Shown here: piece by piece, positions 1 through 64,000 of the stretch
How the letters are laid out: every line of letters begins with the position of its first letter
How positions within the stretch are numbered: position 1 is the first letter of the stretch
Assembly (NCBI GenBank): GCA_964581565.1
Contig: CAZOOZ010000004.1
Span: forward strand, 82,115 to 146,114
Direction of reading: 5' to 3'
DNA from: an uncultured Eubacteriaceae bacterium
GTDB taxonomy: Bacteria; Bacillota; Clostridia; Eubacteriales; UBA1433
DNA length: 64,000 bases
The notes under the pieces: generated by a model
Database searches by the model: none
Seen by the model: the letters and a program-made list of their open reading frames with translations, nothing else
Told to the model about the DNA's origin: nothing
Position numbers and translations under genes: made by a program

Positions 1-1265
1 CCGCCGGCATTTCGGAAATCAGTCCAAAACAATGGATATGATTTATTCACACAATCAGCATAAGTGACGGTAACATTATCTTCGCAGATAACTGATGCAA
101 TTGCGGAAGCCATAGCGATACGATGATCATGAGCCGTATTGACTGTGCCGCCCTGCAGTCTGCCTTTTCCATTTATTATAATGCCGTCTGATATTTCTAT
201 AATATCTCCGCCAAGGGATAAAATCATATTTATAGTAAGCTTTACTCTTTCCGGTTGTAACTGCTTAAGTTTTCTTATTCCTGTGATTTGCGTAATACCC
301 TGAATGGAGGATGATAAAACCGCTATGATTGGTAATATATCAGGCATTGTTTCAATATTTAGTTTAATACCGTTAAGGATATCTTCTGTTTTGACTTTAA
401 TACCGTTCCCTTTTCGTATTATTTTTGCACCGGTATTGGAAATATATTTTAAAAAAGATTTTTCCGGTTGCTTTGATTTTATATCCAAGCCTTGCGAAGT
501 TATATTACAGCCTAATGCAGAAGCACACAGCCATAAAGAGGCAAAAGAATAATCTGCTTCAATTGTATAATCAAAAGCATTATAACGTTGGTTTCCGCTA
601 ATAAAAAATTCGTGCAAATCTTGGCTGCATTTTATAGTAATTCCGGCTTTTTGCAGCATATCAATCGTTATAAGAATATTATCTGTGTTGTTAGATGGCG
701 TACTAAGCCGAATCGTGGAGTCTTGTTTTAGCAATGGTAATATCAATAAAAGAGAAGAAATTGTTTGTGGTAATTCAACTCTATACAGTCCGGGGTGTAA
801 CAAACCCTGTATCATTAAAGGAAGATTGCCATTATAATCTTCAAACATTATTTCTTTTTCAAAAAACATATTATAAAAATCTTGAAAGGATTTCTTGAGC
901 AGAGAATATGTTGATGTAAATACAATTTGTTTGTTTGTAGTGAGAGCCAAAGGAATGATATAACGCAGTGTGCTGACGCTTTGCCTGCAATCAATGGTGT
1001 TGTTTTTAATATGTAAAGGAAAACGTCCGGTAATTTTTAATGTAAAAAAATCCGGGCGATCTTCTTGAAGATATAATATATCGCAACCAAATGATTCTAC
1101 GGCTTTGATTGTTGCTATTACATCATCCGATAGCATGACATTATGTACAGTGCTAGTTCCGCAAGCCAACGATGCACAAAGTATCGCCAAATGCGTATAG
1201 CTTTTTGAAGGTGGTATGTGAATATTTGCGCTTAAAGTTTTTGGAGTGATTTCAATTATTTTCAT
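1..1265 (-). CDS. aroA: 3-phosphoshikimate 1-carboxyvinyltransferase (EPSP synthase); C-terminus runs off the left window edge
   Basis: Not in the ORF track because it has no stop in the window. My translation of the minus strand from ATG 1265 (alternative in-frame ATG 1277) gives MKIIEITPKTLSANIHIPPSKSYTHLAILCASLACGTS...AHDHRIAMASAIASV. This shows the P-x-SKS and DHRIAM motifs of EPSP synthases. Confidence 0.8.
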   Translation of the reverse strand, partial: MKIIEITPKTLSANIHIPPSKSYTHLAILCASLACGTSTVHNVMLSDDVIATIKAVESFGCDILYLQEDRPDFFTLKITGRFPLHIKNNTIDCRQSVSTLRYIIPLALTTNKQIVFTSTYSLLKKSFQDFYNMFFEKEIMFEDYNGNLPLMIQGLLHPGLYRVELPQTISSLLLILPLLKQDSTIRLSTPSNNTDNILITIDMLQKAGITIKCSQDLHEFFISGNQRYNAFDYTIEADYSFASLWLCASALGCNITSQGLDIKSKQPEKSFLKYISNTGAKIIRKGNGIKVKTEDILNGIKLNIETMPDILPIIAVLSSSIQGITQITGIRKLKQLQPERVKLTINMILSLGGDIIEISDGIIINGKGRLQGGTVNTAHDHRIAMASAIASVICEDNVTVTYADCVNKSYPLFWTDFRNAG

Positions 1266-1371
1266 AGTAATACCCATATATTTATTGCAGCGAATATGTA
1301 TAAAAATATATAATAAATTATAATACAAAAACTGCCCTAACGAGCAGTTTAATATTTAAATATTTTTACGG

Positions 1372-2484
1372 CTATTTTAAATTTTCCGGATTTAAACATT
1401 GAAGCTCATCGATTACAAAAATACCATTATCTCTTATTAATGTATCATCAAAATAAATTTGTCCTCCCCCGTATTCAGTTCTTTGTATACAAACTAAATC
1501 CCAATGTACAGCAGAACGATTGCCGTTATCGGCTTCTCCTATATATGCCGATCCTGGAGTGAAATGGAAAGAACCAGCAATTTTTTCATCAAATAAAGTA
1601 TCCATCATCGGTTTTAAAATATACGGATTAATACCTAAAGAAAATTCACCTATATATCGTGCACCTTCATCGGTATCTAATACATGATTTATTCTTTCGT
1701 CATCATTACATTTTGCGCTAATAATTCTACCGTCTTTAAATTCAAAACATATATTGTCAAATATAAACCCATGATATTCAGAAGGAGTATTATACATCAA
1801 AGTGCCATTTACACTATTTTTTACGGGGGCGGTAAATATTTCGCCGTCAGGAATATTCATTTTTCCGGAGCATTTAACGCTTGGAATATCTTTAATAGAG
1901 AAACTCAGATCTGTATTGGGACCGGTAATGCGAACGTTGTCTGTTTTATCCATCAAGGTTTTTAATGCGTTTAAAGCTTTATCCATTTTGGAATAATCTA
2001 AATTACATACGTCAAAATAATAATCTTCAAAGGCTTCCAAGCTCATATTCGCTTTCTGGGCCATTGAGTTATTAGGATATCTCAACACAACCCATTTTGT
2101 TTTGTTGACTCTCTGATCTAAAGTAGGTTTCATAATTTTAGAATATTGGCGCATTTTATCCTTTGGCACGTCAGATAATTCCGCGGTGTTATCATTTCCT
2201 CTTACAGCGATATATGTGTCCATTTTTTTCATTTTATATAAAGATATATCGTTTAATAATTCTATCTGATCGTTTGTGGAACCTAAGAGAATTTGTCTTG
2301 TGAGTCTTGAATTGGATAATTCAATGTAAGGATATCCGCCTGCGGCATAGACTTCTTTTATAATTTGCTGTGCAAGACAAATCGTACTTTCACCTTCAAT
2401 ACTGATTAATACTTTTTCACCTGATTTTATTTCACAGGAGTAATTTACTAAATTTTTTGCAAGCTTACTGATTCTGTTAAACAT
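1372..2484 (-). CDS. M29-family aminopeptidase (AmpS/PepS, aminopeptidase T type)
   Basis: 370-aa ORF with NIPDGEIFTAP, GEFSLGINP and HFTPG segments typical of M29 aminopeptidases. Confidence 0.8.
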   Translation of the reverse strand: MFNRISKLAKNLVNYSCEIKSGEKVLISIEGESTICLAQQIIKEVYAAGGYPYIELSNSRLTRQILLGSTNDQIELLNDISLYKMKKMDTYIAVRGNDNTAELSDVPKDKMRQYSKIMKPTLDQRVNKTKWVVLRYPNNSMAQKANMSLEAFEDYYFDVCNLDYSKMDKALNALKTLMDKTDNVRITGPNTDLSFSIKDIPSVKCSGKMNIPDGEIFTAPVKNSVNGTLMYNTPSEYHGFIFDNICFEFKDGRIISAKCNDDERINHVLDTDEGARYIGEFSLGINPYILKPMMDTLFDEKIAGSFHFTPGSAYIGEADNGNRSAVHWDLVCIQRTEYGGGQIYFDDTLIRDNGIFVIDELQCLNPENLK

Positions 2485-2682
2485 AATGCCTCCAATTTAA
2501 ATTCTATTGTTCATTATAACATTCTAATGATAAAAAATACAAAATTTATTAAATTTTTATTTAAGTATATTAATATATTCATCATAAAAATAACATAAAT
2601 AAAATTGACTTCATATGATTTAGATTTATAATATTAATAAAATGACAAAAGGTGTGTTAAAAAATATTTAGGAGGAACTCAA

Positions 2683-3510
2683 ATGGCAAAAAAAATAACA
2701 ATTCCAGAATTTAAAATTTATAAGCAGGAAAACAAACGTTTTACAATGCTGACAGTGTACGATTACACAACTGCTAAAATTGTCGATGAGAGCAATGTAG
2801 AGGCTATTCTAGTCGGCGATTCTATCGGTAACATAGTATATGGCTTTGAAAGTACGACGCCGGTAACACTCGACATGATGGTGCTTGCAGCCAAGGCGGT
2901 CGTTAAAGGAGCTCCGAATACTTTTATCGTAGGAGATTTGCCTTTTGGAACATATAATGTAAGTTGTGAACAGGCTATAGAATCTGCAAACCGTCTCATG
3001 AAAGAAGGCGGCTGTGATTGTGTGAAACTCGAGGGTGGCATTGAAATGGCAGCTAAAATTGAAGCTATTGTTAAATCGGGCACTCCCGTAATGGGGCATA
3101 TTGGGCTGACTCCGCAAACTGCTGCAAGCTCTGGCGGCATGAGAGTTCAAGGCAAGACACCTGAAACAGCACAAAAACTAATTGATGAGATTAAAGCTAT
3201 CGAAGAAGCGGGCGCATTTTGTTGTTTAGTGGAATGCGTTCCTGTAGGAGTAGGCAAAGCAATGAGTGAGGCGGTCAGTATACCCATGTTTTCAGGAGGT
3301 TCCGGTCCTTATGGAACAGGTCATGGCCAAAACTTTTATGATATGTTCGGATTTTTCGGCAGAGCTCCAAAATTTGTAAAACATTATGGAGAATATCGGG
3401 AAGCATTTGTGCAAGGGCTTAATGAATTTAGAGATGATGTAAATAATAAAACATATCCTGCACGTGAACAATGCTACAATGTTAAAGTTGAAGGTTTTGA
3501 AGTAGACTGA
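2683..3510 (+). CDS. panB: 3-methyl-2-oxobutanoate hydroxymethyltransferase
   Basis: 275 aa with TMLTVYDY, ILVGDSIGN, GDLPFGTY and VKLEGG motifs. AGGAGG lies 7 nt upstream of the ATG. Confidence 0.92.
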   Translation: MAKKITIPEFKIYKQENKRFTMLTVYDYTTAKIVDESNVEAILVGDSIGNIVYGFESTTPVTLDMMVLAAKAVVKGAPNTFIVGDLPFGTYNVSCEQAIESANRLMKEGGCDCVKLEGGIEMAAKIEAIVKSGTPVMGHIGLTPQTAASSGGMRVQGKTPETAQKLIDEIKAIEEAGAFCCLVECVPVGVGKAMSEAVSIPMFSGGSGPYGTGHGQNFYDMFGFFGRAPKFVKHYGEYREAFVQGLNEFRDDVNNKTYPAREQCYNVKVEGFEVD

Positions 3511-3562
3511 GCATGTAAATTTTTTAGTTCATTTGAAAAAAATAAAAATTGAGGTAATAAAA

Positions 3563-4486
3563 ATGAAAATAGCTATTTTGGGTGCTGGAGCAATGGGCAG
3601 TTTATATGGTGGACCTCTTTCACAGAAAAATGATGTCTATTTAATCGATGTATGGAAAGAGCATATAGATACTATTAATTCCAAAGGATTGAAAATAAAA
3701 ATCAAAAATGAAGATAAGATCTATCGTCCAAAAGCAGTTATGAGCGCGGACGATGTGGGCATAGCAGATCTGGTCATGATCTTTGTTAAATCAGTAAATA
3801 CAGCAGAAGCCTTATCAAAAAGCAACTCCTTGTTTGGAGAAAAAACAATGGCTTTAACACTGCAGAATGGATATGGCAATGATGAAGATATTTTGCCTTA
3901 TGTGAAAAAAGAAAACTTGTTAATTGGTGCAACGGCTTCGGGTGCAACAGTTCTTGGACCTGGCTACATATTTCAAGCAGGTATCGGACCTACAAATATT
4001 GGTGTGCGTAAAGACGGATGTTTGGATAAAGCACAAAATATTGTGGATTTATTCAATGAAAGCGGTATAGAAACATATAAAGCTGACAATGTTTTGGAAG
4101 CTATTTGGACCAAACTAATGGTAAATGTAGGGATTAATGCCATCAGTGCATTACTTGGTACACGCAATGGATTTTTAGCAGAAAGCAAAGCGGCGTACGA
4201 TGTTGCATATGAACTTGTAAAAGAAGGGGTTGCGGTGGCAAAAGCCGAAGGATATAATTTGAGCGCGGCAGAAATATGTGAAAAATACTACATACAAGGA
4301 GCAAAAATCGTCGGCCATAATAGATGTTCTATGTTACAAGATGTTGATAAGAAAAGAAAGACCGAAGTTGAAAGAATTAATGGTGCGGTTTCAAGCATAG
4401 GGAAAAAATATGGAATCGCAACTCCCTATAATGACTTAATGGTCAAAATGATTAATGCTAAGGAAGATTCATATAATTTTGAATAA
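3563..4486 (+). CDS. panE: 2-dehydropantoate 2-reductase
   Basis: MKIAILGAGAMGSLYG Rossmann N-terminus and ApbA/PanE-like C-terminal half. The start was moved from the track TTG at 3533 to ATG 3563, which follows a GAGG SD. Adjacent to panB. Confidence 0.85.
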   Translation: MKIAILGAGAMGSLYGGPLSQKNDVYLIDVWKEHIDTINSKGLKIKIKNEDKIYRPKAVMSADDVGIADLVMIFVKSVNTAEALSKSNSLFGEKTMALTLQNGYGNDEDILPYVKKENLLIGATASGATVLGPGYIFQAGIGPTNIGVRKDGCLDKAQNIVDLFNESGIETYKADNVLEAIWTKLMVNVGINAISALLGTRNGFLAESKAAYDVAYELVKEGVAVAKAEGYNLSAAEICEKYYIQGAKIVGHNRCSMLQDVDKKRKTEVERINGAVSSIGKKYGIATPYNDLMVKMINAKEDSYNFE

Positions 4487-4500
4487 AAATAAGCCATACT

Positions 4501-6951
4501 TTAAGTATGGCTTATTTTTACGTCTTGCTTGAATATGACTTGATCGTCCTGAGCATCTACGAGAATTTTATTTTCTTTATTAATTTCGCTTTGAAGAATC
4601 GCTTCACTTAATCTATCTTCGATCAAGCTTTGTATTGTGCGGCGCAAAGGTCGTGCACCGTATTCTAAATTTGTTCCTTTTGAAGCAATTAATGTTTTTA
4701 CATTTTCTGTAAATTCTATGTTCAAATCCATGTCATGCATTCTGGCTGTAAGTTGATTTAACATGATATCAATGATTTGCTTAATATCATTATTATTCAA
4801 TTTGTGGAATACGATGATTTCATCTAATCTGTTCAAAAACTCTGGTTTTAATCCCCTGCGCAGTTCGTCTAAAACACTTTCTTTCATTTTTTCGTATTCA
4901 TCAGCATTTTCATCTTTGCTGCTGGTGAAACCGAGAATAGATGATTTTTTTATTGTATGTGCTCCTATGTTCGAAGTCATAACGATAATGGTATTTCTAA
5001 AATCTACGGTCTTTCCTTTTCCGTCAGTCAATCTGCCGTCTTCCATAATTTGCAGAAGAATATTGAGTACGTCGGGATGTGCTTTTTCAATTTCGTCCAG
5101 TAAGACAACGCTATATGGTTTCCTTCTGATGCGTTCGGTCAATTGACCGCCTTCATCATAGCCCACATATCCCGGAGGAGAGCCTATCAACCGGCTCACA
5201 GCATGTTTTTCCATGTATTCGCTCATATCTATTCGTATAACCGAATTTTCATCGCCAAACATCACTTCCGCCAATGCCTTGCATAGTTCTGTTTTGCCCA
5301 CACCCGTTGGACCCAAAAATATAAAGGAACCTATAGGACGTTTTGGATCTTTCAAACCTACGCGAGACCTTCTTATGGCGCGGGAGAGTGCATTGATTGC
5401 TTCGTTTTGACCAACGACGCGTTTATGCAATATTGCTTCCATATTTAAAAGTCTTTCAGTTTCTTCTTTAGCTATTTTTTCTATAGGAATATTTGTCCAT
5501 TCCGATATAACTTTTTCTATATCTTTTATTTCGACACTTGAATAAATACTTGCGGTATTTGTGTCGGACCATTTCTTTTTAATGTCGGATAGCTTGTCTT
5601 TAATTTCTTTGATTTCGTCTCTGACTTTAGCTGCTTTTTCGTAGTCTTGAATGGCTACCGCTTCTTCTTTTTCCTTGTTTAATTTTTCCATTTCTTTTTC
5701 AAGTTTGCTTATTTGAGGCGGCGCTGTGAGCAGGCTCATTTTGACTTTTGATGCTGCCTCGTCCATTACATCAATGGCTTTATCAGGCAAGTATCTATCA
5801 TTAATATATCGGTGAGATAAATTAACTGCTGCACGTACTGCGTCATCTGTGATTTTTATTTTATGATGAGCTTCATATTTGTCTCTCAAGCCAAATAAAA
5901 TTAATATTGCTTCTTCAACGCTCGGCTCCCCTACTTCCACGGTCTGGAATCTTCTTTCGAAGGCAGCATCTTTTTCAATGTATTTTCTGTATTCATCAAT
6001 GGTCGTGGCACCGATGGTCTGCATTTCTCCTCGAGCCAAAGCAGGTTTTAAAATATTGGCGGCATCAACGGCACCCTCTGCCGCTCCTGCGCCTATAATT
6101 GTATGAATTTCATCGATAAATAGAACAATGTTGCCGCTCTCTTTAATTTCATGAATAACATTTTTTAAACGCTCTTCAAATTCACCTCTGTATTTCGCAC
6201 CTGCTATCATAGAAGGCAGATCTAAAGTAATTAACCGTTTATTTTTTAATGTTTCAGGAATATTGCCTTCTATCATCTTTTGAGCCAGTCCTTCTACGAC
6301 GGCAGTTTTTCCTACTCCAGGTTCACCGATTAAACAAGGATTGTTTTTTGTTCTGCGAGATAATATTTGAATAACCCTATTAATTTCTTTTTCTCTGCCG
6401 ATGACAGGATCGAGCCTTCCTTCTTCCGCAAGCTTGGTTAAATCGGTACCGTATTTTTCTAAATTTTGATTTTTAGTATCAGTCATACTTGCTTGTGTGT
6501 GTTGTTTATTTGGTGCATCGGACAGTATTGAAGTAATTTCTTTTCTGACCTTTTCAAAATCTATACCTGCGCTCGATAAAATATTTGCGGCAACACCGTT
6601 GCCTTCTTTGAGCAGACCCAGTAGTAAATGCTCGCTTCCAACAAATCCTTGATTTAATTCATTGGCAACGACAATGCTTTCCTCGAGCACTTTTTTCATG
6701 CGAGGAGTATATCCCAATAAGTCTTGACCGGCTTTCCCCTCTCCTACTATGTTGATTATATTAAATCTGATATTTTCTTCGTCTATGCCCATGCTTTCCA
6801 GTACTTCATACGCAACCGTATCATTTTGCATTAAAATACCCAAAAGCAAATGTTCTGTGCCGATATAATTATGGCCTAAAGATAAAGCTTCATCTCTGGC
6901 GAAAATTAGTGCTTGCTGTGCTTTTTGTGTAAACTTACCAAATATTGACAT
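4501..6951 (-). CDS. clpC: ATP-dependent Clp protease ATP-binding subunit ClpC
   Basis: 816 aa with an N-terminal Clp repeat domain, two Walker A motifs ([16 protein letters not shown]) and a UVR-like middle domain. It is the last gene of the mcsA-mcsB-clpC operon. Confidence 0.95.
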
Positions 6952-6963
6952 AATTTTTATCTC

Positions 6964-7983
6964 CTATCTTAATAAATTTCTTATATATTCAGCGCGTTTC
7001 TGATTTATGCATTCTTTATTTTCATCGATTTCTATAAGACCTTTTAATATTGCCGGATGGATATTTTTAATGATTTCATTAATTTGATCAATGGTAATAG
7101 TGGTTATGATACCCATATCCACCCCCAAGCGTATAATTGATAATAATTGCATTGCTTCTTTTAAATCAATCGTCTGTGCATAAGTAAGGATGCCATATGA
7201 ACGCATTATCTTGTCTTTAATAGCGCAGTTATCTTTTTCAAATAACATATTTCTAAGTGCTCGTTCACGTTTAATAACGCCTTTTGTAACGGCTTTAACA
7301 TTTAATAATATTTCATTTTCAGTCATGCCCAAAGAATTTTGATTTGAAATCTGAAATAAGTCACCAATGCTTTCTGTGCCTTCGCCGTAAATTCCTCTTA
7401 TTGTAAGGCCGTATCGGCTTACGGTTTTCAAAATCCCGTTTATATTATGAGTGAGTGTTAATGCAGGCAAATGAAGCATAACAGACATTCTTATACCGGT
7501 ACCTAAGTTTGTCGGACATGAGGTTAGATATCCATAGCGATCGTCAAAGGCATATTCAATTTTCTCTTCCAGTAAATCGTCAATTTTATTTGCCATATCA
7601 TATGCATTTTCTAGCGACAGACCGGGAAGTATACATTGTATTCTTATATGATCTTCTTCATTAATCATAATGCTGATTTTTTCATCTTTATTGATTAATG
7701 CACCTGCACCGTTTTTTTTCAATGCTAAATTAGGGCTTATCAGATGCTTTTCAATAAGTGTCTCTTTTTCATCTTCTTTGATATTTTCAATAGAAATATA
7801 ATTAAATTCCTTCGATATATAACTATTTGAATCCAAGATTGCCGTACATACTTCTGCACATACTTTTTCAAGTACATCTGAAGATGCTTTATGCGGGAAA
7901 ATAGTGTTTTTTAAATTTCTCGCTATTCTGACTCTTGTACTAACAGCAATATCAGAGGTGTTCTCATTTGCTTTCCAAGTCAA
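6964..7983 (-). CDS. mcsB: protein arginine kinase McsB (ATP:guanido phosphotransferase)
   Basis: 339 aa with an ATP:guanido phosphotransferase catalytic region (CPTNLGTGIRMSVMLHLP), positioned between mcsA and clpC. Confidence 0.9.
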   Translation of the reverse strand: MTWKANENTSDIAVSTRVRIARNLKNTIFPHKASSDVLEKVCAEVCTAILDSNSYISKEFNYISIENIKEDEKETLIEKHLISPNLALKKNGAGALINKDEKISIMINEEDHIRIQCILPGLSLENAYDMANKIDDLLEEKIEYAFDDRYGYLTSCPTNLGTGIRMSVMLHLPALTLTHNINGILKTVSRYGLTIRGIYGEGTESIGDLFQISNQNSLGMTENEILLNVKAVTKGVIKRERALRNMLFEKDNCAIKDKIMRSYGILTYAQTIDLKEAMQLLSIIRLGVDMGIITTITIDQINEIIKNIHPAILKGLIEIDENKECINQKRAEYIRNLLR

Positions 7984-8004
7984 AACAATCGCCTCTTTCT
8001 TATA

Positions 8005-8490
8005 TTATTCATTATATGCTTTTATTAAATCTCTGTATTCTGCGGCTTTTTCATAATTTTCATTGCGAACTGCTTCTTCTAATTTGGCTTGTAAAATCGT
8101 TATTTCCTGTTGCTTTTTAATATCATGCTGTTTACTTTTAATTATTTTACCCATATGCTGTTCTTTTCCATGGATGCGCTTGATAATTGGTTGTATAACT
8201 GAAGAAAAATTATCATAGCAAGCGTCGCATCCAATTTTGCCGTATTTCATCAGTTCTTCATAACTTAAATTACACTTACCGCATTTTAAGGTTGATGTAG
8301 CATTATTCTCTTCTTCGTTTTGTTCATTTTCTATATTTAATAGCGCACTGATAAAATTATCAAACATATAACTGTTTAATACGCTTTCTTTTGCGCAGTC
8401 TTCACATAAATACAATTCGGTCTTTTGACCGTTATCAACCATTGTAAAAAAAACAACGGCTTCTTTTTTGTTACATTTATTACATAACAT
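8005..8490 (-). CDS. mcsA: McsA, activator of protein arginine kinase (Cys-rich zinc fingers plus UVR domain)
   Basis: 161 aa with four CxxC pairs (CNKC, CEDC, CGKC, CDAC) and a C-terminal UVR motif (LEEAVRNENYEKAAEYRDLI). Confidence 0.9.
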   Translation of the reverse strand: MLCNKCNKKEAVVFFTMVDNGQKTELYLCEDCAKESVLNSYMFDNFISALLNIENEQNEEENNATSTLKCGKCNLSYEELMKYGKIGCDACYDNFSSVIQPIIKRIHGKEQHMGKIIKSKQHDIKKQQEITILQAKLEEAVRNENYEKAAEYRDLIKAYNE

Positions 8491-8502
8491 AATTATACTC
8501 CT

Positions 8503-9282
8503 TTAATCATCGTTATGATCACATATGATTTTATATACGACTCCCCGATTTAAATTGAGGACTTCAGCTATTTTTCTTATTGATAAATTTGTATTATTTT
8601 TCAAAAATAGAACTATTTGTATTCTTTTTTCGATGTATTCTTTTTTGTGTAGATTACTTAGTAATATATCCGTAATGTTAAAATATTCTTTTATCAAAGC
8701 CTTAGCATCTATCAGTTCATTAGTGTTATTATTTAAATCCAAGATACAATCATTGCAATCTTCATTGATGAACTCTAAAAAATAAGTATATGTTCGAGGG
8801 TTTTGATTCATACAAGAGCATTGCTGTATATAATCATAATATTCATAATATATATCTTTTGCATTAACAGATAAAATTCTTTTATAATTATTCTGATTCG
8901 ATGTCGCATGATTTATGAAATATCTTATTACTTGTAAAAATCTATCTTCATCATAAATAGCCTCACTTAAATATCGGCTATAAAACACATGACCGTATCT
9001 GGAATTTTTTCTATTATAGTAGGCCGCATAGCTAATATTTACCCTCTTCATGATTTCTGCTATATTTAATAAATTTTCTTTTATTAAAAAATGAGCGTGA
9101 TCATCTAAAATACAATATGCACATACATCGTAGTTTTTATTTAAAGATTTATTGCGAATTATTTCAATAACCTTCTTTTTATCTTCATATTCAAGGAAAA
9201 TATTTTCTGAACTATTTCCTCTAACTATTGTATGATATATTTTCGAATTGTGATAATTTCTAGCTTGTCTTGCCATATGCAC
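8503..9282 (-). CDS. Y1/HUH (IS200/RAYT-like) transposase-fold protein with C-terminal helix-turn-helix, occupying the ctsR position
   Basis: 259 aa. N-terminal IYHTIVRGN, HUH motif in ILDDHAHFLI, then YGHVFYSRY and IRYFINH (candidate catalytic Tyr region). C-terminal LSIRKIAEVLNLNRGVVYKI is HTH-like. The gene ends 13 nt before the mcsA start. Confidence 0.65.
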   Translation of the reverse strand: MHMARQARNYHNSKIYHTIVRGNSSENIFLEYEDKKKVIEIIRNKSLNKNYDVCAYCILDDHAHFLIKENLLNIAEIMKRVNISYAAYYNRKNSRYGHVFYSRYLSEAIYDEDRFLQVIRYFINHATSNQNNYKRILSVNAKDIYYEYYDYIQQCSCMNQNPRTYTYFLEFINEDCNDCILDLNNNTNELIDAKALIKEYFNITDILLSNLHKKEYIEKRIQIVLFLKNNTNLSIRKIAEVLNLNRGVVYKIICDHNDD

Positions 9283-9293
9283 CCCTCGAAATG

Positions 9294-9322
9294 ATTATAG
9301 CATGAAATAATTAAATTGACAA
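9294..9322 (-). promoter_or_regulatory. candidate sigma-A promoter for the 8503-9282/mcsA/mcsB/clpC operon
   Basis: On the minus strand: TTGTCA (9322-9317), 17-nt spacer, TATAAT (9299-9294), about 12 nt upstream of the ATG region at 9282. Confidence 0.5.
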
Positions 9323-9353
9323 TAGGGACAGATAATATTGTCAATTTAATTAT
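9307..9353. promoter_or_regulatory. 18-bp perfect inverted repeat (ATAATTAAATTGACAATA - 11 nt - TATTGTCAATTTAATTAT), operator-like; may also terminate the upstream small ORF
   Basis: The arms at 9307-9324 and 9336-9353 are exact reverse complements. The left arm overlaps the -35 of the operon promoter. Confidence 0.6.
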
Positions 9354-9366
9354 AAAAATTATTATT

Positions 9367-9561
9367 TTATTGATTAAAAAAACTATCTAATCCATAAGCA
9401 GCGGCATAACATAGTACACTTAATGTGGAAATAATTGACCATGCCAATTCAATCGAATGACTCTCTTTATACATTTTAAATTCATCCATTGTATTGTTTT
9501 CTTGAACTGCCTGATCTGTAACATCATTAAAGCATAATTTATATCCTTCTCTTCTAATCAT
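9367..9561 (-). CDS. small hypothetical protein with a C-terminal hydrophobic helix
   Basis: 64-aa ORF with AGGAG 6 nt upstream of the ATG. The C-terminal segment WSIISTLSVLCYAAAYGL is hydrophobic. No recognisable family. Confidence 0.45.
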   Translation of the reverse strand: MIRREGYKLCFNDVTDQAVQENNTMDEFKMYKESHSIELAWSIISTLSVLCYAAAYGLDSFFNQ

Positions 9562-9689
9562 AAACTACTCCTAAAATATATTCATATTATAATAAATTAG
9601 GCAGCAGCAATAAATGTGATATACTATTTATTAAATTTTATTTGAAATGATTTATCATAACAATAAATAGTAAAAGAAGGACTAAATTT

Positions 9690-10424
9690 ATGAAAAAAAC
9701 TGTATTAGTTACCGGAGCAACAAGGGGTATAGGAAAATGCATAGCAAAAACATTTGCTTTAAATAATTACAATGTCATTATTAATTATTTTAAAAACGAT
9801 GTATTGGCACAAGAACTGTTAAAAGAGTTGTGTGAAATGAAAAGCATATCACTTGCATTTAAAGCTGATGTATCAAAAAGAGATGAAGTTGATACTATGC
9901 TAAAAGAGATTAAGCAATCTTTTAGATATATTGACATACTAATCAATAATGCAGGCGTTGCCGAACAAGTACTATTTACCGATATGACAGTTCAGCAATG
10001 GGATCGAATATTTGATGTGAATATAAAAGGAATGTTTAATTGTACGCAGGCAGTCGTTGAAGACATGATTTGCAGAAAAAGCGGAAAAATAATCAATATT
10101 TCTTCCATTTGGGGAATATGCGGTGCCTCTTGTGAAGTAGCCTACTCCGCATCAAAGGCAGCTGTTATTGGTTTTACGAAAGCGCTTGCCAAAGAATTAG
10201 GGCCTTCCAATATACAAGTAAATTGTATTGCACCCGGTATTATTGATACAGACATGAATAAAGAATTAGATAATATTACATTAGATTCATTGAAAGATCA
10301 AACCCCTCTGGGTAAAATAGGCTCTGGTGAAGATATTGCACATACAGCATTATTTTTAGCCGGTGAACAATCAAATTTTATTACAGGGCAAATTATAAGC
10401 CCAAATGGTGGATTTGTCATATAA
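9690..10424 (+). CDS. short-chain dehydrogenase/reductase, FabG-like 3-oxoacyl-ACP reductase
   Basis: TGATRGIGKCIA cofactor motif, NNAG, and YSASKAA catalytic motif. Confidence 0.8.
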   Translation: MKKTVLVTGATRGIGKCIAKTFALNNYNVIINYFKNDVLAQELLKELCEMKSISLAFKADVSKRDEVDTMLKEIKQSFRYIDILINNAGVAEQVLFTDMTVQQWDRIFDVNIKGMFNCTQAVVEDMICRKSGKIINISSIWGICGASCEVAYSASKAAVIGFTKALAKELGPSNIQVNCIAPGIIDTDMNKELDNITLDSLKDQTPLGKIGSGEDIAHTALFLAGEQSNFITGQIISPNGGFVI

Positions 10425-10440
10425 TATTAAGATTTTTTAT

Positions 10441-11451
10441 TTACAGGCTGAGTGATGGATCTGCGTTTAGAAATATATCGCTTATATTGTTATTTAAATA
10501 TTCATAGTAAGCGCATGAAGCGATCATAGCCGCATTATCAGTACAGTATTTTGGGCTCGGTATAAACAGTTTATAGCCTTTTTCCTCGGAGAGCTGTATC
10601 ATTCTTTCTTTTAATCTACTGTTTGCGGCCACTCCGCCAGACAGGCAAATCGTATTTTGCTTTGTGAATTGTGCTGCCATATCTATTTTTTTGCATAATA
10701 TATCCACAACGGCTTCTTGAAAAGAAGCGCTTATATCATAAGGATTGATTTCAAGGTTTTTCATTTTCATTGTATTTAAATAGTTGAGAACGGCTGATTT
10801 TAATCCACTGAAACTAAAATCAAAACTTGTGTTGGAAAGCATGACTCTGGGAAAAGAGATTGATTCCTTGTCCCCCTTTTTTGCATATTTATCGATTTCG
10901 GGGCCCCCTGGATAATTAAAACCCAAACAACGTGCAATTTTATCAAATGCTTCACCGGCCGCGTCATCCAAAGTTTTTCCAAGTGTAGTAATTTTGCAGT
11001 AGTCTTCGACAAGTAAAATATTGGTATGACCGCCGGATATAACTAAACTCACAAACGGAGGATGCAAATCTTTGTATTCAAGATAATTTGCAGCGATATG
11101 TCCTTTAATGTGATGGATACCAATAAGTGGTTTGTTTGCTGCATATGCCATAGATTTTGCATATGATAGCCCCACCAACAAAGCACCGACAAGGCCGGGG
11201 CCGTAGGTGACCGCAATTGCATCAAGATCATTAAAATTGATGTTTGCATCGTCTAATGCTCCTCGGGTAATATAAGGCAACATTTGCAAATGGTTTCTTG
11301 ATGCAATCTCAGGCACAACTCCGCCGTAACGTCGATGAATATCTATTTGCGTCGACGTTACTTCTGAGAGCAGATCTCTTCCGTTTTCAACAATTGATGC
11401 TGATGTTTCATCACAAGATGTTTCAATAGCAAGAATTTTTATTTTTTTCAT
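10441..11451 (-). CDS. tsaD: tRNA N6-adenosine threonylcarbamoyltransferase TsaD
   Basis: MKKIKILAIETSCDETSA N-terminus and HHIKGHI metal-binding motif. The track start (GTG 11463) overlaps the upstream stop. ATG 11451 gives the canonical N-terminus. Confidence 0.9.
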   Translation of the reverse strand: MKKIKILAIETSCDETSASIVENGRDLLSEVTSTQIDIHRRYGGVVPEIASRNHLQMLPYITRGALDDANINFNDLDAIAVTYGPGLVGALLVGLSYAKSMAYAANKPLIGIHHIKGHIAANYLEYKDLHPPFVSLVISGGHTNILLVEDYCKITTLGKTLDDAAGEAFDKIARCLGFNYPGGPEIDKYAKKGDKESISFPRVMLSNTSFDFSFSGLKSAVLNYLNTMKMKNLEINPYDISASFQEAVVDILCKKIDMAAQFTKQNTICLSGGVAANSRLKERMIQLSEEKGYKLFIPSPKYCTDNAAMIASCAYYEYLNNNISDIFLNADPSLSL

Positions 11452-11459
11452 TTTTCTTT

Positions 11460-12623
11460 TCACTGTTTTCTCAATTTCATTTTTTGTTTTAATTTGTTAA
11501 CAAAAGCAATGTATATACTGCCCGAGCCAAAACCATAGAGCAATAATATAAAAATAGATCCGATAACCGGGATATAACTGATAGCAAATAATATACAAAT
11601 AATAATCAAAATATCAAATTTATACAATTTATATTTTGCTAATTTGTTTTTTATTAAACTGACAAACGGAACAATGGATATCAATATCAGGAAAGAATAC
11701 ACTCCTAATAAAAATATACCCGGAGCTACTAAAATACCTGAAAGAATCATTAGAATAGATAATATTACCGTACTAAAAAGAATGCCTATACCTATTAATA
11801 ATGAAATAAAAGGATTTCTTTTCAGTGTATAGACACTATCATTAACGAAATTTGGACAAAGTAAAAATAAAAGCCATGTCAAAAAAACCAATAATAATAT
11901 CTTAAAAAAAGATATGCCTATAGTTAAGAAATTACTTTGGTTTTGAAGAGAAAATTCACTGGTTATAGCGTTATGATGATTAATCTCTCCTGAAATTTGT
12001 GATTGGCTATCGATAGATGCATTAAGATTGGAATAATAATTTAAATTACCGGATAATATCGAATTGCCGCTTATTTCAATATTATCAGAATAGATAGTTG
12101 CATTTTTATTTATCTGCGCATCAAGTGTAACATTGTCAGCTTTAATATATAAATCACCTTTCACCTGTCCTCGTAAGATTACACTGCCTGTGGAATAGAT
12201 GTAGACATCATCTTCAAAGACAGTTGATTGATCAGACTCAAAAGAATATAAAGAAACAGCGATCATGTCGTCTTTGATGACCGAATTTGTTATAGTAGAC
12301 AGTGCATTGATTAAAATAATATCTTTATTGAAATTTCCTCCGTCTACATGAACTGCATCGGTACCAATAATCGTTAAACCATAAATTTTTCCGCTTATTG
12401 TAGCTTCTTTTGCCGAAATAGCTGCAAGATTGGCAGTTAATTCTCCGTCGATATTAATGGTATTATAAAAACCAAACAAGTCATAGGAGTATGTTTGCCC
12501 CTCTTGGATATTGATATCGTTATTCTGTAAATCAGAAGCTGTGTCTGACTGTGTGGAAGCCGATACTGTACTGCTTAACAATATGACCACAATCAGAAGC
12601 CCTAATATGATTTTTTTCTTCAT
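11460..12623 (-). CDS. hypothetical membrane protein: signal peptide, repetitive beta-helix-like ectodomain, multi-TM C-terminus
   Basis: 387 aa with an N-terminal signal-like segment (ILGLLIVVILLSSTVSAS). Repetitive G/N/D-rich strands follow (bactofilin-like by eye), then about 5-6 hydrophobic helices. Confidence 0.55.
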   Translation of the reverse strand: MKKKIILGLLIVVILLSSTVSASTQSDTASDLQNNDINIQEGQTYSYDLFGFYNTINIDGELTANLAAISAKEATISGKIYGLTIIGTDAVHVDGGNFNKDIILINALSTITNSVIKDDMIAVSLYSFESDQSTVFEDDVYIYSTGSVILRGQVKGDLYIKADNVTLDAQINKNATIYSDNIEISGNSILSGNLNYYSNLNASIDSQSQISGEINHHNAITSEFSLQNQSNFLTIGISFFKILLLVFLTWLLFLLCPNFVNDSVYTLKRNPFISLLIGIGILFSTVILSILMILSGILVAPGIFLLGVYSFLILISIVPFVSLIKNKLAKYKLYKFDILIIICILFAISYIPVIGSIFILLLYGFGSGSIYIAFVNKLKQKMKLRKQ

Positions 12624-12633
12624 GGTAGCCCTT

Positions 12634-13077
12634 CTATAAAATTACTTTTAACATTAATATTGCGTTTTCTTTATTATCGGGATAATAATTATGCCGCATA
12701 CCGTTTTCTATAAATCCTTTTTTCCTATATAAATCATATGCAATTTTATTGCTCTGCCTTACTTCTAAATACATATAATGAATATCTCTGGTTTTGGCGA
12801 TTTTTATCATATGATCTATTAAACTTTGTCCAATACCTAAATTTCTGTAAATTTGCTTTACGGCTATATTTGTTATATGTGCTTCGTCAATAACCAACCA
12901 CATACCGCCATATGCGACTATTTCTCGACCTAGCATCCCAACAATATAACAAGCGAGCTTATTTTGCATTTCTTCCTCAAAAGCTTGTCTGGGCCAGGGA
13001 GATGTAAAAGCTTCGCTTTCTAATTCGAATACGGAATCTATATCTTTGTATTTCATTTTTCTGAATGTGACTTTCAT
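12634..13077 (-). CDS. rimI: ribosomal-protein-alanine N-acetyltransferase
   Basis: 147-aa GNAT with the RNLGIGQSL acetyl-CoA motif, in tsaE-tsaB-rimI context. Confidence 0.85.
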   Translation of the reverse strand: MKVTFRKMKYKDIDSVFELESEAFTSPWPRQAFEEEMQNKLACYIVGMLGREIVAYGGMWLVIDEAHITNIAVKQIYRNLGIGQSLIDHMIKIAKTRDIHYMYLEVRQSNKIAYDLYRKKGFIENGMRHNYYPDNKENAILMLKVIL

Positions 13078-13781
13078 TCTCGGTGCCTTTTGTTCGATAA
13101 GTTTTCTTCCGCTTGTGCAACTCTCAAATAATTTGGCATAGCAGTATAATGATTCTGCAGGTCTCCTGCCTTTAATTTTTCTAAAGCTGCCAATGCTGCA
13201 TATGAAGCTCTGGGCATTAAAACATTTGTGTTGGCAATATGAGCCTTGCTTTTCATTTTATCTTTAAATTGATTATAATACTTTATGCAGGCATCACCTA
13301 AAAATAATACATTACCGTTTTGCGTATTTAAAATATTGATAAGATCAGAAAACAAAAAAACATTTTCTTTTTGCAAGTTTTCCAATTTATTATCTTGAAA
13401 TTTATATAAAGCGGAATATAACTGACTTCGCTGTGCATCGAGAATGGGACAAATAATACCGTTAAAATACATAACAGAATATGCTAAAGTATCCAAGGTT
13501 GACACTGTGATAATTGGTTTATTTTCAACAATAGCGAAACCCTTGATTGTTGCTAAAGCAATACGCAGTCCCGTAAATGAACCGGGGCCTTGGGAGACCG
13601 CAAAATAATCAATATCATGGATATCCATCCTAAGATTTTTTAGTAGCGAATCAATTATAATGAGCAGTTTTTCGGAATGCTTTAATTTATAGTCTGTAAA
13701 AATTTCTCCATGAAGTTTATATTCGTCAACAATTGCGGCGGATGCGGCGATTGTTGACGTATCAATGGCAAGTATTTTCAT
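13074..13781 (-). CDS. tsaB: tRNA threonylcarbamoyladenosine biosynthesis protein TsaB
   Basis: MKILAIDTS...GPGSFTGLRI motif. Overlaps rimI by 4 nt. Confidence 0.9.
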   Translation of the reverse strand: MKILAIDTSTIAASAAIVDEYKLHGEIFTDYKLKHSEKLLIIIDSLLKNLRMDIHDIDYFAVSQGPGSFTGLRIALATIKGFAIVENKPIITVSTLDTLAYSVMYFNGIICPILDAQRSQLYSALYKFQDNKLENLQKENVFLFSDLINILNTQNGNVLFLGDACIKYYNQFKDKMKSKAHIANTNVLMPRASYAALAALEKLKAGDLQNHYTAMPNYLRVAQAEENLSNKRHRE

Positions 13782-14234
13782 TTAGTCACCGTTAAGATTA
13801 TATATTATTTCATATTTTATTTCTCTCGCAAACGGAGTCGTTTTCTTGATCGTTATTTGCTTATAATTAAAATTCTCTAAAATGGGGATTGCGATATCCG
13901 GCCATTCAATGACGACAATACCAGTTGAATGTAAATATTCTTCAAAACCAATTTCAAATAGTTCTTCTTGATTTTTTAGTCTGTATAGATCCATATGATA
14001 TATATCATTATCACCGTTATATTCATTTATAATTGTAAAAGTCGGACTTGTAACATTTTGTATAATATGCTTTTGTCTTGCCACTCCTTTTACAAATGAT
14101 GTTTTACCCGCTCCCATCTCACCATATAAGAGAATGATGTCGCCTTCGTGAAAATTTTTGGCTAAATTAAAACCAATTTGCTGCGTTTGAGGCTCATTGT
14201 TTGAAAACATATGAGATATTACCGTATTTTTCAT
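13782..14234 (-). CDS. tsaE: tRNA threonylcarbamoyladenosine biosynthesis ATPase TsaE
   Basis: 150 aa with LYGEMGAGKTSF Walker A, SPTFTI, and HMDLYRL motifs. Confidence 0.9.
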   Translation of the reverse strand: MKNTVISHMFSNNEPQTQQIGFNLAKNFHEGDIILLYGEMGAGKTSFVKGVARQKHIIQNVTSPTFTIINEYNGDNDIYHMDLYRLKNQEELFEIGFEEYLHSTGIVVIEWPDIAIPILENFNYKQITIKKTTPFAREIKYEIIYNLNGD

Positions 14235-14241
14235 AATTTAA

Positions 14242-14880
14242 CTATTTAAATCTGTTCCTGTTTTTCATTGTTTTTATTCTAAGTAAAAGTTGTTTATAGA
14301 AATCTTTACCGAAAAATAAAAAGAAATTAAGCAATGAACCAATGATAGCAATTCGAATAGAGCCGCTTCCTATTATAATTTCATATAAATATAAGACGGC
14401 ATTGGCATAAGCCAAATATTTAATTTTAACGGGTAAAATAAAAAATAATAATATTTCCATATTTGGGTAGAGCATTGCAAAAGCAAAGAATAAAGAAAGA
14501 TTCAAAAATGTCCCCGTAACAGGAATTTGAGATATTAAAGATGCTATAACAGTTAATACAACGCCCAAAAAATAATAAATATTAAATTTAAAACTTCCCC
14601 ATGTGCGTTCAAGTGAAGTGCCGATAAAATAATAAAAATATAAAGCTATAATAGTAAAGAAGATACCTGATGCCGGAGGAACAAAAATAAAAGTTATTAC
14701 TCGCCAAATCTGGCCTTTGAAAACTAGGGCGGGATCTAAAATAAAGTATGAAAGTATTTCAGTTCTATTTAAAACATATGCAACTACATAAATAATCGCA
14801 TTTAGTATAGTGATGTGGAGCATCAGATTCTTTATAGCATATTTACCAAATTTTTTATTTAATTTATTTAAAAATTTCAT
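14242..14880 (-). CDS. polytopic membrane protein, rhomboid-like fold without an obvious catalytic Ser/His
   Basis: 212 aa with about 6 TM segments. GQIWRVITFIFVP resembles the rhomboid WR-x-T-x-F motif, but I see no GxSG. Confidence 0.45.
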   Translation of the reverse strand: MKFLNKLNKKFGKYAIKNLMLHITILNAIIYVVAYVLNRTEILSYFILDPALVFKGQIWRVITFIFVPPASGIFFTIIALYFYYFIGTSLERTWGSFKFNIYYFLGVVLTVIASLISQIPVTGTFLNLSLFFAFAMLYPNMEILLFFILPVKIKYLAYANAVLYLYEIIIGSGSIRIAIIGSLLNFFLFFGKDFYKQLLLRIKTMKNRNRFK

Positions 14881-15029
14881 TTAATTTCCTCGTAATTTAA
14901 GATATGTTGCCTTTATATTCTATATTGTTTAGATAAAAATGTAAATTAGTAAATTAAATAGATAAAAATTTATTTGCGAAATATGATGATAACGATATAG
15001 TTTATTATAAGCAAATTTCAAATTTATGC

Positions 15030-15474
15030 AAACAGATAAGCAGACCTGCAATCTCATATAAGAAGAGGTCTGCTTAACTTTTGAAGATGTACCGCAATGG
15101 TGTACTTCCTCCTTTTTCTCTCCTATCCCACTCATCTATAAAACTCATATTCTATAATTAAGAAATAAAGTATTCATGATCAATGGGAAGGTACATATTT
15201 GAAAATTACAGTTTGGCAACCATTGCAAGCCGCTTATAATCTTCTCAACCAAATACGTTATAGCTGTTTTCATTTATATCTTTTCTTTATATGATCCATC
15301 CTATGCTTTTGATAAACGATATACAGTAAAATTACTGTTTTTTCGTTTTCTCTAAACCCTTAGGCTCAACATACTTTGAAACATATATTGAATCAATACT
15401 GAAAATGCATATCCGTACAGGTGCGTAACCTTATCGGAGGTTCCAGATAATTCGGTAAACCTTTTCATCTGGTG
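15030..15474 (-). ncRNA. candidate ~445-nt structured non-coding RNA of unassigned family (copy 1)
   Basis: Bounded by its own promoter and hairpin terminator. No SD-preceded ORF. Several nested and long-range complementary segments (listed in findings). Confidence 0.55.
15037..15076 (-). terminator. hairpin terminator at the 3' end of the repeat-encoded RNA (copy 1)
   Basis: 10-bp stem TAAGCAGACC/GGTCTGCTTA with a 20-nt loop. It is followed on the minus strand by AUCUGUUU (a weak U tract). Confidence 0.5.
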
Positions 15475-15480
15475 GGTTTC

Positions 15481-15509
15481 ATTGTATACGATATCACTTT
15501 CTTTGTCAA
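15481..15509 (-). promoter_or_regulatory. near-consensus sigma-A promoter of the repeat-encoded RNA (copy 1)
   Basis: On the minus strand: TTGACA (15509-15504), 17-nt spacer, TACAAT (15486-15481), preceded by an A-rich UP-like tract (AAAAATTTCCAAAAAAGTA). Confidence 0.7.
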
Positions 15510-15532
15510 TACTTTTTTGGAAATTTTTTACT

Positions 15533-16021
15533 CTAATTTTCTGCGTCTGTATGAATTACCAAAACCGGACACGGGGCTTCTGCCAGTACTCTTTGTGCAA
15601 CCGAACCAATAAAGAAACGTTTTATTTTAGAAAAGCCTCTGTTTCCTATAACAATCAAATCAAATTTTTCATTTTGGGCTGTTTCTAAAATTTTAATATA
15701 AGGCTCGCCAAAATATATTTGTGTTTCAAACTCAATATTTGTAAAATCAAATTCGGAAAGAATAGATTCTAGCAAATCTGATGCATTATGCACCATTATT
15801 TGCTTCAATGCTTCATCATCTATTTTTGTGTCCCTGCCGATAATGATTGAACCATCAACTTGGCGCCAGAGCTGTTCGTTTATTTTAAACATTCTTGCAT
15901 AGTCATAATGAACGACGGTAATCAGTTTAAGATACGATTTTTTGGCTTTTGATATTTCTATCGCTTTTTTTACAGCATTTTTAGAGGCGGTAGATCCGTC
16001 TACAGGAACTAATATTTTCAT
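15533..16021 (-). CDS. universal stress protein (UspA family, ATP-binding type)
   Basis: 162 aa starting MKILVPVDGS, with the C-terminal G-x2-G-x9-G(S/T) motif (GNRGFSKIKRFFIGSVAQ). Confidence 0.85.
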   Translation of the reverse strand: MKILVPVDGSTASKNAVKKAIEISKAKKSYLKLITVVHYDYARMFKINEQLWRQVDGSIIIGRDTKIDDEALKQIMVHNASDLLESILSEFDFTNIEFETQIYFGEPYIKILETAQNEKFDLIVIGNRGFSKIKRFFIGSVAQRVLAEAPCPVLVIHTDAEN

Positions 16022-16092
16022 GATAATCTCCTTTAAATTTATTGAAAATATTTTTTTGAAAAAATGATGTGTAAATATTATCTATATTTTTA

Positions 16093-16980
16093 TTATGATT
16101 GAAGTTCCGTTTCCTTTTTTACTATATTTATTAAATAATGCAAAAATTCATCTTTAATATCTTTTCGTTTTAAGGCTGTTTCAACGGTTGCTTCTAAAAA
16201 GCCTTGTTTGCTTCCTAAATCATAACGTCGACCTTCGAATATATAAGCGAAAACTTTTTCAACTTCAGCGAGTTTGTTTAATGCATCTGTTAGCTGTATT
16301 TCTCCTCCTTTACCCGGCGATGTTTCATCAAGTATTTTAAATATTGTTGGTGTAATGATATATCTTCCCAAGATTGCTATGTCGGATGGAGCATCACTTT
16401 CTGAAGGTTTTTCTACAAGACCGTTCACTTGATAAATGCTATCAGTTATTTTTTTCCCGTCAACTATACCATATTTATTAACTTGAGAAAGCTCAACTTG
16501 CTGAACACCCAAAATTGTTGATTGATAGTTGTCAAATACGTCAATCATTTGTTTTAAACATGGCGTGTGATCGTTATCTACAACATCATCGCCAAGCAAA
16601 ACTGCAAAAGGTTCATTACCTACAAATGTTCTCGCGCAATAAATTGCATGTCCGAGTCCCTTAGGTTCTTTTTGTCTTATATAATGGATTTCGGCAAGTT
16701 CGGAGATGTCTTTTACAATTTTTAAGAGATCGAAATTGTTTTTTCGTTCAAGTTCTTGTTCAAATTCAATTGATCGATCAAAATGATCTTCGATCGCTCG
16801 TTTGTTTTTTCCTGTAATAATGAGAATTTCATCGATTCCGGAATTTATTGCTTCTTCAATAATATATTGAATAGTGGGTTTGTCTACAATCGGAAGCATT
16901 TCTTTTGGCATTGCTTTTGTTGCCGGCAAAAAACGCGTTCCCAATCCTGCTGCCGGAATGATCGCTTTTCGTACACGCAT
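16093..16980 (-). CDS. galU: UTP--glucose-1-phosphate uridylyltransferase
   Basis: KAIIPAAGLGTRFLPATKAMPKEMLPIVDKP N-terminus and LGDD motif; 295 aa. Confidence 0.93.
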   Translation of the reverse strand: MRVRKAIIPAAGLGTRFLPATKAMPKEMLPIVDKPTIQYIIEEAINSGIDEILIITGKNKRAIEDHFDRSIEFEQELERKNNFDLLKIVKDISELAEIHYIRQKEPKGLGHAIYCARTFVGNEPFAVLLGDDVVDNDHTPCLKQMIDVFDNYQSTILGVQQVELSQVNKYGIVDGKKITDSIYQVNGLVEKPSESDAPSDIAILGRYIITPTIFKILDETSPGKGGEIQLTDALNKLAEVEKVFAYIFEGRRYDLGSKQGFLEATVETALKRKDIKDEFLHYLINIVKKETELQS

Positions 16981-17361
16981 ATTAATTTATACCTGCCTTT
17001 ATCATTGCATAATTAATTATTATAATATTGCTTTTTGTTTTAAAGAATAACATATTGAATAGAAAATTTCAACCAACAAGGGTTTTTACGTGTTCATAAA
17101 AAATAAAAATTTAGATAGTTTTCTTATGATTGACAGAGTAATAAAATTTGTATTTTTCTATGCAATATGTTAGCATTGTAAATAATATTTCAGTTTTGTT
17201 AATATAAATTTACATAAAATTTACTTGTGCCAGTATAAAATTAAAGACGTGATATTTAAGTTTAGCAAAATATTATTTCAGATAAAATATTCTGCTTTGT
17301 AGATATTATTAAAAAACATATAGACAATAGACATAAAGGCTAAATGATAGGAGGAATGATA

Positions 17362-19551
17362 ATGAATAAAATAATTATTATTTCAAACAGATTACCCATC
17401 ACAGTGCAAAAAAATATTGAGAATAATATTGAATATATAGAAAGTATAGGTGGTTTATCTACCGGACTAAAAAATATTCATCACCAAGGCAACAGTATTT
17501 GGATCGGTTGGCCGGGTATATCAACAGATAAATTAACAGAAAATGAAAGAAATGATATAAATAGAACATTAATTAAAGATTATAAATGCCTTCCTGTTTT
17601 TTTGTCTGAAGATGAAGTAAATCTTTATTATCATGGTTTTTGTAATAAAACAATATGGCCATTGTTTCATTATTTTCAAGAAAAAACTGAATATGATTTT
17701 GAAACTTGGGAAACATATAAATCGGTAAATTTGAAATTTTTTAAAACAGTTGAATCGATAATCGAAAAAAACGATATTGTTTGGGTGCATGACTATCAGT
17801 TAATGTTGCTTCCTGAAATGATAAAAACAAAATATTACAGCACACAAGTTGGTTTCTTTTTACATATCCCCTTCCCTTCAGCTGAAATATTTAGATTGTT
17901 AATTTGGCGCAATGAAATTTTAACTGGAATTCTAGGTGCTGACTTAATCGGCTTTCATACTTATGACTATGTCCGGCATTTTTTGAGCAGTGCGAGAAGG
18001 TTGCTTGGATTGGAAGATAATTTAAATAAAATAGCATATGAAAATAGATATGTGCAAGTCAATGCTTTTCCTATGGGCATTGAATATAAACGTTTTTTTC
18101 AATACTGTGAAGTACATGATATTGTTGATAATGATGAGGATGATTTTGTAAATATAGGAAATATAAAAACAATACTCTCAGTCGACAGGCTCGACTATAC
18201 GAAAGGTATTCCGCAACGCATAAAATCATTTGGCAGATTTTTAAAAAATTATCCTGAATATCAAGGGAAGGTAATCTTAATTTTGATAGTTGCTCCATCA
18301 AGAGTGGAAGTTGACTCTTATAATCAATTATTACGACAAATCAAAGAGCAAATCAGTGAAATAAACGGAAGATACGGAACCATGAAATGGGTACCGATAT
18401 TATTTTTCTTTCGTTCTTTTAGTCAAGAAAAATTAATAGAATTTTACAGGCAGACAGATGTTTTACTTGTGACTCCGCTAAGAGACGGAATGAATTTAGT
18501 GGCAAAGGAATATATAGCTTCGAGAAATGACTATAAAGGAATGGTGGTAATCAGTGAAACTGCAGGTGCCGCTAGTGAATTGGGAGAAGCGATTATAGTC
18601 AATGCCAATGATTTTAATTCAACAGCCGAAGGAATCAAAATTGCGCTTGAAATGCCGGAAGAAGAGATTATCACAAGAAATAAAAGGATGCATGAGCGGT
18701 TAAAACGTTATAATGTTTACTTTTGGACTTCGGAATTTTTAAATTCTCTCAATCAAACTGTGATAGAATCAATCAATATAAGTACGCAAAAAAATGCAGA
18801 AGAAAATATTGAGATTATTAAAACTGAATATAAAAAAGCAAATAAAAGAGTTTTGTTTTTAGATTATGATGGCACTTTGGTAGGGCTTACATCAATACCT
18901 GAAAAGGCAAAACCTGATGAACAAATTAAAAATTTATTGACAAAATTAGCATCTGATCCACAAAATACTGTAGTAATCATTTCGGGCAGAGATCGCTATG
19001 TATTAACAAAATGGTTGGGGGATCTAAATTTATCTCTAATTGCATCTCATGGATTATGGCTGCGAACAGAAAAACAAGATGAATGGAGAATAATGATTGA
19101 TTTAGATAATGATTGGAAAAGCTCGGTGCGTACTATTTTAGAATTATATACAGACCGTATCCCTGGTTCATTTATTGAGGAAAAAGAATTTTCTTTAGCG
19201 TGGCATTACAGGCAGTGTGATCCGGATATTGTAGCATCAAAACTTAGTGAAATCAAAGATGCACTTCTATCTATGATTCAATCCAGCACTTTAGAGCTGA
19301 TAAATGGAAATAAAGTATTAGAGATAAACGATAGCAGATTTAACAAAGGATATGCGGCTTTGAATTTATTGCAAAATCAAGAGTGTGATTTTATATTTGC
19401 TGTTGGTGATGATGCCACAGATGAAGATTTATTTTCATTATTGCCAAAAAATGCGTACACTATTAAAATAGGAGCTGGTAGCACAAATGCGGGCTATAGA
19501 ATGAAGTCATGGCGCTCTCTAAGAAAAATGTTGGAGGAATTGACTGATTAA
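17362..19551 (+). CDS. otsA: fused trehalose-6-phosphate synthase (GT20) / trehalose-6-phosphate phosphatase
   Basis: The N-terminal ~470 aa carry GT20 motifs (ISNRLP, WVHDYQLMLLP, GFFLHIPFPS). The C-terminal ~240 aa carry HAD TPP motifs (LFLDYDGTL, GDDATDEDLF). Start set at ATG 17362, 7 nt after AGGAGG; the track start is 17344. Confidence 0.9.
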   Translation: MNKIIIISNRLPITVQKNIENNIEYIESIGGLSTGLKNIHHQGNSIWIGWPGISTDKLTENERNDINRTLIKDYKCLPVFLSEDEVNLYYHGFCNKTIWPLFHYFQEKTEYDFETWETYKSVNLKFFKTVESIIEKNDIVWVHDYQLMLLPEMIKTKYYSTQVGFFLHIPFPSAEIFRLLIWRNEILTGILGADLIGFHTYDYVRHFLSSARRLLGLEDNLNKIAYENRYVQVNAFPMGIEYKRFFQYCEVHDIVDNDEDDFVNIGNIKTILSVDRLDYTKGIPQRIKSFGRFLKNYPEYQGKVILILIVAPSRVEVDSYNQLLRQIKEQISEINGRYGTMKWVPILFFFRSFSQEKLIEFYRQTDVLLVTPLRDGMNLVAKEYIASRNDYKGMVVISETAGAASELGEAIIVNANDFNSTAEGIKIALEMPEEEIITRNKRMHERLKRYNVYFWTSEFLNSLNQTVIESINISTQKNAEENIEIIKTEYKKANKRVLFLDYDGTLVGLTSIPEKAKPDEQIKNLLTKLASDPQNTVVIISGRDRYVLTKWLGDLNLSLIASHGLWLRTEKQDEWRIMIDLDNDWKSSVRTILELYTDRIPGSFIEEKEFSLAWHYRQCDPDIVASKLSEIKDALLSMIQSSTLELINGNKVLEINDSRFNKGYAALNLLQNQECDFIFAVGDDATDEDLFSLLPKNAYTIKIGAGSTNAGYRMKSWRSLRKMLEELTD

Positions 19552-19597
19552 ACTATATCATTACCTGTATATCAGGCAGAAAGGAGATTTAGTTTGT

Positions 19598-21877
19598 ATG
19601 AAAGATGACATCTATGAAGTTACCGATCTAAATTTAAGTACATATCATCTTAAGTTAAATGAAGCATTGTTTCATAATGCAAACGGGTATATTGGAATCA
19701 GATATGATTTTGAAGAAGGTTACGGAGATAAAATGAAATATATCCCGAGCCAGTATATCAATGGATTTTATGATTTTACAGAGATGAAACAGGCAGAAAA
19801 TTTATATGGCTTAATAAGAGAAAAACATGTCATGGTAAATATAGCAAATACTCAATTTATAAAATTATATGTTGATGATGAAGAATTTAGCATGTTTACC
19901 GGTACAATATTGCAAAGTAAATTATCCTTAAATATGGACAAAGGAATAACAATAAGAGATGTGATTTGGCGTTCTCCTAAAGGCAAAGAAGTGCATATTG
20001 CCATAAAACGCATGGCATCTTTTCATCAGTTATCGCTTTTTACGATTGACTATGAAATAGAATTATTAAATTTTTCAGGGAAAGTAGTTTTTGACTCCTT
20101 GCATGATGGCAATGTAATGAATTATGCACAACCATTTGATCCTCGTATTGCGGATGACTTTGAAAGTTATATTTACCCCGTAAATTGTGAAATTAAAAAT
20201 GAAGGATCATGTATCACTTCTGTGACATCAAAATCTAATTTAAATGTATGCAGCTATGTAAAAAATATATTTTTTAAAGAGCATCAAAATGAATTTAAAA
20301 TTAATAATAATCAAACTTTAAATCGAATAAAAGCATATGCCGATAAAGGTGAAAAGATTAGATTAATTAAGTATGCCGTATTTTCAGATTCTATTCGTTA
20401 TAAAAATTGTAAAGAACAATGTTATAAGGAGATGAAAAATGCACTTGCTTTGCCTATAGAAGACTTATATAAAAAGCAGGAAATGTATATTGCAAATTTT
20501 TGGGAAAATTGTTTAATCGAAATTGATGGCGATGATGAGTTGGATATGGCGTTGAATTTTAATTTATATCAACTTTTGCAATCTGTGAGCAAAGATCAAT
20601 TCGGTAATATTTCTCCCAAAGGACTCAGCGGAGATGGATACGACGGACATTATTTTTGGGATTCTGAAATGTATGTACAACCATTTTTTACAATTACAAA
20701 TCCGAAAATGACAAAAAAGCTGATTGAATATCGTTATGCTATATTAGATAAAGCAAGAGAAAACGCAAGGTTGCTCGGTCATAAAAATGGAGCGCTTTAT
20801 CCATGGAGAACAATAATGGGGAAAGAATGTTCCGGATATTTTCCGGCAGGATCTGCGCAGTATCATATAAACGGAGACATAGCATATTCAATTATTGCCT
20901 ATTATCTAGCGACGAAAGATGAAGAGTTATTATTAAAACAAGGAATGGAAATTATTTTTGAAACAGCAAGGATATGGCTTGATACAGGAAATTTTCATGA
21001 TGAAAAATTTCATATTAATACGGTGACAGGCCCGGACGAGTATACTTGCCTGGTGAACAATAATTATTACACAAATGTCTTGGCGCAATATCATTTAAAT
21101 TGGGCTGTGAAATTTTATTATCTCTTTAAAGATAATGAAAGCTTTGCGGAATTAACAAAAAAAATAAATCTATACGAAGATGAAATTAAAACATATAAGA
21201 TTGCTGCAAATGCAATGTATTTACCTTATGACGAAACATTAAAAATCAATCCACAGGATGATTCGTTTCTGCAAAAGGAAAAATGGGATATTGCCAGTAT
21301 TCCAAAAGAATTCTTTCCCTTGCTTCTTCACTATCATCCCCTTCATATTTACAGATATCAGATATGTAAGCAAGCCGATACGGTTATGGCACATTTCATC
21401 ATTGAAGATGCACAATCTGAAGAAACAATGAAAAATTCGCTTTTATATTACGAAAAAATAACAACACATGATTCTTCTTTATCAAAGCCGATTTTTAGCA
21501 TTATGGCTGCGAGACTTGGCATGGAAAAGAAAGCATATAAGTATTTCGGAGATTCGGCAAAATTAGATTTAATGGACTTAAATAAAAATACTGAAGACGG
21601 AGTGCATATAGCTAATATGGCTGGAAGTTATTTGATGATCGTCTATGGCTTTGCTGGATTTAGATTAAAAGAAAGCGGAATATCATTTTGGCCAATGATA
21701 CCAGATGAATGGAATTCATATTCTTTTAGAATAGTATATGAAAACAGTAGAATTAAGGTAAGTATTCATAAAGAAGAATGCTTATTCTATCTCGAAAAAG
21801 GAAAAAGGAAAAAGATAAAAGTTTATGGCAAAGAATATCTATTAAAAGATCATTTAATTGTTGAAAAATCAAATTAA
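19598..21877 (+). CDS. GH65 glycoside phosphorylase (trehalose/kojibiose/maltose phosphorylase family)
   Basis: 759 aa with GLSGDGYDGHYFWDSEMY, the GH65 catalytic-domain signature region. The trehalose substrate is inferred from context only. Confidence 0.85.
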   Translation: MKDDIYEVTDLNLSTYHLKLNEALFHNANGYIGIRYDFEEGYGDKMKYIPSQYINGFYDFTEMKQAENLYGLIREKHVMVNIANTQFIKLYVDDEEFSMFTGTILQSKLSLNMDKGITIRDVIWRSPKGKEVHIAIKRMASFHQLSLFTIDYEIELLNFSGKVVFDSLHDGNVMNYAQPFDPRIADDFESYIYPVNCEIKNEGSCITSVTSKSNLNVCSYVKNIFFKEHQNEFKINNNQTLNRIKAYADKGEKIRLIKYAVFSDSIRYKNCKEQCYKEMKNALALPIEDLYKKQEMYIANFWENCLIEIDGDDELDMALNFNLYQLLQSVSKDQFGNISPKGLSGDGYDGHYFWDSEMYVQPFFTITNPKMTKKLIEYRYAILDKARENARLLGHKNGALYPWRTIMGKECSGYFPAGSAQYHINGDIAYSIIAYYLATKDEELLLKQGMEIIFETARIWLDTGNFHDEKFHINTVTGPDEYTCLVNNNYYTNVLAQYHLNWAVKFYYLFKDNESFAELTKKINLYEDEIKTYKIAANAMYLPYDETLKINPQDDSFLQKEKWDIASIPKEFFPLLLHYHPLHIYRYQICKQADTVMAHFIIEDAQSEETMKNSLLYYEKITTHDSSLSKPIFSIMAARLGMEKKAYKYFGDSAKLDLMDLNKNTEDGVHIANMAGSYLMIVYGFAGFRLKESGISFWPMIPDEWNSYSFRIVYENSRIKVSIHKEECLFYLEKGKRKKIKVYGKEYLLKDHLIVEKSN

Positions 21878-21908
21878 CGTTAATAATGATAAAACAATGA
21901 GGGAAATT

Positions 21909-22544
21909 ATGAAGTATAAAGCAATTGTTTTTGATCTTGACGGAGTATTATGCAATACTGATAAATATCATTATTTAGCTTGGAAACAGCTCACTGATGA
22001 ATTAGGCATCAATTTTGATGAACAGATAAATAATCGACTCCGGGGAATCGGTCGTATGGATAGTTTAAATATTATTTTAGAATCTTATGAAGAGGCATTT
22101 TCTAACGAAGAAAAAGTGGCTTTAACGGAAAAAAAGAATACATATTATAAGAAATATCTTGAAGATTTATCCGAAAAGGATCTTTTACCGGAAATAAAAG
22201 ATACACTTGATAAACTTAGAGCAAAAAAATTAAAATTGGCTATAGGTTCTTCAAGCAAAAATACAAAGCTCATATTAAAACAATTGGGATTAGGAAATTA
22301 TTTCGATGCTATATCTGACGGAACCAATATTCATAAATCAAAACCCGATCCTGAGGTTTATTTAAAAGCGAGTATATTTTTAAATATCCAACCTCAAGAT
22401 TGCCTGGTTGTTGAAGATGCTCTCTCTGGTATTCAAGCCGCAACAGCGGCTGGGATGGATTGTGCGGCTATCGGCGATGGAGTCAGATACAATCTTGCGC
22501 GTTATAGTTTAAATACATTTTCAGAACTATTAAATATAGTTTAG
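21909..22544 (+). CDS. pgmB: beta-phosphoglucomutase
   Basis: MKYKAIVFDLDGVL HAD motif I, GSSSKN, and EDALSGIQAA. Follows a GH65 gene. Start moved to ATG 21909, after GAGGGA. Confidence 0.88.
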   Translation: MKYKAIVFDLDGVLCNTDKYHYLAWKQLTDELGINFDEQINNRLRGIGRMDSLNIILESYEEAFSNEEKVALTEKKNTYYKKYLEDLSEKDLLPEIKDTLDKLRAKKLKLAIGSSSKNTKLILKQLGLGNYFDAISDGTNIHKSKPDPEVYLKASIFLNIQPQDCLVVEDALSGIQAATAAGMDCAAIGDGVRYNLARYSLNTFSELLNIV

Positions 22545-22570
22545 TTTTCATATATATTCGTGGAGGAAAT

Positions 22571-23584
22571 GTGATGATTATAGCTGCTGATATTGGTGGG
22601 ACAAAGTCTGCCCTCGCCTATTTATATAATAAAAATGATAAAATATATATATTAAGACAAAAAAAATATTTAAATAAATATTTTAATTCATTTGAAGAAG
22701 TATTGGAAACTTTCTTCAGCGAACATCCAGAAATAAAACAGATAAAGTATGCATGCTTTGCCGCCGCGGGGCCAATTATGGATGATAAGTGCTATATGGT
22801 CAATTTAGGCTGGACAGTCGATAAGAAAAAAATTATAGAAAAATTTCCAAGTATTCAAAACATAGTATTGTGTAATGATCTTGAAGCAGTTGGTTTTGGA
22901 TTAAAAATCTTATCAGATAAAGAAATTATTAATCTTACTCCGCAACTGCATAATAATCATTTTGAAGATGAAAAGAGATATGCGATTATAGCGCCGGGGA
23001 CTGGTCTCGGAGAAGCGCTTATAATAAATGATAAAGTATATCCTTCAGAAGGGTCTCACTGTAATTTCGGACCTAATTCTAAAAAGCAAATGCAGTTGTG
23101 GGAATTTCTTTTTAAAAAATTCGGGCATGTCAGTTATGAAAGAATTTTATCCGGCCCTGGTTTGCGTGAGGTGTTTCTTTTCTTAATAAGCGAAAAGAAA
23201 ATCGATAATGCAGAATTTGAAATAATTCCGGAAGAAATTACGAAAAGAGCACTTGCAGGCACCTGTGAAATATGTAAAGAAACAATCGATTTATTTGCGG
23301 AAGTATTAGGATCCGAAGCAGGAAATGCAGCTTTAAGAATACTTGCTGTGGATGGGATATATTTAGGTGGTGGAATTTTACCTAAAATTTTACCTTTAAT
23401 ACAAGAACAAAAATTTTTAGATGCATTTTATAAAAAAGGAAGATTTACCGATTTAATAAAAAAAATTCCTGTATTTATTATTATGAACAGTAACGCCGCA
23501 CTTTATGGAGCTGCTTTAGTTGCTTTTAATAAACTATATCCAATGATACAGTTTGATGCAATTGAAGATGATGTAGTGAATTAA
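22571..23584 (+). CDS. glk: glucokinase (Glk family)
   Basis: IAADIGGTKSALA N-terminus and GGGI near the C-terminus; 337 aa. A GGAGG SD lies upstream; the start is GTG 22571 or ATG 22574. Confidence 0.8.
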   Translation: MMIIAADIGGTKSALAYLYNKNDKIYILRQKKYLNKYFNSFEEVLETFFSEHPEIKQIKYACFAAAGPIMDDKCYMVNLGWTVDKKKIIEKFPSIQNIVLCNDLEAVGFGLKILSDKEIINLTPQLHNNHFEDEKRYAIIAPGTGLGEALIINDKVYPSEGSHCNFGPNSKKQMQLWEFLFKKFGHVSYERILSGPGLREVFLFLISEKKIDNAEFEIIPEEITKRALAGTCEICKETIDLFAEVLGSEAGNAALRILAVDGIYLGGGILPKILPLIQEQKFLDAFYKKGRFTDLIKKIPVFIIMNSNAALYGAALVAFNKLYPMIQFDAIEDDVVN

Positions 23585-23603
23585 TTAAAATGCAATTATT
23601 TAT

Positions 23604-24048
23604 AAACAGATAAGCAGACCTGCAATCTCATATAAGAAGAGGTCTGCTTAACTTTTGAAGATGTACCGCAATGGTGTACTTCCTCCTTTTTCTCTCCTAT
23701 CCCACTCATCTATAAAACTCATATTCTATAATTAAGAAATAAAGTATTCATGATCAATGGGAAGGTACATATTTGAAAATTACAGTTTGGCAACCATTGC
23801 AAGCCGCTTATAATCTTCTCAACCAAATACGTTATAGCTGTTTTCATTTATATCTTTTCTTTATATGATCCATCCTATGCTTTTGATAAACGATATACAG
23901 TAAAATTACTGTTTTTTCGTTTTCTCTAAACCCTTAGGCTCAACATACTTTGAAACATATATTGAATCAATACTGAAAATGCATATCCGTACAGGTGCGT
24001 AACCTTATCGGAGGTTCCAGATAATTCGGTAAACCTTTTCATCTGGTG
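23604..24048 (-). ncRNA. candidate ~445-nt structured non-coding RNA of unassigned family (copy 2)
   Basis: Same promoter, body and terminator as copy 1. Here it is convergent with glk. Confidence 0.55.
23611..23650. terminator. hairpin shared by the copy-2 RNA (minus strand) and probably glk (plus strand)
   Basis: 10-bp stem TAAGCAGACC/GGTCTGCTTA located 27 nt after the glk stop. It is followed by AACTTTT on the plus strand and ATCTGTTT on the minus strand. Confidence 0.5.
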
Positions 24049-24054
24049 GGTTTC

Positions 24055-24083
24055 ATTGTATACGATATCACTTTCTTTGTCAA
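24055..24083 (-). promoter_or_regulatory. near-consensus sigma-A promoter of the repeat-encoded RNA (copy 2)
   Basis: TTGACA (24083-24078), 17 nt, TACAAT (24060-24055) on the minus strand. Confidence 0.7.
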
Positions 24084-24240
24084 TACTTTTTTGGAAATTT
24101 TTAATATTTATTAAATTATCATATAGTATTCACATAAATACCATCTGCATATCAATTTCAGTAAGTATTATCTTCTTATTAAATCGGCATTTGCATGTTT
24201 TCAATTTATGAACTAAATAATATTTCAAAGGCAAAATGAG

Positions 24241-25170
24241 ATGAACAATCATTCGGAGCCAATTATTATTTTATATAATTTAAATTTACAAAACATATTA
24301 TCTATTAAAAAGATAAAAGAATCTGGATTGCATAATATCAGCGTAAAATATGATGAAAAAAATGACGTCATTGATATTATTGACGACAACAGAAAATCAC
24401 AAAAATATGCTTGCATATCTTGCGACATAAAATATAGCAGAATAATTAATGAAATAATCGCCGGAATAGATTATGCGAATAAAAACTATTCTAATTGTTC
24501 TGGCTATATAGTCATTGATGCTCAATATGGAGGATTGAGTATCAATAAAATACAAAAAAATGTAAATAGATTAAAATGCAATTTTAAAAATCATAAATTA
24601 TTGTTTTTAAATTTTGTTTCAAATTTTATATTTTTTTCATTTTGTCATGTTAAATTTGGATATTTTAATAGGTATTTGCATTTAATAGCAATACCAAGAA
24701 ACGTATCAAAAGCATCTTTGTCGATGTTGGATAAGTCATATAGAACCTTCATTTATAATATCTTTTTTAAATTATATTATAATATATATAAATATAGCCT
24801 GTCTTCCTTCATGTGTGCAATTGTGGATTTATCATTATTTTATTTTTTAAATATGTTGTTTGGTTCTACAGCAAACGGAATTTTAGCTTCAACCGTACTT
24901 GCAAGATTAACTTCAGGAAGCACCAATTTTGCTCTAAATAAATATTGGGTATTTAAAAGTAAAAATTATATTAATAAAGAATTATATAAATATATTGGAT
25001 TATTTTGTTTTCAAATGATTTCAAGTTGGATATTTGTAACATTACTCGGCAATTTCTCGATACCACTTTTATTTACGAAAATATTTGTAGACATGATGCT
25101 ATTTATTATGAGTTACTTCATACAGAAAAAATATATTTTTAACGACAAAAAGGAAATAGAGCATTTATGA
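24241..25170 (+). CDS. membrane protein with a C-terminal GtrA-like domain and an uncharacterised N-terminal domain
   Basis: The C-terminal 130 aa have 4 TM segments and LTSGSTNFALNKYWVFKS, the GtrA signature region. The N-terminal ~170 aa have no motif I recognise. Confidence 0.6.
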   Translation: MNNHSEPIIILYNLNLQNILSIKKIKESGLHNISVKYDEKNDVIDIIDDNRKSQKYACISCDIKYSRIINEIIAGIDYANKNYSNCSGYIVIDAQYGGLSINKIQKNVNRLKCNFKNHKLLFLNFVSNFIFFSFCHVKFGYFNRYLHLIAIPRNVSKASLSMLDKSYRTFIYNIFFKLYYNIYKYSLSSFMCAIVDLSLFYFLNMLFGSTANGILASTVLARLTSGSTNFALNKYWVFKSKNYINKELYKYIGLFCFQMISSWIFVTLLGNFSIPLLFTKIFVDMMLFIMSYFIQKKYIFNDKKEIEHL

Positions 25171-26087
25171 GAAGATTAAAACACTTTTTTGCAAAACCAT
25201 ATAGATGGGCTATCATATATTCTTTTGTGTTAGTTAGTTTTTTTGTATTTGCACTGATTGATACATTTATAATTCCAAAATTAATGATTGTAGAAGAAAG
25301 CAAAGAAAATTCATTGCCGGAAACCGCTCTTCAAGATTCAAGTGAAGCTATCATTACAGATTTATCGTATAAAGACAAAAATATAGAAATTACAATACAA
25401 ACAATAAGAGAATACGAGACGACAATTTACATAGCTGATATTCAGCTGTTTGATGCATCTTATTTAAAAACAGCATTCGCTGAAAACGCATTCGGACGCA
25501 ATATCAAGGAAAAAACTTCTGGTATTGCTAAAAAAAACAATGTAATTTTTGCTGTAAACGGTGATTACTATGGATTTAGAGATAAAGGATATGTACTGCG
25601 TAATGGCGTGCTTTATCGCTCTGTTTCAAGAGATAATGAAAATGTTGATGACTTGGTTATAAATAATTCAGGAAATTTATATATTATTCAAGAGAATGAA
25701 GTCAGTATAGAATCATTAAACATAGATAACATTAGTCAAATATTTTCATTTGGACCGGCTTTAGTAGAAAATGGGCAGATTATTGTCAGCAGCGCCAGTG
25801 AGGTGGATCAATCCAAAAACAGCAATCCCCGCACTGCCATTGGGCAAATATCGCCTCTTCATTATATTATTATTGTTTCTGATGGACGTACTGATGAGAG
25901 TGAAGGTCTTTCATTATTACAGCTTGCACAGGTATTTTTGGATCAAGGCTGCAGTGTTGCTTATAACTTAGACGGTGGCGGTTCATCCACAATGTATTTT
26001 AACGGAACAATTATTAATAATCCTACAGATGGCAGAAATGATGGAGAAAGAGAGATAAGTGACATTATATATATTGGATATGAATAA
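25167..26087 (+). CDS. phosphodiester glycosidase family protein (DUF2233/NAGPA-like)
   Basis: N-terminal TM anchor, AVNGDYYGFR, RTAIGQ, and NLDGGGSSTMYF motifs. Confidence 0.8.
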   Translation: MRRLKHFFAKPYRWAIIYSFVLVSFFVFALIDTFIIPKLMIVEESKENSLPETALQDSSEAIITDLSYKDKNIEITIQTIREYETTIYIADIQLFDASYLKTAFAENAFGRNIKEKTSGIAKKNNVIFAVNGDYYGFRDKGYVLRNGVLYRSVSRDNENVDDLVINNSGNLYIIQENEVSIESLNIDNISQIFSFGPALVENGQIIVSSASEVDQSKNSNPRTAIGQISPLHYIIIVSDGRTDESEGLSLLQLAQVFLDQGCSVAYNLDGGGSSTMYFNGTIINNPTDGRNDGEREISDIIYIGYE

Positions 26088-26481
26088 AAATAAACAGCTT
26101 TTTAAAACATCTGCAGTCTATTTTGTCTTATCTATAACGGCAATCCTTGTAAATAATGTTTATGCCATTTTTGGTCATGGAATGCGCTCGGCGGCTATGA
26201 CCTGGATGTTTTTATATTTATTAATAGGGGGAACACTTTTCTATTTGTCAATTAGGTTTTTCTTTGTAAAAATTACAAAGCATAAGAGTTACAGAGTTTT
26301 TTTCAATCTTTATAATTCAGGAATTGCTGCTCTTACAGCGGGTAGCTTATTTAAAGGCATCATCGAAATTGCCGGCTCAAGTTGTGTGCATACGAAAATA
26401 TTTTTTATAGTTGGTTTGGTGTGTATTTTATTTTCCAGTATTATTTTGATATTGATGATATTTGAAAGCAAATGGACGTAA
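26059..26481 (+). CDS. small hypothetical integral membrane protein
   Basis: 140 aa (or about 133 aa from ATG 26080) with 4 hydrophobic helices. Overlaps the upstream gene, so it is probably co-transcribed. Confidence 0.5.
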   Translation: MTLYILDMNKNKQLFKTSAVYFVLSITAILVNNVYAIFGHGMRSAAMTWMFLYLLIGGTLFYLSIRFFFVKITKHKSYRVFFNLYNSGIAALTAGSLFKGIIEIAGSSCVHTKIFFIVGLVCILFSSIILILMIFESKWT

Positions 26482-26590
26482 TACATATTATTGGTAATTT
26501 TTTTAATAAAATTAAAACAGTATGCATATACTATGTTTGCTGAAGTGTTTTTTTATACTCTATATTAATATATAAACAGTAGAGGAAAAT

Positions 26591-27586
26591 GTGAATCCAA
26601 ACATTATATACTATGAAAAAGACATATTAAATTATGAATTAGGCAGGCAATTGTATGAAAAATATGAATCGGCTGAATGGATAGCCATTGATAATCACAA
26701 TAATATTTTGGAGCTTAGAAATAAACAAAATCATGAATTTGCTCAAATGAAGAGTAACCTTGTTATAGGTATTCGTAAAACTCACAAATATGTTCCCAAT
26801 AAAAAAGTTTCAGATTTTCTAGTTCCCTATACATCATCAGGCTGTAGTGCAATGTGCTTATATTGTTATCTGGTTTGTAATTATAATAAATGTTCCTATT
26901 TAAGACTTTTTGTAAACAGGGAGCAAATGCTTGATAAGTTAATTAAAACGTCAAATCGCAGCGAAAAAGAATTGATATTTGAAATTGGCAGTAACAGTGA
27001 TTTAGTACTCGAAAATACGATTACGAAAAATCTCGAATGGACAATCGAGCGTTTTGGGAAAAATGAAAAAGGATATATCACTTTTCCCACTAAATTTAAT
27101 ATGATCGAGCCGTTATTAGGCCTTGATCATAAAGAGCGGACAATTATCAGAATGAGTGTGAATCCTGATGAGATCATAAAAAAGATTGAATTAGGCACAT
27201 CATCACTTGAAAAAAGAATCAAAGCGGTTAACAAATTAAAAGAAACCGGATATAAAGTTGGCATTTTAATTGCTCCTGTAATTCTATTGGATAATTGGCA
27301 AAAAATTTATAGGGAACTTATTAAAATTTTGGCGGATTCATTAACACAAAAAGTGAAAGAAGATGTTTTTTTTGAGATTATTTTTATGACATACAGTTAT
27401 GTGCATAGAATGATAAATGCGGAGGCATTTCCCAATGCAGTGGATTTATTCGAAAAAAATAAAATGATAGGGAGAGGTCGCGGCAAATATTGTTATCGGG
27501 CAGATTTAAGAAAAAAAGGTGCAGAGTTTTTTAAAATAGAGATTGAAAAAAAATTTAATAAAAATAAAATTTTATATATTGTATAG
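26591..27586 (+). CDS. splB: spore photoproduct lyase (radical SAM)
   Basis: 331 aa with a CxxxCxxC cluster in SSGCSAMCLYCYL and the size expected for SP lyase. GTG start preceded by GAGGAAAA. Confidence 0.8.
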   Translation: MNPNIIYYEKDILNYELGRQLYEKYESAEWIAIDNHNNILELRNKQNHEFAQMKSNLVIGIRKTHKYVPNKKVSDFLVPYTSSGCSAMCLYCYLVCNYNKCSYLRLFVNREQMLDKLIKTSNRSEKELIFEIGSNSDLVLENTITKNLEWTIERFGKNEKGYITFPTKFNMIEPLLGLDHKERTIIRMSVNPDEIIKKIELGTSSLEKRIKAVNKLKETGYKVGILIAPVILLDNWQKIYRELIKILADSLTQKVKEDVFFEIIFMTYSYVHRMINAEAFPNAVDLFEKNKMIGRGRGKYCYRADLRKKGAEFFKIEIEKKFNKNKILYIV

Positions 27587-27730
27587 TAATTTAAAAAGAC
27601 TATTGAGAATACCCGAAAGTCTTATGAAACAAAAAAGATTTATGGGGGCTTTTTTAAAATTCTGCTTGGTGCGCGTGAATTCTTCCCTTTCTTTAGATTC
27701 ATCAAAATAACGCATAAAAAATTTCTTTAT

Positions 27731-28615
27731 TTAGTTTATTTTTAAAAATTCTTTCCATTTAAGCAAATCACGTCTGCCTTGCACATAGCCCATCTTATAG
27801 CTTTCAGATAATTTATAAAAGTTTGTTTCACGGTTAGATACAGGCATACTATCAGGAAAAACTAAATATGCTCTTCCCTTTTTTTCCAATGAATGCAATT
27901 CATCAAGGGTTTGATTATAGATAATATGTCTGTTTATCATAGCATCAGCTGCAAGGGGGTATTTTTTGTAAACTGTTTTAAGAGCGCTTTTCAATTTTAT
28001 CGGAGATTTTTTATATCCTTTTGGACGGCTTAAAATGATAAAGAATTTCTTATGTCCATCTTGTTTCGCTATATCAAGTGCAATTCCGCCACCGAGACCT
28101 CCGTCGGTATATAAAGACGTATCGATTTGGGTCGGTGGCATGAAGATTGGCATTGATGATGAAGAACGCACAATTTTCATTAAAGTTTGAACATCATGCA
28201 TATCATCTTTAGAAAAATATTTCATTTTTCCATTTTGCATGTCAAATGCACCTATGCGTAATCTAGCGGGATTTGCCATAAATGTATGAAAATCAAAAGG
28301 TAGGTAAGCGTTGGGATAGTGTGTTTGTTCATAAATATAATGAGCATTAAAATATCCGTTGCCTTTAAAAAAAGATTTCCAACCTCCGAAATTTGGATCT
28401 AAAACAAAATCTACAAATGAACGTTTGGCTCTTATGATATCTCGGGATAAGTAATTAACACTATGACTCGCTCCAGCGGATATGCCTGCAACATAATCAA
28501 AATAGATTTCATTTTCTAAAAGATTATTTAAAATGCCGGCAGTATAGCTTGCCCTCATCCCGCCTCCCTCAAAAATAAGTGCGGTATCGTGTATATTGTT
28601 GACTATTTCTATCAA
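27731..28615 (-). CDS. patatin-like phospholipase
   Basis: GGGMRASY oxyanion motif, GISAGA (GxSxG), and DGG near residue 170. Confidence 0.85.
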   Translation of the reverse strand: MIEIVNNIHDTALIFEGGGMRASYTAGILNNLLENEIYFDYVAGISAGASHSVNYLSRDIIRAKRSFVDFVLDPNFGGWKSFFKGNGYFNAHYIYEQTHYPNAYLPFDFHTFMANPARLRIGAFDMQNGKMKYFSKDDMHDVQTLMKIVRSSSSMPIFMPPTQIDTSLYTDGGLGGGIALDIAKQDGHKKFFIILSRPKGYKKSPIKLKSALKTVYKKYPLAADAMINRHIIYNQTLDELHSLEKKGRAYLVFPDSMPVSNRETNFYKLSESYKMGYVQGRRDLLKWKEFLKIN

Positions 28616-28711
28616 GATATCTTCTCCGTTATATTGATTTTTTACTATTATAAAAAATATTTCATTTTTTTGATTATTAATTATATCAGATTTTATAGAA
28701 TAAATTGTAAT

Positions 28712-28742
28712 AAAAAAACCACAGGAAATGTGTGGTTTTTTT
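28712..28742 (-). terminator. intrinsic terminator after the usp-like gene
   Basis: AAAAAAACCACA-GGAAATG-TGTGGTTTTTTT: a stem flanked by A and T runs. Confidence 0.7.
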
Positions 28743-28794
28743 ATTATCTCTATGAGAAAATTAAAAGAAAATACTCAAATGTAGTCATTATAAG

Positions 28795-29253
28795 TTAATG
28801 GTAAAGAAATGTTGATTTTGAAATGATATTTGAGACAACAGTATCTGAAAAAGAGAATTCGTCAGTATATAAATTATCATTGTCTGTTACAATTAAATTT
28901 ATTTCATTATCTTTTTTTATATTTAGAATTTGCTTATTTGGCTTGCCGATTATTATTTTTATTTCAAAGTTAATATCGATGATATCTGAATCAAATTGTA
29001 AAATCTTAGAATAAATTTCTCTCTCTATTTTTCTTGCGATTGTTTCGTCGCATAGTTTATAATCGCGTCCTAAAATGATTGATCCGTCAACTTGACGCCA
29101 TAACCGTGTATTTCTTTTATATTCTCGGACATTGTTTTCTTTTACAAAAGATATTATTAAAAGCACGGAATCTTCTTTTTTAGAGAGTTCAATAGCTTTT
29201 TTGAGTATACCTATTGATATATGCGTGCCGGCAATTGGCATAATAATTTTCAT
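28795..29253 (-). CDS. Usp-fold protein, degenerate paralog of 15533-16021 lacking the ATP-binding glycine motif
   Basis: Shares LWRQVDGSII-GRD with the other Usp, but the C-terminus (TDNDNLYTDEFSFSDTVVSNI) lacks G-x2-G-x9-G(S/T). Confidence 0.6.
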   Translation of the reverse strand: MKIIMPIAGTHISIGILKKAIELSKKEDSVLLIISFVKENNVREYKRNTRLWRQVDGSIILGRDYKLCDETIARKIEREIYSKILQFDSDIIDINFEIKIIIGKPNKQILNIKKDNEINLIVTDNDNLYTDEFSFSDTVVSNIISKSTFLYH

Positions 29254-29335
29254 TACCTGGTCTCCTTTCTTTACAGTTTTTATGTTTATAATGCGCGGTC
29301 ATAAATTATCTTAGTAATAAAAAATATTTATTATG

Positions 29336-30373
29336 TTATATAGCGGATAGCACGTTCCGGCGCAAATCTTTAAATGTAGATATATTTGGTAAATTGTTTT
29401 CCTCTAAATCTCCTGTTTTGCTCCAAATTAATAGTTTAAAAAGTAAATATGTCATCTTTTCAAATACTTCAGGATATATCTTGTTTTTTTCTTCTTCGCG
29501 TTCAGCTTGATGTCTTTGAAGAAAGACAGACAGTATATTTATGGATTCCGGATGAATTGAAGCAAGATGTTTTAATTCTTTATTTAATAAATCAAATTTT
29601 TGTATATGCATAAAATTTTGTATAAATTCTTTTAATTGCTTTTGCACTTCTACATATTCTGAATCTTCCATGAGCGGCTTAATGAAAGTAATCAATGATT
29701 GCAAGGCCTGTGTTTTCGCAAGAAGTGTATGAATTGACTCGGGATCATCAGGAAATTGCCAAAATTGTTTTTGAGCGCAGAAAATTTCTTGCAATTGGAA
29801 CGATACAATATTTTGCAATTCTCGGATAATTGGATTATTATTTATATTCAATTCATTTAAAGAACCCTCGTTATAGGGTTGTGTAAACCAAACTGGCACT
29901 GCTTTTAAAGGATCATTTGAAGTGATTTCAAAACACACGGTTGAAGCCTTATCAAAGGGAAGTCTGTATCCGCTGATCTGATAGCCCCAATTGCTGAGAT
30001 GAGGCTCATGCCCTACAACAATCATGCAATAAGGTATATTTTTATCAGATAATTCTTTCTGTAAATCATCAATATTTCCACTGGAGATCCAGTTGAATTT
30101 ATCTATTTTATAAATTCCTAAATAATCTGCTATGATTTCTGCGGTCTGTATTGAACGTAATATAGGGCTGCAGGCAATGGTTAATTTTAAATTCTGGTCT
30201 ATATTTTTTTTAAGTGAAGGCAGTATTTTATTAATTTGTCTATAGCCATTGCTGTTGAGATTTCTATCATCATCTTCAATACCGATAGCAGCTTCTCCGT
30301 GTCGTATGAATATTAGTTTTCCAATCACTATAACATCCTCCTTAAGAATATCTGTCAAGCCATTATTAAGCAT
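29336..30373 (-). CDS. SixA-type histidine phosphatase domain fused to a helical, possibly CHAD-like, C-terminal domain
   Basis: N-terminal FIRHGEA and VVGHEPHLS are histidine phosphatase motifs. The C-terminal ~170 aa are helical with an ESIHTLLAKTQALQSL segment, so CHAD assignment is weak. Confidence 0.5.
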   Translation of the reverse strand: MLNNGLTDILKEDVIVIGKLIFIRHGEAAIGIEDDDRNLNSNGYRQINKILPSLKKNIDQNLKLTIACSPILRSIQTAEIIADYLGIYKIDKFNWISSGNIDDLQKELSDKNIPYCMIVVGHEPHLSNWGYQISGYRLPFDKASTVCFEITSNDPLKAVPVWFTQPYNEGSLNELNINNNPIIRELQNIVSFQLQEIFCAQKQFWQFPDDPESIHTLLAKTQALQSLITFIKPLMEDSEYVEVQKQLKEFIQNFMHIQKFDLLNKELKHLASIHPESINILSVFLQRHQAEREEEKNKIYPEVFEKMTYLLFKLLIWSKTGDLEENNLPNISTFKDLRRNVLSAI

Positions 30374-30635
30374 ATCATTGTTATTATTTTTAAGTAAACT
30401 TACTTTTTTAAATTTATATTAAGTATTCAATATTGCTTTTAAAATACCATATATATATAAAATCAATTTTATTATTAGATTAAATTTATGTAAAATTACT
30501 TAAATTTCTTGATCGTCTTTAAATGAAAGCATTTTTAGCTATATATAAAACGCTTTTTTACATCTTTATTACTGAGATTTGATTTGCTTTTAATTGTAAT
30601 ATGTTACTATACTAGTAAAAACAGGAGGACTTTTA

Positions 30636-31163
30636 ATGAGCAATGTTATATCGTTTATTAAACAAAAAGATGAGTCGTTGTTTTTTATATTTAATCATAA
30701 AATAAACTGTGTCCCCCTTTCGCTTTTAATGCACTTTTTCACTTTTTTCGGATCGACCCTATTTTCACTTTTCCTATGCCTAAGCCTAATATGTCTGTAT
30801 CGCTATTTTCCTTTACGGTTATTTTTTCATGTGGTAACAGCCATTGCTATAAGCCAGATTATTGTACATACAATTAAACGTTTGGTAGTACGTCCTCGCC
30901 CATGCTATGCTCTGTCTGATACTATTATTAAGAAGCGTCCTCCGATTAATAGCTATTCTTTTCCATCGGGACATACCTGCACTGCTTTTTGTATCGCTTT
31001 CACTTTATCGTTTTTTTTCACTTCTTATGCATCTTTATTTTATATGATAGCCATACTTGTGGGGCTTTCGCGTATTTATCTTGGAATGCATTATCCTACC
31101 GACGTATTTATCGGTGGTATTTTAGGATATGTGGCATATGCATTATCAAATATTATTTTTTAA
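30636..31163 (+). CDS. PAP2-family membrane phosphatase (BcrC/undecaprenyl-diphosphatase-like)
   Basis: KRLVVRPRP, PSGHT and SRIYLGMHYPTDV, the three PAP2 motifs. Confidence 0.85.
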   Translation: MSNVISFIKQKDESLFFIFNHKINCVPLSLLMHFFTFFGSTLFSLFLCLSLICLYRYFPLRLFFHVVTAIAISQIIVHTIKRLVVRPRPCYALSDTIIKKRPPINSYSFPSGHTCTAFCIAFTLSFFFTSYASLFYMIAILVGLSRIYLGMHYPTDVFIGGILGYVAYALSNIIF

Positions 31164-31436
31164 ATACCATTGATTATTAAATAATTAAAAAATAGATTTA
31201 CTAATGAAAAAAAAGATAATTTAATGAGTAAGATGATATAACATTTTTTTACATTATGTCGCTTTATTTTTAGTTTAAAAATAGTTGTTGACAAATATAA
31301 GATGATATGTTAACCTTGCTTAGTATTCAAGATATTTACTTTGCACTCACATATTTGTAAGTCATTGTTTGATGGTTTACATAGCAGTGAGTTTTTTGTT
31401 TTCTATGGGTACGAAATAATATTAGGAGGTGCCCAT

Positions 31437-31649
31437 ATGAATAAAGGTACAGTTAAATGGTTTAATTCAGATAAAGGTTATGGTTTTATTTCCAATGAAG
31501 CTAATGGAGAAGATGTATTCGTACATTTTTCATCCATTATGTCTACAGGATATAAATCTCTTTCGGAAGGCCAAGAAGTAACATTTGATACTGAAGTCGA
31601 TCCTAAAAATAGTCGTAAATTCAGAGCAATTAATGTTTGTATTGCATAA
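31437..31649 (+). CDS. cspA: cold-shock protein
   Basis: [18 protein letters not shown] and VFVHFS are the RNP1/RNP2 motifs. AGGAGG lies 7 nt upstream. The track ORF start at 31341 is an upstream extension. Confidence 0.93.
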
Positions 31650-31666
31650 AATTTTTGAATTAAAGT

Positions 31667-31701
31667 AAAAAAGAGCAGACAAAAAAGTCTGCTCTTTTTT
31701 T
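31667..31701. terminator. bidirectional intrinsic terminator
   Basis: AAAAA-AGAGCAGAC-AAAAAA-GTCTGCTCT-TTTTTT, lying between csp (+) and the convergent 31737-32474 (-). Confidence 0.85.
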
Positions 31702-31736
31702 AGTCAAATTTACCATTTCTTTATCTGCGAAACGTT

Positions 31737-32474
31737 TTATATCTTTTGATCTCTGTTTTCGGATACTAAGCCGTAAGCGCTGAGGCCGATAAAAAACATA
31801 GCTGCAAGTATTAAAGTATGGATATACATGTGAATAAGATTTTTTGAATAAAATATTATAGATACAGACAAAAGTATAACAGCGGTGCTTGTAATTATCG
31901 CAGTGCTTTTAAAGGTCTTTATTTCGGATCTGCCTTTAATTGCTTGTATTAAAAGTATAGCTGCAAAGATAATAAACAGTATTTCCGTTACATACCTTAT
32001 GTCAAAATAAGAAACAAATGCGGTTAGAATTCCTGCGATGATACCATATATTAGCCAGCTTTTTTCTTTAAAAAAGCCAGAGTATATTATAAGCAATGCG
32101 ACCAAGCTTCCGTCAATCATTGCATGAAACAATCTGCCGACAAACAAGTCTACTGATCCTGCAAAAAAACAGAAACAAAGGATTATTGCATTAATAGCAA
32201 ACGCATGGAAAATTTTTATCGGCTCGTTCCAGTAGCTCCAAATTGAAAATTTTAAAGATGTACCAAAAATTTTATTTTCGTTTTTTAAAATCTCGTTAAT
32301 ATTTATTACCATCAACACAACGCCCAACAATGCCGATACGATGAACAAAATATCTGTTAATACAGAATGCGCCGAAGCCTTAATGATTAATAGAACGCTT
32401 AAAATTAAAATTATTATTCCAGAGATAGCTAAAATTAAAATTATCTTATTAATAATGTTAGATTTTTCTTTCAT
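31737..32474 (-). CDS. hypothetical polytopic membrane protein
   Basis: 245 aa with about 7 hydrophobic helices and no recognised motif. Confidence 0.5.
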   Translation of the reverse strand: MKEKSNIINKIILILAISGIIILILSVLLIIKASAHSVLTDILFIVSALLGVVLMVININEILKNENKIFGTSLKFSIWSYWNEPIKIFHAFAINAIILCFCFFAGSVDLFVGRLFHAMIDGSLVALLIIYSGFFKEKSWLIYGIIAGILTAFVSYFDIRYVTEILFIIFAAILLIQAIKGRSEIKTFKSTAIITSTAVILLSVSIIFYSKNLIHMYIHTLILAAMFFIGLSAYGLVSENRDQKI

Positions 32475-32486
32475 TTTAGTATCCTC

Positions 32487-33044
32487 CTATTTTTCAACAT
32501 CTTCGGCATTTACCCAGCCGTATACTTCTTTGCTATCGAGCGAAACCAGATGGTAAATATGTTCTGAAGTTTTTGAGACTAATGTGATCGTGCACTTACT
32601 AGCCGGACGAGTAGCGCTTGATTTGCTTGCTGTTGGAGAAACATAGACCTTTCCGCCTTTGAAATCAACTATATCGCCTATGTTGAAATAAGTAGCGTTT
32701 GTGTCCTGTTCCAGTTTAGAAAAATCCAATTCCGCTTTTTCTAAATCAGGAAGTTTTTCAATAAACGCTTTTTGTTCATCTGTTAAGTCATCGTAAGCTT
32801 TTCGGGCTGCTTCAATAGAAGTTTTATCATTTAAGGAAACAGGGTTGTTAATTGCCGATATCAAATCATCAACAGCTTTTGCTTCATTATCGTTCTGTGA
32901 TGAATCTGGTTGCTGAGTTGCCTGGCTTTGCTTATTTGTATCCGTTTTTACTAAGTTGATTTTAGAGTTAAGCGGGCTCAAACCATACAATAAAAGTGCG
33001 AGAAAAATTGTAATAACAGATAGAAAAATTATATGTTTTTTCAT
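32487..33044 (-). CDS. hypothetical secreted/anchored protein with a C-terminal SH3-like beta domain
   Basis: N-terminal signal anchor, low-complexity Q/N/D linker, and a C-terminal GDIVDFKGGKVY...HIYHLVSLDSKEVYGWVNAEDV segment. Confidence 0.5.
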   Translation of the reverse strand: MKKHIIFLSVITIFLALLLYGLSPLNSKINLVKTDTNKQSQATQQPDSSQNDNEAKAVDDLISAINNPVSLNDKTSIEAARKAYDDLTDEQKAFIEKLPDLEKAELDFSKLEQDTNATYFNIGDIVDFKGGKVYVSPTASKSSATRPASKCTITLVSKTSEHIYHLVSLDSKEVYGWVNAEDVEK

Positions 33045-33222
33045 TTTGAATCCTTCACTATCTCTTTAAAAGATTTTTCTTTATAAGTTTTATCGGATCT
33101 TCTATTTTAAATATCTATATTTTCAACAATAAATCTTTATTTATTTAGAAATTATATAATAAATTTTGTCAAATTAATAACATTATTTCAAAATAATATT
33201 AATAATTTAGAGATTAACATAT

Positions 33223-33245
33223 AAAAAAACCGCGTATCTACGCAG
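33223..33245 (-). terminator. intrinsic terminator after tRNA-Thr
   Basis: On the minus strand: CTGCG-TAGATA-CGCGG followed by TTTTTTT. Confidence 0.65.
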
Positions 33246-33262
33246 TTCTATAATTATCTATT

Positions 33263-33339
33263 TGGAGCTACTGAGCGGACTCGAACCGCTGACCTGCTGA
33301 TTACGAATCAGCTGCTCTACCAACTGAGCCACAGTAGCT
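33263..33339 (-). tRNA. tRNA-Thr (anticodon CGU), CCA encoded
   Basis: The reverse complement folds by hand into a cloverleaf. Acceptor AGCTACT/AGTAGCT, D arm GGCT..GAGC, anticodon stem GCTGA/TCAGC with loop TTCGTAA, T arm AGCGG-TTCGAGT-CCGCT, 3' CCA. Confidence 0.9.
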
Positions 33340-33350
33340 TGCAGATTGAT

Positions 33351-33379
33351 ATTATAATAGAGTTGTAATAAAAAAACAA
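33351..33379 (-). promoter_or_regulatory. candidate promoter of tRNA-Thr
   Basis: On the minus strand: TTGTTT (33379-33374), 17 nt, TATAAT (33356-33351), 11 nt upstream of the tRNA 5' end. Confidence 0.45.
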
Positions 33380-33407
33380 GGAGTTTTCTATTTTTTCTTA
33401 ATTTACA

Positions 33408-34073
33408 TCACAAATGAAGTCTGCTTTTCAATTCCGTTATTATATTATTTCCTTCAAATAAAAATAAAGCGGATAATGAAATAATACTACATCCAACACA
33501 GATAACTGAGGGATATAATACGTCTACAATGTTGATGAATATCAGAATGGAGGGAACGATTCCAAATATGCAAACAATAATTAAATATGTGAAAAATTGT
33601 CCGATCGGTAATTTCATAATTTTTGCTAATATAGTAATGGAAGCCATCATGCCAACACATAAACAAGGGAGAATATAATTCACAGACCAGGCATTGAGAT
33701 CAAAAAATATGTCTAACAGCACGGCTACAAGCAATATCATAACACCTTGATAAAAAATTTGTTTTACAATGTTACTTTTTTTTCGAATAGTTATTCCTAC
33801 GGCTATCCAAATATACACAGCTCCTAGCAAGACCAAAAGCGACCAGAAGCCTGTTTGTGGTAATAGAATATTAACACCAATAGAACTCACTACTCCAATA
33901 ATTGTTATAAAAATTAAAATTTTAAAGTAGAGTTTATGAGCATGAAAAGTAGTTAATACCACAGGAAAAATTTCATCTGTGCAACCATTAGATTGATCTA
34001 ATACATTTTGACATAATGGACACTCTGTACGGAATCCCTGTATTTTAACATTACATTTTTCACAATAAAGCAT
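33408..34073 (-). CDS. membrane protein with an N-terminal zinc-ribbon (CxxC...CxxC) and about 5 TM helices
   Basis: MLYCEKCNVKIQGFRTECPLCQN followed by hydrophobic helices. Lies 30 nt downstream of the acyltransferase gene. Confidence 0.55.
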   Translation of the reverse strand: MLYCEKCNVKIQGFRTECPLCQNVLDQSNGCTDEIFPVVLTTFHAHKLYFKILIFITIIGVVSSIGVNILLPQTGFWSLLVLLGAVYIWIAVGITIRKKSNIVKQIFYQGVMILLVAVLLDIFFDLNAWSVNYILPCLCVGMMASITILAKIMKLPIGQFFTYLIIVCIFGIVPSILIFINIVDVLYPSVICVGCSIISLSALFLFEGNNIITELKSRLHL

Positions 34074-34103
34074 CTATTTTTTCTCCTGAACTTGTTTAAT
34101 CTT

Positions 34104-35411
34104 TTATATATTAGGCTGATTGGATAAAATTTTAATTTCAATTCCGATATTTGATAATAATCTAAAGAAATTTTTTTGTATATTGGTATTTAAAAATTTT
34201 GACGTTATACTCATTGTAAGATGATTATTATAGCTGCAAATAGTCATTTGTATTTTACTTGTGCTTACAAATGCATCCATTGCTTTAATATACGGAATTG
34301 TTTGTTTAGGCATATCGATATTTCCTAAGTTAGATATAGAAGCAGTGGATTTTTTGAGCGTTGTTCCATGGATTATCCTTAATGCTATATCCTTAATAAT
34401 GAGAGGAATAATTCTTGAAAAAATATTCTTTTCTGCCCACATAAGATGATCTAGCCGTTCTTGAAGATTATCTTTTGTTAAATTTTTTTTAAAATTATTT
34501 TTTATATCGGATAGAATTTCATAAAATAATTTTGTATCCAGAGTATTATACTCATTAGGATAAGGGTCTTTAGTATCGAATTTATGACCTACATTAATAA
34601 CACTAAAGAAATTTCTGGCTGAAAGTGAAGGAAAAAATTTGCGTAAATTAACAGGAATATTAATAATAACAGGTTTATTTCGCTCTCTTATTTTCATTTC
34701 GTTATAAATGGAGTAAATGAAAATAGCAGAAATAAACTCTGTTAGTGTAGCATTATATTGATGCGCTTTTTCGTGTAATGCTTCTATCCCGACAACACCT
34801 TCTATAATTAATAATTGTTGTTCGGGAAGCTTGTTTCCTTTTATCTGATAGGCATTTTCTAGTTTCTTTTGTCGTATATAAGCTTGGCTTTTATTTTTAT
34901 TACTGTAATAACGATCAAAACTATCATCTATTTTTTCAAATTCAGAAGCATTATACCCAATATCAAGCGAACAGTCTTTAAAGTTTTCTGGGTACTTACT
35001 AATTAAATAGTGTAGTATTAAACTGCGTAAAAACTGAAATGCGCCCATACCATCTGCCAAAATATGATGAACTTCCAAATTTATTCTTTGTTTGAAGTAT
35101 GTTACCTCAAATAATAGTTGTTCTTTATCTATATATAGTGTGCTGCAAGGGGCTGTGGTTTCTAAATCGACGCTTGGATTAATATAACTTTTTTCAAGGT
35201 AATACCAAAATAGCCCTCTTTTTAAAGTTGAAAGAAATACCGGAAATTGCGTTAATGCTTGATCCAAAGCAATTTTTAAAGTGACAGGATCAACTTCTTC
35301 AATTAATTCGCATGTAACACGAAAAACTTTCGTATCTTGTTTGTTAGTATTAGAAGGAAAAATTTTAGCAGCATTATCTAATGTTTTCCAAGTATAATTT
35401 CTTTTTATCAA
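34104..35411 (-). CDS. HHxxxDG-motif acyltransferase (condensation/WS-DGAT/PapA5 superfamily)
   Basis: 435 aa with INLEVHHILADGMG at about residue 115, the catalytic motif of condensation-type acyltransferases. Confidence 0.6.
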   Translation of the reverse strand: MIKRNYTWKTLDNAAKIFPSNTNKQDTKVFRVTCELIEEVDPVTLKIALDQALTQFPVFLSTLKRGLFWYYLEKSYINPSVDLETTAPCSTLYIDKEQLLFEVTYFKQRINLEVHHILADGMGAFQFLRSLILHYLISKYPENFKDCSLDIGYNASEFEKIDDSFDRYYSNKNKSQAYIRQKKLENAYQIKGNKLPEQQLLIIEGVVGIEALHEKAHQYNATLTEFISAIFIYSIYNEMKIRERNKPVIINIPVNLRKFFPSLSARNFFSVINVGHKFDTKDPYPNEYNTLDTKLFYEILSDIKNNFKKNLTKDNLQERLDHLMWAEKNIFSRIIPLIIKDIALRIIHGTTLKKSTASISNLGNIDMPKQTIPYIKAMDAFVSTSKIQMTICSYNNHLTMSITSKFLNTNIQKNFFRLLSNIGIEIKILSNQPNI

Positions 35412-35449
35412 TATATTTATCCTTTCATTTTTAAACTAATTTAAACATA

Positions 35450-36007
35450 TTAATTAAAATTAAATATTTTATTTTGCGTAAAAATAGCGTCCATTTTGAT
35501 GTCAAAATTATTTACAGGTATTTTTTTAAAAATAAACTCTTCAAGGCAGAAAGCTATTTTGGTTTCATATTGATTCTGAAGGAAAAATCGATCATAATAT
35601 CCTCCGCCATACCCTATTCTATTTCCTTTTGCATCAAAAGCAAGCCCAGGCGTAATAATAACATCGATAAAATCATTGTAATAATTTTTAATTTCAGATT
35701 CATCTATACCGTATTTATTTTTCATAAAAGTACTGTTTGCATGAATAATGGTTGGCATCATTTTATAGTGATTTAAAATAGTTGGAACAAGTATAGTTTT
35801 ATTTTCCTTTAGAGCTGCTCTAATTAAATATTTTGTATTTACTTCGTATGGCATACTCAAATAAACAAAAAATACCTTTGAATCAGTATAAAAAGTACTT
35901 GATAAAAATTTTTCAACAATAATACCAGATTGTTTCTCTATATAATTTTTCCCGAGTTTTTCTCTTAATTTTATGCAGTTTTCTCTAATTTGTATCTTTG
36001 CTTCCAT
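35450..36007 (-). CDS. 5-formyltetrahydrofolate cyclo-ligase
   Basis: GLAFDAKGNRIGYGGGYYDRF C-terminal motif. Start set at ATG 36007 (GGAG SD 5 nt upstream); the track start is 36022. Confidence 0.85.
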   Translation of the reverse strand: MEAKIQIRENCIKLREKLGKNYIEKQSGIIVEKFLSSTFYTDSKVFFVYLSMPYEVNTKYLIRAALKENKTILVPTILNHYKMMPTIIHANSTFMKNKYGIDESEIKNYYNDFIDVIITPGLAFDAKGNRIGYGGGYYDRFFLQNQYETKIAFCLEEFIFKKIPVNNFDIKMDAIFTQNKIFNFN

Positions 36008-36170
36008 TTCTACTCCATTCATTAGTAATAATTTACTATGTATTATTAAAATTGTCTAATAATATTTATTATTTTGACAATAAAGTAAACAAAATTTATT
36101 TTAAACAATAATTTTACTACAGAAAACATATATTTATTTTATGTAAGTTAATAAAAAGGAGATATGAGAA

Positions 36171-36965
36171 ATGAAAAAGTTAAAAAAATATTTATATTTT
36201 TTTATTATCATTATTATAAGTGCTGGAATCATCTATCAAGCAACGAATATCGCAAAGAAAACTGTGCTATCGACTAGTACACAAGTGATAAATTGGGGAA
36301 CACATTTTACGCAGGAAGGTCAAAAACCACAAGGCAATGCCAGTGAAGAGTATTTAAGAGAATTTGATTCTTATTTTGTTGCACAAACTGAAGAAAAAAT
36401 TATATATTTGACATTTGATGCAGGTTATGAAAATGGATATACAAGCAAAATATTGGATATATTAAAAGAACAAAATATTTCGGCAGCGTTTTTTTTAACG
36501 GGTCACTATATTAAAACAAATCCAGATTTAGTAAAAAGAATGGTCAGTGAAGGACATATTGTGGGCAATCACACAATGACGCATCCAGATATGTCTGCGA
36601 TAACTAATTTAAACACATTCAGAAAAGAACTTGAGGAGCTTGAAACGTTATTCTATGAAACCACAAATACTTCTCTTCCTAAATTTTACAGACCGCCAAG
36701 CGGAAAATTTTCTGAAGAAAATTTGAATTTCGCTAAATCGTTAGGCTATAAGACTATTTTTTGGAGCGTAGCTTACGGAGACTGGGATAATAATAATCAA
36801 CCAACAGCGCAAGTGGCATTTGATAAATTAATTCCTCGAATTCATCCGGGTGCTATCGTGCTTTTGCATTGTACATCAAAAACAAATAGTGAAATTTTAT
36901 CGGAGTTACTTAAAAAATATAAAGATATGGGCTATTCTTTTCATAGTTTAAATGAATTAGAATAA
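36171..36965 (+). CDS. pdaA: polysaccharide deacetylase, PdaA-like (delta-lactam-biosynthetic de-N-acetylase)
   Basis: N-terminal anchor, then LTFDAGYENGYT, FFLTGHY, GNHTMTHPDM and LLHC, the NodB-domain motifs in a PdaA-like arrangement. Confidence 0.75.
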   Translation: MKKLKKYLYFFIIIIISAGIIYQATNIAKKTVLSTSTQVINWGTHFTQEGQKPQGNASEEYLREFDSYFVAQTEEKIIYLTFDAGYENGYTSKILDILKEQNISAAFFLTGHYIKTNPDLVKRMVSEGHIVGNHTMTHPDMSAITNLNTFRKELEELETLFYETTNTSLPKFYRPPSGKFSEENLNFAKSLGYKTIFWSVAYGDWDNNNQPTAQVAFDKLIPRIHPGAIVLLHCTSKTNSEILSELLKKYKDMGYSFHSLNELE

Positions 36966-37185
36966 TTTTGCTGCCATAAATAAACAGTATATCTTCATTT
37001 ATCATACAAATAATAAAAACAACAAACATGTTTGTTGAAATAGATTGCCTGAGTTATCAGGTTATGAGAGTTGTCTTTTTTTATATTATACAACTCTCTT
37101 TTGGTTGTTTTTTAAAAATCAATATATTTGACATAAAAAAAACTGTAGTATAAACTATTTGCAATGAATATATAAGAGGATATTT

Positions 37186-39150
37186 ATGAAAAATTTTAAA
37201 GTGCACAGCGTTTTTGAACCTGCCGGAGATCAACCTAAAGCTATTGAAAATATATGTGAAGGCTTAAAAAAATCATTGCAATATCAAACGCTGCTTGGCG
37301 TGACCGGCTCCGGAAAAACTTATACGATGGCTAAAATAATAGAGCAGATGCAGCGCCCTGCGCTTGTTTTAGCGCATAATAAAACACTTGCCGCGCAGCT
37401 GGCAAATGAATTTAAGGCATTTTTCCCCGAGAATGCTGTTGAATATTTTGTAAGTTATTATGATTATTATCAGCCTGAAGCCTATGTGCCTCATCGGGAT
37501 TTATATATAGAAAAAGACGCAGATATCAATGACGAGATAGAAAAACTTCGCCATTCGGCAACAGCAGCATTATTTGAAAGACGAGATGTTGTAGTAGTTG
37601 CCAGTGTGTCGTGTATTTATGGGTTGGGAAGCCCTTATGATTATGAAAATATGATCTTATCATTAAGAACAGGAATGAGTTATGATATTTCCTATATTCT
37701 TCATCGTTTGATATCTATGCAGTATAAAAGAAGTGATATCGATTTTGCGCGCGCAACTTTTCGTCTCAGAGGTGACACACTTGAGATTTACCCCGCATAT
37801 GCAACAAATTATGCTCTTAGAATAGAATTTTTCGGCGATGACATCGAAAATATCAGTGAAATACATCCGATAACAGGAAATATCATCAGCCGAAGAACTC
37901 ATACGGCGATATTTCCCGCTTCTCATTATGTGACCAGCCAGAAAAACATTGACAGAGCAATACAAACAATTGAACAAGAGCTGGAACAGAGGGTTGCTTA
38001 TTTTAAAAGTGAGAACCAAATCGTTGAAGCGGAAAGACTTCAGAGCAGGACACATTATGATTTGGAAATGTTGCGCGAAACGGGTCATTGCAAAGGAATA
38101 GAAAATTATACGAGACACATAAACCAAACGATGCCCGGACAACCTCCATATACACTTATAGATTATTTTGATGATGATTTTTTATTTTTTATTGATGAAT
38201 CTCATGTATCCTTGCCACAGGTAAGAGGAATGTATGGTGGAGATTATTCCAGGAAAAAAAATCTCGTAGATTATGGCTTCAGGCTTCCAAGTGCTTTTGA
38301 TAATAGACCATTGAAATTTAAGGAGTTTGAAAAAAAATTAAAAAGTGCCGTATTTGTTTCTGCCACGCCGGGAATATACGAAAAAGAACATTCGCAAAAT
38401 ATTGCCGAATTAATCGTTCGCCCTACCGGTTTGCTTGAACCTAGCGTCATAGTTGTGCCTACCAAAGGGCAAGTCGATCATTTAATAGACAATATTTATA
38501 AAACAATTGATCAATCATATAAAGTTTTAATTACTACGATGACTAAAAGAATGTCTGAAGATTTAACAAATTATTTGATAAGCTCGGGGATCAAAGCGAC
38601 TTATATGCATTCTGAGATCGATACGCTTGATCGCATTGAAATTATAAAAAAACTGCGTATGGGAACTTACGATGTGCTTGTTGGTATAAATCTTTTAAGA
38701 GAAGGGCTGGATATCCCCGAAATTGGCTTAGTCGCAATACTGGATGCAGATAAAGAAGGTTTTTTAAGAAATACTACATCTTTAATACAAACAATAGGAA
38801 GAGCAGCAAGAAATAAAGATTCTTATGTAATTTTATATGCGGATAGCATCACATCGTCTATGCAGGAAGCAATTGACGAAACAAACAGAAGACGTGAAAA
38901 ACAAGTAAATTATAATAAATACTATCATATCATTCCTAAAAGTATTCAAAAAGAAATTACAGACCATATAAATATAAAATCGGAAGAGATTCAAGAGGAG
39001 AATAAGGAAAGTATTGATCATATAAATATAGCAGAACAAATCGAACTACTTGCGATGCAGATGCAACAATATGCACAGGAATTAAATTTTGAAAAAGCGG
39101 CCGAGTTGCGTGATAAAATTTCCGAATTAAAAAACGTGTTAAAATGTTAA
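37186..39150 (+). CDS. uvrB: excinuclease ABC subunit B
   Basis: 654 aa with GVTGSGKT Walker A, DESH box, and a C-terminal UVR motif ([11 protein letters not shown]). Confidence 0.96.
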
Positions 39151-39200
39151 AATCAGTAAATTAATATGCTATAATAAAATAAAAAAAGAAAGAGGTATTT

Positions 39201-39959
39201 ATGAAAAGTTTAAAACAAAGATTAAAAGACAATGAACAATTGATAGGTACTTTTATAATTTCTATTCTCAATCCCGATGTAATATTGATGATAAAACAAG
39301 CAGGCTATGATTATATTACGATTGACTGTGAACATGGGGCATTTGATACACAGCAAGTAAACGACATGCTTATGTATTCTAAGGCGATCGGCCTGCCTGC
39401 TATGGTGCGAGCTGCTGCCCCTACACGCGAATTGATTCTTACATATATGGAATCAGGCGCCGCCGGGATATTGCTGCCGAATGTTGAAACAATTGAAGAA
39501 GCTCAAAAACTTGTAGAATATGCTAAATACGCTCCGCTGGGCAACAGAGGTGTATCCACATTAAGGCCTCATACTGAGTATGCCAGTATTGCTAATCTTA
39601 ATGAGTATATGGAGCAGGCAAATGAAGAAACATTTTTAATTTTTCAAGTAGAATCTAAAAAAAGCGTTGAAAATGTTGAAAAAATCATTGCTGTTGAAGG
39701 CATAGATGCGGCTTTTATCGGCCCGTTTGATCTCTCTCAAAGCTATAGATGCGTCGGTCAATTTGACAATCCAGAATTGCTGCAAGGCATGCATAAAGTT
39801 CTTAAAGCTTGCAGTGATGCTGGCAAACACTCAGGCATCTTCTGCCCTTCTGTGCCAATGCTGAAAAAATGGCAGGCCGAAGGAGCAACATTGAATTTAT
39901 TTGCTGCTGAAGGAGTTTTCTTCCAGATAGGTTTAGCCGAAATAAATAAAGCAAGATAA
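39201..39959 (+). CDS. HpcH/HpaI-family 2-keto-3-deoxy-acid aldolase
   Basis: 252 aa with DCEHG, a VRA..P segment, and FIGPFDLS, typical of HpcH/HpaI aldolases. Confidence 0.75.
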   Translation: MKSLKQRLKDNEQLIGTFIISILNPDVILMIKQAGYDYITIDCEHGAFDTQQVNDMLMYSKAIGLPAMVRAAAPTRELILTYMESGAAGILLPNVETIEEAQKLVEYAKYAPLGNRGVSTLRPHTEYASIANLNEYMEQANEETFLIFQVESKKSVENVEKIIAVEGIDAAFIGPFDLSQSYRCVGQFDNPELLQGMHKVLKACSDAGKHSGIFCPSVPMLKKWQAEGATLNLFAAEGVFFQIGLAEINKAR

Positions 39960-39966
39960 TTTATGT

Positions 39967-39993
39967 AAAAGGCTGTAGATACAGCCTTTTTTT
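39967..39993 (+). terminator. intrinsic terminator after the aldolase gene
   Basis: AAAAGGCTGT-AGAT-ACAGCCTTTTTTT. Confidence 0.85.
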
Positions 39994-40082
39994 ATTTTAG
40001 TTCTTTTGTTTTGTTATAAGCATTCATTTTGTATTGAGTTTTTTCATATATATTATGAGAAAAAATATATATGGAGAAATAT

Positions 40083-41363
40083 ATGTATTTAAAATATTAC
40101 TCATACGGGACAGATGTAATGCTGATACAATCAACCCTAAAAAAAATTAATTACTATGATGGAGAAGTAGACGGGTTATTTGGGTTAAAGACCTTAGAAG
40201 CTGTGAATCGATTTAAATATGATCACAATTTGAGTAAAGATGGTATCTTTGATAAAGCAGTTTATGATTTGCTTGAGCCTTATATCTATGGTTTTACTTA
40301 TTATAAGATAAAAAATTCAGACACTTTATATACAATTGCGCAGACTTGTAACTCTACAATAAAAAATATTCAAACAGCAAATCCAAAAGTTTCTGAAGAT
40401 AACCTTAAAGTTGATTCTGAAATAATTGTTCCTTTTAATTATGATGTAGTAGATACTAATATCAATTATTCTTATAAAGTTTTACAAATTGATATTAGTG
40501 CATTAACAGCGCGTTATCCATTTCTGGAAGTATATACAATTGGCCAAAGTGTGATGGGCAGAGATTTAATCGGCGTCCGACTTGGGCTAGGCGGCAAAAA
40601 ATTATTCATCAATGGCGCACATCATTCTCTGGAATGGATTACAACAGTAGTATTGATGAAATTTGTTGAAGATTACTGCAAGGCATATTCTAAAAGAGCT
40701 TTATTATCTTATTTTGATATCAATAGGTTTTTTAATGAATTGAGTATTTATATTATACCCATGGTGAATCCTGACGGAATTGATTTGGTACTTAATGGCC
40801 TGTTGCGGAGTAATCCAAATTATAATAATCTATTGATTTATAACAATAATAGCACAGATTTTTCGAAAAATTGGCAATCCAATAATAATGGAGTTGATTT
40901 AAATCATAACTACGATGCAAATTTTGAAGAAGCAGAAGCCGCTTCCGCGCAAATTGGCATTACTTCGCCCAGTCCTTCACGTTATGGAGGAGAGTATCCT
41001 TTTTCTGAACCGGAAACACGCGCAATATCGGAATTTGTACTCATGGATAATTTTTTGCTTACTCTGGCATACCATTCACAAGGAGAAATTATTTATTATA
41101 ACTATCTGGATCAGGATGTCGCAAACTTAATTCCTATTGCAAAATTGCTGACAACAGCCAGTGGATATAAACTGGAACGAATTGAAGATATCGGCCAGTA
41201 TGCCGGATATAAAGATTGGTTTATTAAAGAAACTAAATCACCGGGATATACGATTGAAGTTGGTAAGGGAGTAAATCCACTGCCGATTAGTCAATTTGAT
41301 ACCATCTATGCAGATAATCTTCCTTTGTTATTAACGGCAGCTTATGCGGCTTTAAATATTTAA
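40083..41363 (+). CDS. M14 zinc carboxypeptidase/gamma-D-glutamyl-diamino-acid endopeptidase-like, with PG-binding and LysM domains
   Basis: N-terminal PG_binding_1-like segment (DGLFGLKTLEAVNRFK), LysM (YKIKNSDTLYTIAQ), and an M14 core with HHSLEW (HxxE). ATG 40083 follows GGAG; the track start is 40071. Confidence 0.75.
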   Translation: MYLKYYSYGTDVMLIQSTLKKINYYDGEVDGLFGLKTLEAVNRFKYDHNLSKDGIFDKAVYDLLEPYIYGFTYYKIKNSDTLYTIAQTCNSTIKNIQTANPKVSEDNLKVDSEIIVPFNYDVVDTNINYSYKVLQIDISALTARYPFLEVYTIGQSVMGRDLIGVRLGLGGKKLFINGAHHSLEWITTVVLMKFVEDYCKAYSKRALLSYFDINRFFNELSIYIIPMVNPDGIDLVLNGLLRSNPNYNNLLIYNNNSTDFSKNWQSNNNGVDLNHNYDANFEEAEAASAQIGITSPSPSRYGGEYPFSEPETRAISEFVLMDNFLLTLAYHSQGEIIYYNYLDQDVANLIPIAKLLTTASGYKLERIEDIGQYAGYKDWFIKETKSPGYTIEVGKGVNPLPISQFDTIYADNLPLLLTAAYAALNI

Positions 41364-41410
41364 TATACTTGTATAGAGTTATTATAATTCGGGCTGAGAT
41401 ACTCCCTTTT

Positions 41411-42333
41411 TTATAACAATATATGTCCCGATGAATAGAGTTGATTATCTATTGTTAAAATCACCTTATTTGAGTCATAATATTGTCCGAAAGTATTTGC
41501 AATGCTTTGCAAAATCATGCTTTCATATTCCGAACCTGCATTCATTTCCGTTAAAAATGCAGTATTTAAATCAATACAAACTATATTTTCATCTTCATTT
41601 AATGACAAGCTGTTGATGACGGTATCTTGACTGAATACTTTTCCTGTATCATGCCCAATCGTTTCTTTGTAGATTTGTGCTAAAATATCTTTTGTCGTAT
41701 CATTTGTTTTAAGTAGAAACTGATTTTTTGAGTTAATACTATATTTTTTTCAATACTGTTTAGAGAAGATTAAATTTCATTGTTATTAGGTATATAAAGT
41801 GATTTAACTAAACCAATATTTTTTGTATAATATTGCATTGTTTGCTCACTTCCCTTTGAGGTACTACTTCAATCGCGTCATACATTCCCGAAGGAGTTTC
41901 TACGTTCGCTGAGATGTTCGAATGCTTGAATCATCTAATGTCCATGTTGTTCCGGATATTAACGGCTCCATGAGTAAAATTTCTGTATTTTTTGTATTCT
42001 TATTTAAAAAATCCTCTCTATAAAATATTTCGGATTTTGAGTATGTGACTGATATTTTCACATTCATGCATTCAAAAACTTTAATTGTTTCTGTTCCGCC
42101 GTTATTAGTTCTTTGTTGAACTCGATTTTCAGAGACATAATCAATGGTTGCTGTGTAGTACGCAAATTCATTTCCTTCGCCTTCATAATTGTATTTCACA
42201 TTTTGCTCGATTGGAAAGTAATCCTCAATTTTTAAATCTTGTGATGATTGTTCGTGACCGTTTGAATTATTACTGCATCCATTGTAAAAAAGAATTATTA
42301 AAATGATGCCAATAAAAAAATAAACTTCTTCAT
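41411..42333 (-). pseudogene. decayed lipoprotein gene with a C-terminal GerMN domain
   Basis: A good SD (AAAGGTGG) and ATG at 42333 lead into a stop after 11 codons. One extra T in the T7 run (42314-42320) would restore MKKFIFFIGIILIILFYNGC, a lipoprotein signal. Downstream I traced at least three more frame breaks and an in-frame TGA between the track ORFs 41900-42199 and 41411-41608. Confidence 0.75.
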
Positions 42334-42412
42334 CAAATATGCCACCTTTCGAACAGAAAATGATTTGGTTTCTATTTATGTTCTACAATATTTATTATTA
42401 ATATTTTAATAA

Positions 42413-43243
42413 TCAACAATTTCCAAGATATACATAATGAAGATTGCGACGTGCTGTTTCAGCGAGATTTTGCATTGATTTTATATCAGTTGCCTTTTTA
42501 TCCAACATATTATACCTTGGGAAAAAACGAGACAAATGTAAAGGTATATCAGCATTGATCGACGCGAGCCACGAAGATAATTCTTGTATTTCCTTAACGT
42601 TGTCATTTTCACCGGGTATGATAAGTGTAGTGATTTCAATATGACAATAATTATGAGATGTTGCGATAAAATCTTTCACAGAATGTAAATCACCGCTAAT
42701 TTTTTTATAAAAATCTGCATTGAAAGCTTTTAAATCAATATTTATTGCATCGATCAACGGAAAAAGTTCAGAAATGGTATCAGTACAAAAATTTCCGTTT
42801 GTAACAACGATATTTTTTAATTTTTTATTATGAGATAATTTTGCGGCATCCCTTATATATTCATATCCTATCAATGGTTCATTATACGTAAAGGCAATTC
42901 CGATATTCCCTTGCGGGATATATTGCAAAGCAATATTTAGAAGATCAGATGGTGATAAATAATGTGCATGTGATTGTTCTAAATCGGACATGGAAATTTC
43001 ATGATTCTGACAAAAAGAACAACGTAGGTTACAACCAAAACTGCCGACAGATAAAACCTTCTTACCCGGATAATAGTGATATAAAGGCTTTTTTTTAATG
43101 GGATCAAGTGCAATAGCAGTGATTTGACCATAATTTATAGAATGGATTTTTCCATCTGTGTTTTTTCTGGCTCGGCAAAATCCGATTTTATTTTTTTCAA
43201 GCGAACAATGATGGGGACATACAAAACAAACTTTTTTATCCAT
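42413..43243 (-). CDS. amrS: AmmeMemoRadiSam system radical SAM enzyme
   Basis: 276 aa with N-terminal CPHHC..GFC, the radical SAM motif CNLRCSFCQN, and adjacency to an AMMECR1-domain gene. Confidence 0.8.
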   Translation of the reverse strand: MDKKVCFVCPHHCSLEKNKIGFCRARKNTDGKIHSINYGQITAIALDPIKKKPLYHYYPGKKVLSVGSFGCNLRCSFCQNHEISMSDLEQSHAHYLSPSDLLNIALQYIPQGNIGIAFTYNEPLIGYEYIRDAAKLSHNKKLKNIVVTNGNFCTDTISELFPLIDAINIDLKAFNADFYKKISGDLHSVKDFIATSHNYCHIEITTLIIPGENDNVKEIQELSSWLASINADIPLHLSRFFPRYNMLDKKATDIKSMQNLAETARRNLHYVYLGNC

Positions 43244-44629
43244 TTATTTATATCTCACCACTTCAAAACGTTGCATAGTATATGGCTCGTGCGTTGATAT
43301 ACCGGCCTTTTGCAGAGCTATATTGATTTGTTCCTGAGGTGAAGATATACCTTCTAAATTAGGTAAAAGCAATCCTTTTTTTCTTCTATAACTTACGATA
43401 ACTCCATAACGTCTCACATCTAATTCATGAATAGACTCGATAGATTCGGGGGCACCGAGAACATCGACGCTATATTCGATGTCGTCAAGTTCTTTTATTT
43501 GTACAGGATCAAATCTGGGATCTTGTGTCCCGGCGCTTATGGCGTTATTTAGGATTTCTGTTGCTATATTTTTCGTTGTAGGAGCAATTGTGCCGATGCA
43601 ACCGCGTAATTGTTTATTTTTCTTTAAAGATACAAAAACGCCGGCTTTGTTTTTCAACATCTTTTCTGGAATATCATTGGGAAGAACAAGAATTTCATTT
43701 TCTTTTACATATTTTTCAAGAGAAAGCCGAGCTAGATGAACATAGATATTTTCATTATTTCTTAAATCAGCGATTCGATGATTTTCCTGACTTTGTAGAA
43801 TTTCATCAAAATTTCTGTTTTTATCTTCACCGACAACGGTAAACGAAGCAACGGCATAGCCCACACCAAAAGGTCCTTCGTAAGAAAACAACTCTGATCT
43901 CACAGTTGTTTTATTTAAAGCGCCGGCCATTACGATAAAAGATTTTAGTCCACATTCGGCGGCTGCATTACAAAAATCTTCAGGATAAGTTAATAAATTT
44001 AAGAAATTGCCATTTGCCATATCATTAGTAATTTTTTGGTCGAAAATCGGTCCTTCTTCAGATAAGCCATAAGGACCGTTTGCTTTTAATTTATGAGATA
44101 AATCACCGCTGGCAATGAAAACAATTTTTTTATTAGAAGCCTTTGCCGCTTCTTGGATACATTTACCAAATTGATAATGCATGAGCGAAGACAACCCTGA
44201 AATTGAGATACGAACAATTTTGTAGTTTTGATAATATTTATTAATAAAATACAATGGAATCATGGTTGCGTGATCAAGCATTTTATAGCGCTCGCCCAAT
44301 GTACCGGCGGGTATGTGGTTGTTTTCCGATATTTCAGATAATATTCGAACAAACGAATCATCATATTCAGTATTGATTTTTACCGAAGGCTGATCAAAAG
44401 AGGCAAAATTTCCGAAGGCAGTCTTTCCTGGGGAAATATGAAAATAATCTGCATAAAGGGTAGAATGCGGTGTGAGAATTACAATGGTTTGTGGGGATAT
44501 TCCAGCTATTTCTTTTGCTGCCCTTTCATATGCATTGATTGTTTTTTTTATTTCTTTTTCTTCCCCCTTGCCTATTTCAGGTATAATCAAAGGTGGATGC
44601 GGAACGATAAATGAGCTTATAATTGACAT
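43244..44629 (-). CDS. fusion of a class III extradiol dioxygenase (LigB)/Memo-like domain with AMMECR1 (AmmeMemoRadiSam A plus B functions)
   Basis: N-terminal IVPHPPLIIPEIG and SGDLSH are LigB-like. The C-terminal AGVFVSLKKNKQLRGCIGT is the AMMECR1 signature. ATG 44629 follows AAGGAAAAG; the track start is 44650. Confidence 0.75.
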   Translation of the reverse strand: MSIISSFIVPHPPLIIPEIGKGEEKEIKKTINAYERAAKEIAGISPQTIVILTPHSTLYADYFHISPGKTAFGNFASFDQPSVKINTEYDDSFVRILSEISENNHIPAGTLGERYKMLDHATMIPLYFINKYYQNYKIVRISISGLSSLMHYQFGKCIQEAAKASNKKIVFIASGDLSHKLKANGPYGLSEEGPIFDQKITNDMANGNFLNLLTYPEDFCNAAAECGLKSFIVMAGALNKTTVRSELFSYEGPFGVGYAVASFTVVGEDKNRNFDEILQSQENHRIADLRNNENIYVHLARLSLEKYVKENEILVLPNDIPEKMLKNKAGVFVSLKKNKQLRGCIGTIAPTTKNIATEILNNAISAGTQDPRFDPVQIKELDDIEYSVDVLGAPESIESIHELDVRRYGVIVSYRRKKGLLLPNLEGISSPQEQINIALQKAGISTHEPYTMQRFEVVRYK

Positions 44630-44677
44630 AATATCTTTTCCTTTCATCATAAAATCTATTTTATATTACTTATAATT

Positions 44678-44700
44678 AAAAAGAGCATAGAGCTCTTTTT
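44678..44700 (-). terminator. terminator after metA
   Basis: AAAAAGAGC-ATAGA-GCTCTTTTT immediately downstream of the metA stop (44703). Confidence 0.65.
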
Positions 44701-44702
44701 AA

Positions 44703-45641
44703 TTATAAGTATGTATTTCTTTTAATTTCGGTTAACTTATTCAGATCATATGGTGTTTCTTGATAAACAAAATTCAGCCAATTTGCAAAAAATAAATTAC
44801 CGTGACCACTCCACTTAATTATTATTTCATTTTCAGGATTATCATCCTTAAAATAATTTTGTGGGATCTGCACATTAAAGTCTTTGTTAAGATCTCTCTT
44901 ATATTCTAGCTTTAATGTTTCCCTATCATATTCCACATGCCCCTGAACAAAGATATTTCGATTATCTTCGGTGGCTACAATGTGTAAACCTGCGACTTCA
45001 GATTCCGCAAGTATATTTAAGTCTGTAACTTCAAGGATATCTTCTTTTTTAATTTGAGTGTATCTTGAATGCGGAACATAAAATTCATCATCAAATCCGC
45101 GTGTAATTTCAGATTTTTTGTTGATTGTATGATGCTGAAATACACCGAACAATTTTTTGGGCAATAGATATTTGTTAATGCCATAATGATAATATAATCC
45201 GGCCTGGGCTCCCCAACAAATATGCAGTGTACTAAAAACATTAGATTTTGTATATTCCATAATTTCGGAAAGCTCGTCCCAATAATCCACTTCCTCAAAA
45301 TCTAAAAACTCTACTGGGGCGCCAGTTATAATCATACCGTCAAATCTTTGGTTTTTAATTTCTTCATAAGTTTTATAAAAAGTATCCAGATGTTTTTTAT
45401 CCGTATGCTTGGATTCGTGACTTTCCATTGTCAAAAGTTGAAGGTTTACTTGCAACGGTGTATTGGCAAGCATTCTTATTAATTGAGTTTCGGTGATTTC
45501 TTTTGTGGGCATCAAATTCACAATTGCAATCTGAAGTGGGCGTATATCTTGGTGCTGCGCCCTATCTTCTTGCATTACAAAGACATTTTCATCTTTTAAA
45601 AGCTTATAAGCTGGTAAATTTTTTGGAATTAGTATCGGCAT
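44703..45641 (-). CDS. metA: homoserine O-acyltransferase (MetA family)
   Basis: [16 protein letters not shown]-terminus, [11 protein letters not shown], and ICWGAQA (active-site Cys region); 312 aa. Confidence 0.92.
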
Positions 45642-45821
45642 ATCATTTCTCCGTTATTTTATGTATTAGTTTTTATATAAAATTTTATGAATATACTTAT
45701 TTTAATTATTTTTAATATTAAATATTTTAGCACATGATTATAATATATAACAATGAAAATTAACAATATAAAAAATCTAAAGTGTATCTTGTATAGTATA
45801 TTACAATTTATAACAAAGAAT

Positions 45822-45849
45822 AAAAAAGAAGGATATTTCCTTCTTTTTT
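45822..45849 (-). terminator. terminator of the atp operon
   Basis: AAAAAAGAAGGA-TATT-TCCTTCTTTTTT, 14 nt after the atpC stop. Confidence 0.8.
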
Positions 45850-45862
45850 AAGTAATAAATAT

Positions 45863-47699
<1,837 letters not shown>

Positions 47700-48581
47700 C
47701 TATTTTAGTGCTTCAGAGCCTCTAACGATTTCTGAAATTTCGTTTGTAATTGCAGTTTGTCTGATTCTATTATAACTTAAACGTAGGTTTGCGATCATAT
47801 CTTTTGCATTATCCGTAGCGTTTTCCATTGCTATCCTTCTGGCGGCATGTTCGCATGTAGCCGATTCAACAATTGCACCATAAATCATAATTTCAACATA
47901 CTTAGGTACCAAGTAATTAAAAACTCCTTCAATTGAGGGTTCGTATTCTACCTGTTTTCTTATTTGTTCTTTTTTACTTTTATTCCTGCTTTCAAAGGGA
48001 AGAAGCGTCATCATTTTAACTTGCTGTTGTAAAGAATTAACAAAAGCATTATAAATAATTTTTATTTCGTCAATTTCGCCTTTATTGTAAATTTCTATAA
48101 TAGGCTTGCTGATTGTATGTGTATCAACAAATGAAATGTTCTCCGGTGGCAATAAATATTCGGATTTAATCTCAAAATTTCTTTTAGAAAAATATTCTTT
48201 GCCTTTTGTTCCTATAGTAACAAGTAAAGGATTCACCCTGCCTTCAAGGCGTTTCTCGTTATTAACTTCATTCATTGTTTTTTTTATTATATTAGTAGAA
48301 AAGCTTCCGCAAAGTCCACTATTGCTAGTTATAATAATATAGCAGGATCTTTTTTTATTAGAATTGTTTTTCAAGTATTTATCAGGCATCTCTTCTGCGT
48401 TATCAATAATATCTTCTATTGATTCTGTTACAAAATGCAAATATTTTTGTGATTTAGTATAAATATTTTTAGCTTTTCTCAACTTGGCAGAAGATACTAA
48501 TTTCATAGCATTTGTAATATGCTCTATGCTTTGAACGCTTTTTATTCTTCTTTTAATACCTCTAATATTATTTTCTGGCAT
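47700..48581 (-). CDS. atpG: F1 ATP synthase subunit gamma
   Basis: 293 aa with a C-terminal ITNEISEIVRG motif and the expected operon position. Confidence 0.93.
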   Translation of the reverse strand: MPENNIRGIKRRIKSVQSIEHITNAMKLVSSAKLRKAKNIYTKSQKYLHFVTESIEDIIDNAEEMPDKYLKNNSNKKRSCYIIITSNSGLCGSFSTNIIKKTMNEVNNEKRLEGRVNPLLVTIGTKGKEYFSKRNFEIKSEYLLPPENISFVDTHTISKPIIEIYNKGEIDEIKIIYNAFVNSLQQQVKMMTLLPFESRNKSKKEQIRKQVEYEPSIEGVFNYLVPKYVEIMIYGAIVESATCEHAARRIAMENATDNAKDMIANLRLSYNRIRQTAITNEISEIVRGSEALK

Positions 48582-50104
48582 TAATTCACCTTCGTACTTT
48601 TATTGTATATTCGTTTATAATCCTTTATAGCATTATGAAGTTCAGCTTCCAATTCATTGCTGATATTACCTTTTGTTTTTATTTCATTCAAAATATTTGA
48701 ATATTGAGTATCAAAAAACTCATATAACCCTAATTCGAATTGATGAATATCCGAGACCGGTATATCAACTAAATAATTATTTGTTGCACAAAAAATTATT
48801 AATACTTGATGCTCGATTTTTATTGGATTATATTGTCTTTGTTTGAGTATTTCCATTAATCGTTCACCATGGTCTAATCGTTCTTTTGTGTCTTTATCGA
48901 CATCAGAACCAAATTGTGCAAAACTTTGCAACTCTCTATATTGTGCTAACTCTAACTTGATTTTGCTGGAAACTTTTTTCATCGCTTTAATCTGAGCATG
49001 ACCGCCAACACGAGAAACTGAAATCCCTGAATTAACGGCAGGGCGATGTCCTGTATAAAATAATTCTGATTCCAAGAATATTTGTCCATCTGTAATAGAT
49101 ATTACATTCGTAGGGATATATGCAGATACATCTCCTGCTTGAGTTTCTATTATCGGTAAAGCTGTCAGTGAGCCGCCACCCAGTTCGTCACTTAATTTTG
49201 CCGATCTTTCAAGCAGTCTGCTATGCAGATAAAAAACATCTCCGGGATAAGCCTCTCTTCCGGGTGGCCTTCGAAGAAGTAAAGACATTGTACGATAGGC
49301 AACCGCATGTTTTGATAAATCGTCATAAATAATCAATACATCTTTACCCTGATACATGAATTCTTCGCCCATAGCGCAACCTGCGAAAGGTGCAATATAT
49401 TGAAGCGGAGCTACATCGCTTGCCGTTGCTGATACAACAATCGTATAATCCATTGCATGTTTATCGGCAAGTGTTTGTACCAGTTGAGCTACAGTAGACT
49501 TTTTTTGGCCGATAGCGACATAAATACAAATTACATCTTCTTGTTGTTGATTTATGATTGTATCGATAGCGATAGCTGTTTTACCGATTTGTCTGTCTCC
49601 GATAATCAATTCTCTTTGACCTTTACCGATTGGAATCATGGAGTCAATTGCTTTAATGCCGGTTTGTAAAGGTTGATTAACTGATTTTCTTTCAAGTACG
49701 CTTGGAGCCTCATTTTCTACTGGTCTAAATTTTTTTGCATGAATCGGACCTTTTCCGTCTATAGGCTGGCCAAGCGCGTTTACAACCCTCCCAATAAGTT
49801 CAGGACCAACCGGAACTTGTACGACTTTTTTTGTTGGCTTAACAACATCGCCTTCTTTGATACCGGTGTCCGGGCCCAGAACAACAGCGCCCACATTATC
49901 CTCTTCAAGATTCAATGCCATTCCAAATATGCCGTCAGGGAATTCTATGAGCTCTCCAACCATGCAGTTTTCCAGTCCGTAAATTCTGGCAATACCGTCC
50001 CCTACTTGCAGTACAGTTCCAAAATCAGAAATTTCTATTTCATTTTGATAATTTTTAATTCGTTGTTTTATAACAGAGCTTATCTCTTCAGGCTTTAAAT
50101 TCAT
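48581..50104 (-). CDS. atpA: F1 ATP synthase subunit alpha
   Basis: GDRQIGKT Walker A; 507 aa. Confidence 0.97.
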
Positions 50105-50156
50105 TTTAAAACTCCCTGTCTATTTGTTACTAAAGATAAATATTTTTCCTTGTTGA

Positions 50157-50696
50157 TTACTCTATACTTATATTGTGTCTTAAATCTGATAGTTGTTTTT
50201 TAATAGAAGCATCAATTATTTTGCCTTCAACAAATATTTTTACGCCACCTAATATAGATGAATCTATTTGGTTGGAAAGGTTAATCTTCTTTTTTAATAA
50301 TATCCCTACTTTATCCTCGAATTTACTGATTTGATCATCTGATAGATGCTCGACAGAAAAAACGATTCCTGATGTAATATTTTTTTCTTCGTCGATTAAA
50401 TGTTTATAATGCTTCACTATGTTTTTAAAATGCTTGATCATTCTTTTATCAATCAGTATCAGCAGAAAATTTAATGTTTCTATATTTATTTTATTTTCTA
50501 AAACTTCTTTTACTATCTTTTTGCGCTCTTCTTTACCGATAACAGGCGTATTCATGAATTCGACAAAATCAGAATTTGCCTCAAATATAACTTGAAGATC
50601 TTTCAAATCACTTAATATGGCGTCAACTTTATTTTCATCTTTTGCAGCTTCATATAATGCAGAAGAATAAACCAAATCAATTGCTAATTCTGCCAT
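50157..50696 (-). CDS. atpH: F1 ATP synthase subunit delta (OSCP)
   Basis: 179 aa; assigned from operon position and an OSCP-like C-terminus (ILGGVKIFVEGKIIDASI). Confidence 0.88.
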   Translation of the reverse strand: MAELAIDLVYSSALYEAAKDENKVDAILSDLKDLQVIFEANSDFVEFMNTPVIGKEERKKIVKEVLENKINIETLNFLLILIDKRMIKHFKNIVKHYKHLIDEEKNITSGIVFSVEHLSDDQISKFEDKVGILLKKKINLSNQIDSSILGGVKIFVEGKIIDASIKKQLSDLRHNISIE

Positions 50697-51196
50697 TTTG
50701 CATTACCTGTATTTTCAATGATTTTTGTTATTATCAATTGTTGCTCAGCATAGTTTAATTGTTTCTCGATTATTTTTTCTGCTGCTATAATAGCAAGATC
50801 GACGATTTCTTGTTTCATTGCTTCAATTGAATTTTTTTGCTGTCGTTTAATTTCTTCTTCAGCATGTTTGATCATTAATAATACTTTGGCTTCCGCCTCG
50901 TTAATAATATCTTTTGCTTGCGCATCTGCTTTTATCTTAGCAGCCTTTATAATTTCTTTTCTTTCGTTTTCTATATTTTCTATTTGTTCATTATAAAGTT
51001 CTTTAATTTTATTGGCTTCACTATTTACTTTTTCTGCATTTTCATATGATTGAACAATATCATTTTCTCTTTTTTGCATGAAATTCCTAATTTTTTCAAA
51101 AAAGAATCGTTTCATAATCAAATACAAGATGACAATATTGCCTATAATGAATAAAAGCGACCAATTAAACTGAATTAAATCAGTATAAAGTTTCAA
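50684..51196 (-). CDS. atpF: Fo ATP synthase subunit b
   Basis: One N-terminal TM segment followed by a long charged helix. TTG start preceded by AAGGAG. Confidence 0.88.
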   Translation of the reverse strand: MKLYTDLIQFNWSLLFIIGNIVILYLIMKRFFFEKIRNFMQKRENDIVQSYENAEKVNSEANKIKELYNEQIENIENERKEIIKAAKIKADAQAKDIINEAEAKVLLMIKHAEEEIKRQQKNSIEAMKQEIVDLAIIAAEKIIEKQLNYAEQQLIITKIIENTGNAKWQN

Positions 51197-51210
51197 TGCT
51201 TACACTCCTT

Positions 51211-51489
<279 letters not shown>

Positions 51490-51514
51490 CTAAAATTATT
51501 AAAAATTGATAATC

Positions 51515-52219
51515 TTAATGTTTTTCATGCGTTGTTATACCGTTTGCAATAAAAACCATTGTTAACATAGTAAAAATAAATGCCTGTAATATTCCTTCAA
51601 AAATATCAAAGAAAAAATTAGCCGGCAAAGGAATTGCTGCTGTTAAGAATGGAATATTGGGTATGATTTTTTCAGATAAACTTTCTAAACCATTGTAAAG
51701 AAGCGTCATAATGATCATTCCCCCTGTAATATTTCCAAACAAACGAAAGGACAATGATATCGGAAATGATAGTTCGCCGATAATATTAATAGGCAGCATG
51801 AATATATAAGGCTCAGACATATGCTTTATATACCCTTTAAAACTTCTAAGTTTTATGGAATTATAATGAATTAAAAAGAAAGTAACAAGACCAAGTGCAA
51901 AAGCTGTATTAATATCTGCTGAAACCGGTCTTAGATCCAACAATCCCAACATATTTCCTAAAATCAAAAAAATAAATAAAGTGCCAATATAAGGAGCAAA
52001 TTTTATATTTTCTTTTCCCATAGTTTGCCCTACTAAATTGTACACAAATTCTACAATCAATTCGGCGTACGCTTGAATACCTTTAGGGATTTTTTTCATC
52101 TTGCGTGTAGCCAATAGCGCAAAAATAATCATAATAATGCTGATAATCCATGCAAAGATCACTGTTTCCGTAATATAAAAATTACCGATTCCAAATATTT
52201 TTCTTGCGCCTAATTCCAT
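51515..52219 (-). CDS. atpB: Fo ATP synthase subunit a
   Basis: 234 aa, polytopic, with the LSFRLFGN conserved Arg motif. Confidence 0.93.
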   Translation of the reverse strand: MELGARKIFGIGNFYITETVIFAWIISIIMIIFALLATRKMKKIPKGIQAYAELIVEFVYNLVGQTMGKENIKFAPYIGTLFIFLILGNMLGLLDLRPVSADINTAFALGLVTFFLIHYNSIKLRSFKGYIKHMSEPYIFMLPINIIGELSFPISLSFRLFGNITGGMIIMTLLYNGLESLSEKIIPNIPFLTAAIPLPANFFFDIFEGILQAFIFTMLTMVFIANGITTHEKH

Positions 52220-52231
52220 TAAAAATTCACC

Positions 52232-52615
52232 TTAATTCTTTGTATTGTTTCTTTTCTTAATGCCATTTGTATAGTAAATACTAATTTTAATTGTTAAAAA
52301 TCCGATAATAACACCGATTGCACTGATATAGCTTATCTGAATAGATTTATAAACTGCAATACCGTATAAAGATAGCCTAATTATATAACCTAAAAAAACT
52401 ATATATGCTCCCCTTTGATGTGTAAGCGTATTTTTTATAGTAAAATATAATATATTAAAATTTGCTATCGAAATAGCCACACCCAGTGTTATTCCATAAC
52501 CGAATTGTGCACTTAATCCCAAAAACGGAATAGATATTAGTTCACATATTAATGCAATAAAAATAGCGTATTTAATTATTTCATTTTTAAAAACAATAAT
52601 ATCATTCATGATCAT
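52232..52615 (-). CDS. atpI: ATP synthase protein I
   Basis: 127-aa 4-TM protein immediately upstream of atpB. Confidence 0.7.
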   Translation of the reverse strand: MIMNDIIVFKNEIIKYAIFIALICELISIPFLGLSAQFGYGITLGVAISIANFNILYFTIKNTLTHQRGAYIVFLGYIIRLSLYGIAVYKSIQISYISAIGVIIGFLTIKISIYYTNGIKKRNNTKN

Positions 52616-52874
52616 TTTTCTCGTTATTTAATTTATCGTTTTGATTTCGTTTTTTTTCTTGATTTGTTACAGACATAATTTGCCGATAGTTCATTATAAA
52701 TCCCAAAAAAATACCTATTAATAAAAAAACGATTAAAAAAATGTTATTCAAATGGAATTTTTTATCAACATATTTGCCAACGACTACGCCGACTATCATA
52801 GGAATCGCCATATTTAAACCAAGCTGCGTAAATAAAGCAATAGCCGAATATATTTTAAAGTATTTTTTTTTCAT
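52602..52874 (-). CDS. AtpZ/AtpR-like small membrane protein
   Basis: 90-aa 2-TM protein and first gene of the atp operon. Overlaps atpI by 14 nt. Confidence 0.6.
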   Translation of the reverse strand: MKKKYFKIYSAIALFTQLGLNMAIPMIVGVVVGKYVDKKFHLNNIFLIVFLLIGIFLGFIMNYRQIMSVTNQEKKRNQNDKLNNEKNDHE

Positions 52875-53145
52875 TACTTCAACTCTTTTATTATCTGCAA
52901 TAAAAATAAAGCGTCAATATTCTTCACTGTATGTTTTTATATTATATCTTATAACTAAAAATGTAAAGTATCTACAATTAATCAAAATTGCATACATAAT
53001 TTTTGTATTCACTTTAATCAAAGATATAATAGTCCAAAATTCTGAATAAATTATTAAAAAATATAATAAATTCTTAAAATATTTAATAATTATTATTTTG
53101 TATATGATTACATATTATATTCTTAAAATAGATAATATGTTTTTT

Positions 53146-53193
53146 AATAATAAAAACTCGTAAGGCAGGCTTAATTTGGCCTACCTGTACGAG
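53146..53193 (-). terminator. terminator after tmRNA
   Basis: On the minus strand: CTCGTACAGGTAGGC-CAAATTA-GCCTGCCTTACGAG (imperfect stem) followed by TTTTTATTATT. Confidence 0.7.
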
Positions 53194-53251
53194 CTGCGTT
53201 GCCCTATTATTTAGTTACATACTACATATACTGTAAATTTCTGATAATTAC

Positions 53252-53603
53252 TGGTGGAGGCGGCGGGAGTTGAACCCGCGTCCAAAAGCGTATTCACAAA
53301 ATTTTCTCCGAGTGCATTCGCTTTTCTTTTTTCATTTTCATTTAGACGGGCGACCGACTGAATGAAAACTATCCTCTTAAATTTTCAAAAGATTTCGAGG
53401 AAAAATCATTTGAGTTTCCTGCATTATTTGATGCCTTAAAATATCACGCAGGAATGATAAATCAAGACATTGCAGCAATTACGCTGCAAAAGCTAATTTT
53501 TCGTTTTTAGCGTTTAAATTTAATTGCCATCATTATAACGGTATTTGGCATTCCCGACTCGCTTATTTTGCTTCAACACCCCTGTCGAAACCATTGCGCC
53601 CCC
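53252..53603 (-). ncRNA. ssrA: tmRNA (SsrA)
   Basis: 5' GGGGGCGCAATGGTTTCGACAGGGG and 3' GGACGCGGGTTCAACTCCCGCCGCCTCCACCA. The acceptor stem has a G3-U pair. The tag frame GCT AAA AAC GAA AAA TTA GCT TTT GCA GCG TAA encodes AKNEKLAFAA and is followed by the GCAGC/GCTGC hairpin. Confidence 0.95.
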
Positions 53604-54049
53604 TAATAAGATTTGATTGCGCGTCTGATTTTCATCATATCGCTTTTTTTAGCATCGCTCTCTCGTTTATCGTGAAGCTTTTTACCGCGCGCTAAGCCAA
53701 CGTTCATTTTAACATAACTCCTATCAAAATGCAAGTCTAATGGAATTAATGTATATCCTTCCTGCTGTGTATAAGCGAATAACTTTCGTATTTCTTTTTT
53801 ATTTAATAATAGTTTTCGTTCTCGCAGAGGATCTTTATTAAAAATATTTCCTTTTTCATATGGGCTTATATGCATTCCTTTTATATAAGCCTCATTGTTA
53901 TTAATATATACATAACTGTCTTTTAAATTCACTTTTCCCGCTCTTATGCTTTTAACTTCTGTGCCAAACAGTACAATGCCGGCTTCATAAACATCATCTA
54001 TAAAATATTCATGGTATGCTTTTCTGTTTTGAATAATTGATTTTCCCAT
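53603..54049 (-). CDS. smpB: SsrA-binding protein
   Basis: [17 protein letters not shown] and LLLNKKEI motifs; 148 aa. Confidence 0.95.
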
Positions 54050-54241
54050 ATTGTTACCTTTATAATAATTTTGACTGCATTAAAAATATAATAAGTTGTT
54101 TTTACTTATTATATCATATTTAAAAACATACGATGCGTTCTTTATTTTTACACGTCCCAAATACTACAAAGGTTTTATTGTCAATAATTGACCACAATGA
54201 TATACACATAATATATTTATAATTAAATTTGGAGTAAAAAT

Positions 54242-54773
54242 ATGTCTTTGCATGAAAAAGGAAATAAAAATTTGGGTTTATTTGAACTGGTTGCGATCGC
54301 ATTGGGAGGTATAGTTGGCGGTGGAATCTTCACTATTTTGGGTATTTCAGTATCGATAATCGGCATATTAATACCACTTGCAATACTAATTGGCAATTAT
54401 CTGCTGTTGCAGAAGACAAATATTTGCCCTATATATTATCCCGAAAGAAAAAAATATTCCTGTTTATGCGGTTGTAACAATGGCGTGTATATCCTGTTTT
54501 TTAATATTAATAGGTGGATTAGAATTGATTTTGGAATTTGGTAGCATTACCTTTTTACTAGTTTCTTTATTAATAGCATTTGCAAATTTTAAAATGAGAA
54601 AACAAATAAATCAAATATGTATGTTACAATTTTTGCAATTCTTGTTACTGGGCAGTATCTTGATATTATACTATAAATTTACAAATGTATGCTTGCAAAT
54701 GCTTTTTATCATCGTTTTATATTTCATTCTTACTGCCGAAGCTCTATTATTTGCGTTCGGAATAAACGTTTGA
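54242..54773 (+). pseudogene. remnant of an APC-family amino acid permease (internal deletion plus frameshift)
   Basis: Track ORF 54242-54544 starts with a typical APC N-terminus (LGLFELVAIALGGIVGGGIFTILG). The overlapping frame 54390-54773 carries only the last ~3 TM helices. Total coding capacity is about 175 aa versus about 440 aa expected. Confidence 0.7.
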
Positions 54774-54786
54774 ATAAAAAAATATA

Positions 54787-54818
54787 AATTTAGGAGGAAA
54801 TACATTTCCTCCTAAATT
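54787..54818. terminator. bidirectional terminator
   Basis: AATTTAGGAGGAAA-TACA-TTTCCTCCTAAATT, a 14-bp stem between the permease remnant (+) and oppA (-). Confidence 0.8.
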
Positions 54819-54859
54819 ATTAGTCAGTTTTTTAAAAAAATTAAAATGATTTTATAGTA

Positions 54860-56500
54860 TCAGTATGTACAGTTAATAAAAAAGAAATATCCCAGAGGCG
54901 TGTAATACATGCCTTTGATTTCTTGATTAAACATATAAGTCTGTGTGTCAAAATAAAGAGGAGCAATTACGTAATCTTGACCAATCAGTATATCTTCAGC
55001 CTCGTGCATTAGAGTCATTCTTTCTTCTTGGTTTTGATTGGATTTAATTTGTGCTATAAGGGAATCATAGCTTTCGTTAGAATAATGAGCTAAATTACTC
55101 CCGCTATCACTTCCCCACATATCTAAGAATGTTATTGGGTCATTATAATCGGGCAACCATGAAAATGCAGCAATTTGATAAGCACCTTCCATTAATGATT
55201 GACCATAAACCGAGCCCTCCTGATTTGATATAGTAACTGTAACACCTAATTCTGTCTTCCACATGTTTTGTAATGCTTCGGCTATCGCCTCGTTATCACT
55301 GCTTGTAACATACATATATTCCACAATAGGGAAACCTTCCCCTTCGGGATACCCTGCTTCTGCTAAAAGCTGGCGGGCTTTTTGACAATTTGATTCATAA
55401 TCTTCTTCTTCAACGCTGTAATAATCTCCACCAACAATTCTAAAATCATCATTGCCAACACCTTTGGCGTCTAAAACGCCAGAAGGAATAAAGCCTGTTG
55501 CGGCGACTTCACCTGTCTGCGTTATTTGATTTACAATATAATTTCTATCTATCACTAAAGAAAAAGCTTCTCTAACACGGGTATCATTAAAAGGTTCGAT
55601 CTGATTATTGAATGTCAGGGCATAAGTACTTAATAAATCAGCTACTTTTAGTTCATTGTTATCAAGCAGTGTTTTTATTTCATTAATAGGTACGCTTTGG
55701 ATAAAATCTAATTCATTGTTATTATAAGCAGCAAGAATAGAATTGGAATCTTCAATAAAATTAAATTTAATTGAAGATGGACCGATTTCAGAGATACCGT
55801 AATAATTTTCATTAGGTTCCATCAGTAAATATGAATTATGTACCCATTCACTCATTTTATATGGTCCGTTTCCTATATAAGTATTCACATCAAATGTCCA
55901 TTGATCGCCACTTTCTTCGATTATATCTTCGCGTACAGGAAAAGTTGCCGGAAAAGCGCATATTTCGGTAAAATATGTAACTGGTGTTGAAAGAGTAACT
56001 TCAATTGTTTGATCATCAATAGCCTTTATGCCAAGTTCGTTAGGATCTTTTTCTCCATACATAATATCTACGGCGTTTAAAACAGGCTCTAGAATATAAC
56101 TGTAGATAGCCGCTGTTTGAGGATCGACTAATCTTTGCCACGAATAGACAAAATCCTGTGCCGTAACAGCTTTTCCGTCAGACCATTTTGCATCGTCTCT
56201 TAATACAAATGTATAGACAGTGCCATCATCACTGATCGTATAAGTTTCAGCTTGTCCATATGTAATCTGTGCATTGCCGTTTCCGTCATCTTCCCATTTC
56301 ATTAAACCTTCAAACATATGGTTTAACATAATGGCGCCATCGACAACACTATTTAATGCAGGATCAAGCGTTTCGGGTTCTCCGGCTATACATACATTCA
56401 TATTTAACTCATTCGATGATGAATTACCGCTGCATGCCGAAAAAGTGAATACTAAAGATAAAATAATGATTAGTACAAATAACTTCCTCGTTAACTTCAT
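54860..56500 (-). CDS. oppA: oligopeptide ABC transporter substrate-binding lipoprotein (family 5 SBP)
   Basis: 546 aa with the lipobox LVFTFSAC and family-5 SBP length and composition. Last gene of the opp operon. Confidence 0.88.
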   Translation of the reverse strand: MKLTRKLFVLIIILSLVFTFSACSGNSSSNELNMNVCIAGEPETLDPALNSVVDGAIMLNHMFEGLMKWEDDGNGNAQITYGQAETYTISDDGTVYTFVLRDDAKWSDGKAVTAQDFVYSWQRLVDPQTAAIYSYILEPVLNAVDIMYGEKDPNELGIKAIDDQTIEVTLSTPVTYFTEICAFPATFPVREDIIEESGDQWTFDVNTYIGNGPYKMSEWVHNSYLLMEPNENYYGISEIGPSSIKFNFIEDSNSILAAYNNNELDFIQSVPINEIKTLLDNNELKVADLLSTYALTFNNQIEPFNDTRVREAFSLVIDRNYIVNQITQTGEVAATGFIPSGVLDAKGVGNDDFRIVGGDYYSVEEEDYESNCQKARQLLAEAGYPEGEGFPIVEYMYVTSSDNEAIAEALQNMWKTELGVTVTISNQEGSVYGQSLMEGAYQIAAFSWLPDYNDPITFLDMWGSDSGSNLAHYSNESYDSLIAQIKSNQNQEERMTLMHEAEDILIGQDYVIAPLYFDTQTYMFNQEIKGMYYTPLGYFFFINCTY

Positions 56501-56568
56501 TTGTTCCTCCTGTTATTTAGCAATCTATGTTAGGTTAGATTTTATCAATAAAAATGTAATTTATAATA

Positions 56569-57534
56569 TTATATTATATGACAAGCCACAAAATGTTGGG
56601 GAGAGATTTCTCTTAAAGTCGGAGCTGTCTGTCTGCATTTTTTTATTATATACTGACAACGTGTATGAAAGCAACAGCCTTGTGGTAAATTTAGCGGATT
56701 CTGCGGCTCTCCCTTTAAAGATACGTGACTAGTCATGCATACATTATTTAGTCTGGGAATAGAGGAAAGCAAAGCTTGTGTATAAGGATGCACAGGATTT
56801 TTATATAAATCATCACTTTTTGCTATTTCAACAATATTTCCCAAATACATTACTGCTATACGAGTTGCTATATACCGAACAACAGCTAAATCATGGGAAA
56901 TAAACAAGTAAGTAAGGCCGAATGAACGCTGCATGTCGATCAGCATATTTAAAATTTGTGCTTGAACCGACACATCTAAAGATGATACTGCTTCATCACA
57001 AACAATGAATTCAGGCTCAACAGCCAATGCTCGCGCAATACCGATTCTCTGCTGCTGTCCTCCGGATAATTCGTGAGGGAAACGATGAACAAAATCATTG
57101 CTTAACTCAACTGTCTGTAACAATTCTTTAATTTTATCTTGCCGTTCAACTTTGTTTAAGGCCAGTTTATGTATATCTATAGCTTCTCCTATAATTTCTC
57201 CTACTGTCAGTTTTGGATCTAAAGCTTCAGATGTATTTTGAAAAATCATCTGCATTTTTTTTCTGTAAGACAATATTTTAGCATTTGTTATATTATTTCC
57301 ATTATAAAATATTTGACCGTGTGTCGGCTCGATAATCCGGAGGATTAATTTCCCGAGCGTAGATTTCCCGCAGCCAGATTCTCCTACCAGTGCAAAAGTT
57401 TCTTCGCGTTTTATGTCAATATTAACATTATTTACCGCATAAATATATTGGAAAGAAAAGCCTTTTTGAGCAACAAAATTTTTACTCAGATCTTTAGTTT
57501 CTATTAAATTGGCTATATTATTTTGCATATTCAT
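56569..57534 (-). CDS. oppF: oligopeptide ABC transporter ATP-binding protein
   Basis: GESGCGKST Walker A, LSGGQQQR signature, and a C-terminal oligopeptide/dipeptide Cys-rich extension. Confidence 0.9.
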   Translation of the reverse strand: MNMQNNIANLIETKDLSKNFVAQKGFSFQYIYAVNNVNIDIKREETFALVGESGCGKSTLGKLILRIIEPTHGQIFYNGNNITNAKILSYRKKMQMIFQNTSEALDPKLTVGEIIGEAIDIHKLALNKVERQDKIKELLQTVELSNDFVHRFPHELSGGQQQRIGIARALAVEPEFIVCDEAVSSLDVSVQAQILNMLIDMQRSFGLTYLFISHDLAVVRYIATRIAVMYLGNIVEIAKSDDLYKNPVHPYTQALLSSIPRLNNVCMTSHVSLKGEPQNPLNLPQGCCFHTRCQYIIKKCRQTAPTLREISPQHFVACHII

Positions 57535-58525
57535 TTTCCTTTATATTTAAATTATTAAACACATTCCAGCAATAAACCTCATGAGTATCATCTAAGTTTA
57601 TTTTGGGCGGGTCTGCTTTCAAACAAATTTTCATACAATATTTACACCGTATTGCAAACGGGCATCCTCCTGTTGTAAGATCTGGCCAATCTAGCGGAGA
57701 GCCATCGATGGAAATTAGGGTCTTGTTGTTTGAATCAAGACTTGGCATGGATCGAAGTAAGCCTATTGTATATGGATGAACAGCATTATAAAATATTTGA
57801 TTTATACTTCCCGTTTCAACAATTTTTCCAGAATACATGATAGATATCTTATCACATATTTGTGCTGCAACTGCCAGATCATGAGTAATAAAGATGATGG
57901 ACATTGCATTTTGCTTTTTTAGCGTGATTAATAACTCTATTATTTGTGCTTGAATTGTAACATCCAATGCGGTTGTAGGTTCATCGGCAATAAGCAATTG
58001 CGGATGTGATAAAAGAGCCATTGCTATTATTATTCTTTGCAGCATTCCCCCGCTGAATTCATTCGGATATTGCTTCATTCTTTTTTTTGGATTATCTATT
58101 CCGACAAGGATCAATGAATTGATAACGTGTATTTTTGCTTCTTCGCTAGAGGTTTTTTTATGACTTTTAAAAGCTTCAATAAGTTGATGACCAATGGTGT
58201 AGACGGGGTTTAAACTGGACATGGGATTTTGAAAAATCATGCTTATTTTATTTTTGCGCAAATCTCGCATTTCTCGCTTGGTATATTTTAAAATATTTTT
58301 TTCGTTAAAGTTTATTTTACCATCTATTATTTTACAATTATTGGGTAAAAGATCGAGAATGGAATATGCCATAACACTTTTACCGCTGCCGGATTCACCC
58401 ACAATTCCCATGACTTCACCATACTTTAAACGGTATGAGATATTATCGACAGCTTTAATTTCTTCGTGTGGTGTAAAAAAAGATATTTTTAAATTCTCAA
58501 TTTCCAGCTGATTGTTCTTATTCAT
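57518..58525 (-). CDS. oppD: oligopeptide ABC transporter ATP-binding protein
   Basis: GESGSGKS Walker A and FSGGMLQR signature. Confidence 0.9.
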   Translation of the reverse strand: MNKNNQLEIENLKISFFTPHEEIKAVDNISYRLKYGEVMGIVGESGSGKSVMAYSILDLLPNNCKIIDGKINFNEKNILKYTKREMRDLRKNKISMIFQNPMSSLNPVYTIGHQLIEAFKSHKKTSSEEAKIHVINSLILVGIDNPKKRMKQYPNEFSGGMLQRIIIAMALLSHPQLLIADEPTTALDVTIQAQIIELLITLKKQNAMSIIFITHDLAVAAQICDKISIMYSGKIVETGSINQIFYNAVHPYTIGLLRSMPSLDSNNKTLISIDGSPLDWPDLTTGGCPFAIRCKYCMKICLKADPPKINLDDTHEVYCWNVFNNLNIKENEYAK

Positions 58526-59556
58526 TTTAAAATATTTCCTTTTAATTTAGGATCAAAAGCATCGCGAAGCCCGTCGCCGAGTAAATTGAGAGAAAGAATT
58601 AATAAAGTAAGAATTACACCGGGAATGATAAGTCTATATGTATATGTGTAAATGCCGTTCAGCGAATCGGCTATTAAGCTGCCAAGAGAAGTCATAGGAG
58701 AAGACACTCCAAGTCCTAAAAAAGATAAAAATGATTCTAGAAAAATTGCTGCAGGAATCTGCATACAGGTTGTTACAATAATAGGCCCTATGCAATTTGG
58801 GATCAGATGTTTGTTTATAATTTGCGTATGTGAAGCGCCGAGTGCTTTTGCTGCTGTTATAAATTCCTGTTGTTTTAGCATCAATACCTGGCCTCTTATA
58901 ATTCTTGCCATGCCTACCCAGTAAAGCAATCCAAAAGCTATCATCATAGATATGAGGCCTGGCCCTAAAACAGCTATGTTCTTAATAAACACACTTGTGC
59001 TGTTATAAAATAATGTTTGCATTGGTTGTTTTAAAGAAATGGTTAAAAGCAATACTATCAAAACATCGGGCACAGCGTAAATAATGTCTACAAAACGCAT
59101 CATAAAAGCGTCAATAATACCGCCAAAATATCCGGAAATTGCGCCATAGGTAGTTCCGATTATTAACACTATAAAACTTGCGATAAATCCTATTATAATT
59201 GATATTCTGGTTCCATACATTGTCCTGACTAAAATGTCTCTGCCAAGATCATCAGTACCAAACGGATGTTGCCAACTTGGAAATAAGTTTTCGGCACCTC
59301 TTATTTGTTGATCATAACTATATTGAGTTAATAATGGGCCTAAAAAAGCAAATATAAAGATTGCAATAAGTATATATAGAGCAATGAGAGCGATTTTATT
59401 TGATTTAAAAGCAGTGCGAAAGGATACAGGTTTTTTCTTATTTGAGAACTGTATTTTATCGTTTTTTGAAGCTAATTCAAAATCTTTTTCGTCTAATTGA
59501 TAATTTATATTTAGTTGCAGGCTGTGAAAAATTTTTCTTTTTGCCTCACTTTGCAT
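58522..59556 (-). CDS. oppC: oligopeptide ABC transporter permease
   Basis: BPD-transporter EAA region (FITAAKALGASHTQIINKHLIPN). Start set at ATG 59556, after AAAGGTG; the track start is TTG 59583. Confidence 0.88.
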   Translation of the reverse strand: MQSEAKRKIFHSLQLNINYQLDEKDFELASKNDKIQFSNKKKPVSFRTAFKSNKIALIALYILIAIFIFAFLGPLLTQYSYDQQIRGAENLFPSWQHPFGTDDLGRDILVRTMYGTRISIIIGFIASFIVLIIGTTYGAISGYFGGIIDAFMMRFVDIIYAVPDVLIVLLLTISLKQPMQTLFYNSTSVFIKNIAVLGPGLISMMIAFGLLYWVGMARIIRGQVLMLKQQEFITAAKALGASHTQIINKHLIPNCIGPIIVTTCMQIPAAIFLESFLSFLGLGVSSPMTSLGSLIADSLNGIYTYTYRLIIPGVILTLLILSLNLLGDGLRDAFDPKLKGNILK

Positions 59557-60490
59557 GTGATCGCACCTTTCTTGATAAATCAATTCGAGGATCTATAACT
59601 TTATATAATATATCAACAACTAGATTCATCAGTACTATAAGAGATGCAAAGAATATAGTTGTGCCCATAATAAGCGGGTAATCTCGGCTTGAAATGCTCT
59701 GAACAAAATACCGGCCGAGCCCCGGAATATTAAAGATGCTTTCCACTACAAACCCACCGGTTAATATAGCAGCTGTCAGAGGCCCTAAATAAGTTAAAAC
59801 AGGTAAACATGCATTTTTTAATGCATGTTTATAAGTAATCGCAAAAGAGCCTAAACCTTTTGCTTTTGCGGTACGTATATAATCTTTATTAATAACATCA
59901 AGCATACTGAATCTGGTGAGTCTTGCAATATAGCATGTCGGATATAAAGCGAGAACAAAGCATGGCATGATATAGTTTTTCCAGCCGTTTAAACCTATTG
60001 TCGGCAGCCAATTTAGTTTTACACCAAATATAATAATACATATAATAGCCATTACAAATCCTGGGATTGATATACCAATTGATGTAATGATTTGCAAAAG
60101 TCGATCCAGCCGTTTGCCATTATTATTTGCAGCAATACATCCTAATAAAATACCAAAAAGTATAGAAACAAACAATGACATTATTCCGATTTTAGCAGAT
60201 ACTGGAAACATATCGGCAATAATCTTTGTTACCGCCCTATTTTTTTGTAATTTAAAGCTCACACCCATATCTCCATGGGTTAAATCAATTAAGTAATTTT
60301 TTAATTGAACAAAAATTGGCTGATCTAAACCATATTTAGTTTCCAAAGCTGATAATACTTCAGGTGACGGGGGTTTTTCGCTCAGAAAAGGTCCCCCGGG
60401 AATGATATTCATGATAAAAAAAGTGATACATATAATGAATACTATAATCAATAAGGCTTGACACAAACGTTTTATAATGTAGATTATCAT
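59546..60490 (-). CDS. oppB: oligopeptide ABC transporter permease
   Basis: MIIYIIKRL start and EAA region (YIRTAKAKGLGSFAITYKHALKN). ATG 60490 follows GAGGGA. Confidence 0.88.
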   Translation of the reverse strand: MIIYIIKRLCQALLIIVFIICITFFIMNIIPGGPFLSEKPPSPEVLSALETKYGLDQPIFVQLKNYLIDLTHGDMGVSFKLQKNRAVTKIIADMFPVSAKIGIMSLFVSILFGILLGCIAANNNGKRLDRLLQIITSIGISIPGFVMAIICIIIFGVKLNWLPTIGLNGWKNYIMPCFVLALYPTCYIARLTRFSMLDVINKDYIRTAKAKGLGSFAITYKHALKNACLPVLTYLGPLTAAILTGGFVVESIFNIPGLGRYFVQSISSRDYPLIMGTTIFFASLIVLMNLVVDILYKVIDPRIDLSRKVRSHAK

Positions 60491-60620
60491 GCTTCCCTCG
60501 AATTTTAATAAACAAAAATACATGATATGGATTCATAAAAATATTTTATAATATATTGTATACTAGATATTTGATATTTGTCAATTATGAAAAGATCTCA
60601 CTGTTTTGCTGATTTCAATA

Positions 60621-60652
60621 AAAAGAAGCCTTTATTAGAAGGCTTCTTTTTT
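60621..60652 (-). terminator. terminator after rpsA
   Basis: AAAAGAAGCC-TTTATTAGAA-GGCTTCTTTTTT, just downstream of the rpsA stop (60661). Confidence 0.75.
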
Positions 60653-60660
60653 GATTTCGT

Positions 60661-61836
60661 TTATTCTATTGTTATTTTTCCAAACAAATCCCCGATAGTA
60701 ACTTTATCGTCATCTGAATATACTTTTTTATTTTTTTCTATTTTTTTCTTGGGAGCAGGATATAATTCTTTAATACTAAGAGATATTTTTTTATTTTCAT
60801 CATCAATTTTTATAATTAAAACCTCAATTTCTTCACCGGTTTTAAGCATACTTTCAGGTTTATCAACTTTATGGTGAGCAAATTGGGATATGTGTATTAA
60901 TCCTTCTACATCATCTATTATTTTTGCAAAAGCACCATATTTTGTAAAAGAAGTTATTTCAACTTTTATTTTATCTCCCTCTTGATATTGCTTTTTAAAT
61001 ACATCCCAAGGATTTGGCGTAAGACCTTTGACGCTCAATTTAACTTTATAGTTTTCTTTATCTAACTCAATTATTTTTGCTCTGATGTTTTGACCAATGG
61101 ATAACACATCCGAAGGTTTTTTCACAGATTTCCAGGCGATATCAGAAACATGAATAAATCCGTCAATACCACCCAAGTCAACAAAAACACCATAATCTGT
61201 GAAATTTTTAATAGTGGTATCAATTGTTTGTCCTAATTCTAATGTAGATACCGCAGCCTCTTTAATGGCTTTTTGCTCAGCTTTTCTTTTTTCCATTTCT
61301 TCTAATAATAATACTTTATGTGAAAAAATGATTCTGTTGGCGGAAGGATTGTATTCGGTAATTCTTCCGCTGACTATCTTGCCTATTAAAGCATTTAAGT
61401 CTTTAACAAATTTTACATCATAATAAGATGCAGGCATAAAAGCAGTCAAGCTTCCCAAATCTACCATTAAACCGCCTTTGATTGCTTTTACTATTTTGCC
61501 TGTTAAAATTTCTCCGTTTTCAAATTTTTTCTGTAATTCTTTTTTAGCATCTAATTCTTCAACTTTTAATTTAGACAGAACATAATTGCCGGCGCCATCA
61601 TTTGTAGATAAGATCATTACTTTGTGCTTATCTCCCACTGCGGCATGTCTCATAAGATCTTCATATAAATCTAATATGAATTCATCTTTTTTAATTATGC
61701 CATCACTTTTCCCGCCTATATTCATAACGACAGAATCGCTGTTAACGGATATGATTTCTCCTTCTACAATGTCTCCTGTTTTAAAGTTTTTGAATGTTTC
61801 TTCATACTGGTCTTGAATGTTATTTTGCTCATTCAT
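60661..61836 (-). CDS. rpsA: 30S ribosomal protein S1 (four S1 domains)
   Basis: 391 aa with repeated S1 motifs (G.V..I...G..V.L.G..GF.H.S). Lies downstream of ispH, as in many Clostridia. Confidence 0.88.
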   Translation of the reverse strand: MNEQNNIQDQYEETFKNFKTGDIVEGEIISVNSDSVVMNIGGKSDGIIKKDEFILDLYEDLMRHAAVGDKHKVMILSTNDGAGNYVLSKLKVEELDAKKELQKKFENGEILTGKIVKAIKGGLMVDLGSLTAFMPASYYDVKFVKDLNALIGKIVSGRITEYNPSANRIIFSHKVLLLEEMEKRKAEQKAIKEAAVSTLELGQTIDTTIKNFTDYGVFVDLGGIDGFIHVSDIAWKSVKKPSDVLSIGQNIRAKIIELDKENYKVKLSVKGLTPNPWDVFKKQYQEGDKIKVEITSFTKYGAFAKIIDDVEGLIHISQFAHHKVDKPESMLKTGEEIEVLIIKIDDENKKISLSIKELYPAPKKKIEKNKKVYSDDDKVTIGDLFGKITIE

Positions 61837-62663
61837 ACTTTTTGTACAACCTCCTTAATTATCCAAGCCGGTGTCGACGCTCCTGCCGTTATCCCCACCG
61901 ATTTACAATCTTTAAATATTTTTGTATCAATTTCTGATGCAGTTTCTATATGAATCACTTTATCACAATATACTTTACAAATTTCAGTCAATTTCTTTGT
62001 ATTTGAACTGTCATAACCTCCGACTACTATCATGACATCTGAATTTTTTGCAAGCAGTTTAGCTTCTTCTTGTCGTTCTTCGGTCGCAGAACAAATCGTA
62101 TTAAAAACTTTGATTTCGCAATGGCATTTTTGTATCTCGGAAACTATATCTGAGAACAGACTTTCAATGATAGTAGTTTGAGCTACAACGCATATTTTAT
62201 CATACATTTTTATTATTGGAATATTATTTTTATTATTTATTATAATTGCGCTGTTATTGCACCAACCATTAACACCGATCACTTCAGGATGGTTTTCATC
62301 GCCTATGATAATGATTTTATAACCTTTCATACAATATTCGTTTACGATATTCTGTACTTTTTTTACATATGGGCAAGTAGCATCTATAATATTGATATTC
62401 TTTTGCCCCATTTGATCATATAATGACTTGGCGACTCCATGTGATCGTATTACTACTGTAGAGTTATTTTCTACTTGAGATAAATCATTTATTATTTTCA
62501 CATTCTGGGAATCATATTTTTGAATCATTTGATTATTATGTATGATTGGGCCTAATGTATATATAGGGCTATTAATGCATTTAACGGCATTGTCCAATTT
62601 TTTTATTGCACGATCAACGCCAAAACAAAAACCTGCTGTTTTAGCTAAAGTAACATTCCTCAA
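61833..62663 (-). CDS. ispH: 4-hydroxy-3-methylbut-2-enyl diphosphate reductase
   Basis: AKTAGFCFGVDRAI, ATCPYV and SSNT motifs; 276 aa. Confidence 0.92.
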   Translation of the reverse strand: MRNVTLAKTAGFCFGVDRAIKKLDNAVKCINSPIYTLGPIIHNNQMIQKYDSQNVKIINDLSQVENNSTVVIRSHGVAKSLYDQMGQKNINIIDATCPYVKKVQNIVNEYCMKGYKIIIIGDENHPEVIGVNGWCNNSAIIINNKNNIPIIKMYDKICVVAQTTIIESLFSDIVSEIQKCHCEIKVFNTICSATEERQEEAKLLAKNSDVMIVVGGYDSSNTKKLTEICKVYCDKVIHIETASEIDTKIFKDCKSVGITAGASTPAWIIKEVVQKV

Positions 62664-63292
62664 TGGTTAGCTCCTTTTATATCTTCTAACATCATTTGTA
62701 TTTTTTGCATAACAGTATTTTGCGTAATTTCTATTAATTCATTTGTTTTATATTTTTGCGAGTAATATGCATCAAAGTAAATAGGCTGTCCCAATCGAAT
62801 AGTGATTTTACCTCTGAATTTATATTTTCCGTAAATGGCGATTGGCACAATCGGGGACTTTGTTTGTAGGGCAAGCATTAAAGCACCCGCTTTCGGAGCA
62901 ATTAATTCTTTTCCGTTTTTTATCGTTGTGCCTTCCGGAAATATACCTAAAACGCGTTCTCCTCTTAAAACTTTTAAACATTTTTTTACTGCGGAAGCAT
63001 CATTTTCATTTCGTTTTACTGGAATTACAAATAGTTGTGTAAAAACCCATGTAAGAAACTTACCTTTAAACAATTCTTCTTTTGCTAAAAAATGTATTGT
63101 TCTTTTTGTGTTAATCATTAGTACCACAGGATCAATATTGCTTGTATGGTTTGGGCATAAAATTACTCGCCCTTCTTTTGGTAAATTTGAAGGATTTTCT
63201 ATTTTGATATTAAAAAGGATTGTTTCCAATATTTTTGCTATCCCGTAAAGAATAACAAATAACATGTTTTTGTCTACTTTTTTATTACGCAT
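62660..63292 (-). CDS. plsC: 1-acyl-sn-glycerol-3-phosphate acyltransferase
   Basis: NHTSNIDP (HxxxxD) and FPEGT motifs. Confidence 0.88.
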   Translation of the reverse strand: MRNKKVDKNMLFVILYGIAKILETILFNIKIENPSNLPKEGRVILCPNHTSNIDPVVLMINTKRTIHFLAKEELFKGKFLTWVFTQLFVIPVKRNENDASAVKKCLKVLRGERVLGIFPEGTTIKNGKELIAPKAGALMLALQTKSPIVPIAIYGKYKFRGKITIRLGQPIYFDAYYSQKYKTNELIEITQNTVMQKIQMMLEDIKGANH

Positions 63293-63918
63293 AATATTTC
63301 TTCAATTGTTTGATCTAATGTTTTATTTGTACTGTCTATAACAATACTTTGTGGAGTTATAAGTAAAGGAGCGACTTCTCTGTTTTTATCATACTTGTCT
63401 CGAATGATAATATCTTGCAAAATATCTTCATAGTCGTTCGTAATTCCTTTAATTTCATTTTGTTTAGCACGTCGTCTGGCACGTTCTTCTACATCTGCGG
63501 TTATGTAAAATTTAAAATCCGCATCAGGCAAAATCACTGTTGCTATATCTCTGCCTTCCATAATAATATTTTCATATTGTGTTCCGAGTTGTTGCTGGAT
63601 TTTTTTCATAATATTTCGAATAGTTCGATTAGATGCGATGTCGGATATATTTTTATCTATAGTCGGAGTATATATTTTATCTGTAACATTAATGCCATCT
63701 AAAAAAATCTGATCACCTGCTATTTTAAAATCAGTATTCTCCATAGATGTTTGAACGTTATTTATATTACCAATATCGATATTATCCGAAAGAACCTTTA
63801 ATGTATAAGCTCTGTATAGAGCCCCTGTATTTATATATACGTAATTTAATTTTTTCGCCAGTTCTTTAGCGATTGTGCTTTTGCCCGCACCAGCAGGACC
63901 ATCAAGAGCTATTTTCAT
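63274..63918 (-). CDS. cmk: cytidylate kinase
   Basis: IALDGPAGAGKSTIAK P-loop; 214 aa. First gene of cmk-plsC-ispH-rpsA. Confidence 0.93.
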   Translation of the reverse strand: MKIALDGPAGAGKSTIAKELAKKLNYVYINTGALYRAYTLKVLSDNIDIGNINNVQTSMENTDFKIAGDQIFLDGINVTDKIYTPTIDKNISDIASNRTIRNIMKKIQQQLGTQYENIIMEGRDIATVILPDADFKFYITADVEERARRRAKQNEIKGITNDYEDILQDIIIRDKYDKNREVAPLLITPQSIVIDSTNKTLDQTIEEILCVIKK

Positions 63919-64000
63919 TTATTACCTCAATTAAACATAAACAAATAAATTATATTTTATATTATTTTATAATACAACAAAAAAATGTATAATTCTATAA

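Follow-up and report, generated by a model that had tools for sequence, protein, structure and literature searches.

The repeated element described here is a real structured non-coding RNA gene under selection, for which a transcript of about 445 nt is predicted and which is present in two identical copies in the window (the whole 64,000-nt stretch of DNA that was analysed, from an uncultured Eubacteriaceae bacterium). This conclusion is drawn from indels between species that destroy open reading frames, from long runs of invariant sequence, from the folding z-scores of the predicted RNA, and from substitutions that preserve base pairing on the sense strand only. A preliminary description of the locus had proposed a self-contained non-coding unit for a structured RNA, and every test suggested there that could be run has lent support to that proposal. 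On balance, and with reasonable rather than high confidence, the locus as a whole is best explained as an independent ncRNA gene, the product of which is predicted to be a trans-acting or protein-binding regulator with an antisense partner, and the two copies of which serve as homology arms. With this element, an uncultured genus of the Eubacteriaceae, a group for which we know of almost no characterised regulatory RNAs, gains a clearly bounded structured RNA that is under purifying selection and without a match in Rfam 15; the narrow distribution of the element limits its general importance for now.

A Duplicated Transcription Unit

The two copies occupy the following positions:

15030..15528, minus strand: element copy 1, the whole 499-nt repeat unit, composed of an UP-like A-tract, promoter, RNA and terminator
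23604..24102, minus strand: element copy 2, the same sequence as copy 1, convergent with the glucokinase gene

As the designation "copy 1 of 2" in the preliminary description implied, 15030-15528 and 23604-24102 share 100% identity over 499 nt and lie between unrelated flanks, copy 2 starting 19 nt past the glucokinase stop codon (ORF end 23584). The edges of copy 1 are the exact end points of metagenome contigs from the same species. Contig breaks at element positions 78, 203 and 218 were considered as a sign of variant family members; this was rejected, because the breaks are better explained by an A/G SNP near position 78 between alleles together with assembler k-mer lengths.

The signals predicted to delimit the transcript are as follows:

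15481..15509, minus strand: sense sigma-A-type promoter, TTGACA-17-TACAAT, matching 11/12 consensus positions
24055-24083, minus strand: equivalent sense promoter of copy 2, TTGACA-17-TACAAT
15030..15474, minus strand: predicted sense RNA of ~445 nt, its start inferred from the -10 box
15034..15079, minus strand: terminator hairpin and U-rich tail, read from the sequence and from folds

The near-consensus sigma-A promoter that had been placed at the head of the unit was recovered there, with TTGACA at 15509-15504, a 17-nt spacer and TACAAT at 15486-15481 on the minus strand. Only 10 sites in 128 kb (both strands) score as high, and in the sister species both hexamers are unchanged and the spacer carries 4 substitutions. 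Similarly, the 10-bp GC-rich terminator hairpin proposed at the other end can be read directly and is present in every fold, its stem, UAAGCAGACC (15076-15067) / GGUCUGCUUA (15046-15037), being followed by UCUGUUU and its 3' half, TGCAGGTCTGCTTATCTKTTT, being kept in 4/4 lineages. A simple terminator scanner left the sense terminator uncalled, since the loop is too long and the U-tract interrupted. Read in the opposite orientation, the hairpin is followed by UUUU, and that of copy 2, which is predicted to be bidirectional, could also end transcripts of the glucokinase operon. As sequence predictions, its own promoter and an intrinsic terminator delimit the unit in the manner expected of an independent ncRNA gene.

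Absence of a Coding Gene

That the unit contains no coding gene, as had been claimed, is confirmed by frameshifts between species. The window and the sister species are separated within the element by non-triplet indels of 1, 1, 2, 2 and 1 nt, rather than by the codon-periodic change that homologs of a missed small-protein gene were expected to display. Specifically, the sister species shows frameshifts in both the 38-aa and the 42-aa ORF, the latter having lost its ATG as well, and the 68-aa ORF is without an ATG there. No ORF is conserved in frame between the window and the sister species on either strand, and none of at least 15 codons is conserved between the two, all candidates being frameshifted or having lost their start. 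Large protein collections gave no exact match to the 42-aa or the 68-aa ORF, a protein search with the 68-aa ORF was likewise without result, and ORFs of the element were never found among the gene calls and proteins of large collections.

Invariant Blocks and Neutral Spacers

Between the window and the sister species, identity at third codon positions is 0.60-0.65. The element is ~80% identical to the sister copy and includes invariant runs of 63, 50, 22 and 21 nt, the two longest of which would arise by chance with probabilities of about 4e-11 and 2e-8. Roughly half of the RNA is evolving neutrally, the spacers between the invariant blocks diverging at the neutral rate, and this mosaic marks the blocks (15058-15120, 15198-15247 and 15455-15476) as targets for mutagenesis. 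The blocks themselves are uninformative on pairing, and constraints at the level of DNA could equally account for them.

A Predicted Sense-Strand Fold

Folding of the window RNA yields a minimum free energy (MFE) of -126.4 kcal/mol, with z = -6.99 against shuffled sequences, as compared with z = -2.84 for the opposite strand; the ortholog from the sister species, folded independently, gives z = -6.73. The helices of the predicted structure, and the purine tract near its 3' end, are listed from 5' to 3' along the RNA:

15443..15472, minus strand: P1, 5' hairpin, CCAGAUGA / UYAUYUGG, 8 pairs, 2 of them switching between G-U and G-C among sequences
15412..15438, minus strand: P2 hairpin, UCCG/CGGA with inner AGGU/RCCU, from the two-species consensus
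15267..15405, minus strand: P3, a long-range, multi-tier AU-rich rod enclosing two hairpins, including 15317-15345
15193..15258, minus strand: P4, central hairpin, including the 50-nt invariant run 15198-15247
15122..15191, minus strand: P5, CCUUCCC with GGGAUAGG, enclosing a variable hairpin, from the consensus
15100..15124, minus strand: purine tract GGGAUAGGAGAGAAAAAGGAGGAAG, read directly, containing the Shine-Dalgarno-like AAAGGAGG
15083..15111, minus strand: P6 hairpin, GAGGAAGUAC / GUACAUCUUC, invariant between species

The purine tract belongs to the near-invariant 3' block and is partly sequestered in P5 and P6. The consensus comprises 119 pairs, none of them broken, with 6 double-sided changes and 19 extra pair types, for which slid controls give 0-2 and 5-9, respectively, the structure having been derived from the same two-lineage alignment that was used for these counts. 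Four of the 6 double-sided changes fall in P3, a series of short helices with internal loops between, where ACAGUA/UACUGU has also become ACAGUG/UACUGU, creating a G-U pair possible on the sense strand alone. In P4, the helix holds five G-U pairs, which are likewise strand-specific, and the closing helix shows 1 compensatory change and 1 change from G-U to G-C; P5 contributes 1 compensatory change from C-G to U-A, and its inner helix 4 one-sided changes.

Folds computed from single sequences point in the same direction. The real substitutions break 21 and 22 MFE pairs on the sense strand, as against 36.3 +/- 3.8 for locally shuffled substitutions, counts that were reached in at most 1 in 1000 null sets; for the antisense strand the corresponding values are 28 versus 29.7 (fraction 0.39) and 28 versus 34.3 (fraction 0.07), neither of which is significant. 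Substitutions occur at 0.10 per site in paired columns and at 0.31 in unpaired ones, and 5/5 SNPs within the species are structure-neutral. Much of the detailed fold is uncertain, because about half of the single-sequence MFE pairs that are touched by substitutions are broken. Taken together, the pair-preserving changes, found on the sense strand only and resting on two diverged full-length lineages and hence a single divergence event, answer the call for a covariation analysis made in the preliminary description and give moderate support to a conserved, sense-strand-specific secondary structure.

The individual helices that had been picked out by eye fared unequally. CCAGAT/ATCTGG (15443-48 / 15467-72) is kept in the sister species through changes from G-U to G-C, and the bases of the GTACTTCC/GGAAGGTAC helix are invariant throughout between the window and the sister species. 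Of the nested pair AAACGA/TCGTTT and ACAGTA/TACTGT (15314-48), the inner stem stands, with an A-U pair turned into G-U, and only CGA/UCG of the outer stem enters the consensus, since the sister species reads UCGCUA there. The change of AACCU to AUACU in the sister species disrupts AACCT/AGGTT, in place of which the consensus has the two P2 helices; AAACCC/GGGTTT lies outside the consensus and partly upstream of the likely start site and has one pair fewer in the sister species.

A Predicted Promoter on the Opposite Strand

Within P4 lies a second promoter-like sequence, overlooked in the preliminary description, from which an antisense RNA could be made:

15213..15240, plus strand: antisense promoter-like site TTGGCA-16-TATAAT inside P4, 11/12 positions
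23787-23814, plus strand: equivalent site of copy 2, with the same sequence as in copy 1
15247..15352, plus strand: putative antisense RNA of about 100-105 nt, its 3' end uncertain

The site is identical in the sister species. As only 6 sites this good occur in the window outside the element, the chance expectation of one falling inside it is about 2%. The putative antisense RNA would lie wholly within the span of the sense RNA and be complementary to the 3' half of the P3 rod; it consists of a U-rich unstructured 5' part followed by the 15314-15348 hairpin and a T-run, a predicted terminator that is weak (inner stem of 5-6 bp, AU-rich).

Distribution and Family Searches

The element was found in four species-level lineages of one uncultured Eubacteriaceae genus, with two copies per genome. 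A metagenome-assembled genome of the sister species contains exactly two, at the same syntenic positions as in the window; these differ from one another at 4 positions and from the copies of the window at about 20%. In lineages 3 and 4 the contigs break at the 3' end of the element, and 24-34 nt of the copies were recovered. More distant relatives, phages and plasmids lack it: neither single-sequence nor profile nhmmer detected a homolog in the syntenic gaps of the 69% and 66% relatives, BLAST against phages and scans of viral collections with four k-mers produced 0 hits, and BLAST against plasmids produced only a marginal 48-nt match in Finegoldia. A 20-mer from the 5' domain had 0 hits in a genome collection and, in a metagenome collection, two chance hits without further similarity. 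The concern that the segment might be the end of a known insertion sequence, phage or plasmid is met by these searches and by the lack of terminal inverted repeats, which identify it as none of them. A literature search on the sample accessions found nothing.

At the gathering score, Rfam 15 recognizes only a tmRNA and one tRNA in the whole window, both of them elsewhere, and at E<=10 the window and the sister copies yield hairpin look-alikes that fall far below threshold and none of which is credible. The element, which the preliminary description had left to be checked against Rfam, is assigned to no family, riboswitches included, under either setting in either species; OLE, ROOL, GOLLD, HEARO, raiA, RNase P, 6S, SRP and T-box RNAs are excluded by the lack of an Rfam 15 match. 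The comparison that had been drawn to the large, widespread ncRNA classes is unearned, the RNA being confined to one genus-level clade. Additional candidates were considered and rejected: RNase P, for which GGAGGAAG is positioned at the wrong end and whose covariance model finds no match; a ColE1-like primer RNA, as the RNA ends at a terminator and an origin context is lacking; and a CsrA sponge, as the 8 GGA motifs counted by hand in 445 nt are close to the expectation from base composition.

The Trehalose Island Between the Copies

The interval between the two copies is occupied by a set of metabolic genes:

15529..23603, no strand assigned: trehalose island, 8.1 kb, from ORFs and Pfam labels

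The island encodes usp, a galU-like gene, a trehalose-6-P synthase/phosphatase fusion, a GH65 phosphorylase, beta-phosphoglucomutase and glucokinase, a complement whose role is trehalose synthesis and recycling, and among its ORFs and Pfam labels only usp and genes of sugar metabolism were found, with no gene for an integrase or recombinase. Metagenome contigs display the island both present and precisely absent: in L013/L022 and L015/L025 a GtrA-like gene, a single element and the DER1-like gene follow one another, and the flanks on either side match the window at more than 99.9% identity. A further contig, L006, reads usp-element-glucokinase, as a circular configuration would. In the sister species the two copies are arranged as in the window. 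It is well supported by these sequence comparisons that recombination maintains the identity of the two copies within a genome and that they serve as homology arms of 499 bp, a role overlooked in the preliminary description; recombination across them yields an island-carrying allele and a precise island-free allele with a single copy. The locus provides a clean natural example of a duplicated RNA gene serving as homology arms by which a metabolic island is gained, lost and possibly amplified.

Such a role raises the possibility that the 499-bp unit is a feature of the DNA alone, either a recombination or attachment sequence of the island or an insulator made of promoter and terminator, with any transcript incidental. 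The edges of the unit are exactly those of the island (4 nt past the stop codon of usp and 19 nt past that of glucokinase), island-free and junction contigs occur, the copies evolve in concert, and the invariant blocks hold two promoters and a terminator able to work both ways. We nevertheless consider this reading unlikely. Homologous recombination needs identity within a genome, not conservation between species, and so is unable to explain invariant runs of 50-63 nt set among neutral spacers; moreover, the preservation of pairs on the sense strand only (G-U to G-C, G-U to A-U) is not predicted by constraint on DNA. An attachment site of the integrase type is further at odds with an island that carries no integrase or recombinase gene and with repeats that comprise a full 499-bp gene rather than a short att sequence.

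Proposed Function and Alternatives

If the locus is read as an independent ncRNA gene, the strong sigma-A-type promoter would yield an RNA of ~445 nt ending at the intrinsic terminator, and this RNA would fold as P1 and P2, the AU-rich P3 rod, the invariant P4 and a 3' module that is composed of P5, P6 and the terminator and would carry the purine-rich, Shine-Dalgarno-like tract. The antisense promoter in P4 would make an RNA of about 100 nt directed against the 3' half of P3, by which the level or activity of the sense RNA would be set. Our best guess, guided by analogy, is that the sense RNA probably acts in trans as a regulator or binds protein, with this cis-antisense partner in control, and that it would work through the P4 hairpin and the invariant 3' module. 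When the RNA was scanned by duplex energy against 57 translation-initiation regions of the window, the outcome was uninformative, with averages of -26.7 kcal/mol for real and -25.9 kcal/mol for shuffled sequences.

A bolder version of this idea, to which we give little credence, would make the element the founding member of a new class of ~450-nt RNAs that interact with the ribosome or form an RNP, with the Shine-Dalgarno-like 3' module and the central hairpin as surfaces, control by the cis-antisense RNA, a coupling to the stress/trehalose island, and remote homologs too diverged for k-mer and profile searches. Were this the case, the RNA may control the expression of island genes or promote excision or amplification of the island.

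It is improbable that the 445-nt RNA is instead the 5' leader of the DER1-like/tsaE/tsaB/rimI/tsaD operon, with a regulated terminator whose read-through is set by translation of a micro-ORF or by antisense binding, as in countertranscript attenuation of the pT181/pIP501 type. The proposal draws on the island-free allele, in which the DER1-like gene follows the element after 149 nt in the same orientation, and on the strong Shine-Dalgarno-like AAAGGAGG, which stands 10 nt ahead of a TTG codon opening the micro-ORF TTG CGG TAC ATC TTC AAA AGT TAA, the stop codon of which abuts the foot of the terminator stem. In addition, the interrupted U-tract implies that termination may be partial, and an antisense promoter within a leader is the architecture of countertranscript attenuation. 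Copy 2, however, has no co-oriented gene downstream and faces the 3' end of the glucokinase gene. Furthermore, the DER1-like gene possesses a promoter of its own (TTTACA-17-TAGAAT, 14945-14917) that is also preserved in the sister species, lineage 3 and even the element-free relative of 69% identity, relatives run the same operon without such a leader, and the Shine-Dalgarno-like tract is largely sequestered in P5 and P6.

Still harder to sustain is a cassette resembling type I toxin-antitoxin systems such as hok/sok and fst, in which the sense RNA would be the mRNA of a small toxic peptide restrained by the ~100-nt antisense RNA. Near-consensus promoters on opposite strands, a predicted antisense RNA wholly inside a long, highly folded sense RNA with a sequestered strong Shine-Dalgarno sequence, and duplication of the locus next to a variable island would all suit such a cassette, but a conserved peptide is missing: no ORF of at least 15 codons survives between the two species with frame and start intact, the only frames behind the Shine-Dalgarno sequence, opening with TTG and AUU, encode 7 and 14 aa, respectively, neither of them hydrophobic, and in lineage 3 the peptide of the AUU frame is altered non-synonymously while the local hairpin is kept. 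A non-autonomous mobile element (MITE, IS remnant or IS200/605-type PATE) or a phage or plasmid fragment is scarcely tenable, for although short-read assemblies break at this exact, sharply bounded repeat and a Y1-transposase-like gene lies about 6 kb away (8503-9282), the element is present in exactly two copies per genome at the same syntenic positions in species about 20% diverged, has no terminal inverted repeats (best 7/15) and no target-site duplication at either copy, is missing from the phage and viral collections and matched in plasmids by a marginal 48 nt only, and the Y1 gene is syntenic even in relatives without the element.

Comparison with Known Systems

The independent ncRNA gene favoured here shares features with several established systems. 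Countertranscripts operate in the hok/sok and fst type I toxin-antitoxins, in the attenuation of pT181 and pIP501, and in the RNA I/RNA II pair of ColE1. Like these, the element combines a long folded sense RNA with an internal opposed promoter for an antisense RNA of ~100 nt (here predicted) and a downstream terminator. Unlike these, it has no conserved toxin ORF, copy 2 has no rep or other regulated gene downstream, the operon that follows copy 1 is served by a conserved promoter of its own, and the RNA ends at a terminator, not at an origin.

The STAB-SD stabilisers of Bacillus, such as that of the cryIIIA leader, sit near the 5' end of an mRNA. The element resembles them in that a near-perfect Shine-Dalgarno sequence (AAAGGAGG) is followed by no credible ORF, but its tract, some of which is paired, is found about 95 nt short of the 3' end, such that, by analogy, it could at most protect a short 3' fragment.

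Genes for tRNAs and tmRNA serve as integration sites for islands with flanking direct repeats. Here, too, a small RNA gene stands at both edges and repeats define the gain or loss of an island; whereas tRNA and tmRNA sites duplicate a 3' segment of 15-100 bp, the element duplicates a whole 499-bp gene including its promoter, around an island without an integrase. Island exchange is best explained by homologous recombination.

With OLE (RF01071), ROOL (RF03087), GOLLD (RF01998), HEARO (RF02033) and raiA (RF03072), the element has in common a broadly similar size, a Firmicute host and a strongly non-random fold. The models of these classes do not match it even at E<=10, and the classes extend over many genera or phyla with dozens of covarying pairs, whereas the element occupies one genus, with roughly half of its sequence under neutral drift. 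It is specific to its lineage and does not belong to the OLE/ROOL class.

Lineage-specific large regulators are known among the Firmicutes, including RNAIII of S. aureus (514 nt) and VR-RNA of Clostridium perfringens (about 386 nt). The element bears no sequence or covariance-model similarity to either, a quorum-sensing or two-component context is not evident, and the C-rich target-binding loops of RNAIII are not seen, its own conserved single-stranded feature being purine-rich. What it does share with both is a length of 400-500 nt, a promoter of its own, an intrinsic terminator and several hairpins, together with a narrow taxonomic range, a non-coding or nearly non-coding character, and an organization in which conserved modules alternate with variable spacers.

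Organization of the element and its two copies

Direct reading of the window sequence confirmed the coordinates of the preliminary description, in which a minus-strand transcription unit at 15030-15528 had been recognized. The features of this unit and its surroundings, of which the antisense promoter and the island between the copies had been missed, are as follows.

15528-15030, minus strand: the element unit (copy 1), comprising an A-rich tract, a promoter, about 445 nt without a credible gene, and a terminator hairpin
15509-15504 (TTGACA) and 15486-15481 (TACAAT), minus strand: sense promoter, 17-nt spacer, consensus score 11/12
15076-15067 (UAAGCAGACC) / 15046-15037 (GGUCUGCUUA), minus strand: terminator hairpin, then UCUGUUU, read directly
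15213-15240 (copy 2, 23787-23814), plus strand: antisense promoter, TTGGCA-16-TATAAT, score 11/12
15529-23603: island of 8.1 kb carrying usp, a galU-like gene, a trehalose-6-phosphate synthase/phosphatase fusion (otsA/otsB), a GH65 phosphorylase, beta-phosphoglucomutase and glucokinase

Copy 2 (23604-24102, minus strand) is the same as copy 1 at 499 of 499 nt, the flanks of the two copies are unrelated from the first base beyond the unit, and profile searches found no third copy in the window. The score of the sense promoter is matched at only ten sites in the whole window, both strands counted. In a sister species, the lineage with a DER1-like protein at 90% identity, both hexamers are kept and the spacer carries four substitutions, a pattern that would be expected of a working promoter. 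The terminator hairpin is found in every fold computed; its long loop and interrupted U-tract explain why it was not called by a simple terminator scanner run on the window.

Coding potential and mosaic conservation

The claim that the unit holds no coding gene is borne out by comparison with the sister, which differs from the window species by indels of 1, 1, 2, 2, and 1 nt, none a multiple of three. Specifically, the 38-codon ORF at the 5' end keeps its frame only through codon 9, a 2-nt deletion shifts the frame of the 42-codon ORF, whose ATG is lost as well, and the 68-codon ORF running through the terminator also loses its ATG. Neither strand has an ORF whose frame persists in both species. 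In large collections, ORFs of the element are never called as genes nor found as proteins.

Between the species the element is approximately 79-83% identical overall, very unevenly so, and in the flanking usp and DER1-like genes the identity at third codon positions is 60-65%. Invariant runs of 63 nt (15058-15120), 50 nt (15198-15247), 22 nt (15455-15476), and 21 nt (15030-15050) are separated by stretches of 48-60% identity, and beyond the terminator the sequences become unalignable at once. With neutral identity taken as 0.62, the chance probabilities of the two longest runs are approximately 4e-11 and 2e-8. This pattern of mosaic purifying selection is among the better-supported new facts.

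Structure of the minus-strand RNA

Folding of the window RNA gives -126.4 kcal/mol (z = -6.99 relative to dinucleotide shuffles; z = -2.84 for the opposite strand), and the sister RNA, folded independently, yields z = -6.73 and nearly the same architecture. The consensus anatomy, all on the minus strand, is as follows.

15443-15472: P1, the 5' hairpin; two pairs switch between G-U and G-C
15412-15438: P2, superseding the AACCU/AGGUU helix of the preliminary description
15267-15405: P3, an AU-rich multi-tier rod with four of the six compensatory changes, enclosing the hairpin 15317-15345
15193-15258: P4, the invariant central hairpin, with five G-U pairs
15122-15191: P5, CCUUCCC/GGGAUAGG, with one C-G to U-A swap
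15100-15124: purine tract, GGGAUAGGAGAGAAAAAGGAGGAAG
15083-15111: P6, invariant
15034-15079: terminator, its 3' half kept in four of four lineages

Avoiding circularity, structures were taken from one species alone and the pairs broken by the other species' real substitutions were counted, the null being substitutions of the same number and type randomly placed in 30-nt bins. Real substitutions broke 21 and 22 sense-strand pairs, where the null predicts 36.3 +/- 3.8, and at most 1 in 1000 null sets performed as well; for the antisense strand the counts were 28 against 29.7 (fraction 0.39) and 28 against 34.3 (fraction 0.07). After removal of one spurious long-range helix, the RNAalifold consensus comprises 119 pairs, none broken; six pairs are changed on both sides (0-2 with partners slid by 1-3 columns) and 19 additional pair types occur (5-9 in slid controls), counts that reflect a single divergence event and a consensus built from the same alignment on which it was judged. 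Sites in paired columns change at a rate of 0.10 and those in unpaired columns at 0.31, and none of the five SNPs seen within species disturbs the structure. Helices P4, P6, and the terminator are invariant and lie beyond the reach of covariation. About half of the substitution-touched pairs in each single-sequence MFE structure are broken, making the fine structure uncertain. Taken together, these comparisons indicate that selection acts on the predicted minus-strand RNA structure.

Within the purine tract, an SD-like AAAGGAGG is partly sequestered in the predicted fold; 10 nt beyond it, a TTG codon opens a putative 7-codon frame that stops at the terminator foot.

A conserved predicted antisense promoter

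The plus-strand promoter falls within the invariant P4 block, and the sister carries the identical sequence. Only six sites scoring 11/12 occur outside the element in 128 kb, so that a chance site within the 445-nt element would be expected about 2% of the time; as a predicted and conserved promoter it, too, ranks among the better-supported new facts. From a predicted start near 15247, the hairpin 15314-15348 lies approximately 70-100 nt downstream and is followed by a plus-strand T-run, together forming a weak predicted terminator. This arrangement makes plausible a cis-antisense RNA of approximately 100 nt, complementary to the 3' half of the P3 rod. Such a sense/antisense layout would fit a type I toxin-antitoxin system, a reading weakened by the lack of any conserved peptide. 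Favoured, by analogy, is a sense RNA that would act in trans as a regulatory or protein-binding RNA and would have a cis-antisense partner.

The trehalose island

The island abuts both repeats tightly: 4 nt separate the usp stop codon from one, and 19 nt separate that of glucokinase (ORF end 23584) from the other. Two contigs from two different projects (L013/L022 and L015/L025) join the GtrA-like gene (24241-25170) to the DER1-like gene (14242-14880) via a single element, with both flanks more than 99.9% identical to the window and a gap of 786 nt (138 + 499 + 149). These contigs represent a precise island-free allele, and the island is polymorphic in natural populations. In a further contig, L006, the element links usp to the glucokinase flank, as expected of an excised circle or tandem duplication, although an assembler path through the repeat may be responsible; L006 differs from the window by approximately 40 nt at the glucokinase 3' end.

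Within a genome the two copies differ at no sites in the window and four in the sister, whereas orthologous copies differ at approximately 20% of sites; the copies therefore evolve in concert. The island carries no integrase gene, and the simplest mechanism for its exchange would be homologous recombination over the 499-bp arms. That the copies are the arms of a trehalose-island insertion/deletion is likewise one of the better-supported new facts. A purely DNA-level recombination site would account for copy identity within a genome, but neither for the blocks invariant between species nor for the strand-specific preservation of pairs.

Read on the plus strand, 23604-23654 presents the terminator hairpin followed by AACUUUUG shortly past glucokinase, suggesting that copy 2 probably doubles as terminator of the plus-strand trehalose operon. 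At copy 1, no separate terminator lies between usp and the element, so usp transcripts are predicted to read into it.

Neighbouring genes

The sister lacks the three genes (GtrA-like, NAGPA-like, and one for a 133-140-aa protein; window 24241-26481) that in the window lie between copy 2 and the SPL-family gene; in its sequence (L029:1-763) the same divergent promoter region leads straight into the SPL-family gene, which makes this a second clean insertion/deletion beside the element. A 259-aa gene with a Y1-transposase domain (PF01797, IS200-like; 8503-9282, minus strand) adjoins a UVR-domain gene, an mcsB-like gene, and clpC, in synteny kept in three of four clade lineages (lineage-4 loci being compared only as far as the UVR-domain gene) and in the 69% relative, which suggests that it is domesticated rather than mobile. 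Its initiation region gave the top score in a duplex scan with the element RNA, judged unconvincing. The DER1-like gene and tsaE, neighbours in the window's clade, are parted in the 69% and 66% relatives (L036:10636-11011 and L040:6636-7374) by an insert of 375-740 nt that carries small ORFs on both strands.

Family assignment and distribution

At gathering thresholds, Rfam 15 matched in the whole window only tmRNA (53252-53603, minus strand, 195.8 bits) and one tRNA (33266-33338, minus strand). Scans of the element and its sister ortholog at E<=10 gave no credible family, only terminator-hairpin look-alikes (miRNA precursors, a viral pseudoknot) far below threshold; as far as covariance models tell, OLE, ROOL, GOLLD, HEARO, raiA, RNase P, 6S, SRP RNA, T-box, and riboswitch families are therefore excluded. 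A CRISPR-DR43 match (14911-14939, plus strand; 24.8 bits against a gathering threshold of 35, E = 0.15) inside the DER1-like promoter region is a single unit without an array and thus almost certainly chance.

No real match was found in the first direct DNA scans of genome and metagenome collections, in any viral-collection scan, or by BLAST among phages or plasmids. A 48-nt similarity (15341-15388, element positions 141-188; 85% identity, E = 3e-4) to a hypothetical-protein region of Finegoldia magna plasmids NC_010371.1 and NZ_CP085956.1 probably reflects chance or low complexity.

Walking outward from the flanking genes reached relatives better than direct scans did. Same-species metagenome contigs break off inside the element or right at its boundaries, as a repeat would lead one to expect. 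For the DER1-like membrane protein encoded downstream of copy 1, relatives share 91, 90, and 88% identity, and identity then drops to 69% for the next. The 90% lineage has the same gene order and homologous elements at the two corresponding positions (L029:9336-9838 and L029:764-1260), and a genome-collection scan with TGCAGGTCTGCTTATCTKTTT, the conserved 3' end, matched these two sites alone, which belong to uncultured Eubacteriaceae bacterium isolate SRP241341_co1_246. All contigs of the 88% and 91% lineages begin 24-34 nt before the element's 3' end, the interior not being recovered, and the element therefore behaves as a repeat there too; copy number is two in the window and two in the sister MAG. 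The syntenic site of the 69% and 66% relatives has no homolog, and the element is thus restricted to a single genus-level clade comprising four species-level lineages.

A cis-acting leader of the DER1-like/tsaE operon is unlikely, since copy 2 has no co-oriented downstream gene and that operon has its own promoter, kept even in relatives without the element. A MITE or IS remnant is contradicted by the two syntenic copies and by the lack of terminal inverted repeats and target-site duplication.

The core of the preliminary description is upheld: the element is a real, undescribed, non-coding, structured RNA gene. Its RNA is specific to one uncultured Eubacteriaceae genus and, unlike OLE and ROOL, does not constitute a new widespread class.

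Follow-up and report, generated by a model that had tools for sequence, protein, structure and literature searches.

The question raised by this locus is how a cassette of metabolic genes came to lie between two perfect direct repeats, and what has kept those repeats alike. The stretch of DNA analysed (64,000 nucleotides, hereafter the window) belongs to an uncultured Eubacteriaceae species whose source is an anaerobic digester reactor; it contains an 8.1-kb block bracketed by two copies of a 499-bp sequence, R. The initial annotation suggested that the block might have been acquired by integration of a circle into a resident copy of R, or might vary in copy number. Our comparison with related species makes a different account likely: that the R-module-R arrangement has been inherited vertically for a long time within a genus-level clade of Eubacteriaceae, that its R copies are homogenised by recombination, and that the cassette can in principle be deleted or amplified.

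Gene content of the cassette and its surroundings

Between the R copies lie usp, galU, a fused otsA/otsB gene, and genes for a GH65 phosphorylase, beta-phosphoglucomutase and glucokinase (Table 1); the names previously given to these genes are upheld by family-profile matches. All six encode metabolic or stress proteins, with no replication or partition function among them, and no recombinase domain was detected within or beside the module. The module is flanked by a DER1/rhomboid-like gene, separated from R1 by a unique spacer (region a), and by a GtrA-like gene, separated from R2 by another (region b). The promoter-like motif in region a is kept in four species and occurs also in distant Eubacteriaceae that lack R; in a sister species, the gene that follows region b encodes spore photoproduct lyase and is not GtrA-like.

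Table 1. Features of the R-module-R locus, with positions numbered from the first nucleotide of the window
Feature	Position	Strand	Basis or remark
Region a, unique spacer with the DER1-like gene's own promoter-like motif (TTTACA-17-TAGAAT, 14917-14945)	14881..15029	minus	sequence
R1, left R copy	15030..15528		exact match to 23604-24102; sister-species orthologue at 9334-9839 of contig L038
Predicted structured RNA of ~445 nt, from P(-) to terminal hairpin	15030..15474	minus	fold model; second copy at ~23604-24048
G+C-rich hairpin at left end of R (AAGCAGACC...GGTCTGCTT), candidate bidirectional terminator	15038..15075		read from sequence
P(+) in R1, promoter-like site (TTGGCA-16-TATAAT)	15213..15240	plus	within a 50-nt block 100% conserved between species
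P(-) in R1 (TTGACA-17-TACAAT), reading leftward through R	15481..15509	minus	11/12 consensus matches; R2 counterpart at 24055-24083
usp, universal stress protein family	15533..16021	minus	PF00582, E = 1e-26
galU, UTP-glucose-1-phosphate uridylyltransferase	16093..16980	minus	TIGR01099, 399.6 bits (cut-off 326.8)
otsA-otsB fusion, bifunctional trehalose-6-phosphate synthase/phosphatase	17344..19551	plus	NF011071, 964 bits (cut-off 634); PF00982 and PF02358
GH65 disaccharide phosphorylase, trehalose/maltose/kojibiose phosphorylase type	19598..21877	plus	PF03636, PF03632, PF03633
pgmB, beta-phosphoglucomutase	21894..22544	plus	TIGR01990, 244 bits (cut-off 189.4)
glk, glucokinase	22574..23584	plus	TIGR00749, 248 bits (cut-off 225.45); PF02685
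R2, right R copy	23604..24102		exact match to R1; sister-species orthologue at 757-1260 of contig L038
Region b, unique spacer from R2 to the GtrA-like gene	24103..24240	plus	first ~74 nt conserved in sister species

Geometry and identity of the repeats

Base-by-base comparison at an offset of 8574 bore out the annotated geometry: R1 and R2 are in direct orientation and 100% identical over 499 bp, their identity stops abruptly just beyond both repeat edges, and they enclose a segment of 8075 bp (15529-23603). R1 is situated between the promoter region of the DER1-like gene and the usp stop codon, and R2 separates the glk stop codon from the GtrA-like gene; the distances from repeat edge to gene end, put earlier at 4-20 nt, measure 4 nt for usp (ORF end at 15533) and 19 nt for glk (ORF end at 23584). 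Self-BLAST of the 64-kb window found no repeat longer than 45 nt besides this pair, which excludes a chance origin. R is non-coding and present in two copies per genome: metagenome Ga0334896 holds two occurrences of its core and no more, and neither the rest of the window nor 1.5 Mb of fetched loci yielded another.

Within the window species, the identity of the two copies is 99.6-100%. In population contigs the copies usually differ at R position 423, with T in the copy beside usp and C in the copy beside the GtrA-like gene, and in one sample they differ at position 80 as well. The window has T/T at position 423 and the unitigs have T/C; the perfect identity of the window copies is thus either the state of a strain or an effect of assembly consensus. 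Unitigs built with k = 31 and k = 141 break precisely at the R edges and at a single SNP, which indicates that the copies are truly identical over 422 nt.

A candidate structured RNA

R spans a single conserved unit from promoter to hairpin, whose probable product is a minus-strand structured RNA some 445 nt long. The predicted fold has a minimum free energy of -126.4 kcal/mol, with z = -6.4 for the minus strand versus z = -2.95 for the plus strand, and the minus-strand fold of the sister-species orthologue has z = -6.1. Seven compensatory pairs were counted, versus 0-1 in slid controls, in a comparison of two lineages only, in which the window sequence disrupts approximately 20 pairs. The hexamers of P(-) are invariant across three species while the spacer sequence between them differs, as expected of an independent non-coding RNA gene. 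No ORF in R is conserved between species, and the window and sister copies gave no gathering-level match in Rfam 15, with chance-level matches only at E up to 10. R is a candidate new structured RNA, confined to this clade and always found with the cassette.

Three parts of R are conserved, namely the promoter, a core of 50 nt and a 3' block of 100 nt. In the RNA model for the minus strand, the 50-nt block that holds P(+) also folds as a G-U-rich hairpin, and upstream of the GtrA-like gene the R2 copy of P(+) (23787-23814) is the one strong promoter-like site on the plus strand. The left-end G+C-rich hairpin has an invariant stem and a variable apical loop in four species, and recurs in R2 at 23612-23649, 28 nt past the glk stop codon; a simple terminator scan does not call it because its loop is long and its U tract weak.

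Empty-site and junction contigs

As the initial annotation pointed out, direct and identical repeats of 499 bp are a standard substrate for RecA-dependent pop-out and tandem amplification, and such excision or amplification of the cassette is mechanistically sound but unproven. Contigs of both types that it proposed to look for were found. Two have the empty-site order DER1-a-R-b-GtrA: a 12.1-kb MEGAHIT contig from the source reactor (L001, ERZ27252302) and a JGI contig from the low-salinity reactor at day 189 (L005, IMG 3300033172). An empty-site contig has flanks 100% identical to the window. A single contig from day 173 (L024, IMG 3300033169) has a glk-R-usp junction, together with a 46-nt deletion in glk. 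In all three, the inserts are too short to cross R; the mean insert of the source-reactor libraries is 279 bp (PMC9128505). Because 279-bp inserts cannot phase 422 identical nucleotides, the empty-site and junction contigs may be graph chimeras instead of molecules, and they are precisely the alternative graph paths that a wholly filled genome permits. Actual loss or amplification of the block in the reactor population is therefore only hinted at.

The window species was found only in the reactor at 5 g Na+/L, in the filled form at day 106, with the glk-R-usp junction at day 173 and with the empty site at day 189. In the reactor at 20 g Na+/L, the sister species always had the filled form. Set beside these observations, a reading of the cassette as a selected, copy-number-variable osmoadaptation unit, in which the identity of R would arise from adaptive RecA-mediated loss, re-integration or tandem amplification under changing salinity and the R RNA would take part in control, is conceivable though unlikely. 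A public time series of 20 metagenomes from the paired low- and high-salinity reactors could track gain, loss and amplification of this compatible-solute module.

The contigs also bear on the possibility that the filled form is itself an artefact of assembly, either of an empty site and a separate 8.6-kb circle carrying the module and one R, or of diverged copies collapsed to a consensus. The de Bruijn graph of a chromosome plus circle is that of the filled chromosome, the inserts are shorter than R, contigs of empty and circle types are present, and position 423 is T/T in the window versus T/C in unitigs. This explanation is nevertheless quite improbable: in the better covered sister species, where copy-specific SNPs at RNA-sense positions 19, 86, 185, 212 and 235 let assemblers phase R, all contigs that cross R are of the filled form (L132 and four similar contigs, and L133); the unitig breaks argue against collapse of diverged copies; and the module consists of six metabolic and stress genes, with no replication or partition genes. 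On the account of an old, homogenised arrangement, deletion or amplification alleles may be present in the reactor population.

Age of the arrangement

The sister species (L038, L118, L132, L133) has the order DER1-a-R-usp-galU-otsAB-GH65-pgmB-glk-R at the site that matches that of the window, and both module genes and flank genes have a dS of approximately 0.6-1.3 between the two species. In a third species, whose layout is known at unitig level only, an 8189-bp unitig carries the entire module with R sequence at both ends and the DER1 unitig terminates in the identical 30-mer; contigs of a fourth species likewise break at the R edge. Across three species, the repeat boundaries agree to about 4-10 nt. 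The module proteins, with 75-94% amino-acid identity between species, are diverged to the same degree as the flank proteins, and the comparison of composition that had been proposed as a check on acquisition found the module native: GC content is 0.322 versus 0.300 in the flanks, RSCU correlates at r = 0.92, and the tetranucleotide correlation of module with flanks (r = 0.98) equals that between flank segments. The R-module-R arrangement is old and not a recent insertion, and the idea of recent acquisition is not supported.

Late integration of a circle carrying the module and one R into a resident R, with no time for divergence, would account for the geometry, which Campbell integration yields exactly, for the 100% identity of the window copies and for an empty-site contig with identical flanks. 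It is very unlikely, as independent integrations at the same site and with the same edges would have to have occurred in three species, and no near-identical modules are shared between species; the architecture of the sister species largely refutes it. Among the relatives compared, no ancestral single-R site was found, and more distant relatives have neither R nor the module at this locus, so that a Campbell-type origin of the old arrangement cannot be demonstrated.

It is also highly improbable that R is a mobile element, such as an IS remnant or a MITE, and that the unit is a composite transposon, even though R is discrete and sharp-ended, stands in two direct copies around a cargo, and is 6 kb from an IS200-like Y1 transposase gene (8503-9282). 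R contains neither an ORF conserved across species nor inverted repeats, its termini are dissimilar, no target-site duplication is present in the sequences outside the unit, and no plasmid, phage or viral match to R was obtained; it is limited to two copies per genome at the same position in three species, and synteny of the Y1 transposase gene extends to all relatives, whether or not they have R. A composite transposon or IS-bounded unit was accordingly rejected for want of a transposase, terminal inverted repeats, a target-site duplication and dispersal, and an integrase-mobilised genomic island was rejected because there is no recombinase domain in or beside the unit and the tRNA and tmRNA genes are 9-29 kb away.

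Concerted evolution of the R copies

The sister-species copies match each other at 505 of 506 positions in L038 and 502 of 507 in L118 (99.0-99.8% identity), whereas window R and sister R match in 400 of 505 alignment columns (approximately 79%), with differences that include indels; complete pairs come from these two lineages, all in short-read assemblies, which are able to erase small differences between copies. Paralogues that are 99-100% identical and orthologues that are ~79% identical within a shared old layout indicate that the likeness of the copies stems from concerted evolution, not from recency. Contig-level data show the same T and C alleles at R position 423 segregating in both copies: beside usp the position is T in L020-L025 and C in L028, and beside the GtrA-like gene it is C in metagenome contigs and T in the window. 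Between two sister-species assemblies there are four SNPs over 12.6 kb, and all four are inside R. R thus has the hallmarks of concerted evolution, with paralogues closer than orthologues, a shared site and boundaries, and alleles common to both copies. The copies are homogenised within genomes, and recombination between them is ongoing. The initial annotation held that a two-copy arrangement with diverged repeats and no junction reads in all related genomes would count against an excisable unit; related genomes do share the arrangement, but their repeats are homogenised within each genome and not diverged. Purifying selection on each copy as an essential RNA or regulatory element, without exchange between copies, would suit the conserved blocks and the strongly stable, strand-specific fold but is exceedingly improbable, because selection strong enough would hold orthologues alike too, whereas these differ in ~21% of columns and paralogues in 0-1%, and because one pair of alleles is found segregating in R1 and R2 alike.

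In the account of old inheritance with homogenisation, one R unit, from promoter to hairpin, stands at either end of a native cassette for trehalose synthesis and recycling. Homologous recombination, presumably RecA-dependent, would keep exchanging sequence between the copies through gene conversion, which is a general route to concerted evolution of bacterial paralogues (PMC12046097), through repeated pop-out and re-integration, or through both. Ongoing exchange implies that the 8.1-kb cassette is deletable, with one R left behind, and tandemly amplifiable; that it is retained although deletable would be explained by selection for the cassette. Direct repeats 8 kb apart are expected to lose their cargo readily, yet this layout has outlasted speciation with its repeats homogenised, which makes it a clean natural case of gene conversion and selection counterbalancing deletion around a stress-metabolism cassette.

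Comparison with known systems

In integrase-driven islands, composite transposons and developmentally excised elements such as skin and the nifD element, as in the R unit, cargo lies between direct repeats and is potentially excised as a circle. Unlike them, the R unit lacks a transposase and an integrase and has neither terminal inverted repeats nor a target duplication nor a tRNA or tmRNA as target; its repeats are also much longer than att sites. A Campbell-type integrant arises by a single crossover of circular DNA into the chromosome through a shared homologous segment; like R-module-R, it places the insert between two direct copies of the homology and leaves neighbouring genes undisturbed, and the reverse crossover restores a single-copy empty site and a circle, as predicted for the R unit. 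The R unit differs in that its arrangement predates speciation and that neither a donor circle nor a replicon nor a single-copy ancestral site is demonstrable.

Units bounded by long direct repeats include the AUDs of Streptomyces, the IS1016-flanked cap locus of Haemophilus influenzae type b and the rrn- or IS-bounded duplications of Salmonella and E. coli, in which RecA-dependent unequal exchange produces tandem arrays and deletions, so that copy number can track selection. The R unit resembles these in carrying a cargo of several kilobases between direct repeats hundreds of base pairs long. Its repeat, however, is non-coding and RNA-gene-like instead of an IS element, rRNA operon or protein gene, and the only hint of amplification here is one glk-R-usp contig (L024) with a deletion in glk.

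Gene conversion brings about the concerted evolution of bacterial paralogues such as tufA/tufB and the rRNA operons, and as in R, these paralogues within a genome are far closer than orthologues and share polymorphisms. Unlike those genes, the R copies are direct, 8 kb apart and non-coding, and they enclose a cargo that looks dispensable; deletion by crossover must therefore either be purged by selection time after time or persist as a tolerated polymorphism.

The repeat-bracketed trehalose cassette

The two copies of the repeat R, R1 beside usp and R2 beside the GtrA-like gene, are direct repeats offset by 8574 bp and identical base for base over 499 bp; identity at that offset drops to background outside both edges, and the 64-kb window has no further repeat of more than 45 nt. 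This comparison bears out in every detail the initial annotation of perfect 499-bp direct repeats around the module. The intervening 8075 bp hold six genes, with the usp stop 4 nt and the glk stop 19 nt from the adjoining R edge; to judge from their enzyme families, the products would synthesize UDP-glucose and trehalose and convert trehalose back to glucose-6-phosphate. On the left, the unit is flanked by a DER1/rhomboid-like gene (DER1) followed by tsaE-tsaB-rimI, and on the right by genes for GtrA-like, NAGPA, DUF2871 and spore photoproduct lyase proteins.

Features of the repeat-bracketed unit and of other loci in the window
Feature	Position	Strand	Evidence or remark
Y1 transposase-domain gene	8503-9282	minus	IS200-like, 257 aa, faint HTH
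Region a	14881-15029		unique spacer between DER1 and R1
R1	15030-15528		repeat copy, usp side
TTGACA-17-TACAAT promoter-like element	15509-15481	minus	19 nt inside right R edge
usp	15533-16021	minus	Pfam
galU	16093-16980	minus	Pfam; NCBIfam above curated cut-off
Fused trehalose-6-phosphate synthase/phosphatase gene (otsAB)	17344-19551		Pfam; NCBIfam above curated cut-off
GH65 phosphorylase gene	19598-21877		Pfam
Beta-phosphoglucomutase gene (pgmB)	21894-22544		Pfam; NCBIfam above curated cut-off
Glucokinase gene (glk)	22574-23584		Pfam; NCBIfam above curated cut-off
R2	23604-24102		repeat copy, GtrA side
Region b	24103-24240		unique spacer between R2 and GtrA-like gene
tRNA gene	33266-33338	minus	away from the repeat-bracketed unit
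tmRNA gene	53252-53603	minus	195.8 bits; away from the repeat-bracketed unit

The repeat as a candidate RNA gene

The ends of R match those of one predicted minus-strand transcription unit: a promoter-like element, both hexamers of which are invariant across three species around a spacer that varies, lies just inside the right edge, and a conserved G+C-rich hairpin, its stem kept across species and its apical loop variable, runs together with the UUAUCUGUUU that follows it exactly to the left edge. Compared with shuffled sequence, the fold of the predicted minus-strand RNA of about 445 nt has z = -6.4 and that of its sister-species orthologue z = -6.1, against only -2.95 for the plus strand. 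The two-lineage alignment of R contains 7 base pairs that are changed on both sides and still paired (slid partners, 0-1); about 20 pairs of the fold model are broken in the window sequence. On the plus strand, R carries a TTGGCA-16-TATAAT site within a 100% conserved block of 50 nt, and upstream of the GtrA-like gene the R2 copy of this site has no strong promoter-like rival. We infer that R is transcribed, as a discrete regulatory unit that probably encodes an RNA.

Other identities for R fare less well. It does not serve as promoter or leader of DER1: a separate promoter-like motif of that gene lies in region a, outside R, and is retained even where distant relatives have no R. A protein-coding role is rejected, given the absence of any ORF conserved between species; a plus-strand ORF of 24-26 codons keeps its length, with one half conserved and free of synonymous changes and the other diverging non-synonymously. 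Neither the window copy nor the sister copy matches a known RNA in Rfam, at gathering level or in E-value mode; the sole plasmid match, 48 nt to a Finegoldia plasmid, is due to chance, and R matches nothing among phages and IMG/VR. On the conserved DER1 promoter-like motif there is a weak match to the CRISPR direct-repeat model RF01352 (window 14911-14939, plus strand, E = 0.15), recurring in the sister species (L038 9942-9970, E = 0.47); with a lone copy and no array, it is almost certainly chance. Nor is R a dispersed family: nhmmer searches of the window and 1.55 Mb of fetched loci returned nothing beyond the four junction contexts, and a scan of JGI metagenome contigs with a 22-nt core turned up the two copies of the sister species and one contig end, nothing else. 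The core occurs only twice in one complete metagenome, and R is therefore a two-copy element.

When the R RNA is paired with 59 translation-start regions by unconstrained duplex prediction, the module genes rank unremarkably. The top duplex (-47 kcal/mol; shuffles -31.6 +/- 3.2, minimum -42.3) falls at the translation start of the Y1 transposase-like gene (window 9282-9332); its geometry, with many large loops, is implausible, and the predicted pairing is probably not meaningful. The Y1 gene itself lies directly upstream of mcsA-mcsB-clpC, the usual place of ctsR. All relatives examined share this synteny (L002 6176-6949; L120, L123, L126, L132), which suggests that the protein is a domesticated regulator and not a mobile IS.

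Age of the arrangement

Scanning genomes with the DER1-like protein as query identified a sister species, represented by the MAG 'uncultured Eubacteriaceae SRP241341_co1_246' (DER1 identity 90%), in which locus L038 reads DER1-a-R-usp-galU-otsAB-GH65-pgmB-glk-R at the same site. Comparison of L038 546-1283 with window 24103-26590 places the spore photoproduct lyase gene straight after R2, about 210 nt on, with the GtrA-like, NAGPA and DUF2871 genes missing; a three-gene indel therefore adjoins the right edge of R2. The two copies of R agree with each other at 505 of 506 positions in L038 and at 502 of 507 in L118, an independent 285-kb JGI contig of the same species, and all four differences between these loci over 12.6 kb fall inside R. 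Between window and sister species, by comparison, only 400 of 505 alignment columns of R agree. In a third species (DER1 88%, glk 66%), an 8189-bp k=31 unitig is exactly the module with R sequence at both ends, and the terminal 30-mer of the DER1 unitig is identical to that of the module unitig; contigs of a fourth (DER1 91%) break off at the R edge as well. The boundaries of R match within about 4-10 nt across these species.

Synonymous divergence between window and sister species is 0.6-1.3, the same for module and flank genes. The recurrent layout and this equal divergence mean that the duplication of R is ancestral to at least three species and that the module has been inherited vertically along with its flanks. 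The initial annotation had raised acquisition of the module by integration of a circle, and had proposed base composition and an empty single-repeat site in related genomes as checks. A foreign origin is rejected, the GC, GC3, codon usage (RSCU r = 0.92) and tetranucleotide profile of the module being like those of the flanks. No ancestral site with a single R was found in the relatives examined; in more distant Eubacteriaceae (DER1 63-69%) this locus lacks both R and the module and has GntR-type genes upstream. Identity of the R copies thus reflects concerted evolution within an old shared layout and not recency; the interpretation in the initial annotation is supported in part. In a more distant Clostridia-type genome (L129/L130 4767-11032), an otsAB-GH65-pgmB-glk operon occurs in another context, with usp, galU and R all absent; the four genes of the trehalose cycle thus form a conserved unit by themselves.

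Exchange and possible excision or amplification in the reactor population

The contigs derive from two laboratory UASB reactors operated at 5 and 20 g Na+/L and sampled on days 79-217, sequenced as 2x151 nt reads with a mean insert of 279 bp (PMC9128505); we tied contigs to samples through the IMG ids in Table S7 of that study. Literature traced via the SRA and IMG identifiers of the samples gives provenance and nothing on this locus. Among the loci fetched from IMG 33000331xx and 3300034686, the window species occurs in 5 g Na+/L samples only and the sister species in 20 g Na+/L samples only, with contigs of 0.3-0.75 Mb, an apparent split by salinity.

In the population of the window species, position 423 of R is usually T beside usp and C beside GtrA, with exceptions in both directions (C beside usp in L028, T beside GtrA in the window); a second copy-specific SNP lies at position 80 in one sample. 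Contigs built with k = 31 and k = 141 end exactly at R edges or exactly k-1 nt from the SNPs, and the copies are therefore truly identical elsewhere. These patterns suggest that the two copies keep exchanging sequence.

All four exits from R are present among contigs of the window species: glk-R-GtrA, the filled form (L011, day 106); DER1-R-GtrA, the empty-site form (L005, day 189, and L001, a 12.1-kb MEGAHIT contig), with flanks 100% identical to the window; glk-R-usp, the junction of a circle or tandem array (L024, IMG 3300033169, day 173); and R-usp (L020, L025). The junctions predicted in the initial annotation are thus found, although 279-bp inserts cannot span R and chimeras are possible. 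Read pairs cannot bridge 422 identical nt, and any contig crossing R therefore reflects missing or pruned competing graph branches. In the L001 sample the module is assembled in contigs of 2.3 and 5.8 kb that stop short inside R and the flanks form one 12-kb contig, some evidence favouring a real excess of empty-site genomes. All R-spanning contigs of the sister species, at higher coverage and with five copy-specific phasing SNPs, are filled, which counsels caution on the empty site. On balance we lean towards a real empty-site allele in the window species; real circles or amplification of the cassette we consider rather unlikely. L024, the only glk-R-usp contig, has lost 46 nt close to the 3' end of glk (window 23489-23534), which truncates the product to 308 aa; it could mark a decaying internal copy of a tandem array or just be a variant strain.

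Proposed mechanism and comparison with known systems

Crossovers between direct repeats yield deletion with a circle or tandem duplication. At this locus, RecA-mediated exchange between the 499-bp copies would keep them alike by gene conversion, and crossovers could delete the cassette as a circle or duplicate it in tandem through unequal sister exchange. Deletions would be purged as long as trehalose metabolism is under selection and could rise where that selection relaxes at low salinity. The arrangement may have arisen when a circle integrated in Campbell fashion, or when an R-module-R piece of a tandem array was inserted. Where the site is filled, the hairpin of R could terminate the glk operon at R2, and the galU-usp transcript would read through R and could terminate at the hairpin of R1, positions consistent with R being functionally part of the cassette.

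The main worth of the locus lies in a clear signal of concerted evolution, a candidate RNA and an unusually direct public dataset for asking whether an osmoprotection cassette is gained or lost. The R-module-R unit has no transposase, integrase, inverted termini or target duplication, and it does not qualify as a composite transposon or an integrase island. In its workings it resembles a Campbell integrant or an amplifiable unit bounded by direct repeats, such as Streptomyces AUDs or the H. influenzae cap locus, and its R copies evolve as tuf or rrn paralogues do when gene conversion acts on them. Unlike these known examples, the repeat is non-coding and resembles an RNA gene, and the direct-repeat layout has outlasted speciation.

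Follow-up and report, generated by a model that had tools for sequence, protein, structure and literature searches.

A 499-bp unit that occurs twice in the 64-kb stretch of DNA analysed here (referred to as the window, from an uncultured, gut-type Eubacteriaceae bacterium) is probably a stand-alone gene for a structured non-coding RNA (ncRNA) of ~445 nt, held in at least two copies that would go back to an old duplication and would have been kept alike by gene conversion. This RNA is a new family of an established sort, that of the stand-alone structured ncRNA genes with sibling copies (PMC4211561), with gene conversion as the presumed homogenising process.

Direct comparison of the window with itself gives a maximal identical run of 499 of 499 bases between 23604-24102 and 15030-15528, at a constant offset of 8574. 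The two copies are the following:

15030-15528, minus strand: copy 1 of the 499-bp unit, between the usp stop (15533) and the start of the Der1/rhomboid-like gene (14880)
23604-24102, minus strand: copy 2 of the 499-bp unit, comprising an A/T tract, a promoter, the ncRNA and a 3' hairpin, 499/499 identical to copy 1

The flanks split at once at the edges of the repeat, both on the left (...AAATTTATGC versus ...CAATTATTTAT) and on the right (TACTCTAA versus AATATTTA), and the perfect identity with abrupt edges reported in the original prediction is borne out by this comparison. Exactly two copies are present in the 64-kb window according to sensitive blastn, nhmmer and a profile built from the homologs; the nhmmer profile match spans copy 2 from end to end, and no weaker third copy was found in the window by blastn or nhmmer. 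Copy counting and flank comparison, which had been proposed as a check, gave two copies in the window and three in the metagenome-assembled genome (MAG) of a sister species, all with different flanks. The G+C content is 33% for the unit and 32% for the window. The exact 100% identity may mask a few true differences, as de Bruijn assemblers may reuse a single repeat node; an example is offered by a contig of the sister species (L018) in which the copies differ at 4 of 486 positions.

The minus strand of each unit reads as a whole gene, in which four elements follow one another:

24084-24102, minus strand: A/T-rich tract AAAAATTTCCAAAAAAGTA, directly upstream of the -35 hexamer (direct sequence reading)
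24055-24083 in copy 2 and 15509-15481 in copy 1, minus strand: predicted promoter TTGACA-17-TACAAT, an 11/12 match
23604-24050, minus strand: predicted ncRNA transcript of ~445 nt (fold energy, consensus fold, broken ORFs)
23611-23650 in copy 2 and 15037-15076 in copy 1: 3' hairpin resembling a terminator of the RNA, with a stable fold on either strand

Both promoter hexamers are kept in all four lineages in which the unit was recovered, that is, three species (designated A, B and C) and a third paralog with 60% identity, whose promoter is TTGACA-17-TATTAT. The distal end of the tract AAAAATTTCCAAAAAAGTA, which we take to resemble an UP element, coincides with the edge of the repeat. Judging from the promoter, transcription of the ~445-nt RNA would start ~5-9 nt past the -10 hexamer, and the predicted transcript would run from there to the 3' hairpin. 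Its minimum free energy is -126.4 kcal/mol, and the z score versus shuffled sequences is -6.44 for the minus strand versus -2.95 for the plus strand. For the 3' hairpin, which is kept among the homologs, the fold energies are -20.7 (minus strand) and -23 kcal/mol (plus strand). On the minus strand it is followed by UCUGUUU, an imperfect U-tract, and the unit stops 7 nt beyond the hairpin; a strict terminator scan that applies a U-tract rule did not call it. The duplicated block is one gene and nothing more, extending from the A/T tract upstream of the -35 hexamer to just past the 3' hairpin, which agrees with the earlier claim that the unit itself was what had been duplicated.

The history of the two copies becomes apparent from three related species, recovered by protein-anchored look-ups and pattern scans. 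Species A is the window organism, which is present in many metagenome samples. Species B, represented by the Eubacteriaceae MAG CAZHMK01 and JGI contigs, has an OtsAB protein 90% identical to that of the window and DNA ~82-83% identical to it, and carries units at both the usp/Der1 and the glk/GtrA loci. In species C (OtsAB 87% identical), the glk copy is found on contig L010, and the contigs of the Der1 side (L026) start inside the unit, of which they contain the final 34 nt, with the same species-C-specific variants. A comparison of orthologous loci in sister species had been proposed in the original prediction, and it shows the same two loci occupied in species B and C. Over the promoter and the RNA, species A is 79.5% identical to species B and 73.9% identical to species C. 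Within genomes, the two copies are identical at 499/499 positions in species A, at 486/486 in the MAG of species B and at 482/486 in L018, the other species B contig. Thus, copies are 99.2-100% identical within a genome and 74-80% identical between species.

Since a unit sits at each of the two loci in A, B and C, yet the paralogs match each other and not their positional orthologs, these data argue for an old duplication together with gene conversion. The duplication is older than the separation of at least three species, and gene conversion is inferred to homogenise the copies. The homology edges of A and B lie within a few nucleotides of each other, which fits conversion tracts bounded by the original duplicated block. 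A closer similarity of paralogs within a genome than of orthologs between species is the defining pattern of concerted evolution (PMC6053082), of which tufA/tufB and the rRNA operons are known bacterial cases (PMC5485169, PMC8022953). The third paralog, found in species B, lies at another locus, with a divergent hydrolase gene on one side and a convergent ORF of 124 aa on the other; promoter hexamers, conserved blocks and 3' hairpin are all retained in it.

In wider scans, a 23-base pattern run against 185,579 species genomes matched one MAG, that of species B, with three copies, and a 19-base pattern scanned against JGI metagenomes returned contigs of the sister species and one chance match in a coding region (L017). 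Two conserved 20-mers had no matches among viral contigs, and blastn in distant mode against plasmids and phages gave a chance match of 48 nt only. The RNA family appears to be limited to a single genus-level clade, its absence elsewhere being weakly indicated by pattern scans that need exact matches and cover incomplete collections (the metagenome scan missed contigs L004 and L005, though both contain the pattern).

The surroundings of the two copies in the window are the following:

14242-14880, minus strand: Der1/rhomboid-like gene, 149 nt past the end of copy 1 that faces away from usp
15533-16021, minus strand: usp, with its stop 4 nt from the edge of copy 1
15529-23603: segment of 8075 bp between the direct repeats (genes assigned by Pfam and NCBIfam matches)
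stop at 23584, plus strand: glk, 19 nt ahead of copy 2
start at 24241, plus strand: GtrA-family gene

The positions given earlier for usp, glk and the GtrA-family gene are correct. The two copies are direct repeats 8.6 kb apart, an arrangement repeated in two sister species. Between them lie usp and galU on the minus strand, and an otsAB fusion (fused trehalose-6-phosphate synthase/phosphatase), a GH65 phosphorylase, a beta-phosphoglucomutase (pgmB) and glk on the plus strand. By its predicted functions, the bracketed 8.1 kb is a coherent trehalose/glucose module. Consequently, the description of copy 2 as lying in an unrelated context does not hold, as the copies bracket one trehalose/glucose cluster with the same layout in two sister species. 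A gene for a RAYT-like Y1 transposase is found at 8503-9282, at a distance of 6 kb, and is syntenic in relatives that lack the unit.

This arrangement suggests another origin for the repeats, a single-crossover (Campbell-type) integration by which circular DNA with the trehalose cluster and one RNA gene recombined with a resident RNA gene. Direct repeats of a whole gene around one functionally coherent cluster are what such an event would leave behind. In addition, one contig (L004, JGI 3300033169) joins usp, the unit and glk, which is the junction expected of an excised circle or of a tandem duplication. Nevertheless, L004 is a single short-read contig of 3.5 kb with a private 46-nt deletion in glk, and it perhaps followed a wrong path through the repeat. 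No recombinase or integrase was found in the bracketed segment or in the immediate flanking genes (Der1-like and GtrA-like). A search by way of homologs of OtsAB and of the Der1-like protein turned up neither an empty site joining Der1, the RNA gene and GtrA nor a single-copy ancestor; in relatives with an amino-acid identity of 66-74% or less, the neighbours are others and no homolog of the unit lies within ±10 kb. The arrangement is also stable in three species. Although an integration of this kind is unlikely on balance, it keeps some credit, and it is compatible with the ncRNA gene proposed above: the repeats would still be handles for the loop-out or amplification of the 8.1-kb cluster. 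The bolder combination, in which a new five-domain RNA class of ~445 nt has duplicated genes that act as recombination handles for a captured trehalose cluster, excisable or amplifiable, with L004 as a genuine junction, is improbable.

Evidence for an RNA product comes from the predicted fold. RNAalifold, applied to five sequences from the four lineages, yields a consensus of 114 pairs in five domains:

24017-24046, minus strand: domain 1, a 5' hairpin CCAGAUGA...UUAUCUGG with the conserved apex AUGAAAAGGUUUAC, which folds alone in all four lineages
domain 2 (RNAalifold): a long branched arm of ~180 nt
23775-23820, minus strand: domain 3, the near-invariant hairpin designated block A (consensus helices 9 and 10)
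domain 4 (RNAalifold): a hairpin of ~75 nt with the closing helix CCUUCC/GGAUAGG
domain 5 (RNAalifold): a GGAGG-containing hairpin followed by the 3' hairpin
23657-23686, minus strand: the GGAGG hairpin of domain 5, near-invariant, whose 5' arm carries this Shine-Dalgarno-like motif and whose loop is ACCAUUGC (23668-23675)

In 17 pairs both partners have changed, versus 7.2±2.0 in shuffles (0/500 of which reach 17) and 5-7 in controls with the partners slid, and the pairing cells amount to 90.6%, versus 42-48% with the partners slid. Helix 1, in domain 1, shows exchanges among G-C, A-U and G-U, and every domain, when folded alone, adopts the same shape in the four lineages. Hence, the compensatory changes in four independent lineages give moderate backing to the predicted five-domain fold. 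The CUCC/GGAG helix and the 3' hairpins are invariant among the four lineages, so they provide no covariation; the former would be a possible 4-bp long-range helix closing domains 2-4. The apical GCAAUGGU of block A (23793-23800) matches the loop ACCAUUGC of the GGAGG hairpin with perfect complementarity, and the pairing is mostly retained in species C and in the third paralog, where the variants consist of a change of U-A to U-G, one U·U mismatch and one added G-C. By this 8-nt loop-loop pairing, block A and the near-invariant 3' part may touch each other; as an 8-mer complementarity is expected by chance about once per RNA of such size, the pairing is only a lead.

This conservation bears on the view that the unit is a punctuation cassette acting at the DNA level, with a bidirectional terminator and promoters for the neighbouring genes and no need for an RNA product. 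The cassette would include a plus-strand TTGGCA-16-TATAAT inside block A, aimed at the GtrA-family gene, and the reverse complement of block A is in fact an 11/12 promoter match. The hairpin is stable on both strands and well placed past glk: on the plus strand it lies 27 nt past the glk stop and is followed by UUAACUUUUG. It is therefore plausible that the hairpin of copy 2 also ends glk transcripts, as had been suggested; the part of that suggestion that stands is the stable plus-strand hairpin (-23 kcal/mol) with the adjoining UUAACUUUUG, while the strict terminator scan made no call for it. Against a cassette without RNA, the fold of the ~350 nt between promoter and hairpin is maintained by minus-strand-specific substitutions, either compensatory or compatible with G-U pairing. 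Moreover, the match to a plus-strand promoter is degraded in the third paralog, where the hairpin of block A is kept by a change from C-G to U-A, and from copy 1 such a promoter would drive nothing but antisense transcription into usp. A pure punctuation role is thus very unlikely.

A non-autonomous mobile element, either MITE-like or the end of an insertion sequence or integrative element, inserted at two sites, would account for the sharp edges and the identical copies, and a possible source of mobility is the Y1 transposase gene 6 kb away. However, in the two arrangements (TTTATGC-unit-TACTCTA and TTATTTAT-unit-AATATTT) the flanks form no target-site duplication, no terminal inverted repeats pairing the two ends of the unit were found, and no transposase was found inside it, in line with what had been noted from the letters alone. 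The copies are few (two in 64 kb and three in the species B genome by the 23-mer scan) and occupy orthologous positions across species, the Y1 gene is syntenic where the unit is missing, and nothing was found in phage and plasmid collections or in viral contigs. The chance that the unit is a mobile element is accordingly very slim.

An equally slim chance remains for a cis-acting leader or riboswitch, or for a gene encoding a small protein. The features that could be read in this way are a strong Shine-Dalgarno-like AAGGAGG and, after it, a 7-codon frame with a TTG start (MRYIFKS) that is kept in all lineages. Nevertheless, the spacing to this start is poor (10-11 nt, TTG), the hairpin follows directly, and the synonymous positions are conserved like the rest. 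In fact, the region of ~100 nt around the frame is near-invariant with its synonymous positions included, indicating that the constraint acts on nucleotides. The internal ORFs of the unit span 24-68 aa, and all frames hit stops in some lineage; the longer ones are frameshifted in relatives, those of 38 aa and 42 aa being shifted in species B by a 1-nt insertion and a 2-nt deletion. No reading frame was found to survive across the relatives. A 5.8-billion-protein database, in which homologous RNA loci might have been miscalled as ORFs, gave no match to the sole frame open through the conserved 3' part, which has a stop in species C. A small-protein gene is rejected on the basis of these indels and stops and of the constraint on nucleotides. 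Regarding a leader, the downstream neighbour differs for each copy, and two of the three are convergent: the Der1-like gene lies on the same strand, whereas glk and, in the third paralog, the 124-aa ORF are convergent. These three contexts with three different downstream neighbours support the earlier statement that the unit cannot be the leader of one particular gene.

No riboswitch or other known RNA family was recognised in the unit either. At gathering scores, Rfam 15 found in the whole window a tmRNA and one tRNA, both elsewhere, and nothing in the unit. At E values up to 10, the window copy, the species C copy and the third paralog gave chance hairpin matches only. The models covered include 6S, RNase P, SRP, tmRNA, OLE, ROOL, GOLLD, raiA, HEARO, riboswitches and others, none of which matched. 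Two further candidates were discarded. An enlarged 6S RNA, considered on account of the rod-like domain 2, has no match to the 6S model, and a CsrA-type sponge is not favoured by the number of GGA motifs, which are not enriched (8 by hand count versus ~5 expected from a rough estimate of base composition). Target prediction with RNAduplex on 60 translation-start regions returned only long loop-ridden duplexes in the variable A/U-rich parts and was judged uninformative.

That 499 bp of AT-rich non-coding DNA show not a single difference had been explained originally by a duplication of very recent date or by gene conversion still under way. The sister species effectively refute the former, in which substitutions have had no time to occur, and support the latter: species B and C have units at both loci, with RNAs that differ from that of the window by 20-26% and copies that are identical or nearly so (99.2-100%) within each genome. 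It is implausible that three species independently acquired recent duplications at this same pair of sites, which leaves a recent event scarcely tenable. An assembly duplication artefact, despite the metagenomic source and the fact that perfect repeats are a classic product of mis-assembly, has virtually nothing left to recommend it, given that both copies have unique flanks on both sides, that the repeat edges interrupt contigs in many independent samples and with different assemblers (at least eight other samples have short-read contigs ending at or inside them), and that two sister species show the same two loci, one of them with four differences between its copies; such an artefact, which had been named as something that would refute the original prediction, is ruled out by the independent assemblies.

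An anciently duplicated ncRNA gene under gene conversion would work as follows. Homologous recombination would repeatedly overwrite one copy with the other, in tracts bounded by the 499 bp that they share, keeping them identical or nearly identical. The RNA would act in trans and not on a neighbouring gene, and since each copy has its own strong predicted promoter, the duplication would double the template for this trans-acting RNA. The near-invariant 3' part and the block A hairpin would together form its functional core. With low confidence, the RNA may be regarded as a trans-acting, multi-hairpin regulatory or protein-binding RNA, in view of its promoter, dosage, size, invariant loops and covarying stems. 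As the family was encountered in a single genus-level clade, the RNA could also be a transcript that is young, specific to this lineage and modest in importance.

Only a small number of bacterial structured RNAs longer than ~400 nt lack an assigned role, and work on such RNAs has so far tended to bring unusual biochemistry to light. The unit adds a candidate large structured RNA from an uncultured Eubacteriaceae lineage and, at the same time, a clean small-scale case in which an RNA gene, along with its promoter, undergoes concerted evolution. It also has a practical side: the 499-bp repeat breaks short-read assemblies at both ends of the trehalose cluster and can create chimeric joins. If true, the recombination-handle reading would link an RNA gene family to the copy-number plasticity of a stress operon. 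For now its importance is modest, as the clade is narrow and nothing points to a function.

Among known systems, the sibling multi-copy sRNAs of bacteria include Qrr1-5, PrrF1/2, the CsrB paralogs and 6S-1/6S-2 (reviewed in PMC4211561; csrB duplication, PMC6262261). Like the unit, they have at least two paralogous genes per ncRNA, each with its own promoter and 3' end (a terminator in the sibling sRNAs, a terminator-like hairpin in the unit), and the genes are dispersed, an organisation that in the sibling sRNAs provides extra dosage or separate regulatory inputs. Contrary to them, the unit encodes a much longer RNA (~445 nt) with no known partner or target, its copies are identical with their promoters included, so that there is no sign of separate regulation, and they bracket a gene cluster as direct repeats.

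OLE, ROOL, GOLLD, raiA and HEARO are large orphan structured RNAs of several hundred nucleotides, found in Firmicutes and metagenomes. The unit RNA resembles them in its size class, in its multi-domain conserved fold and in a function that is not evident from the sequence. It differs from them in lacking a sequence or structure match in Rfam, in its far narrower distribution and in the absence of a consistently associated protein gene. Firmicutes also have long regulatory RNAs with many hairpins, such as the 514-nt RNAIII of Staphylococcus aureus and the ~390-nt VR-RNA of Clostridium perfringens. The likeness to these is one of analogy only, and consists of independent transcription (predicted for the unit), a length of 400-500 nt, many hairpins and a 3' part, including the terminator or terminator-like hairpin, that is the most conserved. 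In contrast to RNAIII and VR-RNA, the unit RNA has neither homology to them nor an encoded peptide, no quorum-sensing or two-component system lies nearby, and it lacks conserved C-rich loops that would suggest pairing to ribosome-binding sites.

With MITEs and comparable short non-autonomous repeats, the unit shares short identical intergenic copies with sharp edges, but it has no terminal inverted repeats or target-site duplication, its copy number is very low, its positions are fixed across species and its interior is gene-like, with a promoter, a folded transcript and a hairpin. Finally, as in tufA/tufB and the rRNA operons, homogenisation would end where homology ends. In contrast to those universal translation genes, the unit is a 499-bp lineage-restricted RNA gene with no assigned role, and its repeats are direct and 8.6 kb apart, so that the same recombination could also delete the trehalose cluster between them.

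Besides the two copies of the 499-bp unit, each predicted to encode a structured non-coding RNA, a further paralog of the RNA gene is found in the sister species B, at a locus unrelated to those of the unit:

L014:6631-7118 and L020:3480-3967 (contigs of species B): third RNA-gene paralog, 60% identical

This paralog is flanked on one side by a divergent alpha/beta-hydrolase gene and on the other by a convergent 124-aa ORF. Its promoter hexamers are retained, and so are the conserved blocks and its 3' hairpin.

In the RNA, the two loops with the highest conservation are perfectly complementary over 8 nt, and block A, the near-invariant hairpin, contains in its reverse complement a match to a sigma-70 promoter:

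15219-15226 / 15094-15101 (copy 1) and 23793-23800 / 23668-23675 (copy 2): complementary loops GCAAUGGU / ACCAUUGC
15213-15240 and 23787-23814, plus strand: sigma-70 promoter match, TTGGCA-16-TATAAT (11/12)

The complementary loops may form a loop-loop contact, and the third paralog and the sister species C each keep just part of their complementarity. Regarding the promoter match, which in copy 2 is oriented toward the GtrA-family gene, it is probably a coincidence, because it is degraded in the third paralog; antisense or divergent transcription may proceed from it.

One metagenomic contig, L004 (JGI 3300033169), joins in its positions 1-3502 the window segments 16225-15529 and 23603-21252 through a single unit, giving the order usp-unit-glk. 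This is the junction that would be expected if the segment between the repeats had been excised as a circle or duplicated in tandem. In L004, glk carries a 46-nt frameshifting deletion close to its 3' end (in the region of window positions 23489-23534), and an A-to-G change is present at window position 23531. The contig could represent a genuine rearranged variant or else a mis-join through the repeat. Both L004 and a second JGI contig, L005, hold the searched pattern, yet they are absent from the output of the metagenome pattern scan, which indicates that the scanned collection is a subset and that its negatives are therefore weak.

In the whole window, the only Rfam matches at gathering scores were the first two of the following features, the third being below that score:

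53252-53603, minus strand: tmRNA gene (195.8 bits)
33266-33338, minus strand: tRNA gene
14911-14939, plus strand: weak CRISPR-DR43 match (24.8 bits, E 0.15), in the upstream region of the Der1-like gene

The CRISPR-DR43 match was taken as chance because it is single-copy and AT-rich. Within the cluster bracketed by the unit copies, the divergent pair galU/otsAB is separated by an unusually long intergenic spacer (363 nt, 16981-17343).

The window also encodes a transposase homolog:

8503-9282, minus strand: Y1 (RAYT/IS200-like) transposase homolog, 259 aa, adjoining mcsA/mcsB

Species B and C have this gene at the same syntenic position, as does a more distant relative without the RNA unit (L009, L026 and L024 for the three), and therefore it looks like a resident, possibly domesticated gene unconnected with the repeat.
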